A DNA stretch of 64,000 nt from Fistulifera solaris (lineage: Eukaryota): contig AP026141.1 of assembly GCA_030295235.1 (NCBI GenBank), forward strand, positions 558,001 through 622,000, read 5' to 3'. Made by a program: the position numbers and the translations under genes. Below the pieces are notes generated by a model. That model was not told where the DNA came from and searched no databases. It saw only the letters and a program-made list of their open reading frames with translations. This document shows, piece after piece, positions 1 through 64,000 of this stretch. The first letter of the stretch is position 1. Each line of letters begins with the position of its first letter.

Positions 1-585
1 GGACTGGAAGTTGAATTGAGTCATTTTTTTCTTGCGATGGACGATTTTTTTAGGTTGGCGTTTGTTTCTGGGTACACTTTATCTGATACAGGAAAATGAG
101 CGGCTTACTCTATGACATTCGATCCAACGATAGTTTAATTAAACAGCAATCCAGCAAAATGTCAACTCATCGCTAACAACTTGTATGATAGCTTGTCAAG
201 ATTGATTTGGGCAGCATTGATTGTAGCGTATGGGAGCTGATTCGTTTCGGTAAATGAGATTGAAGCATTCCGGGACTGGAAGTTGAATTGAGTCACAGCG
301 CTAGAAAATATACTGGCGTACCCGTATTTTTTCTAGCACAGCGAGTCTATTAGGGAAATAGAGAGGAAAGGGCTAGTGATGTAAACTAAATCTAAAGCAA
401 TGAAGCAGAGAAAATTGCTTGTGTTGGATTGTCGAAAATGAATGGCAAATGAACTCTGTAACGTTGACCTGTTCGACGTCAACAGTAATGAAGAAGGAAA
501 GTGGAGTCAAAAATGAAAATCTATAGTTTTCTAACCGTCATGGACTAAGTCATTCGATCATGCAATGTCATGAATCATCTCACTT

Positions 586-1247
586 TTACAGTGTAAGTTC
601 CTTCGGGACCTTTAAATTCCACTGTCTTGGGTTTCTTTTTCTTGGCCGGCGGAGCAGCTTTCTTTTGCCCCAAAACGAAAACAAGCCCTTCTTTCCATTC
701 TCATCGACATTATCGTGTTGCGTTCGTTCCCGACTCATACGCACACGTCGGGCTTCGTTCACGGCGCGCGACAAGTCTCTTTGGTAAAGCCGGCATTCAA
801 CAAAATGTATTCACGCACATCCCCACTCAGCATGCCGCGGGATGTCGTTCCGCGATGCTTGGTTTCAAACTCATCGACTGCTACTGCGAGTTCTTTGTGA
901 GATTGCCAGGCAATGGTCACGGGTGGACCCAACAGAGGACACGGATTGTCCCCCAATTCGTACGTGTGGCAGTACACGTGGACCGTCGACCATTGTACGG
1001 TGATTGTGCTTTTGTTGATGGAGGCGTATTGACATTTTAACGATTCTTCTTGACTTGTTCGTTTGAGACAGCCTCGAAAGGATGCAGAAGAACATAAAGA
1101 ACTGGATCGAGAGGAATCCCAGGATTCTGGAACAGTAGTAATGGATTCATCGGAGAAACTTTCTTGTTTGTGTCGTACGTAGACGGTCGCTTTCTGCGGA
1201 GCGAAATCTGTGCTCGCAGATAATTCGTTAATCGTGGAAGTTGTCAT
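586..1247 (-). CDS. Uncharacterised protein of a diatom-type 'GDNP...GPP.T..W' family; one frameshift near 777
   Basis: ORF 759..1247 (VQWSTVHVY..ELGDNPCPLLGPPVTIAW...YILLNAGFTKE) continues in ORF 586..774 (LSRAVNEARRVRMSR) if one base is restored near 777. Confidence 0.55.
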
Positions 1248-2040
1248 GTTGCAGCTGAAAGATCAAATAATATGGATGCAGTGATAAAATAATAAATGGG
1301 TGTGAAAGTGCAGAATAAAGAAATATTGTGTGAGCCGCAATAATCACGACGACATGGATGAGAATTTTTGAAGTGTCTTGAAAAAGTCGACGTGGTGGAT
1401 CGGAGCAGTTTGCATTTGTATACGCTTTTATGTACCGAAGGATCCAAAATCCAAACTACCCGAACCATGTGCCACGTAATTGATTGTGTAGCTCAAACAG
1501 TACTAGTTGGTCGTGGCGTTCCTCCACGTATGTTCTTTCCGTAATAGGAGGAAAGTGACGTCAGATTTTCTTGTTGCAAAGAGTACAAGAGAAACAGAAG
1601 CAAGGAAATCACAGGACATCCAACATTCAAAACGCCATTTGATTGGCTGATATCTGGAATCAGGCGTCAACTACGACGTAGTTTCTGGATATCATTGCTT
1701 CACTTGCCGCGAAGGGCGAAGGCGCGATGCGAGAAAGTCAATAGTAAGTAATAAGCCACAAGCCACAAGCTAACAAACCGGCGAAAATCATTCATTTCAA
1801 TCAGCACGATGGTGATGAAAAGAGAAAATCAGGCTTTGCTTTCTGCTAACCGAAAAATGGGAGACGACGTACTTGGTAGACGCGAAATAAATCTCGAACT
1901 GAGTCTTGGTGTGTTAGCTATTACGGGGACTAGCAATCACTAGCGAACACTATTAAAATGCTGCTAAGCAACAACTTTCATGGATGTTGCGTTTTCTTTA
2001 ATTTTATATTTCAATCACCATGCGTAAGCTGTTATCATCG

Positions 2041-3016
2041 TTAATAGTCGCTCAAAACCAAATCATCCAAGCCACTCGGATCCGTTCCTTCTAATTGCGA
2101 CAGCACAAGTTGGACACAAATGCCTGTCAGTATCCCTAGTTTTTGTTTGTGAGGTACCGAGGGAATCCATACCCATAGTAGCATCAGTAAACCCACAAAG
2201 AACCCCATGCAAAATCCCCAAACAAAATCACGATCCGTCCCTACGGAAACGCTCATCCCGCCCCTCCATTCGGGAGCATCCGCTCGATGCGATCCCGTCC
2301 ATTGCATCGTTTCCCCCCATATTTAAGCGAAATTCCGAAGTTGGTCCCTGTGACTGCATCCAAGCCTCCTCTTGCAGCAGCCTTCGCTGAACGAGATCCG
2401 TTTCACCCCGTGCCGCCTCTTCCGCTGCCGCAGGATTGTCTCGAATCCAGCGGTCCACCGATCGACTAAAGTACGCCCGTATGGTTGCCACTTCGGAACG
2501 ACGAAACCCCACCGAATCTCGAAGTCGATCAAAGCCCAAACGGTGTCGTCCTCCTCTTTGTCCTAACTCCAGTCGTTCACTCTCCTCGTCTTCCTCGTCC
2601 TCATTCCTACGCCGGACCGCCCGCCCCGTCGCATCAATCCCGGAACCCCGCAACGCATTTGACGCACACGGCGAAGCCGCGGCCGCTTGTGCCCCCGATT
2701 TGTTCGAAACAACGGCATGTATGACGTGATCGTTCTGAATGTGAAAGTCCTGCAACAATGCTGTATCGGGTGCCAACAGCCGACCCGCCGCAATGAGGCG
2801 AATGTACGGCTCGGGTTTCGTCGGTGTTTCGAGTGCGGACAAGACGGCTTTCTTGACTGTAGCAATCGTATCTTCGACAGAGACATGAACTTCCACATCT
2901 TTTAACGATTTGATGCGCAATCGGATCGAGCGTTTCTGTTTCTCAATGTCATCCTCTTCGAGATCACTCGAATGATTCAGAGGATCGCGTCGCCGTAAGG
3001 TCTGAAAGAACGCCAT
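2041..3016 (-). CDS. Ubiquitin-like domain membrane protein, DSC3/DUF2407-like; frameshift in a G-run near 2315
   Basis: N-terminal UBL (IRLIAAGRLL...IHAVVS), GFDRLR..GF.RSEVATIRAYF motif and EEAWM, then two C-terminal TM segments (DFVWGFCMGFFVG; GILTGICVQ) in ORF 2041..2307. Confidence 0.7.
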
Positions 3017-4235
3017 GACTCGAATATTTATACTGCGTTAGCTAAAGAGGAATGGACCTTTATTCATCCACAATCATCATAGGTTAATACCGACCACGCT
3101 GTTTCAGTCGTCCTTCTTGTATTTTCGAAGGTTGGTGTCATCGTATGATGAGCCAGCGCCGGCACAGTCCAGCCAAGAGACAAGATCGCCAACCGCTCAA
3201 CGTATCTACACAAATGTCGATAGTCGTTGCAGAACGAATTCCACAGATGGAGGGACATTTTACCACAATGGTCATTGGTGTAGTTTCGTTCCTAAAACGG
3301 ATGAAAGGCCAGACGTGCGTCAATCGTGTCAAAGATCTAAGATGAGTCCCACGCGAGCTAGGTGGGCATGGTACTCTTCAAATCGAATCGAAATGATGAT
3401 TGTAAGAGTTCCTGACACCATGCTGAAAGAAGGTGTTTGCCGTTGGTAGCCAATGAATGCAAGATGCCCTCAGGTCGAACTAGTCTATCTATAAAAATAC
3501 CGCGATGCGATGAACCCCATGTGCATGTACAAAGACCCGATCAATCACCGGCGTGCTATTTTTGCAGCTCAACAAACTCAGACCCATGGTTGCACAAGGG
3601 GCTTGCTAATTATTGCGTCCAGTGACTTTCCTCTCATCCATCGTCCAGCTTTTTAGCATTTGCTCCAAAGCTTTGATCCACGAGCAGTTTAGAAAAACAA
3701 ACTGGAAGCGACAACCAGCTACAAGTACCAAGATAATTGAGTTGAAAGTACCATTATTTATTCGACATGCCGTTGAAAGTTGAACTGGTAGTAATGGTTG
3801 ATCGGCGAAGAGTTGCAAGTTGAAATATTTGAAAAATAGCTTGTCGTCGTTCGCATTTCGCTGTTCGGGAATACGGTCATAATCACAGTCACGGTCAGGC
3901 ACCCGCTTTCAGTGTAGAATTTCAAGTAGGAGAATGAAAGCGCTTCAAGAATTCTCGAGGGAAGACCGATTAGGACTGTACAGTTTGATGGTGAGGGAAA
4001 TGACCCAGAGACAACGAAGAATAAAAGATGGTAGACGAAGAATACTCAATGGACTTGAATTCGAGTTTCGGCCACTTTTCCTTTGTCATCCGAACATTCC
4101 AAAAGAGAACCTCGACAACATATCCGAATCTTTTATAATGAAGCCGATTCAATGAAACAAAGTTTCACTCAATTATTGCCCTCACAAACTATACCCAGCA
4201 CCCAACGTGAATCATTCACCATTGCAAACGCCATC

Positions 4236-4730
4236 ATGGTACGCGAATTAGGCTACAACACTATCAGCGAAGTCCTCGACTCTTGGGAGGCCCTCCGAAG
4301 GATTGAGAATTACGAAGAGCAAGCCGGTTTACTTCTATTCCGTAGACTGTTTGACAAGTCACCTCGAGCCAAGCTTCTATTTGGTTTCCCTATTGATTTA
4401 GATGTTCATTCCGACACAATCAAGAACTCAAGACGCTTCAAGGCTCACGCTATGTACCTCATTCAAATGATAGACTCTTCGCTGAATATGTTGGGACCCG
4501 ACATTGAACTATTGACCGAAATTATGCATGCATTGGGAGAAAAGCACGCGCGATTCGGGGTTTTGGCAGAAATGTACTCCCAAATGGGAGACGCCTTGAT
4601 TGAAGCCATGACCGTATTGCTCGGCGAAGGCGTGATGAATGAAAAAGTCGTTGAAGCATGGCACGAAACATATGGTGCCTTGTCTGGCGATATGATTGAA
4701 GAACATATTAAATATGATCAAGGCGAATGA
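4236..4730 (+). CDS. Single-domain globin (neuroglobin-like)
   Basis: SW..L, LFRRLF..SP.AKLLF, distal His (FKAHA), proximal His (LGEKHARFGV), AW...YG; ATG at 4236. Confidence 0.85.
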   Translation: MVRELGYNTISEVLDSWEALRRIENYEEQAGLLLFRRLFDKSPRAKLLFGFPIDLDVHSDTIKNSRRFKAHAMYLIQMIDSSLNMLGPDIELLTEIMHALGEKHARFGVLAEMYSQMGDALIEAMTVLLGEGVMNEKVVEAWHETYGALSGDMIEEHIKYDQGE

Positions 4731-4911
4731 AAGTCAATGCACCCTAATGCAGGGGTATCATAAGAACCGAAGCATTCGAAAGGAATGCGCTTCAAGTTGT
4801 ACTAGTACCATCTTCATACTTTCATAATAACGATAAAGATAACATCATCGCTGTTTATTGTTAGATGCTGGAACTGCTTATTGATGGAATGTTTTCGGGG
4901 GCATTTTTTGT

Positions 4912-5895
4912 TTATAATTGACTCTGTGGGGGTCGACTGTGATACAATGCATTCGTTCCCCGCCCAAACCCCAGTTCCAATGTATACGGCTGCATCATGT
5001 GACTCAGTTGTGCCTCTTGGATGACCCGATTCATTTCTTGATAGACCGGTGATGACTGCCACCGTTCCTGACGACAATAGTCTTCGACACTCATCCACTG
5101 AATAGCGGCGATTTCGTCGGGACATGCCTCCAACACAATCTCCTTTTCAAGCAATTGCAGCACGCAAACAAAAAATAGATCCGAGTGGGTGCGATACACT
5201 CGTTTGGAGTTATCTTTCAGTTGTGTCGGATGCGCTTGACGAAATTGCAAAATGCCGCGACACGCTGCCGTCAGACCCGTTTCTTCCTTTAACTCGCGTT
5301 CCGCCGCAGCATGAATATCTTCTCCGGCATCCGTCAAACCGGTTGGCATTTTCCACAACGACCAAGCGGCCGCAGGACCCGTCTTTTCTTGCACTACTAA
5401 CATTTTTGAGGAATCGTCGGGATGAAAGACCAAACAACCGACTCCGACTTGATGCGTCGGTCCCGCTGGCAATCGACTGATCGCTGTCGGATCATCGAAC
5501 GATGGCAACCATGCCGATAAAATCAATGTATTTTGTTGGACCAAATGAAACCGAAACCCCGCCGCGACCGCCGAACCCACGTGAGCCGCGTGCGCCTCCG
5601 GAATTTGCAACCAAATGCCTTTGCGGCCTTCGTGTTTCCATTGTTGCAACGAATTTTGTAAGGCCGTGGCAAAATCGTTCATGGACTGATTCAATGAAAT
5701 GGTTACACCATTGTAATGATCGTATTCCAACCATTCTTCGGGAATGGTGGGAGCGCAGTGACTCGTCGTCGTTCGCAACGACGCCGCCAAACAAAGAAGA
5801 CCTGCCGCATTCTTTCTTTGCCGAGACGTCCACGCAGAAATTAGACGAGTGTTTGCAAACGACAACATCATCCAGAAAAGCAGTTTTCGATTCAT
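4912..5895 (-). CDS. Nudix hydrolase (NUDT6/plant NUDX8-like) with N-terminal targeting peptide
   Basis: Nudix box WKMPTGLTDAGEDIHAAAERELKEETGL; pre-Nudix motifs SLQQWK.EGRKGIWL, GFRFH, THQVGVG. Confidence 0.9.
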   Translation of the reverse strand: MNRKLLFWMMLSFANTRLISAWTSRQRKNAAGLLCLAASLRTTTSHCAPTIPEEWLEYDHYNGVTISLNQSMNDFATALQNSLQQWKHEGRKGIWLQIPEAHAAHVGSAVAAGFRFHLVQQNTLILSAWLPSFDDPTAISRLPAGPTHQVGVGCLVFHPDDSSKMLVVQEKTGPAAAWSLWKMPTGLTDAGEDIHAAAERELKEETGLTAACRGILQFRQAHPTQLKDNSKRVYRTHSDLFFVCVLQLLEKEIVLEACPDEIAAIQWMSVEDYCRQERWQSSPVYQEMNRVIQEAQLSHMMQPYTLELGFGRGTNALYHSRPPQSQL

Positions 5896-6378
5896 TTGCT
5901 TCTCATTATAGACGCATTTGTCATTGTTACGTTATTGCTTTGCTGACTGTTTCATTTTTTCGAAGGCGAATAAAAATAAGGGAAAAGGAAAAACGAGTAC
6001 CGCATTGAATATTACTTTTAAAATAAACTAACCGGTACGACCCGTCTGCTCTGTGTGGTCCTCCAGCACGCAGCGAGCACACTACTTGTAAACGGAAGAA
6101 AAAGTAAGCGACGTCCTCTTGTCCCCACTAAGGACGCAAAATTCATGCGTCCTTAGTCCCATCCTATGACACGAAGCTAAGAATTTACATGTTTTAGTTA
6201 AAGTGAGCCTTCACACTCTAGGACACAAATCAATAATATTTAATGATAATGCTAGAGAATGCTCCGATGGCGCACTAACATACAACTGCCTGGCTTTTTT
6301 ATAAATAGGTGAACCAGCTGTATTAGCGGGTCCACCCTCAATACACAACAAAGCTATGAAAACTTGGCTCTTCATTGC

Positions 6379-7260
6379 TTAGTAGTAGCTCATGCCGTTG
6401 GAATAGCCACTCCATTCACCACTGGTATCGACGACCAAGGGCTCCAATTGCGCCGTCAAGGGGAACTCCATCGTGGCCGTGTTGACAATACGAATCACGT
6501 TTCCACTGCCCGGTGTCTCGATAATCACGTAAAACGGACGTTCCAAGCCGTCTTCCGTGTATACTTCCATGACTTGCTTGTTGTTGTTGGGACCTTGCAA
6601 CAACTCGATGCGGGCATTGAGGGGACGTCCGTCCGTCTTTAAGAGGACAGCGACACTCTGCACCGAAGGATCGAAGGGGTACGTGTGCAGAGCACCACCC
6701 TGAATGGTTCTGGATTGCTCCAAACGAACGGCCGCGAGTGGTTCTCGACTGGGGTCCGCGACGACGTTGGCCGCCAAGGGGAACTCGAGCTGGCCCGTGT
6801 TGTAAATGGCGACAGCGTTGGGTCCTCGGGGAGTCTCAACGTAGGCACAGAACGGACGACGACTTCCGTCTTCAATGTAGACGGCCATCTTTTGGGGAGT
6901 GTTATCGGGACCGTTCCAGAGATCAATGTTCGCATGAAGCGGACGGCCTTCCGTGCGCATCAAAACTTGCACACGCTCGACGTTGGGGTTGTTGAATGAC
7001 CACGTTCGGAGCGAACTTCCCTGAACAATCACGGGTTGTGTCGATTCCCAGATATCACGAGCACGTTCGACATCTCCCGATCGAGGAGACGTGCGCTGCA
7101 TACCGCCGCTGACACCGCGGCCGACACCGACACCCGCGTTGGTTCCAGCGTACGTGTAAAGAGGAGACGCGCGGGTCGGATACGAAGAGGGCTGCACAAC
7201 GAATGCTCCTGTCGCGGGAAGGAAAGCGCAAAGCGCCAAAATGTTGCTGTAGAACTTCAT
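6379..7260 (-). CDS. Uncharacterised plastid/secretory-targeted protein with an internal two-fold repeat (paralog 1 of 3)
   Basis: Signal peptide ending ATGA|FVV; two homologous halves (QG..L.T..F...V.VL..T.GRPL.A.I.L..GP.N..Q....Y.EDG..RPF....ETP...N.....NT...EFPL.A). Confidence 0.85.
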   Translation of the reverse strand: MKFYSNILALCAFLPATGAFVVQPSSYPTRASPLYTYAGTNAGVGVGRGVSGGMQRTSPRSGDVERARDIWESTQPVIVQGSSLRTWSFNNPNVERVQVLMRTEGRPLHANIDLWNGPDNTPQKMAVYIEDGSRRPFCAYVETPRGPNAVAIYNTGQLEFPLAANVVADPSREPLAAVRLEQSRTIQGGALHTYPFDPSVQSVAVLLKTDGRPLNARIELLQGPNNNKQVMEVYTEDGLERPFYVIIETPGSGNVIRIVNTATMEFPLTAQLEPLVVDTSGEWSGYSNGMSYY

Positions 7261-8116
7261 CTTTTGTTAATAAGAACAGTATTAGAAAGACTTTCACTAC
7301 AATAGGAAAGGAATGTGCTTATTTGCAAAGCCAAACAAAAGAGGAGGAGGAAAAAGGAGAGGACGAGCTCTCTGTTCTTTGAAGTGCGTACCCACGAAAT
7401 TGGACAGGGTGTTGCGAGGGTGACGTGGTGTATTGTTGGCGTAGACGACCGTAGGTTTGGGTACGGAACGGTCCGGATAGAAACTGCAGTGAATACGTCA
7501 GCAGCCGAAGGGTGAGCGATAAGGGGTGAATTTCGTACCAATCATCCTGTTATGTTATCTGAATGTACGTCTGTCGCGTCAACTTGTCTCCACGATTCTC
7601 ACTATCGATTTCACCCCTCCTGTCGGTAAAATCTGCATCGAACACGTCATGCTCGGCATCGCCGACATCATTGTAGGAAAAAGTGTAGTCAAAGAATCTT
7701 GACACTTCCGACATCGACTTCAACGAACCATTAGGAAACACAGCTGCGGGGATACTGACTTCTTTACTGTAACTAAAAGAGTACGCAGTAGCAGATGTTC
7801 CGTTGTTCTTCTTGATTTCCGTCGAACGCACTCGACGATTTTGGCACCGAGGATGACGTTGATGCGGTCATCTCTGGGTCTTTCTAGGGCATAGTGAAAA
7901 GCGTGGTCGAGACACGGATGGACACCATATGTTTCTAGTAACACTGCGACCGGCTTTTTATCGTCCACCGCAGCAACAGCACATCAAACATCAACAACAA
8001 CAAACAAATAAATATGTAGTATTCCATCCAATGAAAGGGATATGTAACGATCTATTTATCTACGCAAATATTCAACTCGCTAAATTAATAATCGATAAGA
8101 CGCATTCAAGAATACA

Positions 8117-9769
8117 ATGTCACGGCATCGCAATGTAAAGCACATGGTCGACGATTACTACGACGAAGAAGACGATGATTATTATTACGATGACAATTAT
8201 GATGATTACGACGACTCGTATGTGGCTCCGAAAGCCAAGCCAAAAGCAATGAACACGCCAATAAATAATAAACAAGTCGCGAAGCCGCAACAACCAAACA
8301 AGCCGATCATCAAGCCACCACAAGTTACGACTAAACCAAAATCCGAACCCCAGTCTCTAACAGCTACGTCTCCATCATTTACTGTTCATTCAACTTCGAC
8401 AAATTCCCACACATCTGCACCATCACCCCCGGTACCCGAAATTTTGATTCGCGAACAGAATTCTCACAATACACCCCTTACGGTCGTCATTTTGGGACAT
8501 GTCGATGCTGGCAAATCATCCGTCACGGGCCATTTACTCTATCACCATCCTTCCAATAACATTAAGCGAAACAATAACAAACAAACGCCACAATACGCTT
8601 GGCTCCTCGATGAAGATGAAGAAGAACGAGCGCATGGAGTGACGATGGACATTGCCACCAAGTCATTGCGGACCGCGTCGGGGCGATTGCTCGTGTTGCA
8701 GGATGCCCCAGGACATGCGGATTACGTCCCGGCCGCCATTACCGGGACGGCACTCGCCGATGCTGCTCTTTTGACGGTGGATGTCACCGACTTTGCCACG
8801 GCGTTTCAGGCCGGTCAATTGCGGGAACATGCGTTATTGGCGCGGGGGTTGGGAGTGTCCAGTCTGTTACTTGTTTTGAATAAAATGGATTTGATCGATT
8901 GGCGGCAAGATATTTTTGTGGATGTTCAACAGCAGCTGGTGGAGTTTTTGATTTCACCGCAATGTGGATTTGCGGCCTCGAAAGTACGATGTGTTCCGGT
9001 ATCGGCGGTGAATGGAGAGAACATATACACGCCAATGAAAGATAGCTGGTATACCGGACCAACGCTGTGGGAGGCGCTCGATCGGTTTGATTCCACACCA
9101 CAATATCGCAAATTACTGGAAAAGCCTTCCCGATTGCTTATTTCGGATGTTGTGGCGAGCACGGGAAGCGGAGTGTCGGTGCGGGCCAAAGTACTACAAG
9201 GATGGGTACAAACCAATGAAACTGTTGTGGTGTGGCCGTATGGCGATGAGACCAAATTGACAAAACTTCAGCGCTTCGATGTGGAGAGTATTGACAAGGA
9301 GCGATCTCAATACGCATCCGCCGGTGAATTAATTGACGCAGTATTAACGGGTGTTGATGCCATGCGGATATCTCCGGGTCAAATACTGACAAGGCCCAAC
9401 CAACGCCCTCCTCTGGCGAAAAAATGCCAAGCAACTATCATTGTGCTATCCAAACAGCAAAACAATAACGTTATTATTCGAGGTGCTCAAGTTACCTTTC
9501 ACATGCATTCACTGGACATTCCCTGCCACATTTCCAAATTGCATTGCACCTTCAAACCCGGTGGGAGTGTCCTGCACGAATATCCACGGGCCCTGGCAGC
9601 CCACGGAACCTCGAACGTCATTGCCTTGGTGGGATTGACACTCCAAGTACCCATTTGCATGCAAACATTTGCCGATTGTCGACCTTTGGGTCGGTTTGTC
9701 TTACGTCGCGCCGGTGATACGATCGCGGTGGGGCGGATCGAGATGGTGTTGGAAGATTCTAGAGACTAG
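8117..9769 (+). CDS. HBS1: HBS1-like translational GTPase
   Basis: MSRHRNV start with D/Y-rich tract; G-motifs GHVDAGKSS, DAPGH, NKMD, SA; C-terminal LGRFVLRRAGDTIAVG. Confidence 0.85.
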   Translation: MSRHRNVKHMVDDYYDEEDDDYYYDDNYDDYDDSYVAPKAKPKAMNTPINNKQVAKPQQPNKPIIKPPQVTTKPKSEPQSLTATSPSFTVHSTSTNSHTSAPSPPVPEILIREQNSHNTPLTVVILGHVDAGKSSVTGHLLYHHPSNNIKRNNNKQTPQYAWLLDEDEEERAHGVTMDIATKSLRTASGRLLVLQDAPGHADYVPAAITGTALADAALLTVDVTDFATAFQAGQLREHALLARGLGVSSLLLVLNKMDLIDWRQDIFVDVQQQLVEFLISPQCGFAASKVRCVPVSAVNGENIYTPMKDSWYTGPTLWEALDRFDSTPQYRKLLEKPSRLLISDVVASTGSGVSVRAKVLQGWVQTNETVVVWPYGDETKLTKLQRFDVESIDKERSQYASAGELIDAVLTGVDAMRISPGQILTRPNQRPPLAKKCQATIIVLSKQQNNNVIIRGAQVTFHMHSLDIPCHISKLHCTFKPGGSVLHEYPRALAAHGTSNVIALVGLTLQVPICMQTFADCRPLGRFVLRRAGDTIAVGRIEMVLEDSRD

Positions 9770-10334
9770 CTATAGATAGAATGCTGTTCTGAACAAGACC
9801 TTGCCGCTTCTTCATTTTTTTGGTAGTCTAGTCGACGAGCTTAACCGGTTAGTCAAAATACTAATCTAAGCAGTCGCTCCGACCTTAAATAATCACAAAT
9901 AATGGAGTCGCCTAATACGTACTTATGGCTTATGGTGTCCTCGGAATGGCCACCTAAATCTAACGAATACGTTGGCCACACTATCGAAACAGTTGAGATG
10001 CTTTCCGTTCGCGTATTCCGCATTGCTCGGCTCTGTATTTATTGGTTCTCGTTGATGCTCATTGGTTCATTCACGGGTTTGGGACTATAGTTTAAATTGT
10101 ACTGAAAAGACCTTGCTTCTTATGGACCCCGACAAAATGCCGACACATGCCAACAAAGATTTTTTTGCAGAATGCGCGATAGGAGGCGGGAGAAAATGGG
10201 CTCACGCGCCTCATTCATGTGCGAGTTGCCGTCAAAATACTTCTCATTCATGGCCTCTCATCTTTGTTACTAACTACATTTATTCCAATTAGCGTCTTTC
10301 TCGTTGCCGATATTACGACAAACATCTTGCGAAA

Positions 10335-10898
10335 ATGGAACCACCGAAACGAATATCACTGAATTCTTCGGTCGCGTGGCTCGAAGAGGACTCGTCTTTG
10401 TCCATGGACGATCATTGGGGCGATTTCCTAGGCAATGAATCATCACACGAGGGGCAACAAACGGCTTCTTTCTTGACTTTTTCGTCGATGGAAGCTTCGC
10501 GTGCCGACGTGAGCGATGACGAGGATGGAGCTTTCTACAGTGCCGATGATGATGACAGCATCCCAAGCTGGCAAGAGGGCGTACTTCATCACAACACTAA
10601 CATCGGTCAGATCGCCGATCCGTCACAAACAATGTTGCCGGATGCGAGTGCCTCATGGGAAGAATGTCGAAGGAAGCTGGCATTGTCAATGGAACGATCC
10701 AAGACTACTCGATTTTGGATTGAATCGAACATTATTCAATATTGCAACCCAACGACGAAAGAGGCTTTACTCAAAACACTACAATCTACTGCGCTTATGG
10801 AATCTATTTTACAGCAAACGCCAGAACAAAGTCCTTGGTTCATCGTCGAAGACGAACCGAGTCCGATGGCACAGAGGATCGTACACCAAACGGATTGA
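10335..10898 (+). CDS. Hypothetical protein (acidic N-terminus)
   Basis: 187-aa ATG ORF with coding-like composition (KLALSMERSKTTR); no family recognised. Confidence 0.5.
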   Translation: MEPPKRISLNSSVAWLEEDSSLSMDDHWGDFLGNESSHEGQQTASFLTFSSMEASRADVSDDEDGAFYSADDDDSIPSWQEGVLHHNTNIGQIADPSQTMLPDASASWEECRRKLALSMERSKTTRFWIESNIIQYCNPTTKEALLKTLQSTALMESILQQTPEQSPWFIVEDEPSPMAQRIVHQTD

Positions 10899-11492
10899 CT
10901 AGAAGGCGACGAATAAGTCATGCTTTTAAATTTTGTTTCAAGAGATGAACTATTCTTCACCACTCATCATTCACTCGTCGTGGAGCAATAAAGTCGTACT
11001 TTGGGCACCTCGAATCCACTGCATCGTTTCGAGTATCAGCTCTTCTTCGTCTTTTTTTCGGAAACCTAACCGGTTACAGGTAACAGGAGTATAGAGTGCA
11101 CTCATCTCGTAAGCACTGATTGAAACTTTTACAGAATGTGAGTCTTCCTCGTTTATTGCCTCATTCATCAAAGGTTCGTCGTCTACATTCCTCCCCTCTA
11201 GCGAGATCCAAATAGTGAGGCGCATTTTTTGGCGCGAACACGAACGGTCGGCCATTTGGCGTTCGGTACACAAAATGTGAGAGTGACTTCCGAGGTGACG
11301 TGTCCAGATTTTCGCGAACTCTTTTTTCAAGAAAGCTGTTTGTTCCAAAAGATCCATGCGACGAAGACACGAGAGAAAATAATCTATATCGTCCTTTTCT
11401 CATTCTTCCCCATTGCAACCCTTTACCTAGAAAAAGGGTGTATTTTGATACGTAGAGTACATTCAATTCGTCTTGAACGAATAAAAAGAGCC

Positions 11493-12347
11493 ATGAAGAT
11501 CTCTGTCTTGTTCCTCTTCGTCGTTCTTTCGCCGGCGACAGCTTTCCTTTCACCTCGTGCGTCGCCCCGCGTCTCAGTCGCGCAGTTCGCTTATTCCGGA
11601 ACGAACAGTAGGGTGAATGTAGCGACGTCAACCAACAATCCTCCTCCGACTGTTGCAAAACGACCCGAAGCGCGTCGTGCGAAAGAACTTTGGGAATCGA
11701 CCGTTCCAGTCATTATTCACGGAAGTTCGCTCCGAACGTGGTCATTTGCCAATCCCAACGTTGCACGCGTTCAAATCCTGCTGCGGACCGAAGGACGCCC
11801 GATGCATGCCAATATTGACCTTTGGCACGGACCCGACAATACACCGCAAAAAGTTGCCCTCTACATTGAAGACGGTGCCTTACGGCCGTTTCATGCCTAC
11901 GTGGAAACACCACGCAGTCCGAATGCGGTCGCTGTCTACAACACGGGGCAACTGGAATTTCCGTTAGCGGCCGTGGTGGAAGCCGATATCTTGACGGAAC
12001 CGTTGCCGAATCTAGTAATTGGCAATAGTCCACGAGTCATTCAAGGCGGTGCCTTGCACACGTATCCCTTCGATCCTACCGTTCAAAGTGTTGCTGTTTT
12101 ATTAAAGACGGACGGTCGACCGTTGAATGCCCGCATCGAACTGTTGCAGGGTCCCAACAACAACAAACAAGTCATGGAAGTTTATTCGGAAGATGGACTC
12201 GAACGACCATTCTATGTCGTTTTGGAAACACCGGGCAGTGGCAATGTGATTCGTATTGTCAACACGGCCACGATGGAGTTTCCATTAACGGCCTATTTGG
12301 AACCTGTGGTGGTGGATTCGACGTATCCGCCGGGAAGGTTTTGGTGA
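11493..12347 (+). CDS. Uncharacterised two-repeat protein (paralog 2 of 3)
   Basis: ATG 11493, signal peptide ending PATA|FLS; long near-identical blocks with 6379..7260 (LLKTDGRPLNARIELLQGPNNNKQVMEVY). Confidence 0.85.
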   Translation: MKISVLFLFVVLSPATAFLSPRASPRVSVAQFAYSGTNSRVNVATSTNNPPPTVAKRPEARRAKELWESTVPVIIHGSSLRTWSFANPNVARVQILLRTEGRPMHANIDLWHGPDNTPQKVALYIEDGALRPFHAYVETPRSPNAVAVYNTGQLEFPLAAVVEADILTEPLPNLVIGNSPRVIQGGALHTYPFDPTVQSVAVLLKTDGRPLNARIELLQGPNNNKQVMEVYSEDGLERPFYVVLETPGSGNVIRIVNTATMEFPLTAYLEPVVVDSTYPPGRFW

Positions 12348-12981
12348 AAGAAAGAATGACACGCAATTGTGTGTCGACGCATGTAGTGCCTCGTTGCTTT
12401 CTTATTATACGTGACTTTGCTGATGTAGTTGACTAGTGTTTTTAAATTATTGCTGGAAAGGTCATGCATTTTTCAGTTGAAATTGCTAAAGACATAGGGT
12501 CACTGCCTCCAACCGCACTTCAGATATTCATTCGTTCTTAGCTCGTTCACGATTTCTGAGTCGTGAATCGTGCTCTGGCGCGCGCCTCCGCCGCTTCTAT
12601 GAAATTTAGTACTTCGTACGGCAGACCCAAATCTGGTATAGGGAGTAATGTTCTCTGGTTTCATAGGACTTCAATTTTCGATTCCGATTTCCTAAGTAAA
12701 TCGACAAAGTACTAATTGATATATACCATTTAGAGTGCCGGACACGGATACATAATACAATTTGTCTCGCCGAGACACGGATACATAGCCGCATTTTTCT
12801 TTGAGCGACCGTTTGGAAATGCCGATCTTGGATGATGTCAAATGGTTGGCGGTAGATCTCAAAAGGCTTCGGCGGCGGAGATCTATTCATAACTTTCCTT
12901 CTCCCCCTTTTGGTCCTTAAGCCAAGCTTACAAAAGCTTTTTGTTACAGGAACGCTAGTTTTTGAAATTATCGACAAAACG

Positions 12982-13902
12982 ATGAAAGCCTACACATATT
13001 TCCTCCTGTTGCTGGCTTGCGAGCCTTCACTAGCATTCTCTCCCCAAGCCCCCCAACGTGATGTATCACGGACTGCACTGTTTTCTACCCCCGGCATGGG
13101 CGAACGTGTCATGGAAAACTTGAATCTTCAACCACCGATGAGCCCCGCGGCCGGTGGCCTGGCCGCCCTGGAATGCCCTCCGCCCCCGAACGCGTCAATC
13201 AAGGCCCCATGAATGGCAACACTTCGTGGGACATGGCTACACCCGTTTTAATTCAAGGAAATTCACTTCGCACCTGGTCCTTTGATCAAAATGTCAAGAG
13301 AGTACAGCTACTGATGAGGACCGGAGGTCGACCCATGCATTCGAACGTGGAATTATGGCACGGTCCCGACAATACTCCACAGAAAATTGGCTTGTACGTG
13401 GAAGATGGCAACGAACGACCGATGAATGCTGTCATTGAATTGCCCAAAGGACCCAACAGTGTCGCCGTATTCAACACGGGTAACTTGGAATTCCCCCCTC
13501 TCGGCCGGTGTACAACCCGGTTCGGAGGAGCCCATGGACATTTCGGTATTGAAAACCGCCCGCACCATACAAGGAGGGGCGCTGCATACCTACCCCTTTG
13601 ACGCGACGGTACAAAGCGTTCAAATTTTGCTAAGAACCGAAGGACGACCGCTGAATGCCCGTATTGAGTTGTTGCAAGGTCCTAACAACAACAAACAAGT
13701 CATGGAAGTCTACACGGAAGATGGCTACGATCGACCGTTTTATGTGGTGATTGCCACACCCGGCAGCGGCAACGTCATTCGTTTGTTAAATACAGCTCCG
13801 CTCGAATTTCCTCTCACGGCGTCCGTCGAACCCTTGGAAGTGGCCACTACGTTCGATGCCATGTCGGATGGACGCACCTTCAACGATATCAACATTTATT
13901 AA
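12982..13902 (+). CDS. Uncharacterised two-repeat protein (paralog 3 of 3); frameshifts near 13150-13200 and 13495
   Basis: Signal peptide ending SLA|FSP; three overlapping ORFs together rebuild the full paralog; the second shift lies in a C-run. Confidence 0.75.
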
Positions 13903-14648
13903 CTATCATTAGACAAATCACGCGATCCCTTTGATCTCGGATGCTGCAAATACACACGCGCGCAATTTTAAAAGTTAAAGACGATAAAATACAGCTTTCA
14001 TCAACGCAGTTACAAAACAATCGTATTCTTTCTAGTCATTGTCGTGGTCGCCTTTCTTCCAAAACCTGTATGATTCCTCTTGGAACGTATCAATGTGGGC
14101 CGACATATAATTTTATATGGTTTTGTAAGTTTATTGCTTGTCTGCTCGCAATAGCCATCATCTTGTTTTGTTTCATCGAGCTCTTCCTAGTTTTTGCGTT
14201 TCGCGTGGCTTAAGGTTACGGGTCACGAGAGGTGAGCGCCAAATTTACCGGAAGTAGGTCGTTTCGGTTCTCCGTGATTCATTCAGTTCAAAACGGAAGA
14301 TTTAGGCTCGTTTGATATCAAAAACGTGATTTATCAGTTCTTACTGTTTTTCAGTAGATCGCTCTGACGTCCCAGTTCCCAGTATGACTGTCAAACGATA
14401 CAATTGTGTACCGCAATCGGGTTCAAAAGCGTCCCCCCAACGAAACATCGCAACAGCCGGCGGCCAACGTCGCCTCGATGATTACGTTGCGCGCAAAACG
14501 ATCCACAGAAGTATTGCCCTGCACTTCTTGTTGACTCTATAGTCTATTTGATAGATATCTGTTCTCGCTATTTTGATTGTTTCTTTTGCTTCATAACTTT
14601 CAAAAAGGACTACGTCGTGCGCTGACACAGAATTTAAACGAAGGCAAA

Positions 14649-15713
14649 ATGAGCAACAACAACAATCACTCCGCAGGTGACTCTTCCTCGCAACAGCCCA
14701 CTGTATTCGTTGAAGTCGACCCGACCGACGAAGACGCCGCAGTCATCTCCGGTCCTACGATTTCTTCCGCTTCGGCAGAAGATTCACCAACGCAAATTCC
14801 TCCCGAGCCCGTCGATAAATGCAACACAGAAGAGGAAGAAGAAGACGAGTACGAATATGAATACGAAGAAGACGAGGATGCTCCATTTTCTGGATTCCTC
14901 GTCAATGATTCTTCGAATCTGTTGATTCACACCGAGTCCTCGAAAGCCGCGGATACGAGTAACACTACAGACGCCGCTCCGGAGGGCATCGCCACGATTC
15001 GGGACGATGAAGAATCATCATCGACGACGGCCCCGAAACAAAAATGGCGTCAACCCAGTCAGGAAGCCGTCAGCATGTCGTTGCGGGCCGAACAAGAAAC
15101 GACGGGAGGGAAACGACGATTGGCGCAGGACTTGTATCGGATCATGAATCAAGACACGTCCGAGGCCGGATTTTCGCTCCATCCCACGGCGGAGGATTCC
15201 ATGAAACACTGGACGATTGAATTGTTTCAATTTGATCCGGACAGTAATCTGGCGAAAGATATGAAAGTCTTGGGAATTGAGCACATTGAACTCGAAATGA
15301 CGTTTCCGGATCAATATCCGTTCGAGCCTCCGTTTGTACGAGTCGTCAAGCCGCGGTTCAAACGCCAAACGGGTTTTGTCATGAGTGGGGCACTGTGTAT
15401 GGAATTGCTCACCAAAGATGGCTGGAATCCGGTCAATGATATTGAGTCCGTCATTGTATCGATTCGATCGTTGTTGGTCGTCGGTGACGGCCGTCTCGAA
15501 GCTGCTTATAACTTGACCGATACTCGTTATCAAGAGCTGTTGGCGGCCGCCACGGAGGTGAAAGCGGGTGCGAAGCGTCCCCGGACCGACTCTTCGAAGA
15601 ATGCCGGCGGTGCGTACACGACCGCCGAAGCCGAAGCTGCTTATACTCATTTAAGTGACTATCACAAGAAGAAAGGTTGGGATTCGTCAGGATGGTGGGC
15701 CCGTAAAGGCTAA
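14649..15713 (+). CDS. Ubiquitin-conjugating enzyme E2, UBE2Q-type
   Basis: FPDQYPFEPPFVRVVKPRF...GALCMELLT.DGW.P...IESVI with catalytic Cys; acidic N-terminal extension. Confidence 0.85.
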   Translation: MSNNNNHSAGDSSSQQPTVFVEVDPTDEDAAVISGPTISSASAEDSPTQIPPEPVDKCNTEEEEEDEYEYEYEEDEDAPFSGFLVNDSSNLLIHTESSKAADTSNTTDAAPEGIATIRDDEESSSTTAPKQKWRQPSQEAVSMSLRAEQETTGGKRRLAQDLYRIMNQDTSEAGFSLHPTAEDSMKHWTIELFQFDPDSNLAKDMKVLGIEHIELEMTFPDQYPFEPPFVRVVKPRFKRQTGFVMSGALCMELLTKDGWNPVNDIESVIVSIRSLLVVGDGRLEAAYNLTDTRYQELLAAATEVKAGAKRPRTDSSKNAGGAYTTAEAEAAYTHLSDYHKKKGWDSSGWWARKG

Positions 15714-15964
15714 GTCTATCGAATGCTGTCAACGGTACAGCAGTCTCTGCATTTCTCTCTCCCATTCTTACAATTAGAATTTGCGGACGAATACGTTCGT
15801 GATTGCATGTCTAAAACTTTTACAATCTCAATGACTCTCCTTCTTCCTATTCTTTCCTTTAGTAGTCTAGTTGATTAAAAGGTGCATGAAACGCTCTAGG
15901 ATACGAAGATTGTGATATTGGCGCAAGCAAATGTCCTTTATAGTATTGTGTTTAGTTGTATAAG

Positions 15965-16880
15965 TTATGCCACCGCCAAATAGCACCACACCGCACCAAT
16001 TACAATCGCCAGAATCGATGAAACAAAGCTTAACTTTTGTGGAATATCCGGTCGATCCAACACCTGCCCCGCTTTCCGCGTTCCTTCACCAATCAGTGTC
16101 GTTGCCAAAGCCATGGTCGTCATCGTTCCGACGGCGTACGCGGAAAGAAAGGCCAAACTCCCACCCCACGTGGCCACCGCCACGGCGGGGGCCAACGACG
16201 GTGCTCCATCCCACGAAAACCCGTGCAATATGCCATTGAAGAGGACGGCGCGTTTTTGTGTCGAATGTTTCGAAGCGACTTGATCCACGACTGCCGCCGA
16301 GAGGGATTGCGAAGCCATCGTGGTGGTCAAATCTTGTTCCCATTCTCGTGCTTCCCGAATGCCCATGACACCAATGACTATGAGAGAAAGACCCACAGCA
16401 ATTTCTGTGACATGCGATGCCCCCGCCAAGACCTTTTCAATCCCTTTCATCCGGTTAATAGTCGATTTGAGTCCAAAGGCCGTCAATCCCAACAACGTCG
16501 CCGACAATCCGTGTCCCATGCCCCAAAGGGCTCCGACACGGACCGCACGGTACCATCGTTGTCCACAACAGCGCGGCAATAACGCGGCCAAGTGATCGGG
16601 GCCTACGAAGTGTGAGTGAATGCCATGTGAAAAGGTATAAAATTGAATACGCACCGGCAATCGCATGCAAACCACCGGCAAAGAGTCCTCCTGTAATTGC
16701 TCCAGCAATGGCACCAAATCCGGCGGCCGGAGCTGCTTTCAATGATGTTGTTGTTGATTGGATAGGTTTTACCGGTCGTAGTGCCATTGATTTGTGAGTC
16801 GTCGAGAAACCTTCGACGTCGTGACAAAAGAATAACTGGAGGATGAAGAGTAGTAGCAGATGACAGGATGTCCGTCTCAT
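15965..16880 (-). CDS. NiCoT/UreH-like nickel/cobalt transporter, probably plastid-targeted; intron 16603-16654
   Basis: The spliced product gives GLHAIA|GPDHLAAL, plus WGMGHG and GILHG; bipartite presequence (VEG|FS); 52-nt GT-AG intron. Confidence 0.8.
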
Positions 16881-17493
16881 TTTTCTTCTAATTTCTGTAT
16901 CGAATTCGGTCGTTCTTTCTCTGTTATCAGAGAATGCTCGTGCTTGGCTGACACGGGTGTTATAATGAATCAATATTGCCGTTGTTGACTTTCTTCAACT
17001 CGCACTTTTGTTGTGTTTTCTCGAGACTGCGTCGTAGGTGCGTGTCGGCGGTTTTTTTCGCGACGACGAAACAAGCGGCGGAGAACCATCCTTTCGACCG
17101 AGTACCGCGAACGAGAAAGGTAACCTTCTGTACATTCTGTCATAGAGTGGGTGACGCGGTGCACCGTGCACCTTGTGCACCTTCTGGCAAGTCATACAAG
17201 ATTGTAGGATCAATACCGTACCGACATTTTTAAAACTTCCACGGGGAGGAAAAAATGGCTTGCTTGTTCTAATTGCTTTTTCGATGCATTTCTCGGTCGG
17301 CTCCACCATGATGATAAAACAGTTGCTTCAATCACAACATTTTTCGTCATTCATGCTTCACTTAGTACCGAAGAAAAGCTTTGAGAATGTATAGAACAAC
17401 ATATCTTGTCAAAAGAGCGAGATAATAATCGAAGTGGCGAAGTCATTGATCCGCTTTCTCATTTCGACCATCCAATTTCTCGCACGGATCATC

Positions 17494-17910
17494 ATGTCGA
17501 ACGAAGGAAGTGCATCGTCGACAAGTCAAGATGATGCCTCCGCGAAAGACGATACCCACTGGACGACGGCCTTCGTGTTACAGACAATCGTCTTGTTTCT
17601 CGTCACGGGCCTGGCCGAAATTGGGGGCGGTTGGTTGGTCTGGAAATGCGTCCGCGACCATCGTCCGTGGTGGTGGGGTGTCGCGGGAAGTCTGGTTTTA
17701 GTAGCATATGGCTTCTTGCCCACACTACAACCCGTCGTGGACTCGTTTGGTCGCATTTATGCCGTCTACGGTGGATTCTTTATTGCGCTTTCCTTATTGT
17801 GGGGATGGGGACTGGACGGGGATCGGCACGATGTCGGTGATGTCGTGGGTAGTGCAGTGGCTTTGGTCGGTGTGTTGTTGATGCTATTTTGGCCTATGCG
17901 GGAAACGTAG
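17494..17910 (+). CDS. YnfA/UPF0060 family small membrane protein
   Basis: LAEIGGGWLVW and FGRIYAVYGGFFIALSLLWGW..DG.R.D..D..G; four TM segments; intronless. Confidence 0.85.
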   Translation: MSNEGSASSTSQDDASAKDDTHWTTAFVLQTIVLFLVTGLAEIGGGWLVWKCVRDHRPWWWGVAGSLVLVAYGFLPTLQPVVDSFGRIYAVYGGFFIALSLLWGWGLDGDRHDVGDVVGSAVALVGVLLMLFWPMRET

Positions 17911-18424
17911 AACAAGATAGAATCACGGTTGAAATATGAAAGATCGAAACGACTGCTTCTATTATTTAAAAAATGAACCAACCTTCAATGTTCTCAGCAA
18001 GCATTTCTTATTGCAATGTCACTGTAGTGGATGACTTCGGAGTTCGCTGTAGTTTTGAAAGATCCTCTAGTCTAGTCTAGAGTCTACCACCTTTTTTTAT
18101 GTTATCAGCGTCGGTGTATCCTTATCCTTAGCCTTAACGGAGTTGTGTCGTCATGCAGACACGCACAGACGCCAGACCCGCAAGTCGGCCATCCATCTTC
18201 GGGCGCGAATCTCCCAGATTCAGCAGACAGCCGGCTGAACGATCGACAGTACTCGACGAGAAATTTAGCAACTCAAATCGTTACACGAAAAGATTTGCCG
18301 CGTTCGGCGTCAGCATCGCCATTGTTCGAAAAAATAATGCATCATTCGTTTCTCATTCATCACCACCAGTGACATTCTGCACAAACAATAGATTAAAATT
18401 CATTCTCACAAACTTCATAAGACA

Positions 18425-20192
18425 ATGACCAAAGACATGTCGCCGCAAGAAGAAAAGACCGAAGAAGACGTCGATAGGAAAAACGACGTCGAAGATGTCG
18501 AACTCGCGGAAACGGAGGATGGATCCGGTGACAAACTAGAAGAAAGTGACGACAAGAGAATCCACATGAAGGTTGCCGCCGACGCTCCTTGGAAGGATCG
18601 TATGTGGGAAGTCTTTACGACTTTCTGGCCCCTCGGTTTCATTGCGTTTGGTGGTCCACAAGCGCACGTGGCCATTTTGCGAGATCATTTGGTGGTGCAG
18701 CGCGATTGGTTGGATGAAGAACAGTTTACGGAACTCTTTGCGATCGGGCAGGTATGTGATGTATTCGTGTCTGTAAAATAAAAAAGGAACCTTGAGACTG
18801 ACTGTTTCGTTTCTTTGTGACGATCACAGGGTCTCCCGGGTCCGACGAGTACGCAGCTGGTGATTTCTACGGCGCTCAGTCGTGCCGGTCCTTTGGGAGG
18901 ACTCATGGCATTGTTGTTATGGAATCTCCCGGGTCTCGTTGTACTCACCTTGTGCGGTGTACTCATTGATGCGGTACGTACCGAGAGAGAATGTAAAGGT
19001 TCGCCCAAAGTTGGAGAGCAAACCAAACTCATATCTATCTTTTTTGACTGACAGTACATTGATCCCAATAATCCCCCGTGGTATCTCATTGGTCTTCCAC
19101 CGGCTGCCATCAGTCTCGTTTTCAAGGCTTTCTACGGCTTTGCTTCCAAGCTTGATACACTGGGTATTATCTTGGTACGTAACGCAACCTCTGTCCTACT
19201 CTATTTTTTTCTTGTAACTTTATCTCACACGTCCCACAGGCCCTCTTCTCCTCGTGTGTAGCTGTTTTGATCAATAACGACGATGATATCAAAGCCAATA
19301 GCAGTCAGTGGGTCTTTCCTACGTGTCTGGCCATCGGTGCGCTCATTACATGGGTCGATTCCAAGCGTGAAAAGCCCTTTTCGAACTATGGTAGTCCCTC
19401 GAAAGGTTGGGACCGTGATACTGACGAAACATTCAAGCGCATCGGTATTCCGTTGTGGGTCGGCGCTATCATATTTTGTGTCTATCTCGGTGTCCTGGTC
19501 TTGGCGATTGTATTGGCGGATGTGGCGAAGATTGAAAACGAATACTTGGAGATTTTCGAAATCATGTACCGTATCGGTAGTATTATCTTTGGTGGAGGTC
19601 AGGTGGTACTTCCGATGCTTCAAGATGAGGTTGTTCCGGCTTGGATGACGAATAGTCAATTCTTACAAGGTTTGGGTATTGCTCAGTCCATGCCGGGTCC
19701 TTTGTTCAACTTCTCGGCCTATCTCGGTGCTGTTTATCAAGGTGTTCCCGGAGCTCTCGTTGCCTTTGTTGGTTTATTTGGACCGGGTGTCATTCTTATT
19801 TTTGCATTCTGTCCGTTCTGGTACGTTTTTGCGATCTTCAATATTCATAATCACCGCCTGAATGTGGCACTCACTTTATGAATTTCAGGGCCCGACTTCG
19901 TCACAACCAAGACTTTAAAGCCATTCTCAAGGGTCTCAATTCGACTGCCATTGGTCTTGTTGGTGCTGCGTGTATCATTCTTTGGGAATCTGCCATTTCG
20001 GGATCAGCCGATGCCATTGTATTTTCAATCGCCTTTACTTTGGCCGTAGTCTTTAACGTCCAGGCTCCTCTTTGCATCCTCGTGGGTGGAATCGTCGGAG
20101 CCCTCATGCACCCGGACGCTCTGGATCTAGGCCAGCGCGCCTATTGCGTTGATTCTGGCTTTGTCATCCCGCCTCCCGAGAATGAATTGTAG
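18425..20192 (+). CDS. Chromate ion transporter (CHR family, long two-domain form); introns 18752-18829, 18974-19054, 19175-19239, 19821-19888
   Basis: GFIAFGGPQAH, GQ|GLPGP, GSIIFGGGQVVLP and AQSMPGPLFNFSAYLG; all four introns are GT-AG and keep the frame. Confidence 0.9.
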
Positions 20193-20784
20193 ATCCTTGA
20201 TACCGTGCCCTCATGAAAGTGAGGATGTTACGGCGGTGTTGATGTATGTGATCGCGACAGAACTAATTGTCAGTGTAGGCTGAGGATTGAAATAAACCAT
20301 CTATAGCTGTTGCGGTGTTTCTTGTGTATAAAATCCTTCTATCTATTTCTTCTGTTCTACGACAGCTAGTGTTTTATAACGCTACCTGGTACTGGTTCGG
20401 AGTAAAATAATGTCACCTAAGATCTAGTTTTGCACGCTTCCATCGTCCACTCCCACAACCTCGTGACTGGACCGGTTGTTTTAGCTTTCGAAAAATATCG
20501 TTTAGAATTGAGCCGACGGGAATGTTCTTTTGTCGTTAGTTCTTACATTACATAGGACCAATGACTCTTTATTGGACACTTTGCTTATAAACACAGAACA
20601 TCAAACTAGTCGTGTACATTCTGCGCGAGGTTCGTGCGACGTGGCATAGGTACACTCCGATATCTCCGCCTTCCAAGCATCCGGCGCATTTGTTTCTTCT
20701 CCCACCACTTTTTCGGTGTGTTTGTTTTGGATCGGTGTCCGTTTGCTTGTTGTTTTTGTATCTTGTCATTGTGATCGTGTCAAC

Positions 20785-21336
20785 ATGAAATCTTGTGTGG
20801 CTGTATTTCTCTTTGCACCTGCGGTGCTCGCTCAAACTGCTCCTTCGCCCGTTCTGACGGAGAATGGCTTTGACTGCTTCTTAACGACCCCCGAACTCCG
20901 TGACGCGGTCGATGCTTACTTGGATGATCCTTCGCAAGGGACCGCGACTGCCCAAAAGTACGGTTGGCCCATTGGAACCTGGTGTGTGCGGAATATTGCG
21001 GACTATTCTTATTTGTTCGATGCGAACCGCAATCCAAAAAGTGCAACATTCAATGAGGACTTGACCGGTTGGGTCACCACCAACGCCCGCGACATGAGTT
21101 TCATGTTTGCCGGGGCTGCCGCATTCAACGGAGACGTATCCAAGTTTCAAACCGGGCGTGTATTGAATATGCCGGGTATGTTTGAGGATGCGATCAGCTT
21201 CAACCGAGATGTTTCGCAATGGGACGTCTTTAATGTTCGAGACTTTGAACGCATTTTCCGCGAAGCCATAGCCTTTACCGGTGATATTTCCAGCTGGGAT
21301 ATGCGTTGCGCCGAAACAAATAGCACTCTATTTTAG
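20785..21336 (+). CDS. DUF285/BspA-like repeat secreted protein, C-terminally shortened paralog
   Basis: Signal peptide, YGWPIGTWCV, repeats of MF..A..FN.DVS.W; stops where its neighbour continues. Confidence 0.75.
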   Translation: MKSCVAVFLFAPAVLAQTAPSPVLTENGFDCFLTTPELRDAVDAYLDDPSQGTATAQKYGWPIGTWCVRNIADYSYLFDANRNPKSATFNEDLTGWVTTNARDMSFMFAGAAAFNGDVSKFQTGRVLNMPGMFEDAISFNRDVSQWDVFNVRDFERIFREAIAFTGDISSWDMRCAETNSTLF

Positions 21337-22287
21337 TGCTTTGTGGTACTCAAGTCAATTTTTCTCGCGCATTGGCGGTGGGAACTTGACAGGGCGACTT
21401 TCAGCCGAATGAATTGACAACGCTAATGAACATATTGATAGCTAATCTTCACTTTGGATTCGGATTTCGGATGGGTTCATTCTCTTAAGACAGGCGGCAG
21501 CAATGATGAATGAGAAGGATTAGATTGATTTGGCGAATAACACTATAAATACTGGAATAAACTAAAGTTGAACGCGTCGAGCCTCTAGTTCATTGCTTGA
21601 CGTGACCTTTTACCGGTACCAGGTACGGTACCGTACACCCCTACCCTTTGTCGAAAACCATGGCCTTCTTGTTCTTGTCGGTTAGGGTTCACAAGAGAAT
21701 GACGAGATCGAAATTGAGTGGTGGGTGGTGGACAACTTGGTGGACAAACCAAGAACAAAAAAATGACGCCCAGCCGGCAACGGACAATTTCGAAAAAATT
21801 CGCTTAGAGCCTTTGTTCCCCTTGAAATCTAAGTAAATATTTTGTGACGTAGTTGTTTCACTGAAGCGGGACTTTTGGCGTTGCGCACTTGTCCTTGACG
21901 TGCCTGCGTGCTCGTTGTATGGATCGTGACAAAATAAACCAGTCACCCACCGGCATTCGAGTACTCTATATATCACCTTTTATGTCCCGGGTTGTTCTCG
22001 AAATTTTTAAATTGTTTAAGTAAACAAATTCGTAAGTATCTGTTTAACCGTTAGTAACGGTATTACCGCAAATGAAATTTCACACTACGATTCAAATTTT
22101 GGTGTTACCGTGCTCGTGCGCAGTCGCTGACCTGTTTGTCCGTTCCGTAGGAAATCTACACATGCTTGTCGTGGGGAAGCACTCCGAATTCCTCCCACCG
22201 CACCTCCGCATAACAGCAGCGCACTCGCATTTCATTGCAACAGTCTTTCCACTCTTTTGTAGTTATCGTTTGCTGTTCCAAGTCACC

Positions 22288-23150
22288 ATGAGATCTTTAA
22301 TAGTCGCAACCCTTCTTTCTGCCGTCTCTGTACTCGCACAACCCGGCCGGCCAGGACCAGACGCGCCTGCACCAGAACCTGTTCTGGAAGAGAATGGCTT
22401 CAAGTGCTTTCTTACCACTCCCGAACTGCGAGATGCTGTAGATGCTTACTTGGCCGATCCCTCCGAAGGTTCCGCGGTCGCCCAAGAGTACGGCTGGCCC
22501 ATCGGTGAATGGTGTGTTCGCAACATTGCTGACTTCTCCCACTTGTTCGACTCGAACCGTAACCCCGCTGTTGTGACTTTCAGCGAAGACTTGACCGGAT
22601 GGGTCACTACTTGCGCCCGTGACATGAGCTACATGTTCGCCGGAGCTACCGAATTCAACGGAGACGTAACGAAGTTTCAAACTGGTCGTGTTTTGACCAT
22701 GGCGGGTATGTTTGAAGATGCCAGAGCTTTTAACGGTAATCTCGGCAGCTGGGACGTCTTTAACGTGCAAAACTTCCAGCGCATGTTTGGTGGCGCCGAG
22801 TCTTTCGAAGGAAACGGTTTGGAGGAATGGGACACTCGATGTGCAGAGGATATTAGCTACATGTTCTACACGGCTTTCTCCTTTAACGCCGACCTTTCTA
22901 CTTGGGAAGTATCGAACATCCGAGACTTCCACTTCGCTTTGATGACGCTAGAACCTTTTCTCAGAACTTGTGCCCGTGGACGGAGTCAATCACGAACTTG
23001 GACCCCAAGGATGCGATTGCCATGTTCACCGGTACATCGTGCCCGGAGGCTGTGGAGTTGGAACCCGTGTTGGACGAAGAAGCCATTGGAGAGCCTCTCA
23101 CCGTCTTCTGCTACAACTGTACGGAATTCCAACGCCGCAAGCGTCAATAA
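22288..23150 (+). CDS. DUF285/BspA-like repeat secreted protein; frameshift near 22938
   Basis: Signal peptide, YGWPIGEWCV and about five MF..A..FN..L..WD repeats; the C-terminal FSQNLCPW...MFTGTSCP...FC lies in the next frame after a T-run. Confidence 0.8.
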
Positions 23151-23607
23151 GCGCGCACTATAGCGAGATAGGACATCTTCGTTTGTGATAGTGTGTGATA
23201 AAATAATATACTCTACGCTTTAGGTGAATCAATGTTTGCATCAGCTTGTGTCTATTTGCAGAATGACCTAGTCTAGGACGCCTTTAACCTGAATCGCTTT
23301 TGAAAAGGTCTCCTAGCATTAATCATTGGCTTTCGCCACTAGTATGATTCCCACCCGGACTACCTTGTCCTATTACCCAAGTGCTACTTCCTTGATGCTT
23401 CTGCGATGTGCTCATACTGGTAAGGTTATTATATGTGCTAGGCTATTCTTTCTCACCTATCCTTCCATCTTGCCTACAAATATACTAATGTAAAGCATCG
23501 CTAATCGCGTGGTGTGCATACGGGATGCGGACAATTGAAAGACTTGAACTGTTCCTAACAATCCCTTGCTATGGAGTATTATTCATTAACCAACTGCTTC
23601 TTAAATA

Positions 23608-24734
23608 CTAGGGCTCTCTCCACACGGTTTGAACTTGATCCGTCCTGTATCGCTGTGTGCACACACTGTCTTCCAAGGGTGTTGGTGTCGCCCCATATTG
23701 CAGTTGCAGGATACCCGCTTGCGCAATCATGGCTCCATTGTCGATGCAATACCGGTGATCCATCGCACAGAGGGTAGCCCCTCGTTCGTGACACATTTGT
23801 TGCATCATGTCTTGCAGTCGCTGGTTGCAACCCACTCCTCCCACGATCAGCACTTGCGATTGCTGTGTAACAGCCATGGCTCGTTCGGTGATCTCCACCA
23901 GCATGGCAAAGATGGTTTCTTGCAACGAAAAGCACAAATCATCGGCAGTAAAGTCGGATGACGACGAAAGTGCCTTCGCATACTGTTCGACTTGGGTCAA
24001 AATACCCGAAAAACTGACATCCATCCCCTTGACGGTATACGGCAACTCCAAAAAGCGGTTCCCAGCGCGTTTGGCGGCTTGCTCAATGTTGTATCCCGGC
24101 GATGGGTCGTTCGACAAGTGCAACACACGGGCGAACCGATCCAAACAATTTCCACGGCAATATCAATCGTCTCTCCAAAGATTCGGTAGCGTTGATTCGA
24201 ATACGCAATGACTTGCGTATTTCCTCCACTGACGTACAATACGACCGGATTGGTCGCTTGACACGCAATGCGTCCCATTTCAATGTGTCCGACGCAGTGA
24301 TTGACGCCCACCAACGGTATATCCCACAACAACGACAACGTCCGGGCCGCAATGACACACGACTGCAAGGGCGCTCCCATTCCCGGTCCTTGGGTGAAAC
24401 AAATGGCCGCAATTTGTTGTAACGTAACAGCAGCTTCTGTCAAGGCTGCCCGGATTAACGGCACCACGTGTTGTTGATGATGCCACGCCGTTTGTTTCGG
24501 CAAGAACCCGTGTCCAGTCGGAGCGACGTACGTTTTCCGAGGATTTGCTCGGATATAGTAAGTTTCCTCGGAGGGATCATATTGCAAGACACCAATTCCG
24601 ATCTTATTGGCAGAACCTTCAATGCCCAATACGTAAGTAATACCGTTGGCAGCCGAAGGAATGTGATGGAGGGGCGGATGAGGTAATGGCAAATTACCAA
24701 ATGCTCGACAGGGCGCGTCGGTCGCTGTCACCAT
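23608..24734 (-). CDS. KAE1: tRNA t6A threonylcarbamoyltransferase Kae1/OSGEP; frameshift near 24153
   Basis: [39 protein letters not shown](GNC)[42 protein letters not shown]. Confidence 0.93.
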
Positions 24735-25129
24735 CCTATCAAATACGTAAGCGACTGAGATGCGATTGTAGGAAAAGGCCAGGGTTACTTGCGATAACAA
24801 GAAGGAATGTAATCTTTTCACGATAATGCCTCGGTAAAAGAAAAAATTATTCGTCGTTGTTTTCGTTTTGCGGTTTTTATTGTGAGCGCGATCGTCTGTC
24901 CTCGTCACGCTTGCTCGGGACTAACATACCAGGTACAGCTGAGTCGTCGGAGATTCCAACAGTACATGAAACTTTAGCTAGAAAAAAACCACCGTTCAGC
25001 AAAAAAGATCTTAGCAATTCTACCAGTTACGGGAAGCAGTCACGTTTTGATCATTCGGTGACCCCGGTGTTTAGATATCGTTAGATCATACAAAGAAGTA
25101 CAAAACTAATTCTAACTATAACACTTGTT

Positions 25130-26056
25130 TCATTCCAAGACGATAGGTCTATCCTTATCACCGTCTTCGGGTGTATTTGCTTTTCGTCGCTTACGGGGCT
25201 TCTTCGTATTGCTTGTCGCATTCTTCTCTTCCTTGCGTTTCGGAGCGGATGATTCTTCGGTGGAGGACAACGTAGCGTCCGATGGTGGCTGCTCGATCCG
25301 TGGATGTTCCGGCTGAGGTGTTTCCACAATACGTTCGGTGGTGCCGTCGGGATGACGAATGATCCGTTCCGTTCTCGTTTCTCTCTGTCCATTCACAATG
25401 CGTGTCGTGGTAGCAACCGATACCGACGAATTTCCGCCGTTACTACTCGAGAACGAAGTCATGGTAGACGTTCCCATAGTCATGCCACCATTCATCATTG
25501 CCAAAGGTGACAGGAAAGGATTAACCAACGAAGGTTGAGACATCATTCCTCCAAAGCCGCCCAGAAATGGGTCTCCCATCGTATTTCCCATATTCATCTC
25601 TCCCATTGAATTCATTCCCATATTCATCCCTCCCATTGCATGATTCATTCCCATACTTAAACCTCCCATGGAATTCATTCCAAACAAAGTACTACTCATT
25701 CCTCCCAACGACGAAAACAAGGATCCTTGCGTCATACATTGTGACTGAAATAGTTCTTCAAACAACTGAAACGGATCATGAAAGGCAAACGGATGATGAC
25801 TGTCGGAAACGAACGAGGATGTTTGTTGCTGTTGTTGTCGATGATCGTATCGTGCCCGTTCTTCCGGATCCGACAAGATTTCGTACGCATTGGAGATTTT
25901 GACAAAGAGTGGCGTCACACGTTCTTTGTCCGCAACCGACTGCTGCTTGTCGGGATGATGCTGCATCGCCAAACGACGGTACGCCGTCCGAATTTCGGCC
26001 GCCGTGGCCGTGTGGGGGACGCCCAATATCTGGTACGGATCGTCACCGTCTTCCAT
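25130..26056 (-). CDS. DnaJ/Hsp40 protein (DNAJB6-like, G/M-rich)
   Basis: J-domain DPYQILGV...HHPDK...ISNAYEILSD...YD; Gly/Met-rich tract; C-terminal TTTRIVNG.RETRTE. Confidence 0.9.
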   Translation of the reverse strand: MEDGDDPYQILGVPHTATAAEIRTAYRRLAMQHHPDKQQSVADKERVTPLFVKISNAYEILSDPEERARYDHRQQQQQTSSFVSDSHHPFAFHDPFQLFEELFQSQCMTQGSLFSSLGGMSSTLFGMNSMGGLSMGMNHAMGGMNMGMNSMGEMNMGNTMGDPFLGGFGGMMSQPSLVNPFLSPLAMMNGGMTMGTSTMTSFSSSNGGNSSVSVATTTRIVNGQRETRTERIIRHPDGTTERIVETPQPEHPRIEQPPSDATLSSTEESSAPKRKEEKNATSNTKKPRKRRKANTPEDGDKDRPIVLE

Positions 26057-26692
26057 AAATGGCTAGAGACTACTAGTTGCGCACTACGAGCGAAAATAAA
26101 AGGCAGTGTGGTGCGTCGTGCGTGTCGTGGTAGCCGTTGAAAACGATGCTGTCAATTCTTGGTGCTGGCTTCTTCTGTTGTTGCAGTATCTCAAAGATGA
26201 GTCATGATATTGTAAGGTAGAGAGAGAAGACGGACCGAAATCGATGGAATGAAATGCGATGTTTTTGTTGTTCTCCTCGATCTTTTATTCCTTTTCGCAC
26301 ATATTTTCTCGTCCGCCGGGTGGCGGACAGTCGTTTAATTATTGAGTATCTTCGCTAACCGGTTTTGGATATACAGAAATTATGATGGAGCTTGGACCGT
26401 ATATAGATTAAGCGGTTCTCCTTTTAGTATCTACGGACAGTCTTCTCGGACTTACAAGAAGGACGCGTTTTATGCAACAAAAAGCAACGCACAACCGCCA
26501 CCGGTTGAAAGACGCAACATAGCAACACACAATATTTTTATTCAAAAATATTCTATTCCTTATTACTTGTGCAGCTATCATTTGCAATATCAATAATTGT
26601 ACTTCATCTTTGATTATTACACGAAGAGCGGGGAACAGGACTGATTGAGGATCGACGGCGGATACACATCACTGATAAATAACAATACACAG

Positions 26693-27927
26693 ATGCTTCC
26701 TCTTTCACCGCGTGAATGGACGAAGAGGAGGAGCCGTCCCAACCACAACAGCAGCATTGATCCGTATCAGCTGTTACAAATCCGACGCGGTGCGACCACA
26801 CAGGAAATTCGACATGCCTACCAACGACTGGCGTTATTGCATCATCCCGTCCGTCGACGTCAACAAAATCAACAAATGTTCGAAATTCTCGCCGCTTGTT
26901 ACGAAACGTTGATGGATGTGGAAGCGCGTCGGCGGTGTGATTTACTACTGGACGAACAAGAAACCGCAACACTGCATAGATCGTTGAGTTGGAGGAGTCA
27001 GAAAGCGAAGGAGGCGAAAGTGATGGGAAGGATGCGTCACAACAACCAGCAATCGTTGGTAGGACTGAACTCAATGCCCTCCTTGGCGGAAGTCTCTTCA
27101 TGTGCTTCGATGGATGAATCGCTATTGACGCAAGATGATGATTATGCTTGGAGACACGTTACGACTGAAGCGCATGAGGTCGATGGACAAGAACAAGTGG
27201 AAATTGTGTATTCTTTTGAAAGCAAAGGCGAGAAGGATCGATGTGTCAGTCCAGCAACAACTCTGCGCCCTTTGCGAATTCTTAGTAGTCAACAATCCTC
27301 GTGGGACGAAGAAGAAGAAGAAGAAGATTCGACTACCGAAACACTGGAAGACGTACAACCGCCTTCCAGTGCTCATTTGACAAAGGACGATGATTCTTCC
27401 GAAAACGACGACACGTCCGAGATCCATTATACGGGCGCGGAAATTGATCGTCTGTTTGGGGGACCGTTGCAGCTGTTGTTTCGAGCGCGACGGTGGAAAG
27501 TCTTTCGAGATCCGTTGGAAGTATTTGCCGAAGTCTTTGGCAATCCCTTGTACGGCATCAAAAGAATCATCGGGCACTCAGCGCACCGGCCACTTCGAAC
27601 ACCACTTTGCGCAGTGCGTTGCCACCGCCGCCACTGGAAAAATTGCCTTCAGAGCACGTGAATCGACGAACGACGATTCATCGGACGCGTCGTGTCGTGG
27701 GGAGACAGGAAATTATTCGAACGGCCGTCGTGCGGATCGATCCGCGGACTGGCCAACGGCATGTGACCATTTCCGTCACGCGGGACGATGGGATGGAAGA
27801 AGACGAGGATCCGCCGCCGCCCCAAAAGGATTGGTTTCATTTCCTCGATTCGTTGTGCGTCGGAGGCAATGGAAATAATTGCTTCTGCTTCGAATTTTCC
27901 ATTTGCACTGGAGACGAGAACTCATAA
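26693..27927 (+). CDS. J-like domain protein (HPV instead of HPD); frameshift near 27560
   Basis: DPYQLLQI...EIRHAYQRLALLHHPV...FEILAACYETL; F.DPLEVFAEVFG motif; C-terminal beta-rich segment in ORF 27493..27927. Confidence 0.65.
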
Positions 27928-28512
27928 TCCATAACAACTAGAGTAAAAAATCACAATTTGGGGAAATTATTCACTCCGCTATTTTATTTTGTTGATATAG
28001 CGACTTGTGTTGATAAGCAGTAAAACTGCGCGAGGCTCATTGTATAGCCTTATTGTCATTAACTTTTGAACTTCAAGAATAGTTATCTATGTAATTGTTT
28101 ATATCGGTAGAACTGATTCAAAGTAATGCAGCGAATGTCAAGTCTTTCACTACATTTTTGGAACTGTTGTAGAAAGTAGAATTGGTTTATTAAAATAATA
28201 AAAGTCTAACGAATGACATTTACAAAGTTACATTTTGTTCGGAAGCCTTAGCTGGCTGCCGGACGCGTTACTTGTTTTGCTTCTAATTGATTTAACGGTT
28301 CTTTTTCGCATTGGGTCGTTGAATGATGCATAGTAGGACGGCACTGTCGGTTGGAAAGACAACTGGCACGCCGGAACGCCCAGCATGGGAAAAAATGTTG
28401 GAGCCACTTATCGATTGGAGGAAATAACAAGAAGATGCACAATCGATGATAGCATAACAACAAGAGCATTCATTTACAAAAGAAGATTGACGTTTTCGAA
28501 GCATATCCCATC

Positions 28513-30382
28513 ATGCTCTCTACCATTGTACAAAACCCCGAAAGCACGTTTGTGGCGGTTCTCTTCGTCATTACGGCGTGGCCGTACTTCACAAAACGCT
28601 GGAACGATTGGCGCAAAGAGCAATTTTTACGTAATCATCCTTCGGTCATTCTTGTTTCCAAGCCGTCTCCGCAGGATGTTTGGCCCACACGGTTGGCGAA
28701 ATTTGTTTCTAGGAATGCACAAAACTGGATTGTATTCTGCTGTCGAGTAATTCTTTCTATCCTAGCAACCATTCTCCGAACTCTGACCATCTGGTTCACT
28801 TCGAAACCAACTCCAGCAGAAACAACGAAACCTGTCGTGTCTCTTCCGCCAGAGCCGGAACCGAGAGAGACTTCTCCCCCAACTACCCGAGTCAATAATG
28901 CACCGACATCGGTATTAAAACGACGCGGAGAACGTCGACGATCGATGGAGCCCCGGGTCACCTTTACGGAATCGGCCAATGGCAAAGTCGCGACGTCGTA
29001 CTACTACTACAATCCCAGTCAGCAATCGAATCAAAAAGCTGCAACAATGAATGCTGTACAAACACCCGTTGTAGCGCAACGTGCTCCGCGTCAATCAACG
29101 CCATATCCTGTGGCGAAACAGCCCCACCGACAATCCCAAATAACGAAACGCCGAACGCCTTTTCTACGCTCGATAAAGAAAACTTGCCGAAACTGTCGTC
29201 GTACAAGAATCATTCTCCCGGTCAGCGACAAATGCGGGCCGCCATGGCACCCGTGACGAGTGCTTTGCGGAAGCGACGGATTGAATTGGAAAATATAGCT
29301 GCTGCGTCGGACAAGAAACGTCGGATTCCCATGGGAACCCAACGCTCTGCCGTCCCGGTGAATCCCCAGAAGCGACGTGCACGACAATTGCTCGTATGGG
29401 AACATTTGAACAAGAAACCGAAAAAGAAGAGTTGAAAGACGAGACATTGAATGCTTTGCCAAGTAGCGAAACAACCACACAAGTAACGTCGACGCAGAAT
29501 TCAGCGAGCACTTCGTTCGCTCCCCCTGAGGAGAATACTGTCACTTCGTCTCAAAGTAACGTTTTGCCGAATGGAGCTACCGACAAATCTACATCCACTA
29601 ACGGCTTTCAGTTTGGTGCCTCGGTAACTTCGGATTCATCCCAGCCTTTGTCAAGCTTTCAATTTGGATCGACAGCCAGTGCGCCTACTTCCAACCTTGC
29701 ACCTTCTTTCCCGTCTCAGAGTACTGCTCAGCCGAAAGCAAATACTCAGTCGACGCCGAGTTTGGGCTTTCAGTTTGGAGCTTCGACTGCCGCCGAATCT
29801 ACTGCTTCGTCAACCGCTCCACTCGAATCGACAGCATCGCAAAGCGAGAAGACCAGCACCAATGGATTTCAGTTCGGATCGAATGGGTCCTCCATGAACC
29901 GCAAAGAAGAAGAACCAATGTCCACTAATTCAAGTTTTCAGTTCGGCTCGTCGAAACCAGAGGCTGCCACCAATGCTGCTCCTACCTTTGCCTTCGGAGC
30001 AACAACTAGCGCGGCCAATGCTACAGGCGGGATACCCAACAGTACGAGCTCGTCGTTTGGGAATTCGTTACAGCCCCCTACGAGCACAGCGTCTTTTCAA
30101 CCGGCCTTCCAATTCGGATCGTCCGCGGAGAATACCCCCGCTCCTGGTCCAGTTGTGAATGGTATTGTACCCACAAACGTAGATTCGCAAACAAATCAAT
30201 CGGATGCTCCCTTTCAGTTTGGCGGAAGCAATGCAACCGTTTCCTTTGGCAGCAACAATGCCGCTCCGAATGCCACTTCGGCGCCTGCCTTTGGTGCTCC
30301 GGTGTTTGGAATGGGATCTCCTGCGGCCAACAACAGTGCCCGCACTCGTCGTTTGGCACGTCGAGGCCGTCGGGTTGCTTAG
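28513..30382 (+). CDS. FxFG-repeat nucleoporin with N-terminal hydrophobic segments; frameshifts near 29162 and 29423
   Basis: Three ORFs join by restoring one base in a T-run and one in an A-run; 8 FxFG plus 4 further FG motifs in S/T/N-rich spacers; basic tail RTRRLARRGRR. Confidence 0.7.
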
Positions 30383-30504
30383 CTATAGTTTACATAACGA
30401 CATACTTTAAGAAAGAGTATAAACAAAAGACATTTAGGAACATAGAGTAATAGCAAATGAGAATGAAACGCTCGCAAGCAGAATTTGTGAGATAATGTTT
30501 ACAA

Positions 30505-31950
30505 TTATGATTTAATCGGAACCGGGGACAATTCCACACCATTCTTGTCATCATTGACTTCAGACTCTGAGATCAAGTTATCCACGATACGTCTATCATC
30601 AACGACCGCAATAGCATCGTCAGTCGTTTTCTGCACAAAATACTTTTCGTTGACAGGTTTTAGAGAAGCCACTACAATATCCTTCTTGTCGTTTGGAGGG
30701 TCCCCATTGATTTCATCATCCAAAGTCAGCCTTTGCAATTCCCGCAGCAATTCGTCTTCCTCGTCGGCTTCCATGGTCGACTGCAACAACGCCGCATTGG
30801 TTTCTTCCTGATCTTGCAAGGCTTCGTTCAAGTCATCCATAACATCATGAACGTCTTCCAGTTCCTCATTTATGTCGCGCAACACCGTCCGGGCCGATCC
30901 CATGACTTGTACCATGCATCGATTGTGGACCGCTTGTCGTAACGTCATTTGAAGGGTCGTAATTTGCAACAAATGCTGCTGCTTGTGTGCCAGTTGAGAT
31001 TCACACAATTGGTACAGTTTCATGGACGGCAACGGATTTCGGTTGCATCGTTTGGCCTCCAACGCCGCAGCCCGATACTTTTTGGCGTGTTCTTCCAACG
31101 CGGTCGATTCCTGTTCGAGACGCTGCGCCGTTTGTTGCAAATCGTATTCCACCAATCGTGTGGCCACATCCTTCGATGACCCCGAGACGAGGACACATTC
31201 GTTCGACGGTGTTGTCTGTACCGACACGGGCACTTTGGTCCGTTCCAGTACCTGACATAATACTTTGACTTCGTCGATCGGTAAATGGCGGAGCAAGGTT
31301 TGTTCCTCGGTCATCGCTTCCGATTGTTCCTTCCCGAGGGATGACAAGGGTACAATGTCATGTGATTGGGATTTCAAGATAGATGCAAGATTTTCGAGCA
31401 GTGATCGAGCCAGTGTAGGATGAATCCATTCCTCGTGTGAATCCGTGGGACGCGTCTCCGGTGGTTCTTCTTCTTCGTCTTCACTGTCCTCTTCCTCATT
31501 GTTGCGACGCACGAACGTCCACAATCCCCGAATCATCACACTCCACCAAGACGACGGAGAAGCAGACGCGGTGAGCTCAGGCGAAGGTCGTAATAAAGTG
31601 ACAAGTTGTTCAATGATGGTGGCATCCTTCCATTCGATAAGAAAATCGTCCGGATTCGGTATTTCCTGTCCAACCGGAAATTGGGATTCGATTTGCCATT
31701 GCGTAACTTTCAGTGAATTGTATTTCATACAAGCCAGCCGATGAGCTTGTACCCATGTCATGGGTGATAAAGGGTTGCTTGTTCGAGTCGACGGCGTAGT
31801 TGAAGGGTTGTTCGACTGTATTACAGGAAGAGAAGAAGAAGAAGTCTGCACGAAAGCATCATCGTCCTCTTGCGTGTTGCTGATTTCATCGTCGCTACAC
31901 GAAGAATCGTCGTCGTCCTTGTCGCGACGCTGCCCCCACAGAAATGACAT
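30505..31950 (-). CDS. ESCRT-III Snf7-domain protein with long N-terminal extension (CHMP7-like)
   Basis: C-terminal Snf7-like helices (LQMTLRQAVHN..MVQVM...VHDVMDDLNEALQDQEE...EDELLRELQRL); about 270-aa N-terminal region with an SWW..IRGLW amphipathic loop. Confidence 0.6.
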   Translation of the reverse strand: MSFLWGQRRDKDDDDSSCSDDEISNTQEDDDAFVQTSSSSLPVIQSNNPSTTPSTRTSNPLSPMTWVQAHRLACMKYNSLKVTQWQIESQFPVGQEIPNPDDFLIEWKDATIIEQLVTLLRPSPELTASASPSSWWSVMIRGLWTFVRRNNEEEDSEDEEEEPPETRPTDSHEEWIHPTLARSLLENLASILKSQSHDIVPLSSLGKEQSEAMTEEQTLLRHLPIDEVKVLCQVLERTKVPVSVQTTPSNECVLVSGSSKDVATRLVEYDLQQTAQRLEQESTALEEHAKKYRAAALEAKRCNRNPLPSMKLYQLCESQLAHKQQHLLQITTLQMTLRQAVHNRCMVQVMGSARTVLRDINEELEDVHDVMDDLNEALQDQEETNAALLQSTMEADEEDELLRELQRLTLDDEINGDPPNDKKDIVVASLKPVNEKYFVQKTTDDAIAVVDDRRIVDNLISESEVNDDKNGVELSPVPIKS

Positions 31951-32456
31951 GAGTGCTTTTTATGAGTAAGTAAAGAAGAAAGACTATTGTATTGTTGTGA
32001 TTTACTCTATTTATATTTTCTTTTTATCATGGTTGTCTTTTTCGTCAGAAGAAAATAAATGCGGTCGAAGCGCGTCCCGTGACTGGATAAGTGTTGAGTC
32101 GTAGAAAGTGTCATTAGTAGGGCATGGCTGGGATCTGGAGTAAGTCTTTACACACGCACCCTCTAAGGGCAATCAATCAATCGCACACTCGCAAGTCAAT
32201 GCAACGCGCTGTACGCTGATACCAACACGTTACGAATTCACGCTACTTGTTGATACGGTCAAGCGAGCAGCGACGAGACTATACCGTCAAGGGCGTGTTC
32301 TAACTTCTAACTTACCGGCACGGACATTTGAATGGAACGCTGTAAATGCTAAGGAGAAACTTTCGATTCAACCACACTAGTTAGATTAATAATCAACCAA
32401 TTAGTTCTTTTGTTTTTATAGACAAATACAGCACTTCATCGCACCCCCTCGCCAAG

Positions 32457-33412
32457 CTAACATTCGTAATGATGTTGACTGACAATCAGTGCCACAATCA
32501 TTCCGTACAACGCCAGCGCTTCACTGAAAATCAACATGATCAGCATTCCCACAAATAGTTTGTTTTGATCCTCGGAACCACCCATCGTGGGACCGGCACT
32601 TTCGGCTGCATCCGCACCCTCTTGACTGTCGGGAATCGTGGAATACCCCGAAGCGTCGCGTTCTCCGGGAAATAACGTAATTTGACTCGCCCGATAGCCC
32701 ACCGCCCGAATGCCGTAATCCCCCACAATCCCAATGCACAAACCGGCCGCCAAACCACTCACACCACAACACAATCCCGCACACAAATGCGCCATGCCCG
32801 AGTACGTCGAATAGACATTGTCGCGCGTGGCAGAGTCGGGTACTTGAATCGCTTGTCCCAAAATGACGCCGACAATTAATCCATAAATGCCAATGACCCC
32901 CGCCATAACAATGGGAATGACATTTTTCATCACCGACGAGGGATGACGAATGCCCGTATGGACGATACTGACACCGGCTTTCCATGTGCCCATCTTCGAG
33001 GATAGAAATTGGAATAGAGAGAGCGAAAGATACATCAGCGGCATCGATGAATCCACAATAAAAAAGTCCATAACCCCACAATAAATCAATATTTTTAGAG
33101 ACAGGAAATAGGAGAAGGTGAGTGATTTTTTGAAAAAAGGTAACAACAAAATAATAGCAAACGTGATCCCCAGAAAACAATTTAATATCTTTTTACCGAT
33201 AGCAACCACAGAACAGCGAAAAGAAAGCTTTCCTTTCGTTTGATTCACATTCACTCCTTCACACAGTCAACATTCACTCAATTCATTGGACGTACCGCAC
33301 TCCCCCAATTGGAAAGACACACCGCGGAAGCGACGCCCATGTAGCCCAACGCGGTCGCCCACGAAGGACATTGCGAAACCGGCAAATGATCCATAATTCC
33401 CGGATCGACCAT
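32457..33412 (-). CDS. V-ATPase V0 proteolipid subunit c-like; intron 32994-33295
   Basis: GYMGVASA...[57 protein letters not shown] with the essential Glu. Confidence 0.88.
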
Positions 33413-33826
33413 GCTAGATTTATTAAGTACAAAATTTGAACTGCACTCTAGAAGAAGCAAGAAAAGAAAGGTTTATGATAAAAAGACACAAAGATACTTC
33501 TGCGGTTATTGCGTTGCAAATATATAATGCGAAGGAAAAAACTTCTTGCGGGCGGGTGGAGGTTTTGTTAGCGCGCGCGCGTCCGCGAACGACAAGACTA
33601 ATACACGTTGAGTTACAGTTATATTGAAGTATCTTATCGTGTGTAGTTTTGCGATTCGTAAAGCAACTTTTAAAAGCATAGTATTTTTATTTTGGCTACA
33701 TAGGAGTCGGGTACCGTTCAGATAATTTCATGATCGAGAAAAAATGGCGCGACGACGATCGAGATTTGCATCACAATGAGAAAGATACAATCAATAACCT
33801 GTAATCTACCTTGAACGAAATCTATC

Positions 33827-34591
33827 ATGTTTCAACGAAGCTATTTCTTAGCGACATTAATCGGAATTGCGGCGTTCACGCTTCTGCAGTGCGGTGTCAC
33901 GGCACTGCAAATGAACGAACTTTCTCGATCATCTCCTCCTACATTCTCGGATCGACGCCATTTTCTAGTCGTCACAACAACAACAGCTGCTGCTGCGACT
34001 ACTACATTACCAGTACAGGCATTCGAAGGTGGAATTGGAGGATTGGGAAAAACAAAACCCGAAACGGGTGTCGAGTTTCTGTCTCCCCCCTTTCAATCTG
34101 TTACAGGTGCAGTATCGGCCGAAGTCGTAATACAATCTTCACCCTATTTGTTGGAATTTCATTCCCCATCCTTGCCGTTGCTGCCAACCTCGGCTGGACT
34201 GGAAGTCCGACAATTGCCCGATCCCGAATCGGCCTACGTCCAAATTATTCCGGGTGCCAAAGTTCCCATCACGAAACAGGATGTCTCAAAGTTGCTCGAA
34301 ACATCCATTTTGAGTTCAACGGGAAAATTTGGAGCCTATTTAACACCCACGGATGTCAAAGTGACGCGTGTTGACGAAAACCTTTGGAAGGTGCGGTTCA
34401 CGGCGTATACACCCGGCTTGCGAGAAAGTGATCGTCAATTGTTATTGCGCATCGAACGCGTCGATCGAGCGTGTATCGTCCTAGTAGCCGGAACGACCCT
34501 GCAGCGCTATGCGAAACAAGAACCGAAATTGCGGGCCATTGTGGACAGTTTCCGAGTCGTCCCCGCACCTTCGACGCGATTGAAGTCGTAG
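33827..34591 (+). CDS. Thylakoid-lumen protein, PsbP-domain-like
   Basis: Tripartite presequence (signal peptide, twin-Arg DRRHFL, VQA|F); mature part FEGGIGGLGKTKP...GKFGAY..PTDVKV...FTAYTPG. Confidence 0.6.
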   Translation: MFQRSYFLATLIGIAAFTLLQCGVTALQMNELSRSSPPTFSDRRHFLVVTTTTAAAATTTLPVQAFEGGIGGLGKTKPETGVEFLSPPFQSVTGAVSAEVVIQSSPYLLEFHSPSLPLLPTSAGLEVRQLPDPESAYVQIIPGAKVPITKQDVSKLLETSILSSTGKFGAYLTPTDVKVTRVDENLWKVRFTAYTPGLRESDRQLLLRIERVDRACIVLVAGTTLQRYAKQEPKLRAIVDSFRVVPAPSTRLKS

Positions 34592-34743
34592 GCTCTATCG
34601 AGCGGATGTATCGCGCCGCCAGCCAAGCTACAAAATATAGGTTCTATAAATTCTATAAATAATAACAATAATCATGCTGCTGACATTAAAGGAAAACGAC
34701 CGAACCCATTTATTGAATAATTGACATTACTATTCATTCTGTT

Positions 34744-35523
34744 TTACGCGCACGAATACGTCTTTTGTGACAAAATCAATGCCACAATCAAACCATACAA
34801 GGCCAAAGCTTCACTGAAAATCAACATGATCAGCATACCGACATAGAGTTTATTGGCCGCTTCTGTCGGAGACGAGGTTCGATCCCCATCATCGCCACCA
34901 ATTTCGCCCATTCCTTCGTTTTGATTCCAGTACCATTTGCGACCACTTTCGGCCTTCAATCCAAACGCGCGGACACCAACATCACCAATAATACCAATGG
35001 TGCCACCAGCGGCGAGACAAGAGAGACCGCAGCATAAACCGGCAGCGAGCTGTGTTTGTTGAGACGAAAGGATTCAAGAATGTGTTAGAGAAAAAATGTG
35101 GAATTCATGAATACAGTCACATCAACTCCACTTACATGTACGTAACCCGTGTACGCCGAATAAGTATTACTGGCATCTTGAGCGGGAGATACCACACTTT
35201 GAGTGATGATTACGGCCACAATTAAACCATAAATGCCCAACACACCCGCCATGACAATCGGTACGATCGTTTTAATAATACCCGCCGGATGATCAATGCC
35301 CATGTGGCAAACACCGAGTCCCGCTCGCCATGTTCCCCAAGCGGATCCCCAACTACTGAGAATCATACAAGAAGACGCACCCAAAAATCCGCTGCAAAGG
35401 AGAGAAATAAAGGAATAATAGTCAGAGCAAGAGACACGAAAAGAGAATAGTCTTCACTTCCATTTCTTACAATGCTGTGGCCCATGACGGACAAATTTCT
35501 TCTCCGGCAACAACGGCAACCAT
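34744..35523 (-). CDS. V-ATPase V0 proteolipid subunit c-like (second copy); introns 35392-35470 and 35050-35135
   Basis: [51 protein letters not shown]; both introns GT-AG and in frame. Confidence 0.88.
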
Positions 35524-35848
35524 ATTTCGAGTGAATTGTTTAAGTTTGTCAAAATGAACAATAACGAGTAATATTCCTTTACAACAATTAGCTCGGGAAA
35601 GCGATGCTTTTGTTGCGTTCGGCTGCGTTGCGTGTTGTTGCCGCGTATAATTTCTGTCGGCGAGAAGAACTGCATCGGTTTCCGTTGCATACGCCGGCGT
35701 GGTGCGCTAGAGTACTACGAAACAAGCTATCAGTTCCTACTTAGGGTGGTTATGTAGGACTGTAGCACAAAATGTTGGTTTATGCGTGGAGACGCACGCC
35801 GTTCCACATATACTACCGACGGACAGACCCGTTGAGTCTGGTATTATT

Positions 35849-37083
35849 CTAACCTCCTTTCCCTGTTAATCCTGTTCCCACAGGACGAACGATAGGCAAC
35901 AGCAGTGATCCATGCTCAAAAAGGCCGAATGAATGTAGGAGTCAAGGAACAAATGACCAATCGGTAAAGCCAGCAGGATGACCAACAAACTCAAAAGAGG
36001 ACGGGGCAACTTTTTTCGCAATGTGCTGAACAGCTTCCAGCGTGCTTCGACTTGTTGCTCCATCACCACGAGCACCACTTGCCAGAGAAAGAAAAACAAT
36101 GTTGGACCATGAACCGGGACGACCGTCGGAAAGGCCGTCTCCAACAACCATTCATGAAAGGCTCCACTGGCGACAAAGGCACCCAACACTCCGACAGCGT
36201 GCGATCCCCCCAATGACCGTATCGGCTTATAGACACCCTGTTTCAAACAATCATGAATCAAACAATTCCACCGTCGTCCCCAAAACTCGGAAGGACTCGC
36301 GGAACCAAACAATGGATTCCGCATGACGGGTTGCGTCTCGTAACCCGTCAAGAGCATGGTCAAAAAGGCGAGGCCGTCACAAAAGGCGGTCAAGTACACC
36401 ATGACCAAGAGACCCAACCAGAAATTGTCAGAGATTCGACGGAGTGTCACATACTCGAATGAGTAATAGTGCTCGGGGCGTGGGTAATGAAACGACGGAA
36501 AGTAGGAATCGAAGCAATACAAACAGGATTGCAAGGCCCCCGTGGCAAAGATCCACATACGCGAATCCATAAATTTGCGACCGGTGCTGGCCCAACTGGC
36601 GCGTTTCCACTGACCCGTCGTTGCATCAATTTGTACAAGCAACGGTGATCCGTACTGAAACGCGTACGATCCCAGACTGTCACTGATCGGTGCAAATCCA
36701 AAGAGGGCTTGTGTCGCACGGAACATGGACAAGGTCGGTGTAATGGTTCCCATACAAAAGCGAAAGATTTGATTGTGCACGCCCAGTGCATTCATGACCG
36801 GATTGGGGCAAAAGATCCAAAATGGTATTACAATCCCAAACACCCAAACACAGTCCGTGGGTGTTACGTGCGGATGTTTGCGCAGTTTGCGCGGTAATAA
36901 AACAAAAGCATACAACAGAGCTCCGCACAATGCTCCGATCATGGCTTCCAAAATACATACAAGAGCGATTTCCAGCCAAAACCAGAGGCTGAGAAAGTAA
37001 ACATCGTAATGTGTGGTGCTCCAGAGAGGTGTCCGAATGTCTTCATAGACGACCGCATGAGGCCACTCGTTGGGGAACATCAT
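35849..37083 (-). CDS. MBOAT-family wax synthase-like O-acyltransferase; probable frameshift near 35918
   Basis: NPLFGSASPSEFWGRRWN and AFVASGAFHEW (catalytic His); multiple TM segments. Confidence 0.85.
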
Positions 37084-37590
37084 CCGGAAACTTAAACAAC
37101 ACTCAAAGTTTCAGAAACGGAACCTGTCTTGTTTGTCAGATGAAGCACTCGCCGTATGAATGATTTGTTATTATCTCTTTATATGGCGAGCGATGCTTTT
37201 GTTGTTGTTTGGAGTCTGGAGATACCGAATGCCGACCAATAAAAAATAGACCTAATGCGCGTCTAAAAAAGAAAAAAAGATCGCGGATCGGACATCAATG
37301 ACATGTTCTTTTCACAAGTACGTACTGGCTGTACTGGTATGGGGCAAAAAGTAGTCGCTAAGGAGGCCGAAATAATGATATACAGTGGACAGTAGTCGCG
37401 CAGCGACAGTGTCTGACCGGCATCCGTCATCGTCCGCTTCTTGACTCTTGACCCACCAAAAAGTTTTCCCCTTGCATTTTTTTTATTGCATGTCAAAAGG
37501 AAGAATATCAGCAAGCTTTTTGTCTCTTGGACTTGAAATAGCACTACGTTCACATACACAACAACTCACCAATACAACATTCACTCAAAT

Positions 37591-38040
37591 ATGGAATCAT
37601 CGGCCGCCAAAGTGACATTATTCGAAGACATCTTTGAAGTCAACGCCCTCAATCCCGACGGCTACAAATTCGATCGCGTCAATCGCATTCAAGCAATCGG
37701 CACTACGTTCGAATGCGAATTACTGTTAGATATCAATTGTGGAATTTATTCCCTACTGGAAGGTGAAAAATTCACGGCCGTCTTGGCCAGTACGTTGCAC
37801 CTAGACGGCAGTCCGGCCGACCACAGTTGTTACATGCCCCACACGACGGAACCCGATTTGAGTGACAATTACGAATACGTCATGCACGGACGTGTCTTTG
37901 ATATGGCGTTCAAGAAAGATGGGACTGTTTCGATATCAATTAGTTACGGAGGATTGTTGATGCGATTGGTGGGTGATGCGCGGCATTTGACGAGTATACA
38001 GCCCGATCAGCGATTGTTTCTTTTGCTTAAGAAAGATTAA
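37591..38040 (+). CDS. RPB8: RNA polymerase I/II/III shared subunit RPB8
   Basis: LFEDIFEV, KFDRVNRI, LLLDIN, YEYVMHG, SYGGLLMRL. Confidence 0.95.
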   Translation: MESSAAKVTLFEDIFEVNALNPDGYKFDRVNRIQAIGTTFECELLLDINCGIYSLLEGEKFTAVLASTLHLDGSPADHSCYMPHTTEPDLSDNYEYVMHGRVFDMAFKKDGTVSISISYGGLLMRLVGDARHLTSIQPDQRLFLLLKKD

Positions 38041-38151
38041 TGATTATACTAATCGACAGATAAAAAACTGATTTGAGTTTAAATTCAGGCGAAAATACAG
38101 TTGTGGAACAAGAAATATCAAAAGTACCAGTATATATTCGCACGAAGTCGT

Positions 38152-38978
38152 TTATAAAAGCTGTTCGTCACCATCCAGTGCGCGACGTCGCTTTTCGCCC
38201 GGCTCCTCGTCGCCGTCGGATACTTTTTCTGTACCATTATCTTTAGCAGCCGGACGATTCAGCTCTTGTTCTATGATCCAGTCGCGCAAAGGTGTTGTCG
38301 TTTGATAGCGTCCTTGGACTTCGGGTGAGGACCATTCGACTTTGAACGACCGCAAAGGACCACCTGTCCACTCCGTTCACGCCCTACATTATACGCCAGA
38401 GCAGAAAACGTATTACACAAGTCTTCTTTCGGCTTACCGGTCACGACGCAGGCCAAACGAAGAGCCCACTGATCAATGATATCACAGACCGTATCCACGG
38501 CCTTTTGAGATTCTTCTTTGCGGGGAGACTCCCGTGCTGCTTGAATGACACACTGCCGTTCCGGCGCCGTCCACAAGGCATCCGCCATCGTCATACCCGT
38601 CCGCCACAACGAGTTCCGATCTCTCGAATGTTTCCCAAAAGGAGAGTGAATGGTGGACAAATCCAACAACTCATTCGCTAAAGGATTCTGACGCATCTTC
38701 AACAAATACTGCAGTCCACCACCAATCGTCATTCCCCGCATCGATTCCAGTGACATGGGACGGGACTTTTTGGGTTGAAATTGCAGTTGCATTTTGCGCA
38801 TTTCTTCACTGCGTTGGATCAGCATTTGGAGAATGCCATCGAGTTGTTCGTCTTGGGCGCGGATGCGTTCGTCTTGGGCTTTGACCTTCGCGATCAATTG
38901 CGCGCATTGCTTTTCGAGTTTCGCAATTTGTTTGTGCAAATGCGCGTTGTTTGTAGTATTATTATTCGTAGGAGCCAT
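38152..38978 (-). CDS. Hypothetical coiled-coil protein, paralog of 39683..40591; frameshift near 38360
   Basis: Shares ADxLWT, D.W..R and TTPLR[DE]WI..QE motifs with the neighbouring gene. Confidence 0.6.
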
Positions 38979-39682
38979 TTTGTTTGTAATTTAGGTCTAC
39001 TAAAGAAAACTGATTGTATTGTTATCAATGCGCTTTTCATGAAACCCAACGGAGGTTAGTGACTGAATATAAACCAGTCGTGGCCCCTTAAAGCTGTGCA
39101 CCAATAAGGTAAAGAATTTTACGTATAGCACATTTATTCATATGCGTTGTCAGTGAGCCTAATTTATACTAACGCTTTTTCAAATATTTCACCGCATTCA
39201 TGGAGGCCTATATTATTTGCCTGCTGCTTCGTCACATGAGCTCCTTATACTTCTTATACATGCTTCCATACGCAGCACCGTGTCGCCGTATAAATTTCGA
39301 ATATTTTCCTTGTCGTAGATAGCTTCGCGTTTATGCCAATTCACGCGGTTTTACAGAATGGTAATGACGGATGCTGGTAACCATGACGCGAGAATAACAG
39401 GTAACTCATTCATGACGGTCTCTAGTCGCAGTAAAAATAAGTGAACAACTAAGAACGATAACGGTGTCGAAAAGAGAATACCGAATTTCGACGCAAAGAC
39501 GTGGGACCCTGAAAATGTAGCTAACGTTTTGTTGGAGAATCAAACACTGTCGAATTGCTAAGTTTTGATGAATAAGAATCATTGGTGCACTGCCTAATGC
39601 GATCGCAACGATGCAATTATTCGCAAGAATTAAAACAGTGTCGCAAATGTAAATTTACAGACACGTTCACTTTCAAAATCGG

Positions 39683-40591
39683 TTACAAAGAACGTTCGCC
39701 GCCACTGTTGTTCGTCGGCTGTTGATTCTTTACACTCGTTTCCATCGCCTCCAGCCATTTTTGCCGTTTCGCGGATTCCACTCGCGCCTTTTCCTCTCGT
39801 TTCCGTGCCTTTTCGGCTCGTTTCTTCTCCAAAATTACTTGTTCTTGCTGTTGAATCCATTCGCGCAGCGGTGTCGTGTGTTGAAATTCCGCTGCATTCT
39901 GAGGATTCCGCTGAAACGGCACAATGAATTCACGGAAATTCAACGATTTGGTGCCCAATATTTTTCCTGCTCCCGGTATAAAGGGTTTTCGCACATTCGT
40001 GTAGTGTTGTCCTTCCAAGGCAGCGGTCGCGCGGACGACCCACGTATCCAGGTGATCCAAGACACATTGGACTTCTTTGGGGAATTCCTGATCCAAGGGA
40101 TCTTGGGTGGCTTGCCGTACCATCTCTTGATCGCGGTCGGTCCATAAGGTATCCGCTAGCATTAGACACAAGACCCATCGCGAATATCCTTCTCGCGGAT
40201 CCATTTCGTACGGACACGTCAACGTTGACAAAGTGCTTTGTTGCGATTCAAACCATTCGAGCAACGGTCGATCGGGACTTTTGCACAAATGCCGCAAGGC
40301 GGCTCCGACGGAAATACCATTCAAACTGGAAGCCGGGCGTGGTTCCGTCGGAGGCAACGTTCCGTGTTCGAGTAAATATTTCAATTTAAACAATTTCTTG
40401 TCACGTTCTTTGATCCATTTGTTCTGTTTGTCTAGTATAAGATGCGTTTCTTGCAATTGTTCGTGTATTTGTTCCAGTCGTTGCGGTGTGTTATCGTGAT
40501 AAACAGGCTCGTCCAAATGGAGGTCCTCTTCTTCGACGTCGTCGTCATTATCCGCAAAGAAGGGCAAACGGGAGGTTCTTGCGTGAAACAT
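39683..40591 (-). CDS. Hypothetical coiled-coil protein, paralog of 38152..38978
   Basis: 302-aa ORF; motifs LNGISVGAAL, MLADTLWT and TTPLREWIQQQE. Confidence 0.65.
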   Translation of the reverse strand: MFHARTSRLPFFADNDDDVEEEDLHLDEPVYHDNTPQRLEQIHEQLQETHLILDKQNKWIKERDKKLFKLKYLLEHGTLPPTEPRPASSLNGISVGAALRHLCKSPDRPLLEWFESQQSTLSTLTCPYEMDPREGYSRWVLCLMLADTLWTDRDQEMVRQATQDPLDQEFPKEVQCVLDHLDTWVVRATAALEGQHYTNVRKPFIPGAGKILGTKSLNFREFIVPFQRNPQNAAEFQHTTPLREWIQQQEQVILEKKRAEKARKREEKARVESAKRQKWLEAMETSVKNQQPTNNSGGERSL

Positions 40592-41106
40592 AGTGTATGT
40601 GATATTATATTGCTCTAATTGATTTTCTTATTAATTGATAAGGTCAGTGCTTCTGATGAGAAAGTAAGGATTCAAATCAAGAAAAGAAATACCGTAGCGA
40701 TTGCAAGAACGATAGAGGGTGAAAGGTATTAAAACAGAAGCGATGAAAAGATGATTGATTGTCAATGCGTCGCTTCGTCATCTTTTCGCATCGCATCATC
40801 GTCGCGTACTGCAATTTTTGCAATCGAAATACGGAGTAGTAGACGCAAAACGCTCGCGGAGGTCCTTGCGTCGTCCGCCTAAGCGAGAAGTGTTTCCGTT
40901 CAACAGTACCGCAAAGAGGTCAAACACGTTTTACAATACGAATACGCGCACGCCCACCTCCCGCCGTTCGGCAGCATTTTTTCTTGCGCTCGCGTTTTTG
41001 TTGTATTCATTCTTTTGTGTTGTTGCATTGCATTATCATTTAGTCGTTTCCTTTCTTTCATTCGATCTCTTGTGCATTTAGTAAAAGATAATTGGAGCAA
41101 CAAAAC

Positions 41107-42587
41107 ATGGGAATTAAAGGATTAGCCAAACTGATTTCGGACGAAGCCCCCGATGTACGTCAAAACGATCCTGCGTTTGCTTATTGTAGAAAAGCTGAAT
41201 ACGTTTTCGTCTATCTTTCTTTATGAACCTTTCCTTTGCTTTACTCGCTGACTCTACATACTCACTACGCTCCATATACTATCAAACTAACTTACTTACA
41301 CACAGGCGATTCGAGAAGTCGAATTAAAGTCACTACACGGCCGCAAAATCGCCATTGATGCGAGTATGGCCATTTATCAATTCCTCATTGCCGTTCGTAG
41401 CAACAACGGCGGGCAAGGACAATCCTTCATGTTAACGAATGCCGAAGGCGAAACGACGAGTCACATTCAAGGCATGTTCAATCGCACGATTCGTTACATG
41501 ACCGAAGGCATCAAACCCGTCTTTGTCTTTGACGGCAAACCCCCGGAAGTCAAAAGTGGCGAATTGTTAAAACGTCGTGAAAAACGAGAAAAGGCACAAC
41601 TCGCCTTGCAAGTCGCCACAGAAGAAGGCAACGTTGAAGAACAAGACAAACATTCGAAACGATTGGTCCGGGCGGGACAAAAGAAAATGATGATTGTCAA
41701 AAATTGTTGAAACTCATGGGCGTTCCCGTCGTGTTGGCACCGTGCGAAGCCGAAGCCCAAGCCGCGGCCTTGGCCAAGGCCGGTCTCGTGTACGCGGCCG
41801 GGACAGAAGATATGGATGCACTCACGTTTCAAACACCGGTATTGGTGCGGAAAATGACCTTTGCGTCGGCCAGTAAAAGCATGGTGCAAACGATGAACTA
41901 TGCGAAAGCTTTGGAAGGCATGAATCTGACGCAGGCGCAGTTTGTCGATTTATGGTAGGTGTTTTTGTATGCTATGTATATGTGTAGGTTGTGTTTGGTA
42001 CTTTGCACTGTTTTCTCATTAAGTTCACTCTTTTTTCTTTCTTTCCTATCCTTATTTTAAAGTATCATGTTGGGATGCGATTATTGTGACACCATTAAAG
42101 GTGTCGGGCCTAAAACAGCACTCAAATTGATTCGAGAACATGGTTGTATTGAAAATATATTGAAGCATTTGGATGGAAAGAAGTATGTCGTCCCCGAATC
42201 GTGGTTGCCTCCTCCGGCGGAAGCAGAATCGGATCAGGAAAATTCGGTAAGCGACGATCACCAGCCCATTCCGGCCTATGTATTGGCACGTCGCATGTTC
42301 AATGAACACGAAGTATTGACGCATGCTGAATTGAAATGGAAACCGTGTGAACGAGAGGAATTGACAAAGTTTTTGGTAGGTGAAATGGGATTCAATCCCG
42401 ACCGGGTCGCGAGTAGTATTGACAAGTTAGAAGCCGCCTACAAAGCCAACAAAGCTCCGCAAACGCGGATGGATGCCTTTTCGCTGTGCAGCCCAAGAAA
42501 CCGACGGATGCGAGTGTAAAACGCAAAGTCGAACCAGTTGTCAAGGGAAAAGGCGCCAAAGGACCGGCGGCCAAAAAGAAGCGTTAG
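41107..42587 (+). CDS. FEN1: Flap endonuclease 1; introns 41155-41305 and 41955-42062, frameshifts near 41683 and 42480
   Basis: [54 protein letters not shown] and PIP box QTRMDAF(F). Confidence 0.95.
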
Positions 42588-42755
42588 TTGTGTAGGCGAG
42601 CGACTATATAGAACGGGAGGTTCGTTACATGTAAGAATACAAAATCATTGAAGTTTTTGCACGTATCAAAGAGTGGAGTCTAGAAAGATTAAGACAAAAT
42701 CAATAGTCGAATGTCGACGGTGTGTGTCTCGATCATCGCTTCTGCTATGAATCGC

Positions 42756-44156
42756 TCACAATCCTTCCAAAGACACCATTTTGAATTCCGTTGTTCCGTC
42801 TTTCGTTACTCGGTGAGTCAGAATAGGCGGCGGCACCGGCGGCACTTCCGCAGCAATCGTAAAACTCCGAAACAAGCGTTCGTAACATGCTTCCGCCTCT
42901 GCCAAGGTCGACTTGTGATAGACTTCGACCAAGACATCGCCTGTACGCACGGCGTCTCCGACTTGACGGTGAAATCGCATCCCCGCCCACGGATCGACCG
43001 ATGCACCGGCTTGGGTACGACCGGCACCCAATGCCACGGCGATTAAACCCACTTCGAGTGCGTTAATGTCGTGCACGTAGCCATCGTGGCGTGCGCGCAA
43101 CGCAAAGGATACGGTATCGACCGGCGCCGTTCGTGTCATGTACGTCTCACAATCCGAAACGGCCGTGACATCGCCGCCTTGGGCTTGGACCATTTCTTTG
43201 AATTTCGCTAATGCTTGGCCACTTTTCAATTGTTGATACGCCTTTATCACGCACGACTCGTACGAGACTGTTGGATTCTGGTGATGCAACATTTCTCCGG
43301 CTTGATGGATAATCAATTCAATCAATGCTTGACTTTGCCGAACGGTGGTATTGTCTTGCCATCCTTGCAACAATCGTATGCATTCCCATACTTCCAGCCA
43401 ATTGCCCGTCGCCCATCCCAAAGGATGATCCATCCGCGTCAAGAACGCCGTCGTGGGACACAATCCATTCGCTTCTCCTGTAGCAACTAAACTCATGGCC
43501 AATTGATGGGCTTCGTCTCGACTGGGTGAAAAGGCTCCCACACCATATTTGACATCCAAAACCAGTGAATTCGGCCGTTCGGCAATTTTCTTGGACATGA
43601 TACTACCGGTAATCAAGGGGATGGACCAGACGGTCCCCGTGACATCCCGTAGGGCATACAATTTCGCATCGGCCGGACAGATCGAGGGTCCCGTGGTATT
43701 AATAATGCACCCGACTTTTTGACAAATGCTTTGAAACTCGGCGACATTGAAATCGGTCCGAAAGCCCTGAATACTCTCCAGTTTGTCAATCGTGCCTCCT
43801 GTATGCATCAAACTTCGTCCAGCGTACATCCCTATTTGAATGTTTCCGAAACTTGCGACTAAGGGAGCTAACACAATCGAAACCGAATCCGAAACTCCTC
43901 CCGTGGAATGCTTGTCGCAGCGGTACGTACTGGAGGACCACAGTAGTTGCTCTCCCGATTCGACCATGCAACGGGTCAACGTTGCTGTTTCACGGGCGGA
44001 CAATCCGTTACAACAAACGGCCATGAGCCACGCCGACATTTGATAATCTTTGACGTTTCCTTGCAGGTATTGCTGCAAGAAGGTTTCAATCTCTTCGTCC
44101 GTGTGTTCGCGCAATTGAAACCGACGGGTGCGTATGAATTCGACCGGGTTAAACAT
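42756..44156 (-). CDS. Thymidine/pyrimidine-nucleoside phosphorylase
   Basis: DYQMSAWLMA, DKHSTGGV, HTGGTIDKLESI, LYALRDVTGTV, SIMSKK, LDVKYG.GAF, LGAGR. Confidence 0.92.
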   Translation of the reverse strand: MFNPVEFIRTRRFQLREHTDEEIETFLQQYLQGNVKDYQMSAWLMAVCCNGLSARETATLTRCMVESGEQLLWSSSTYRCDKHSTGGVSDSVSIVLAPLVASFGNIQIGMYAGRSLMHTGGTIDKLESIQGFRTDFNVAEFQSICQKVGCIINTTGPSICPADAKLYALRDVTGTVWSIPLITGSIMSKKIAERPNSLVLDVKYGVGAFSPSRDEAHQLAMSLVATGEANGLCPTTAFLTRMDHPLGWATGNWLEVWECIRLLQGWQDNTTVRQSQALIELIIHQAGEMLHHQNPTVSYESCVIKAYQQLKSGQALAKFKEMVQAQGGDVTAVSDCETYMTRTAPVDTVSFALRARHDGYVHDINALEVGLIAVALGAGRTQAGASVDPWAGMRFHRQVGDAVRTGDVLVEVYHKSTLAEAEACYERLFRSFTIAAEVPPVPPPILTHRVTKDGTTEFKMVSLEGL

Positions 44157-45105
44157 TGTGTGTGTTGCGAATATTGTGATGTGAAATAGTTGTATAGAAA
44201 GGGAAGAAATCCGAGGAAAGAAGAGTTGCAATAAGGAGCAGCGTGATGGCAGCGCTTTGTGCTGTCACGCTTTCTTGTCTCAATGATTGAAGAATCGAAA
44301 GGATTGCAAACGATTGAAGGAACGGGAAAGTAATTAAGAGCAGCGTGAAAAAATTTTAGGTGAAAGAAGGAATAAGAAAGTATCTAACAGCAGCGTGACA
44401 ACAATGATAGATGATGAGACTTTGTGGCAAATGCGTTTTGTCGCCTCTTATATACTCGGAGTATTTGTTTTTTGCGGACGAGGCGGGCTCGCGCGCAGCC
44501 GAGCGCGGTCATGCGAAATACGGACTAAAATAAAATGAAATGAAAATTGAGAGTTTAGCGTACTTATGTCCTATCCCTGTAACAGATTCATTAATCCCTC
44601 TCTCTAGGTTAATACCTAGAGCGGATTACCAAGTCATCACCGAGGCATTGAACATGGGGGCTGCCATCTGATTCGGAGCAGAGAGCGCCGTCATGAATTA
44701 TGAATGATTATGAATCACGAGTCACAACTGCGGCCTCCTGTGGACACGGGGAGTCAGAGTTCAAGTGCACACATGTTCGATGTTGATCACCGTCGATTGT
44801 TTTACAAAAATGAGTTCCGTTCTGCATTATTTTGGCAATGCAAATCTCAGCGGATCGTTTTTCAAAGTGACTATAACCTTGAAATGTAGACGACCTTTTC
44901 CACGACTGCTGAAGTCTTGAATGAGAAGGAACTGCTGTCACCGTTCACCGTACGTCCGTCGAACGGAAAAGCCATCACCGCGTGCAACTTTGGCAAAACG
45001 CTCCGTGTTATTTTTGGGTGTTGCTTTTTCTACTCCGTATTATTATTTCTACTTTCTACGTTCCCTTTTCCTTTACCTCATTCATTCTAAAAAGCCCATA
45101 ACATC

Positions 45106-47790
45106 ATGTCTTCGTCGTCTTCAGTCACAGCTCTCTTTGTCTTTCGCACTCTCATGGAACAATACGGCCTGAAAGAAGCGGATCCGTTTCACTGGGAAGC
45201 CAAATGTTTCGGTTTGCCCATTTTGAAAGACGATTTGGATGCTTTGGTGCGATCCATTGCCTTTTCGTACGAAGGACATTTGTTAGAACGAACCGATAAG
45301 AGCACGAATTACTATCAATATCGTTGTATCGGCTGTTGTCAAGAAGTCAACGACACGGAAGCAGAATCCGAACGGCCCTTTTCGTTGTATTTCAAACAAC
45401 GCAAGCATGATCCTCGTTATTTTGATATCTGCCCTTCCAAATGCCATTTTCGCCACACTCATCACAATCATCAACCCACTTTTATTGTACCCGAAAAATA
45501 CAAGGGCGGAATGTTGGAAATTTATAAAAATTCACCCATTCTGTTACACTATTTTCAACAACTTTTCCAAGGCGACGAACCCTCGAAAGAAGCTCGATCG
45601 TACAAAACGGCCATGGCGTTTCTCTCCACCACGAAATTAGCCCAAGCCGCCATGTCGTCTTCGACGTATTCGCGACTCTATCAATACTTTCATCAACTGT
45701 ATCAACAAGAACAACACAATTATCATTCATTGTTGCGACCTTATTTGTTGCAATATATTGCTCAGAATCGGACGGCCAATGTTTTTCTACAAGCCGATAC
45801 GGAAGGTTCCCTGTATCGTATGTTTCTCTCGGTGCCCGAGGTGGCGCAATTGGTCGAAACGGTCGGTGTGAATGGATTGTTTGTCGATACCGTCACTTCC
45901 ACGAAGAAGGATTATCACGGGACTTTACTGTATGTCATGGCTTTCACTGGTCAAGCCGAATGGATAGCCTTGGCAGCCGCTTGGTGTCCTCAAGACAATG
46001 CCGCGGGGCTACTCTTTGTCGTGCAAATGCTGGCGGCTTCCGGAATATCGTTCTCAAAAACACCCGTCTATACGAGTCAGGGGGCCTTCTTGAGTGCCGT
46101 GACAGTCGCGCAACGCGATTTTCAAATCGAAGTATCTCTCAAATACACCATCGATCTACTTCTGACGCAAATTATTCGACATTTTTCCATCGACGCGAAT
46201 GACCCACGTGTTCCCGAAATTCGACAACACATCCATGCGTTGCAGGCGGCACCGACCATTGCCTCCTTTCTCGTGGCGTGTGAGAAATTTCGAAACATGG
46301 TTCCGGAACGAGCGACTCCTGTCTTAAAGTATATGATGCGAAACATTCATCCTCGTCATTGGACCGTCTTTGGGAACAATGCTCAAATCTCGGATGAGGA
46401 ATGGGCGCCGGACTATTTTAATTGTCTGGGCCGGTACATGGGCATCACGGATCACTGGACCGTTGTGCAACGCGAGTTTCTTCACGATCCGGTGCCCTTG
46501 GGTCAGAAGTTTCCGCTCCTGGGGTTTTTGCGATCGAATCGTGCGGAATCGACGGCCGAATGGTTTCAGAAACAACAAGTTCGGAATGGCCTACCACCGG
46601 ATGCCGCGCATCACTTTTTGAGTGTATCGGCGGCCGCGATCACGCACTGTCAGCACCAAATAGCCGTCATGCATTCCCGAAAAATTCCATGTACGGATAT
46701 CGCAGCCCGACTCTTCGTCGAAGCCACCCGTGGACGGGAACGCTGCAGTGTGCCGACGGCGCATCCTCCCAATGTGCCCATCCATATCACAGATACGACA
46801 CAAGGCTTTCAACGCATGTATATCGTCCGGCACAATGCAACGGATTCGACTCGAGCGTATACCTGCACGTGTTATCTTTTTAGCAATTACGGTGTCCCAT
46901 GCTGCCATATTCTGGCCGTTCGAAAGGCACAGAAGAAAAGCGATCACGATCTTCCAAAACTGCTACCCAAATGGGGCAGTGTAGAAGCCGTGGCAAACTA
47001 TTTGACACGCGGGCGGCAATCACAGCAACCATACTCTATGAAACTATCTTGTTGGTCTGATATTCGAGTCAAAACAGACGAGGATGTCCTGAAACCAGCT
47101 CCTGTGTACATTTCGAGCCCAACGACCGAGAACTTGACCAACGCATTATCAAGCAGCAGTCGAAAACTGCCGAGTTCCGCTCAACCCCCTAAAAAGAAAA
47201 AAGCCCGCACGACACAGGCGTCGGAAGCAAATTCAGATGAGGTTCCGAATAGTTCGGAAAGTGAGCAGCGGTCGTTCGACGACATTGTTGGCGGTCGAGT
47301 ACTGGTGGCGCATGTCGCGGTTCCCGACATTCTGATGCGGCACGGTATTCAATGGAAGGTCGACGAAAATATTGGCGGCGAGTTTTCTCGACGGACTGAT
47401 GCGCTACCAACGACTCCTCCACTACAGATGAAAAGCAAGAAAAAGGGTGTCGAGACGGAGGACGTGATTGCCCGGAAAAGGGAAGCTGCTTGGTTTTTGG
47501 AAGAAATGGTACACCGTGAAGTTTTCGTTGCCCATACTAACACAAGGCAAATTGATTCGGCGGCTCATCAAGCAGTGCTCTGCACCGCAAGAAAAGAAGA
47601 AGCACCGGATGACTCTCTGGCTCGTGCACTGTCATTTTCGCAAAGACTTGTAGACATTGGAGCTCATCACGAACCAGTCGAGCAAGATGGATTGGGCGAT
47701 GCTGTAATTGCTCGCGAAGCGGACTTGAGTGCCAAGGATGGAGGCAGCCTCACAGTTGAAACGAGGGAAGTGGTGGACATGATGATCTAG
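45106..47790 (+). CDS. MULE (Mutator) transposase-derived protein with FAR1-like Zn finger and SWIM domain
   Basis: Uninterrupted 894 aa: N-terminal C..C...HxH, MULE-like core (LFVD...Y.GTLL...A..G....IALA.A....DN), NRAES, SWIM CTC.......PCCHILAV and NLS PPKKKKAR. Confidence 0.75.
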   Translation: MSSSSSVTALFVFRTLMEQYGLKEADPFHWEAKCFGLPILKDDLDALVRSIAFSYEGHLLERTDKSTNYYQYRCIGCCQEVNDTEAESERPFSLYFKQRKHDPRYFDICPSKCHFRHTHHNHQPTFIVPEKYKGGMLEIYKNSPILLHYFQQLFQGDEPSKEARSYKTAMAFLSTTKLAQAAMSSSTYSRLYQYFHQLYQQEQHNYHSLLRPYLLQYIAQNRTANVFLQADTEGSLYRMFLSVPEVAQLVETVGVNGLFVDTVTSTKKDYHGTLLYVMAFTGQAEWIALAAAWCPQDNAAGLLFVVQMLAASGISFSKTPVYTSQGAFLSAVTVAQRDFQIEVSLKYTIDLLLTQIIRHFSIDANDPRVPEIRQHIHALQAAPTIASFLVACEKFRNMVPERATPVLKYMMRNIHPRHWTVFGNNAQISDEEWAPDYFNCLGRYMGITDHWTVVQREFLHDPVPLGQKFPLLGFLRSNRAESTAEWFQKQQVRNGLPPDAAHHFLSVSAAAITHCQHQIAVMHSRKIPCTDIAARLFVEATRGRERCSVPTAHPPNVPIHITDTTQGFQRMYIVRHNATDSTRAYTCTCYLFSNYGVPCCHILAVRKAQKKSDHDLPKLLPKWGSVEAVANYLTRGRQSQQPYSMKLSCWSDIRVKTDEDVLKPAPVYISSPTTENLTNALSSSSRKLPSSAQPPKKKKARTTQASEANSDEVPNSSESEQRSFDDIVGGRVLVAHVAVPDILMRHGIQWKVDENIGGEFSRRTDALPTTPPLQMKSKKKGVETEDVIARKREAAWFLEEMVHREVFVAHTNTRQIDSAAHQAVLCTARKEEAPDDSLARALSFSQRLVDIGAHHEPVEQDGLGDAVIAREADLSAKDGGSLTVETREVVDMMI

Positions 47791-48210
47791 AGTGAAAGAA
47801 TTTTGACACGAATTTTATGCTTGGGCTTCATTCCTGGGCGAATGGTCGACAACTCAATTCAAACGTACAAGCTTGGAAAACGCATAGTGCTTTACAACTG
47901 CATTGCGCAAGCAGATCAACAAGAAGAATGATGTCTTCGCTGTCGATCGTCTCCTTATGAATTTTGAGAAAAGCAACGATTTTAGCTGCTTATGGCTACT
48001 TAGTTATCTTCAATGGTCAGTAAACTACTTTAACAATTACACATAGGTCGATTGCTGAATTTCCTCTCTTTTATGCGGCTGAGGGCTCTTTGGCTGTATA
48101 CGATCCCGGAACAGCCTCGCATGCAATTAAAAAATGTTCTCGATGGATACAGAATGCGAGCCTCATCAAGCGATTATAGCAGCCGTCATTTAACTTATGA
48201 ATTGTCGCTT

Positions 48211-49618
48211 TCAAGCATCCCGTGGGGCTTCTTCTTGAAGATTTTCTGTTACACCCGTTTCTTCTCCTCCATTTTCAGTACTGTTGCTGTCTAGCTGTTC
48301 CGTCGCAGAAGCTTGCAAACTAGCCGCAATGGCCATGGCCAACTGCTCTTCTTCCGTCAACCCGGTCATGAACAGGTCACTCGACGTTGACAATAATCCC
48401 AAAGATTGACGTTCTTCCATACTCAACGACATGGTCGCCTCCAGTAAGGCCGCATCATCCGATCCATTTCGATCCTGATCCAAAGCATTCAAAATTCGAT
48501 TCCAATCTCGTCGTGCCGTACCTCCTCCGAGTCGTAACACGCGTGTATTCTCATTCGTATTATTCCGATTCATCAAACTATTCCGATGATGCTCCAATTC
48601 ATTTTGTATCCACCGTTCTTCTTCTTCCATCCGCAGTCGCAGCGCCAAGGGATGTTTTTGTTGTGCTTGCATTTCGGCTTCGAGTTGCCGACGTTCGGAA
48701 GCCGACAGTGCCAAAGCTTCCAGTGGAGGTGACTCGCGTCCTTCGGACGAAATGCTTTCGGATCGTGCTTTCATCAACAAGAATCGGGAATCTTGTTCGA
48801 GTGAGGCACCAAAGATATTGGTGGAGGTGCTGCTGTGGCCGGACGAGGTCATGCCCGAAGCGTGAAAATCGCTGGTGCTGTGCGCCGAAGATGCCGAAAG
48901 AGTCTCTTCGGCCAGTGGTTGGGGACAATTCTCATCGTGAGGAGGTTCGTATTCTTCGGGTGGTGGTTGTTTGTTTTCAATGGCCCGTTCGGGGTCATTC
49001 CGTGCCCGAATCCGTTCTTCTTCGACCGCCCGTTGTTGCAATTCATTATGAGTGAGGCCTTGTTTGATCGATACAACCAATTTCGGATTGTTACAAAACG
49101 GACAGACCGATTTTTCTCGTTGAGGGTGCACTTGCAGATAACATTCCGTACACAATACGGCCTGACAACATTTGGTGACATTGACTTGTCCGTAATTCAG
49201 GAAGCAAATGGGGCATTCATGGTCCGATTCTTTCGTTCTTCGTTCCGTTCCTTTCTGTCGCGCCGCTAATTTTCCGTCTCCGATTAATCGACGAATCACT
49301 TTATCTTCCCAGTGACAAGATGGATACAATCTGTTGTGAAAAGACGATTATGCGAACACTTCAGTGAGAGAAGGAGGATTTATCACGAAAAGATAGAACG
49401 TATAATCGACTTAATTGATAAGAACAAGCGTCCTATCCTATTCCTCAAGCAAGTAACATCCAGAATCTTTTATCACCCTCTGCTCTTTTCGTCCTTAAAG
49501 GAACTTACCCACTCGGTCGACATCGTTCATCCAATTCGAGTCGACTTAAACCGAGAACATTCGATTGCCGTAATCGTCCTCCTATTCTTCCGCTTTCCTG
49601 TGATGCTTTATTTCCCAT
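48211..49618 (-). CDS. SIP5/DA2-like RING protein with C-terminal UIM; intron 49331-49508
   Basis: MGNKAS start, LY....W..KVIRRLI..GKLA, ECPICF......TKCC...LCTECY...CPFC, UIM TEEEQLAMAIAASL. Confidence 0.8.
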
Positions 49619-50165
49619 TTTTTGTACGAAGCTTGTTCTTCCTTAACCAAAAGAGGAAGCAAGAGATCCGAGGATAATATGAAAAGACAAATGAAGGTAG
49701 TAATGATCGTCAAAGTCTCATGCCAGTTGGTTCTTATACGTTCTCCCCCTCTCTTGTTTATTGCGATCTCGTCTCTTTTACGTCATGCAGAAAACCTCAC
49801 AACGAAAAGAACCGCGCCGCGTCTCTTCGAGGTGCGCCAAACAGAACGAGAACGGAAACGGAGTCACGCATGTTCTTCACTTTTCGCTGTACAGTAAAAT
49901 ATTTATGGCATACAAACTGTAGGAAAGACCTACTTTTTTGCTGTATTGCGTCAGAGTGACCAAACCATGTCTCGTGTCTCGCACCGACGCGGAATTCGGG
50001 GGAAGGATGTTCGCTCTCTCGATAGCTAGAGCGATGACGAGCTAGCTTTAGGCACTCTACTTCGATGCTACGACCATAAAAAAATACATTCATCAAGCAA
50101 TCATAAAAAGCACAACAAATCAAGCTGAAAAGTTTTGTTTTCGGGTTCCCAGGCCTAGCTAAAAT

Positions 50166-51553
50166 TCATCGTGCACTTCTTTTTTTCCTTCGTTGTCTTC
50201 GTCGACGACCCAAAGTAGTTTGCGTAGTATGCAGTCGATCAATCCATTTATTGATGGTTTCTAGATCCGGATGATTGTGAAAACGCACCAAATCGACTTC
50301 ATCGTTGTATTCTTCATCGCCGTGCCCCGCCGGTACCAACGCCAACAACAGGGGATACCGTTTCAGGTCAAATTCTTTCGCCAAAGCCAAATTCTTGGCG
50401 CGACTTTCACCAAACAAAAACTTATCCCGGTGTTGATACGCCACCGAAGCAAACATGGCACCGGTTTCGTACTTGTCCGACAGTAACAAAATGGCCGCAT
50501 CGTGCTTTTCATTCGATGGATGCAACAATGGCTCAATCAAACGTTCTTGCAAATGTTCGACGGAATTAATGTTGCGAATGTTATCGGTCGGCATGTTCTG
50601 CGTGACAAATTCGTGCAACTGGCGAGCATTGGGCAGTTTCGAGTCGTCGTAGAACGTGTGCTGACCGGCCACGACAAAGGCGAATTGTGGTAAATCTTCT
50701 AAATCAATTCCCAATTCGAGACAGAAATTGGCTTCGTCCTTGTTGCGACCACAATTCATGGCCCCAATCTTGTATGAACCCGAGATTTTGCTGGCCAGCG
50801 TTTCGATCGGACCCTTGGCTTTTTCGCTGCGAGGATGTTGGTAATCGTAAAAAACAATCAACCACAAATATTTGGATTTCTCGTTGGGATATTTCGGTTT
50901 TCCGAGTCGTGTCACGTTGGGGATATCTTTGAACCAGTCCACTTTGGGTGCGGCTGTCTTGGGTTTTCCGGGTCGGGCTCCTCCTCCAAATTGCGCTCCT
51001 CCATCAAAGCCATCAAAATGAACTTTGAAATTACCCGATTCAAAACCACCCATTCCCCCCTGCACCAAACATTTCTTGAAACATGGAGAAAGGATCAAAT
51101 TGGAAGGTATGCCCACCCGCACTTCCTGCATTGAATTTGAAATTGTACGTTTGACCTCCACCGAAACCACCACCACCGGCCGAGCCAAATCCACCCGCAT
51201 TCGGATCCATACCTCGCTCCATCATTTCGAGTCCTTGTTTACCGTATTGATCGTACACTTTGCGTTTGTCGTCATCCGATAAGATCGAATAGGCTTCACT
51301 GACTTTGACAAAGATTTCTTCGGCCTTTTTCTTTTTCGTCGTCGGGTACTTTGTCGGGATGATATTTGAGAGCCAATTTGCGATACGCGGCTTTGATATC
51401 TTTCGCATTGGCCTTTTTGCTGACACCGAGAATGTCGTAATAATCATCCTTGGCGGCAAAATTGGCGTGTCGGGCGGCTTTTCCGTGCGATGAGAGAATT
51501 GTCAAGAACAGGAGAAGCCAGAAGAGCCGTAATGATTGTTGTTGTAATTTCAT
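50166..51553 (-). CDS. Secretory-pathway DnaJ protein with thioredoxin-like domains; frameshifts near 51330 and 51057
   Basis: Signal peptide, DYYDILGV...KYHPDK, G/F-rich linker, then WLIVFY...IGAMNC...FC thioredoxin-like folds; shifts lie in an A-run and a G-run. Confidence 0.8.
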
Positions 51554-52036
51554 AGTGACAGGAAAACAAGAGGCCGGGCGAACGATTCGAATCAGAGGAT
51601 AATGATAACGAGTTGTTGATTGCTTTGGCTTTTATAACACTGTTGTTCTTGTTGCATGCAACATTATTTGTTATTTGTCGCGATGAAAGAGCCGAAAACG
51701 TAAAAGAAAAAAGGCGCGACCGAAAAGATCTCGGAGGCAGATGACGCAAAGTACTTTTAAACGGATACTCGATAAGGACATAAGTCCATCTTGTAGGAAA
51801 TGACACGTGGAACAATTCTTGGAATAATCTCGACCCAAACGACATCGTACCGGTACCGAAGACATTTTCGAACACCACGACTCAAAAATTCAGCGACGAG
51901 ATGAGCGACAGAAATCTTTCCGCAATCGTTTCTGTGCAGTCAATTGACTCTTATTGTTCAGAGTGCTGTTCCTTTACATTCCGTTCTTCTTCAGCTATAA
52001 GAGCACATTCAATTCATTCCAATCGCTCAAGACACC

Positions 52037-52651
52037 ATGACTGTAAAGGTAAGTTGATCGCGGTGCAGCGTTTTCGGAGTCATCATCTTCTTCCTTTCAC
52101 TCACGATGATTGGGGGCCTTGCTACGACCGCACACCATAAAGACGAACCAACCGACAAGAAACCCGATGTAGAGGAACCCGATATTCCGTTCGCCGAGGC
52201 ATTGTCTATACCGCCGCAAAATGTGTCAGTCGCCCAAGCAGCTCCTCCGGCACCGACAGCACCGACGGCACCGACGCAGAGTACTACGACAGCAGTGCCC
52301 ACGGGGGCGGCTCCGTCGGGTGGAGTGTATCATATTCCCAATTTGGGACGTCAACCCAAATCGCTCAAGTGTCCGAACTGTCAGCAAGATACGCAAACTG
52401 ACGTGACGAATCAAGTCGACGCTTTTACGTTTGTGTTTTGCGTCATCATCTTCCTTTTGTTTTGGCCTTTGTTCTGGTTGGTAGGTGGGATTGAGCGTTT
52501 TGTCTCTTTTTTTGTGGCGGTGTCACTCTGTCTCACGTGTGGTTCTTGTCGTCTACGCAGCCCTTTGTTCTTCCTCCCTGCAAAGCAGCCGTTCACGTCT
52601 GTCCCAAGTGCCGCAAGCAACTGGGAAAGACCCCCACTCTGCTGTGGCTAA
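52037..52651 (+). CDS. LITAF-domain protein (copy 1); introns about 52049-52142 and 52481-52560; 3' end uncertain
   Basis: Pro-rich N-terminus, CPNC, hydrophobic stretch (LLFWPLFWL|PF), HVCPKC. Confidence 0.75.
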
Positions 52652-53351
52652 GTAGTAGAATGCTTTTGCAGAGCCGCCATTGGTCACGAATACGACTTTT
52701 CATCATTAAAAAGGACATGTGTTTCCATCCGTTTAGTATTTAAATAGCAATATTCATTATGAATGAGTTGCCCGTAAATCGCGTGTTGTAAAGTCTCGAA
52801 AATACACTGCAGTTTCAACCAATTCTTGTTTCGGAAATTATGATTCGTATCATTGTCATCCAATAGAATCTTCCGTTTATTTCCCGTCCCTTTCCCAGTT
52901 CGGAGCGTGACATAGATCAGACTGTGATCGATATAAGCATTCATTCACGATTTCATCAACCGACGCCAGCTGCCAGGTGTCACTACATTCTTTCTTACTC
53001 AAAATGCGAATATTTAACGGCTAACGCGAATGACTATACAATGTAAAGTATAGAGAAACAAAAACACAATCTTCCAATTTCCAATTCCAACCTCCAACTT
53101 CCGAGTTCCGAGTACTGTTTCTAGGTAACACGAAAGAAATTCTACCTATCAACTATCAATTACTCTGTATCAAGCGTATTATTTGATTTTATCAAGCACG
53201 ACGGTATTGCGAGCTTCCGAGTCGTCGGTCGTCGCATCTTCTTTTTCATTATTTTTTGATGATTCTGGTCATAATTTTTGCCGGATTCGTAAAGCAAGCC
53301 CTCACTTCCATTTTTGAACAAATCTTCGACCACTCCGATCTTCTGACGAAC

Positions 53352-53940
53352 ATGACTGACAAAGGTATGTGAATAACGTTGAGCTCGGCGCGTCTGCTTT
53401 CTGTCTGAACTTCAAATAATTGGCTATTGGCTATAACGTTCCCTTGCTCACCTTCTTGGAAACAGACGTAAAGGCCACCGACGTGGAAGCCAATGCCGGA
53501 ACGCTTTCCACCCAAAATACTGCGCCCCCAACTCCAACGAAAACAGCTGCCACTCCATCGGGAGCTGCGACATCTACCGGTAAACCAGGTGTATACCGCA
53601 TGGCTAATTTGGGATATCAACCCAGATCCATCACGTGCCCAAACTGTCAGCAGAAGACACGGACCGAAGTTAGTCTCGAGACCGATTCAAAAACGATGAT
53701 CGCTTTCGTTGCGTTGTTGATCTTGTTTTGGCCGCTGTGCTGGTTGGTAAGTGCTATCTTGGGGGGACAAACTCTTGTATGCACAATTCGCGGTCTTTCT
53801 TAATACTGTACGTTTCGGGTACCCAGCCTTTTGTCAGTCCTTCATGCAAAGCAGCGACTCATGTCTGTCCCTTGTGCCACACGCAATTGGGGACAACTCC
53901 CCCTGCAGTAACTAAGGACAGGGCGAAAAAAGTGCCGTAG
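53352..53940 (+). CDS. LITAF-domain protein (copy 2); introns 53365-53465 and 53747-53826
   Basis: CPNC...ILFWPLCWL|PF...HVCPLC; intron positions match copy 1. Confidence 0.8.
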
Positions 53941-54023
53941 CATCTGAGAGAAGAGAAGATGTATCTTTCGATTATTTATGGAACTTAAAGAAATAAGAAC
54001 CGTAAACTTTAATATTACAAAAT

Positions 54024-54659
54024 TCAGTCTACTGTCAAAAAATTCAATCTAGCTTTCCACTCTTCTACCCCCCACCGACTATCCGTATCGGAGACGATCT
54101 TTCCGTGTATCACATGTTTCGGTGTTCCAAATACACCGTAGCTTAAGGCAATTTTGTGTTCATCAAACGCGGGCTTTACTACACTTTCCCAATCATCCAT
54201 TTGTGTGACAAAACCATCAAACGTAAGTTTCTTGTCATCACTATCGCTTGCGTTATCGTCATCCAGCAGACCCGCCTGCTGGGCTATTTTCGCAAAGGCC
54301 TGCTTGATTTCACTTTTTTTGGGATCTGGTAGCGCTCGATTCGAAAAAGTATGCTGATGTTCAAAACACGCGTCAATGAATCGCATTTTGGCATCCAATC
54401 CTTTTTCCCGCTCGATCAACGTAGCTGCACACTGCCCCGGAAAGGCCTGTGCGTGAAAGGCCAAGCTCGTCAAATGAATTTGAAAGTGGTATTGATCCCC
54501 AAATGCCTGTGCTAGAGATTGACGATGCTGGTGCCAATGTTGCCGCGCGTAGGGGCATTGCAAATCCCAAAAGATATGCCACGTCGAGGCTTGGCGTCTC
54601 CTCGAACCGAATGTTGTTGATGATTTTCTCAAAGAGTGAAGAGCTACGAGAACAGTCAT
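54024..54659 (-). CDS. DsbA/thioredoxin-fold protein (copy 1)
   Basis: FWDLQCPYA active-site-like motif and GVFGTP cis-Pro loop. Confidence 0.7.
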   Translation of the reverse strand: MTVLVALHSLRKSSTTFGSRRRQASTWHIFWDLQCPYARQHWHQHRQSLAQAFGDQYHFQIHLTSLAFHAQAFPGQCAATLIEREKGLDAKMRFIDACFEHQHTFSNRALPDPKKSEIKQAFAKIAQQAGLLDDDNASDSDDKKLTFDGFVTQMDDWESVVKPAFDEHKIALSYGVFGTPKHVIHGKIVSDTDSRWGVEEWKARLNFLTVD

Positions 54660-56307
54660 ACTAAAAAGATTGACAACAAATTTTTGTCGTTGTGGTAATT
54701 TTGATGACAATAGAGCAAATGGCTTCCTTTAGAAAATCACAGATAGAATCGAAAAGATGCGAAGCCTCATCATAATTTTGTTTTACGAGTCGCCATGAGG
54801 TTGATTCATGATTCATGACAAAAATGCATTGGCAGAAAATGTTGGCTTGTGCTCGTTTCTCCGTGCCTTGAAAATTTTTGCATTGTTGCGCAAGTCTCGT
54901 CGGCGTAAAAGCAAATGACATAAAATGTGAAAGCTGTTGAAGACCACATTGCATCGCAACACAGACAAACGGAACTCAACATAGATGCTGAACGAAATAA
55001 AAGCAGCATTGGTATTACGGAGTATTCATTCATCGTCTATCATCAAGAATAGGGATTCATGACTGGAGTGCAGTCGTGGATATGTGACTTTACACTTTAG
55101 ACGATAGTATATTGTCGGCTTGCGCCTGGTATGAGGCGTAAAAGTGAATCCGTGAATGATTGTTGATCGTGAATGAATCGCGACGATCGATTGAGGAAGG
55201 AAATAAGCGTTTTGATAATTTTCGTTGTCATTAAAATGTATTGTCGAGGTTATATATTATTATGTTTGATTGTGTTTATTCTTCACCTGGATATTGTTCT
55301 TGATCTAATACGTCACGAGGGTCAGGTCGAGTTGTTGCGAATTTGGAGTCGACTAAGCGACTGCCAATTGGAAAACCGTAAAAACAGAAAACGAAAGTCT
55401 CTTCGATGAAGTTGGTGCTAACGAACAACGAATTGAAAATCAAGTGCCTATCGAGAACACTTACACAGAAAGAACGAAACCAACAGCAGCAAGATTGGTC
55501 AGCGTCTCTGCCGCTCACGTTTTACGACATATTGCATTGTCACATCCTGACCGTCACAGCCTTAGTAATATCAAGACAGTAAATGGAAGCTGCGAAAGCA
55601 TCATCGAGTGGGCCAAAGCTGCAACCTTCTTTCTTCCGTAGATAGTCTTGACGTAATATCTGCAGGAACCTGATACTCTCTCTTGAAAAATGGAATTGGT
55701 ACATCTAACGAAGAATCAGGCGTAAACCAATTCCTTTCTGATAAGGCCTTCAAAGATATCGTAGCTGCATTTCGATGATCTAGTTGCGTGTCGCAAATGC
55801 ACCACGCTTTCTTTTTAGCAACCACAGACGCACCATCCATGTCTACAAACAGAGACTTCGCGCGCTTCGTCTTCACCGCTTCTCGGATTCTATTTTTCTT
55901 GGTAGAGCTGATCATAATACTCGCGGTCTAAAACCAAAAACGTTGAAATCGAAGTTATCGCACGATTCCGGATCACATGCAATGATGTTACGGCATGAAT
56001 AGATGAAAGCGAACGCACGATTCCGGATCGAGTGCTATCTTCATGTCTCCAGAAAATCTGGAAATGTTTTCAACGGGCAGGGTTGTTTTCACGTTTCCAG
56101 AAAGTCCGGGTCATGATATCACTTTCCCAGAAAATCTGGGAGAATGGTGTGTTTTCAATTATTTTACACGCGCTGCGCGGACAGATGAGCGGAAAACAAT
56201 AATAATACAATGAAAACAGCTTGATATATAATAACGGTCGTTCGTTCCTAGTTGAGCTTTCTTTCATATCATTAGTCATTATTTCACGCGCTAATAATCA
56301 AGCAATG

Positions 56308-56768
56308 ACTTTTGGTTATGAAGAATCGAGCGCGTTTCGTGGCGAGGATAGAAATAATTCTCACAATCATGACAGTGACGACATCGAAGGAAATGAGCAC
56401 AACAAGCTCAAAAAGAATAATACTCCACTGTCGCCTACGAATACTCATACAACGAAAGAAATTATTGCTTACGCAGTTCCTCTGACGCGTCGAATGTGAC
56501 ACGAATACCGAACGCCAAACCGATTCGGTGGAATCAGCAAGATCCTCCTGCCGCTGAACCGGAGAAGCCAATACAGTTGCCTAAAGTTGCGACTCCATTG
56601 TGCATCGTAGGATCATTGATTCTTACGCTACTAACCTGGTCATTGATGACTGCAGTGACTTTCGCCTACGGTTATGTTGTGTGGAATTCAATTTTGTTTT
56701 TGTTCAAAGAGGGAGTCTTTTACGAGATGGTTGAAAACAACAAGACAACAATTGTTGTGAATAGATGA
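56308..56768 (+). CDS. Hypothetical membrane protein; probable frameshift near 56495
   Basis: ORF 56221..56499 (MTFGYEESS...AYAVP) abuts ORF 56496..56768, which has a long hydrophobic segment. Confidence 0.35.
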
Positions 56769-56941
56769 ATATCTGCAAAGGAAAAAGGGGAAAATTGTGC
56801 GGTACAGTTGATTTGAGCGTCAGTGATTGTTGATGCAGAATCTAGACAATAAAGCTGATTTGAGCAGGTGCTTTTGTGTTTGCTGGTGAACCACACTACA
56901 GATATGTTGGATGAAAAGGCTGCTTTACATTTTGCAATTAC

Positions 56942-57535
56942 TCATTCTGTCTTTAAGGAATCCAATTTGGTCTTCCATTCATCGACTCCCCACGTGCTTT
57001 CCGTACCAGGAACCAGCTTCCCGTGGATGACATGTTTCGGTGTTCCAAAAACACCATAGCCCAAAGCGATCTTGTGTTCGGCGTACGCGGGCTTGACGAC
57101 GGTTTCCCAATCATCCATTCGTGTGAGAAAATCATCATACGAAAGCTTATTGTCAGCAGGACCACGTAAATCACATTCATCTAATAGTCCCGCCCTTTGT
57201 GCAATATTCGCAAACGCTCGTTTGATTTCACTCTTCGTTGGATCTGGCAAGGCGGTATTCGTGTACTCGTGCTGATGTTCAAAGCACGCATCAATGAACT
57301 GCATTTTCGCGTCGGGTCCTTTCTCTTGCTCCAACAAGTAGGCCGCACACTGACCGGGAAAGGCCTGCGCGTGAAAGGCCAGACTCGTCAAATGAATTTG
57401 AAAGTCGTATTGCTCACGAAACGCGTTCGCCAGAACGTGGCGATGCTGGTGCCAATGTTGGCGCGCGTAGGGGCACTGCAAATCCCAGAAAATGTGCCAA
57501 GTAATCAATGAGGGGCGCATTTTCTTGGCTGGCAT
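56942..57535 (-). CDS. DsbA/thioredoxin-fold protein (copy 2)
   Basis: Highly similar to 54024..54659 (TWHIFWDLQCPYARQHWHQHR, LAFHAQAFPGQCAA, YGVFGTPKHVIHGK). Confidence 0.7.
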   Translation of the reverse strand: MPAKKMRPSLITWHIFWDLQCPYARQHWHQHRHVLANAFREQYDFQIHLTSLAFHAQAFPGQCAAYLLEQEKGPDAKMQFIDACFEHQHEYTNTALPDPTKSEIKRAFANIAQRAGLLDECDLRGPADNKLSYDDFLTRMDDWETVVKPAYAEHKIALGYGVFGTPKHVIHGKLVPGTESTWGVDEWKTKLDSLKTE

Positions 57536-58074
57536 ATACAAATGTGCGCTTCGGTTTCTTCGAGTTATCAAGTTATTTGTTTGTTTACTATTCGATATGC
57601 TTCTCGACGATGGAAAAATTGTGAAAAGCCGACGAATCGATGTTTCGTTGAAATCCGGAACTGGATCGGAAATAAATCGGGAAAATTGTGAATGAATTTA
57701 GGCCAAAAGACACCATACCGTTGTAAAAATGTTATTTCTAACATTCCGTATTCCTCTAGAGATTCTCTCAAATATTACCAAGGAAGAAATAATATCCGAG
57801 GAATTCATAGAACAAGGAGGCTACAAAAAGACCGGAGGCCCATTTCGAGTTCGGATCGGGTTTTAGTGTGCGAAGTGGGAAGTGCGCCGATAAACGAAGA
57901 AAGAAAAAACGATGTTGCGGAGTATCGAGGTAAAAAGCAGTTTTAAGGTATGTACTTATTCCACGGAAATTTCTCGTCCCCAGTGAAGCAACGAGACGTA
58001 TCCTCAGACCAACTGATGAATAGGATTACATAATCTGACGCCATTTTAAACCGAATTGGTGTAACTTCACTCAC

Positions 58075-58823
58075 TTAGACACCCGTGCGTTTGTCAACTG
58101 CAATGAGATGATATCCGAACTGTCTCCCCAGATGATGGAAACGGCATAGAAAAAGAAGGTAAAGAAAACAACATCATGAATGTGAGATAATATTAAAGCG
58201 TCTGAATCACTTGATTCTCCTCTTCAACACGACACACCTTATCCAGCTATTGGGACCGACTCATAACAGCACACACTGTCTCTACGCACCTTGGTTTGAA
58301 TGGGACCCACCACTACCCCCAAGGGTGTTTCCGGATCAAAGATCACGGCATCGAATTCGGATACCATTCGTCCCGGAGGAAAACTACCCAGCGAACCACC
58401 TTGGGACGAAGAAGGACACGTCGAAAATTGACGAGCCGCGTCGGTGAATTTCAGTGTGCCCTCTTGGAGCTGTTCCATGATCCTGTCAACGTCTTCGGGT
58501 GATTTGACTAAGATATGTCGAGCGGTGGCTTTGATGCCTTCCGGTGGCGCCGAGTACTAATTATTTCATCATGATTAAACGAAAATCGATACTGCGTGAG
58601 TTTTTACGAAGGAAGAAAAGTAGTTGCGATATAGTTAACCCAAAAGGATAGAATCAGAAGTTACCTTTTGATTCGCAAAGGCATTCTTCAACAAACTGTC
58701 AAAAAATCCCATTTGCAACATCGATGACGATCGCGTGGAAGCGGCACGCATCGGCACAAATGCCAGAGCGTGTCTCTGTAATAGAGCACAGAGGACTATA
58801 GAAAGTAAATGAAGGAAGGTCAT
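58075..58823 (-). CDS. Parvulin-type peptidyl-prolyl isomerase, plastid-targeted; introns 58557-58664 and 58120-58289
   Basis: ALA|FVP presequence; ARHILV, STCPS..QGGSLG.F..GRMV.EFD, GPIQTK|FGYHLI after splicing. Confidence 0.9.
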
Positions 58824-59531
58824 GCTTTTTGTCGTCCTTTTAGTGATAATGAGAATGAGAATGAAATAATAACGCCCATACCGCGCAAAAAACGCATTCA
58901 TTCTTCTTCGCGACTGAAAATCGATGCAGTCGTGGCTAAGGACAACCTACATTATTTCACGCCTACAGTCACACCTAAACCGAGGAAAGGACAGAAAATG
59001 AGGTCCCTATAAAAATCCTATCATTCTGTAATGGAAACTGCACGACGCTGAATGGCAAATGCGATCCATGTAGGCCTTTACGTCGAATCCATTGTCAAAC
59101 AATTCAAGACTGAAATTTAGTCTTGAAACAAGTCGTCTACATTTGAGGCTATAATCGCGCTATACGGTGATGATACGACATTTATGTACCCTTCTCGTAA
59201 CTCATTTGCTTATTTCGAAACGTGATATGAATGTCGTATAGTGTGAAAGTGAACGCCGATCACTTTTCTCGTCCGCTCTCGCGCAAAAGAATACGGAGTA
59301 ACAAAAACGACACAAAAAAAAGCATCGCGATGCGATTGCCGTCATCGTTGCCATCACACATCGAGAAGACAACGATTAACAACTATGACCGGGAATACAT
59401 CAACTTTTAATTGCAGCAAAATGTCTTTTTTTCTCGTCGTCACAAAAAACAACGCCGAAGAAGCGGACGAAGCCGTCGGCAGTTTCGAAAGAAAACGTTA
59501 AGAACACCTTTCACTCTCTTTCGCTAACAGT

Positions 59532-60781
59532 ATGAACTCCTTCCATCGCTCTCCTCGACTTTTGTCGAAACGGCGCTCCTCTTCTTCTATGTCGCAAATG
59601 GATTCGGGAAGTCTTGTCTTTGCAGGATTTGCTCTTTTGCGACGGGTTTGTTTGTCATGACGTGCTTGGTGTTGCATCGGCACCTTTCATCGAGTCCTCT
59701 TTCTTCGACATTATCACTACGCAGAACTCATTTGACCCCGTCTCATTCCTCCAGCTTTACAACGACGACACTACCTGTCCGCTATAGCATGACACCACCG
59801 GCAGATGTACCGTACGACATTTATCATTGTCCGGATACACCACCACCCCATTATCCGTACGAATGGAATCTATTGCAAGTTCTCGATCACTGGCCGATCG
59901 ATACTACGGCCGTGCCTGCCTACTGGCATCAAGGATTATGTGTTTGGGATGCCCGCATTCACACTCAACAGATTGAAACCTACTTGAAAGCGGAAGTGCC
60001 GTTTGTGTTGCAACATCATCCGGACGTCCTGGCGACGGCGCAACGTTGGTCGACGCCCGGCTATTTGCATCAGTTACTGGCCAATAAAAAACAAACCACG
60101 GAACACAGCTCCAACAATCAGTTTTTATTTTGGAGACCCTTGTCGTTTATGCGTCAAATTCCGAAATCCACCATCGATCATGTCGATTTGACGTTTGCGG
60201 AATGGTACGACAAAGCCCAAGCTTTGCAAACGACTTCCGAACCCCAAGCGACGCAAGAACATTGGTACTTTCGCATCAATGGGATCCAACGGATGCAGGA
60301 AAATCTGTTTTTGTATGACGAATTACCGTACTTTCACCCCCAAAAGTCGTGGTTCATGGTGGAACCGGAACAAGAACGGGGCATCAATTGTCGATTCGGT
60401 ATGAAAGGGGCGTTTGCGGCGTCGCATTTTGATCCGACGCGGAATTGGATTACGCTGCTGGGTGGAACGCGACGGTATCTGTTGAGCAATTACACACAAT
60501 GCTCCCATTTGCAACTCTATCCCATCGATCATCCTTCGCAACGTCATTCGATGGTCGATTGGAGTCGGCCTCGCCAATACTTACAAGAGCACCCCGAAAC
60601 ACAAGGCTTCGCCCAAGCAACGGTCAATGAAGTTGTGTTACAAGCGGGCGATGCCTTGTATTTGCCGACTTCGTGGTTTCATGCGATTGTTTCTCTCGAT
60701 ATCAATTATCAATGCAATGCCCGGTCGGGTGTGACGCCGGAAAGTTTTCCTACTTTGCGAGAATGTGGCTTTGGGAACTAA
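59532..60781 (+). CDS. JmjC/cupin-like 2-oxoglutarate Fe(II) oxygenase with N-terminal membrane anchor; frameshift near 59638, start uncertain
   Basis: HxD...H triad (ASHFD...LYLPTSWFHAI); restoring one T gives the hydrophobic anchor LVFAGFALFATGLFVMTCLVL. Confidence 0.8.
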
Positions 60782-60998
60782 TATTCAATGGAGACTTTTT
60801 TCAAGCAGTAAAGTATGGAGAAAAACAGGCTGACGTATTATAGGACTGGTTGTCGAATGAGTTTGACAGAGACATTGACACTAAATAATATTATTTGAAA
60901 CCCTTTAGTTGCATCAATCGTGCTTCTTAACTAAACATCAATCCATTCTCTTACAGTACGACAAATAATCACTTGATAAGACAACTCTTTTTGTTTCT

Positions 60999-61324
60999 TT
61001 AGTTCAAAGCACGTCCTGGGCGGCATTCGACGCGTTCATTCTTCTTGCCTCCAAAGAAACGGCCTTGACGAAGACGACGCCCCGGACACGGATCTTCCGG
61101 CGCGTCATCGTCACAGAACCACAAGAAGGGTAGAAGTTCACACCACGTCCAGTGGAAGGTGTCTTCGGCACAGACACCGCGGGCGGCGACTGCGAGACAA
61201 AGAGAACGAATGAGTGTTGTAATCGAACGACGTACTGCTGTGATATTGTCGTTCATACGAAGAATCGAGGTCACTTACAGGCCAGGCTAAAGACGAGAAG
61301 GAGCGGCAAGTGCTGGATCTGCAT
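60999..61324 (-). CDS. Small secreted Trp/Cys-rich peptide precursor A (78 aa); intron 61190-61278
   Basis: Splicing a GTAAGT...TCGCAG phase-1 intron gives MQIQHLPLLLVFSLAFAARGVCA-EDTFHWTWCELLPFLWFCDDDAPEDPCPG-RRLR-QGRFFGGKKNERVECRPGRALN. Confidence 0.75.
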
Positions 61325-61818
61325 GAGGAATACGAAGTTGTTATAATGACAGCGTTTCTTTGTTGTTGTCCAAACAGACGCGAGGCTTTTATTTTGAAAT
61401 CTTTTCGAGCGCGCCGCATGCGAATTTCAAAAGCACGAAGTCTACACAAAAATTTTTGTAAGAAATGTACTTGTACCGAAAACGTTTGGTGCCCTTCGGA
61501 ATGCCAATGGGTCTCATTCATCTTTGAGTATATGCCCGAATTGTAGATTTGTGCCTGTACGAACAAAAAGACACTGGGATGACGTATGACGTCTCCCCTA
61601 TGGTTCGAAGCTCAAGATGCGACTAAAAAGGTGACGACTGACGACGTGACAAGTGCTAGAGAGTCTATAGTAGGCACCTCCTAATACTCGTACCCTGAGC
61701 CACCACAAATTGAAATAGGCCGACTACTTTGCTTAATGGAAGCAGCTTCATTTACTTTTTTCCAATTATATTGACGTCCTTCCCCAAATGTACGCGGACT
61801 TTTCAATAAAGCGCCACT

Positions 61819-62209
61819 TTAGCGATCGCAGCCTCCATCGTCGTCGTCACCGTTGCATATAAAGGGTAGAATTTCACACCACGTCCAAGAAAAACCATTT
61901 GATTCTTCGTTGGATCGACGTCGTCGTCGCAAGGCACGAGCGCCACAGGGAGGTTCCTCGTCCTTGCAAGCTCGGGTAAACGGAAAGATTTCGCACCAGC
62001 TCCAGCTGAACGTATCCTCTTCGGCAAAAACGCTGTGTGCTGCGACTGCGAAAGGAGATTCGACATTGAAAGGTGCAGGGATAAGGGCTAAATGACGTTC
62101 GAAGTGGAGAATCAAGACAGTAATTCGACGTTTCTTTCAAACATGTGTTTCACTTACACGCTACAACAAAAAGAACTAGTAGCGGGAGATTCTGGATTCG
62201 AACAATCAT
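61819..62209 (-). CDS. Small secreted Trp/Cys-rich peptide precursor B (92 aa, two cores); intron 62046-62157
   Basis: Same intron position and phase as A; product MIVRIQNLPLLVLFVVAFAAHSVFA-EEDTFSWSWCEIFPFTRACKDEEPPCGA-RALRRRRR-SNEESNGFSWTWCEILPFICNGDDDDGGCDR. Confidence 0.78.
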
Positions 62210-62591
62210 AGCTCTGTCAAGGTGTTATGATGCTGATGATTGAAAACGTTTGTCGAGAGAGATTTTTGTCCGGATCGCACAGAGCGTCGAAAAATGAAGG
62301 GCCAGCGAAAACGCTGATGACGAAACAGGCGGAATAGCCTACATAAAGAAGAATAGTGCCATTTAGAAGCGAATACCAATGACTGCATCACTTATGTCCT
62401 ATGACCCGAAAGTGGGAAGAATGAGGCCCTATGCATTTTCTGAATATAATAATTGGCTGACGACGACTCAACACTCAACTCGTTTGCAGTCCCGACTCCC
62501 GACCGTGTCGACAGTGTCGACAGCATGCAATAAATGAAAGAGAGCATGATGAAACGAAAGTAACAAGAAATTCCAATAGCGAACAGTTGCA

Positions 62592-63125
62592 ATTCCGGTA
62601 ATTCTGGAAAATCGGTGATTGCCGTCAAACAGAATTTCTATAACTTTCCAGAAATTCTGGAATTGGTGTTTGCGATCGTAGCAAAACTTTTCGGTCGTTC
62701 CAGAAAATTTAATATCGATGTTTGCGATCATACAGAAATATTGCGGCCGTTCCAGGAATTCTGGAATCGGTTTGTGCGATCATACAGAAATTCTCTGGCA
62801 TTTCCAGAAATTCTGGAAAATCGGTGATTGCCGTCAAACAGAATTTCTGTACCACTCCAGAAATTCTGGAATTGGTGTTTGCGATCATAGCAAAACTTTT
62901 CGGTCGTCCAGAAAATTTAATATCGATGATTGCGATCATACAGAAATATTGCGGCCGTTCCAGGAATTCTGGAATCGGTTTGTGCGATCATACAGAAATT
63001 CTCTGGCATTTCCAGAAATTCTGGAAAATCGGTGATTGCCGTCAAACAGAATTTCTGTACCACTCCAGAAATTCTGGAATTGGTGTTTGCGATCATAGCA
63101 AAACGTTTACGTCGATCCAGAAAAT
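62592..63125. repeat. Tandem repeat: about 2.5 copies of a 208-209-bp unit built from four ~52-bp monomers
   Basis: TCGGTGATTGCCGTCAAACAGAATTTC starts at 62612, 62821 and 63029; TTCC(A/G)G anchors at 62593, 62646, 62698, 62750 and 62802. Confidence 0.92.
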
Positions 63126-63185
63126 AACATGCTACCGCGTTACGGTGAATAACGTCGCAGTAATCTATTGTGTTAACTTTGACTA

Positions 63186-64000
63186 TCACTTTCTGTCAGC
63201 TTTGCGAGCCGACGCATGGCTGGCTTCGAGCAGTCGAAAAGCAATTGATGCGACCAAAATGATCGCACTTCCAAGCCAGCTAATATACCACTCAAAGACA
63301 CTCAAGAAAAGAATGCTGGCTACCCACAGCACAATCTGTAACGGCGTACCCATTTTTAAAAAAGTCGGTGTACTTGTAACCTCCCGGTCCGTAAATCAGC
63401 AAGTTTGTCGTATAACCATAAGGTGTCATGAAACTTGCGGAAGCACCAGCATGAGAGCGTAACTCATCAGAGATCGATCAATACCCGCACTTTCCGCAGC
63501 ATTCATGGCAACAGGGAAGAGCAAAGCAGCAGCGGCGTTGTTTGTCAAGACACTGCTGATCAAAAACGTCGCAAAATAAACTGCACCTAACAAACCTGCA
63601 TCGCCGATTCCCATCGCAGTGCCAACGTCGACAAGGAAATTTGCAATAATGTCTGCGACACCTGAGTTCATGAGAGCTGTACCGATACCGAACGCCGACG
63701 CAATGATCACGTAAATATCCCAGTTGACTGAGTCTCTGGCCTCCTGCTCCGACATAATTCCGATTGCCACCATGCAAAAAGAAGCAACAAGACCACAAAC
63801 AACCAACTCTGCTACACCGGCGGAGAATACAGCCAACATCGTCACGGTGATAATGAGGGCTGGAATAAGCAACGATAGACGAGGAGGGGCCGAATCTTCA
63901 ACCTCTGCGAGCAGTGCAAACGACCGGTCATGTTCAGCGGTTTTCGTTATAAAAGACGGACCGGCTTCGAGCAACAAAACATCACCGGCTTGCAATTTAA
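63186..64000 (-). CDS. SLC13/SLT-type sodium:sulfate or carboxylate symporter, 3' part; frameshifts near 63447 and 63357
   Basis: [19 protein letters not shown], then (G)[28 protein letters not shown] in the shifted frame; runs off the window end. Confidence 0.85.

Follow-up and report, generated by a model that had tools for sequence, protein, structure and literature searches.

A tandem gene pair of the diatom Fistulifera solaris predicted to encode secreted precursors of acidic Trp/Cys peptides, with RXL and polybasic processing-type sites

The repeat units of diatom silaffins are Lys/Ser-rich and polycationic, and silacidins are rich in Ser, Asp and Glu. Multi-copy precursors of the kexin/furin type, such as yeast alpha-factor, fungal KEX2-processed repeat proteins and animal prohormones, have a signal peptide followed by repeated cores with polybasic sites between them. 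In a review passage on diatom precursors (PMC4557024), RRIL/RRNL is reported to be removed from the repeats of Sil1p, the repeats of frustulins, cingulins and silacidins are said to carry RXL at their C-terminus, and RXL is proposed as a possibly general endopeptidase motif of diatom precursors; the same passage backs the first-pass annotation of the present locus, which had treated RXL as a precursor processing site in diatoms. Another small diatom product, SIP+ of Seminavis robusta, is described in review passages as a heptapeptide of L-residues only, in which a disulfide ring is combined with a sulfated L-threo-beta-hydroxy-Asp and two hydroxyprolines.

Fistulifera solaris is an oil-producing diatom. 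The window, by which we mean the whole 64-kb stretch of contig AP026141.1 that was analyzed, contains two small tandem genes on the minus strand, with start codons at 62209 (gene B) and 61324 (gene A). The predicted spliced products have open frames and canonical GTAAGT/CAG sites, and letter for letter they are the deposited F. solaris proteins GAX19704.1 (gene B, FisN_19Hu290, 92 aa) and GAX19703.1 (gene A, FisN_19Hu289, 78 aa; UniRef name 'Secreted protein'). The features of the locus are as follows.

61819 to 62209, minus strand: gene B, from ATG to stop; predicted spliced translation identical to the deposited protein
62158 to 62209, minus strand: coding part of gene B exon 1; 17 codons plus 1 base, with the N- and hydrophobic regions of a signal-peptide-like N-terminus
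62046 to 62157, minus strand: predicted gene B intron; 112 nt, phase 1, GTAAGT...TCGCAG
61819 to 62045, minus strand: predicted gene B exon 2, from a reading of the sequence
61930 to 62022, minus strand: core B1; 31 aa, net charge -4, 3 Cys, R-A-L at its end
61915 to 61929, minus strand: polybasic linker RRRRR between B1 and B2; residues 57-61 of B
61822 to 61914, minus strand: core B2; 31 aa, net charge -7, 3 Cys; the protein ends in C-D-R before the stop
60999 to 61324, minus strand: gene A, from ATG to stop; predicted spliced translation identical to the deposited protein
61279 to 61324, minus strand: coding part of gene A exon 1; 15 codons plus 1 base
61190 to 61278, minus strand: predicted gene A intron; 89 nt, phase 1, GTAAGT...TCGCAG
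60999 to 61189, minus strand: predicted gene A exon 2, read in the same way as that of gene B
61080 to 61166, minus strand: core A1; 29 aa, net charge -8, 3 Cys
61068 to 61079, minus strand: basic site RRLR after A1, containing R-R-L; RR are residues 53-54 of A
61002 to 61067, minus strand: basic tail of gene A; 22 aa, net charge +4, one Cys, end P-G-R-A-L-N
59532 to 60781, plus strand: Cupin_8/JmjC 2-oxoglutarate oxygenase, nearest to FIH; convergent neighbor, given for context only

The two introns split the same Phe codon (T|TC) within a common A-F-A-A stretch; their position and phase are kept between A and B, and their sequences have diverged. The sequence thus agrees with the first-pass annotation, which had placed a phase-1 GTAAGT...TCGCAG intron at one and the same codon of both genes. 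It had also stated that the list of open reading frames misses both starts, and we found this to be correct, since the stop-to-stop frames of the second exons contain no ATG ahead of the cores. The structural observation of two tandem genes with a shared intron and three cores is confirmed. The description of the genes as 'hidden' was wrong, because both deposited entries already carry exactly these splice models. What is new in the sequences is the Trp/Cys unit, which belongs to no known family; the genes themselves are already known, deposited as hypothetical proteins. In gene B, the acceptor is a tandem (TCGCAG|TCGCAG), with a second in-frame acceptor 6 nt on, at 62040.

The core motif, F-x-W-[ST]-W-C-E-[IL]-[LF]-P-F-x(1-3)-C-acidic(6-8)-C, is present in three copies, two in B and one in A, and the three cores, the RALRRRRR in B, and the RRLR and GRALN end in A all read as they had been described. 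The units are composed of Trp, Phe and Cys together with Asp and Glu. BLASTP aligned A with B at an E-value of 9e-12, with 1e-07 for the second core, and on this comparison the units are homologous. R-x-L closes three of four segments (B1, A1 and the tail of A), 3-4 residues past a Cys, with di- or polybasic sites at the core borders, where RRRRR or RR.R follows two of the cores. The tail of A showed a weak DNA alignment with core B2 and is possibly the remnant of a second unit.

Compared with the precursors of Sil1p (Cylindrotheca fusiformis) and the silacidins, the A and B proteins share short repeats and unit ends of the R-x-L type, which are R-A-L, R-R-L and R-A-L in place of the RRIL/RRNL of Sil1p, and the N-terminus of A and B is laid out like a signal peptide. 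In contrast, silaffins and silacidins differ in unit composition and lack the Trp/Cys head of A and B, and the pair showed no sequence similarity to any other entry of the libraries searched. Precursors of the kexin/furin type resemble A and B in their repeated cores and intervening polybasic sites (RRRRR and RR.R in the pair), and the putative signal peptide of A and B would match theirs, whereas A and B have just one or two cores, which are strongly acidic with three Cys each.

We propose, with a probability of about 0.5, that the tandem pair encodes secreted pre-pro-proteins that would be cut at RXL/basic sites into acidic disulfide peptides. A cleavable N-terminal signal peptide would direct the proteins into the ER. 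In particular, both N-termini have a basic residue or His, a 13-residue hydrophobic run and small residues at -3/-1 (V-x-A), after which the acidic core starts, and the best 19-residue Kyte-Doolittle windows, 2.05 and 1.69, lie at the extreme N-terminus; the probable cleavage sites of the signal peptide are V-F-A|E in B and V-C-A|E in A. The mature part would then consist of one or two units of ~27 residues. In each unit, an acidic loop that two Cys close comes after an aromatic head (F-x-W-x-W-C-E-[IL]-[LF]-P-F), and G/A-R-x-L with basic residues comes after the unit. Within the secretory pathway, a kexin-like protease, the RXL endoprotease of diatoms, or both would cut at these sites. The resulting acidic, disulfide-containing peptides of 29-31 residues might occur singly, as dimers through the odd Cys or as two chains that stay linked, and their final site would presumably lie outside the cell, in the medium or in the organic/silica wall. 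Processing into peptides of ~30 aa appears to be the best reading because R-x-L and polybasic sites stand after the units, an arrangement shared with the precursors of silaffins and silacidins. As to function, extracellular binding or signalling is a guess, and the strongly negative charge makes a cationic antimicrobial peptide of the classical kind less likely.

RXL cutting of repeat precursors into wall peptides is known in diatoms, and A and B would add a Trp/Cys unit framed by such sites, which, if true, would widen the set of peptide products open to the diatom secretory pathway. The pair would also give concrete masses to look for in medium or wall extracts of a transformable, industrially used species, about 3.5 kDa for free peptides and 7.9 and 6.6 kDa for intact proteins. 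At present, what this orphan pair from one genome offers is an inexpensive and clearly defined test; it is not yet an established discovery.

The most serious alternative, which we regard as unlikely and clearly less probable than processing into peptides, is that A and B are small secreted disulfide-rich proteins whose units stay uncut. The basic stretch would then be a surface loop or linker, and the Cys would pair within the mature 67 (B) or 55 (A) residues; a variant allows one cut and a two-chain product held by disulfides. Past the presumed signal peptide, the number of Cys is even, 6 in B and 4 in A, against 3 per single unit, so that unprocessed or two-chain products fit better than free peptides; the basic tail of A bears exactly the one Cys that parity requires, and core B2 has no R-x-L. 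The sequence bears out the three Cys per core of the earlier description; the proposal of released ~30-aa peptides with a free Cys is weakened by these even whole-protein counts and by the top score of an A|FAA site, which is considered below. Against uncut proteins, the R-x-L and basic residues lie exactly at the unit borders, like those of diatom precursors known to be cut, and the units are self-contained repeats. In addition, AlphaFold2 on the single sequence predicted no compact fold (pLDDT 56.8), with confidence solely for the N-terminal helix. The Atlas models stand at 0.54 and 0.42; their structure rows gave TM values that were all under 0.5, or 0.5 over just 37-48 residues, and B received no feature score, while that of A, 0.76, is under the tool's stated chance level. 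The lack of a predicted fold counts against the processed-peptide reading as well.

To place the pair among described proteins, we compared it with family, structure and sequence libraries. Pfam-A returned 0 families at E up to 10 for the second-exon products of A and B, and the core profile matched 0 PDB sequences at the same limit of E up to 10, which was consistent with the earlier statement that no known family was recognised. A word-seeded protein search with each protein returned only the protein itself. An exhaustive HMMER search of 1,835,955,588 protein representatives revealed three proteins at E up to 0.001, two of which are A and B. The third, a 188-aa metagenome protein (P0008), was rejected as a relative: it aligns to profile positions 5-15 only, lacks the first Trp and both later Cys, and owes its score to three near-identical 40-residue tandem units, and a rough calculation from residue frequencies predicts that such an 8-mer would turn up a few times by chance in 2.4e11 residues. 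As the module was found in no longer protein of this set, the check for fragments of a longer known domain, which the first-pass annotation had named as a possible refutation, was negative. Pattern scans at the DNA level gave 18 matches in metagenome contigs, of which 3 have Phe at -2, 0 have the two later Cys and 15 are interrupted by a stop within -20 to +35 codons, so that 0 of 18 satisfied all criteria, and 16 matches in prokaryote genomes, of which 0 satisfied them all. The literature search found no occurrence of the motif strings. The word 'family' was thus an overstatement for two genes with no relative in the proteins, metagenome contigs and prokaryote contigs searched. On these comparisons, the pair is an orphan, lineage-restricted set of tandem duplicates, together with one probable homoeolog fragment, and since no orthologue was found, the case for conservation is built on the three paralogous units of a single genome.

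These negative searches bear on a further alternative, in which A and B are functionless orphan ORFs, silent or hardly expressed and called by a gene predictor, whose repeat reflects recent local duplication only. It is favored by the failure to find a homologue in other organisms in the protein, metagenome and prokaryote searches, and by the gene ids of the pair, for which the full-text literature search found no mention. The strings FisN_19H and FisN_19L and four neighboring gene ids were absent from one supplement file of PMC5935921, a paper that names RNA-seq sets of F. solaris at 48, 96 and 144 h and cites its genes by fso:g numbers; on proteomics of the Fistulifera frustule or secretome, no pertinent work was found among the matches listed. 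Back-translated W-x-W-C-E-x-[LF]-P-F occurs three times in the window against 0.00 expected, which is beyond chance, with a match of any kind in 0 of 100 shuffles and no further copy in the six frames of the 64-kb window. Over the 11-codon motif, non-synonymous change per site among the three paralogous units of this one genome was 0.11-0.20, against 0.49-1.26 for synonymous change. The former lies far under the latter, indicating that the peptide sequence is constrained and that the motif is under purifying selection; with synonymous sites near saturation and the residues kept, the copies appear to be both old and constrained, contrary to what functionless frames would give. The conserved position and phase of the introns, whose sequences have diverged, and the two intact frames also speak against them. 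Three contigs over the locus run through introns and spacers alike, as DNA. Two of these (X2 and X3) cover the 3' flank only, and the other (X1) contains a second variant of gene A exon 1 and intron, with 90 letters where the window has 76. This variant keeps the start codon and the first codons with one synonymous change, and its intron differs in length; it is probably a conserved, unannotated homoeolog fragment, and its retained start codon likewise counts against loss of function. We therefore regard functionless frames as improbable.

An equally improbable alternative concerns the route of the proteins rather than their expression: cleavage at V-V-A|F-A-A in B and S-L-A|F-A-A in A, in the manner of ASAFAP motifs, would send them to the complex plastid or the periplastidial compartment. 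We applied the ASAFind matrix (PMC4329603, supplementary file 5) as a 25-residue score to cleavage positions after residues 10 to 31. The A|FAA site was the top site in both proteins, with 7.05 in B and 6.79 in A, these being scores of the matrix alone; ASAFind itself also asks for a SignalP site within 2 residues. The transit-part scores, 4.43 and 4.12, exceed the cut-off of 2 given in PMC4329603. Phe at +1, which the source passages describe as the key determinant of plastid import, is present, and the A|FAA motif is retained in both paralogues, across the intron. With their hydrophobic N-terminus, Ala at -1, Phe at +1 and top ASAFind score at that point, A and B thus resemble the ASAFAP pre-proteins of diatom plastids. 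However, Phe alone contributes 3.25 of the transit score, and the other 19 positions add 1.18 and 0.87, against 2.32 for PtOEE1 (PMC4329603, table). Real transit peptides are net positive according to the source passages, whereas positions +1 to +20 are net negative in A and B (4 acidic and 0 basic residues in B, 3 acidic and 1 basic in A), and a classical n/h/c signal peptide with a V-x-A end eight residues downstream fits equally well.

The weakest alternative takes the pair for precursors of modified signalling peptides, like SIP+ in kind, and supposes that the FIH-like oxygenase next door would hydroxylate their Asp/Pro-rich Cys loops inside the ER/Golgi lumen; Asp and Pro do sit between the Cys in the loops, and the FIH-nearest oxygenase is convergent, only 217 nt off, with membrane-anchored homologues, but adjacency of two eukaryotic genes is weak evidence, and we consider this the least probable of the readings, its link to modified peptide pheromones being speculative. 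The 217 nt separate the stop codons of the oxygenase gene and gene A. The neighbor matched Pfam Cupin_8 at 3.2e-19 and, in the PDB, FIH at 8e-13, its nearest among solved structures. Its homologues are spread over diatoms, and in other diatoms all 7 of the longer ones examined combine a membrane anchor with a basic N-tail; the FIH-like neighbor itself appears to be membrane-anchored. Since this family is spread over diatoms and the peptides are not, the oxygenase does not look like a dedicated partner. As regards SIP+ itself, the likeness is that of a small secreted diatom L-peptide that contains Pro and acidic residues besides a disulfide ring. In contrast, SIP+ as described in the review passages is 7 residues long, and Hyp-Hyp-Asp(OSO3) comes after its four-residue ring, while the A and B units are four times longer with a Trp-rich head, and the SIP+ residue arrangement is absent from both the A and B proteins. 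Among the sex-inducing pheromones of diatoms, a structure has been solved for one, a small modified disulfide peptide for which the review passages identify no gene; if the modified-peptide reading were true, the pair would stand for a new class of diatom signalling peptides, acidic and looped by disulfides, and would be a small ribosomal-peptide locus in a diatom and a lead to how peptide pheromones such as SIP+, which carries beta-hydroxy-Asp and hydroxy-Pro, are made.

Two DSBA-like neighbors were considered as folding helpers and rejected: they have a single-Cys C-P-Y-A site, their Pfam scores of 21.3 and 24.6 lie under the curated cut-off of 25.6, and no signal peptide was visible in them. 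The W-S/T-W-C of the cores fits W-x-x-C, the consensus for C-mannosylation.

Two small genes, B and A, were found in tandem on the minus strand at 60999..62209, and the gene pair with its repeated units, as described in the first-pass annotation, was confirmed. The spliced readings are as follows.

62209, minus strand: start codon ATG of gene B
62209..62158, minus strand: gene B exon 1
62157..62046, minus strand: gene B intron, 112 nt, GTAAGT...TCGCAG, phase 1
62045..61819, minus strand: gene B exon 2, including the stop codon
61324, minus strand: start codon ATG of gene A
61324..61279, minus strand: gene A exon 1
61278..61190, minus strand: gene A intron, 89 nt, GTAAGT...TCGCAG, phase 1
61189..60999, minus strand: gene A exon 2

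Both phase-1 introns split the Phe codon of an A-F-A-A stretch that is common to the two genes. The starts are indeed missed by a simple ORF list, the second-exon stop-to-stop frames having no ATG before the cores. The spliced products of gene B (92 residues) and gene A (78 residues) were identical in every letter to FisN_19Hu290 (GAX19704.1) and FisN_19Hu289 (GAX19703.1), respectively, of the diatom Fistulifera solaris, both deposited as 'hypothetical protein'; one source calls the latter 'Secreted protein'. The genes, which had been presented as hidden, are thus already in the annotation, and the novelty lies in how their content is read. We also observed that the gene B acceptor is doubled (TCGCAG-TCGCAG, 62040-62051, minus strand); the second acceptor lies 6 nt downstream and in frame, which would allow products of 92 or 90 residues, the shorter one lacking two residues of the signal peptide. 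Additionally, a 157-codon stop-to-stop frame (61138-61611, minus strand) overlaps the upstream region, exon 1 and intron of gene A in another frame and is probably non-coding.

Alignment of the three units, two in gene B (B1 and B2) and one in gene A (A1), revealed nine invariant columns (F, W, W, C, E, P, F, D and C). Each unit contains three Cys residues, with spacings of 9/7, 7/9 and 9/9 residues, and is acidic, with net charges of -4 (B1), -7 (B2) and -8 (A1) over 29-31 residues. The second-exon products of the two genes matched each other in BLASTP with an E-value of 9e-12, and of 1e-07 for the second unit of B. The back-translated motif occurred three times in the 64-kb window and in none of 100 shuffles, and no further copy was found in any frame of the window. 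Among the three copies of the 11-codon motif, the differences were mostly synonymous (pS 0.49-1.26, pN 0.11-0.20). The introns and flanks were too diverged for easy alignment, while intron position and phase were kept. This synonymous-biased divergence, together with the kept intron position and phase, indicates old copies and constraint on the peptide sequence, which is the main argument, drawn from the sequence, that A and B are real coding genes.

Protein-level searches, in which short spliced genes are easily lost because gene callers miss them, revealed little beyond the pair itself. The second-exon products gave no Pfam match at E-values up to 10, the core profile had no match in the PDB, and a word-seeded search across 5.8 billion clusters retrieved the A and B proteins only. 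An exhaustive HMMER search with the core profile against 1.84 billion representatives returned A, B and a third match, the metagenome protein P0008 (E-value of 1.9e-4). In this protein of 188 residues, a 40-residue unit occurs three times in tandem, almost unchanged, and every copy carries a basic run and then eight residues that are the same as part of the gene A motif. We took the match to be fortuitous and inflated by this repetition: only 11 profile positions are covered, neither the first Trp nor either of the later Cys residues is present, and the score is owed to the three near-identical units. DNA-level pattern scans, which covered metagenome contigs and prokaryote genomes rather than a diatom genome collection, gave 18 and 16 matches, respectively, none of which combined the Phe, the two later Cys residues and an open frame. 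No longer protein among the 1.84 billion representatives carried the unit, and A and B are therefore not fragments of a larger known domain. As judged by these sequence searches, they are an orphan pair within the databases searched.

We next consider the unit borders. R-x-L occurs 3-4 residues after the last Cys in three of the four segments, which end as follows.

B1: G-A-R-A-L, then RRRRR
B2: C-D-R, then the stop codon, with no R-x-L
A1: P-G-R-R-L, with R-R-L-R after the unit
Tail of A: P-G-R-A-L

The tail of A is a basic segment of 22 residues (+4); since it retains one Cys plus P-G-R-A-L, it may be what is left of a second unit, for which the alignment is weak. According to a review (PMC4557024), the RRIL/RRNL ends of the Sil1p repeats are absent from mature silaffins, RXL is found C-terminally in the repeats of frustulins, cingulins and silacidins, and this motif is possibly a general endopeptidase motif in diatoms. 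These repeat precursors with a terminal RXL are the closest known architecture to genes A and B. The borders speak for putative processing, and the units may be cut at the R-x-L and basic sites. In the whole mature proteins, the Cys residues after the presumed signal peptide number six (B) and four (A), compared with three per unit; this parity argues against free single units, and a mini-protein left intact, or two chains that are cut apart but still joined by disulfides, would fit it better. The units are strongly negative and only the tail of A is cationic, which makes an antimicrobial peptide of the classical cationic kind unlikely.

The N-termini of both proteins have a basic residue or His followed by a 13-residue hydrophobic run (hydrophobic windows of 2.05 and 1.69), and V-F-A↓E or V-C-A↓E precedes the acidic core, which reads as a classical signal-peptide layout. 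AlphaFold2 was confident for the N-terminal helix only. A plastid route appears improbable, although A↓F-A-A was the best site in both proteins (totals of 7.05 and 6.79) by the ASAFind matrix from supplementary file 5 of PMC4329603, and Phe at +1 is a hallmark of diatom plastid pre-proteins. Of transit scores that come to 4.43 and 4.12, Phe alone contributes 3.25, leaving 1.18 and 0.87 for the other 19 positions, compared with 2.32 in the PtOEE1 example of that paper; moreover, the window after the site is net negative, whereas a net positive charge is stated there to be needed.

Taken as sequences, A and B fit a pair of small Trp/Cys/acidic repeat proteins that are under constraint, restricted to this lineage and targeted to the ER, with processing sites of the diatom type, and we place them by their layout among the diatom RXL/polybasic repeat precursors. 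The proposed hidden family of secreted precursors is partly supported: the real, constrained pair and its putative processing sites held, while the genes were not hidden and no relatives were found elsewhere in the databases searched.

A second copy probably exists in the same organism. Sequencing run X1 contained two versions of the gene A region, the window version at a depth of 16.3 and a second contig, aligned to 61162-61309, at 14.6. The second contig matches gene A letter for letter over 30 positions where exon 2 begins, and has 90 letters compared with 76 in the intron region and five differences in 42 letters of exon 1; reading on along the minus strand, it retains the start codon and the opening codons, which carry a synonymous change. 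Because the start codon is kept and the oxygenase gene neighbouring A has an 89%-identical partner, FisN_19Lh288, we read this contig as probably the gene A homoeolog on the other subgenome, and as probably missing from the protein set. The 'u' of 19Hu289/290, where 19Lh288 has an 'h', probably denotes genes whose partner is not annotated, as we infer.

This neighbour (59532..60781, plus strand) is a Cupin_8/JmjC gene (Pfam 3.2e-19) convergent with gene A, their stop codons being 217 nt apart. Its nearest solved relative is FIH, an Asn/Asp hydroxylase (8e-13), and an H-x-D and a later His are visible in its sequence. There were 294 relatives at E-values up to 1e-5, including two Seminavis robusta proteins named 'Hypoxia-inducible factor 1-alpha inhibitor' and others from Mayamaea, Nitzschia, Pseudo-nitzschia and MMETSP transcriptomes. 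A basic N-tail and hydrophobic anchor (KD 2.1-2.9) were present in all seven longer relatives (430-519 residues; eight examined) and absent from the 332-residue F. solaris homoeolog model. In the window copy, the sequence for a homologous anchor lies upstream of that model's start, and the model is therefore probably cut short at its N-terminus. The likely start codon, ATG 59532, begins a basic frame of 42 codons that is shifted by one base relative to the main frame (similarity weak, E-value of 0.33); an assembly error within a T run, a very small intron and a genuine frameshift could each explain the break. By the positive-inside rule, the enzyme, which is conserved across diatoms, is probably anchored in a membrane of the secretory pathway, and it is a candidate for a diatom hydroxylase that acts on proteins in the lumen.

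The pheromone SIP+ of Seminavis is described in reviews (PMC12352721 and PMC12843257) as an all-L heptapeptide of unknown biosynthesis, in which a disulfide ring (two Cys, Ala and Leu) precedes two hydroxyprolines and a sulfated L-threo-beta-hydroxy-Asp. These modifications and the adjoining FIH-like gene prompt the boldest reading, that A and B are peptide precursors next to their hydroxylase, which is highly improbable: the SIP+ residue arrangement is absent from both proteins, the enzyme family is widespread whereas the peptides are not, and adjacency of two eukaryotic genes proves little. The importance of the pair would rise sharply if its peptides were present in the medium or wall, or carried hydroxyl or sulfate groups.

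The other neighbours, listed below, look unrelated to A and B.

48214-49347, minus strand: RING-finger frame (Pfam)
50169-51221, minus strand: weak Thioredoxin_6 match (Pfam)
52061-52648, plus strand: LITAF-like zinc ribbon frame (Pfam)
54027-54728 and 56945-57697, minus strand: paralogous DSBA-like thioredoxin-fold genes, 73% identical over 186 residues
63429-63998, minus strand: end of a CitMHS transporter (Pfam 1.4e-18)

Both DSBA-like genes, whose Pfam scores lie just below the curated cut-off, have a single-Cys C-P-Y-A site instead of C-x-x-C. Finally, a 208-bp tandem repeat (62589-63125; 2.6 copies, 95% matches, inner 52-bp period) is located 380 bp upstream of the gene B start codon and gives spurious plus-strand open frames.
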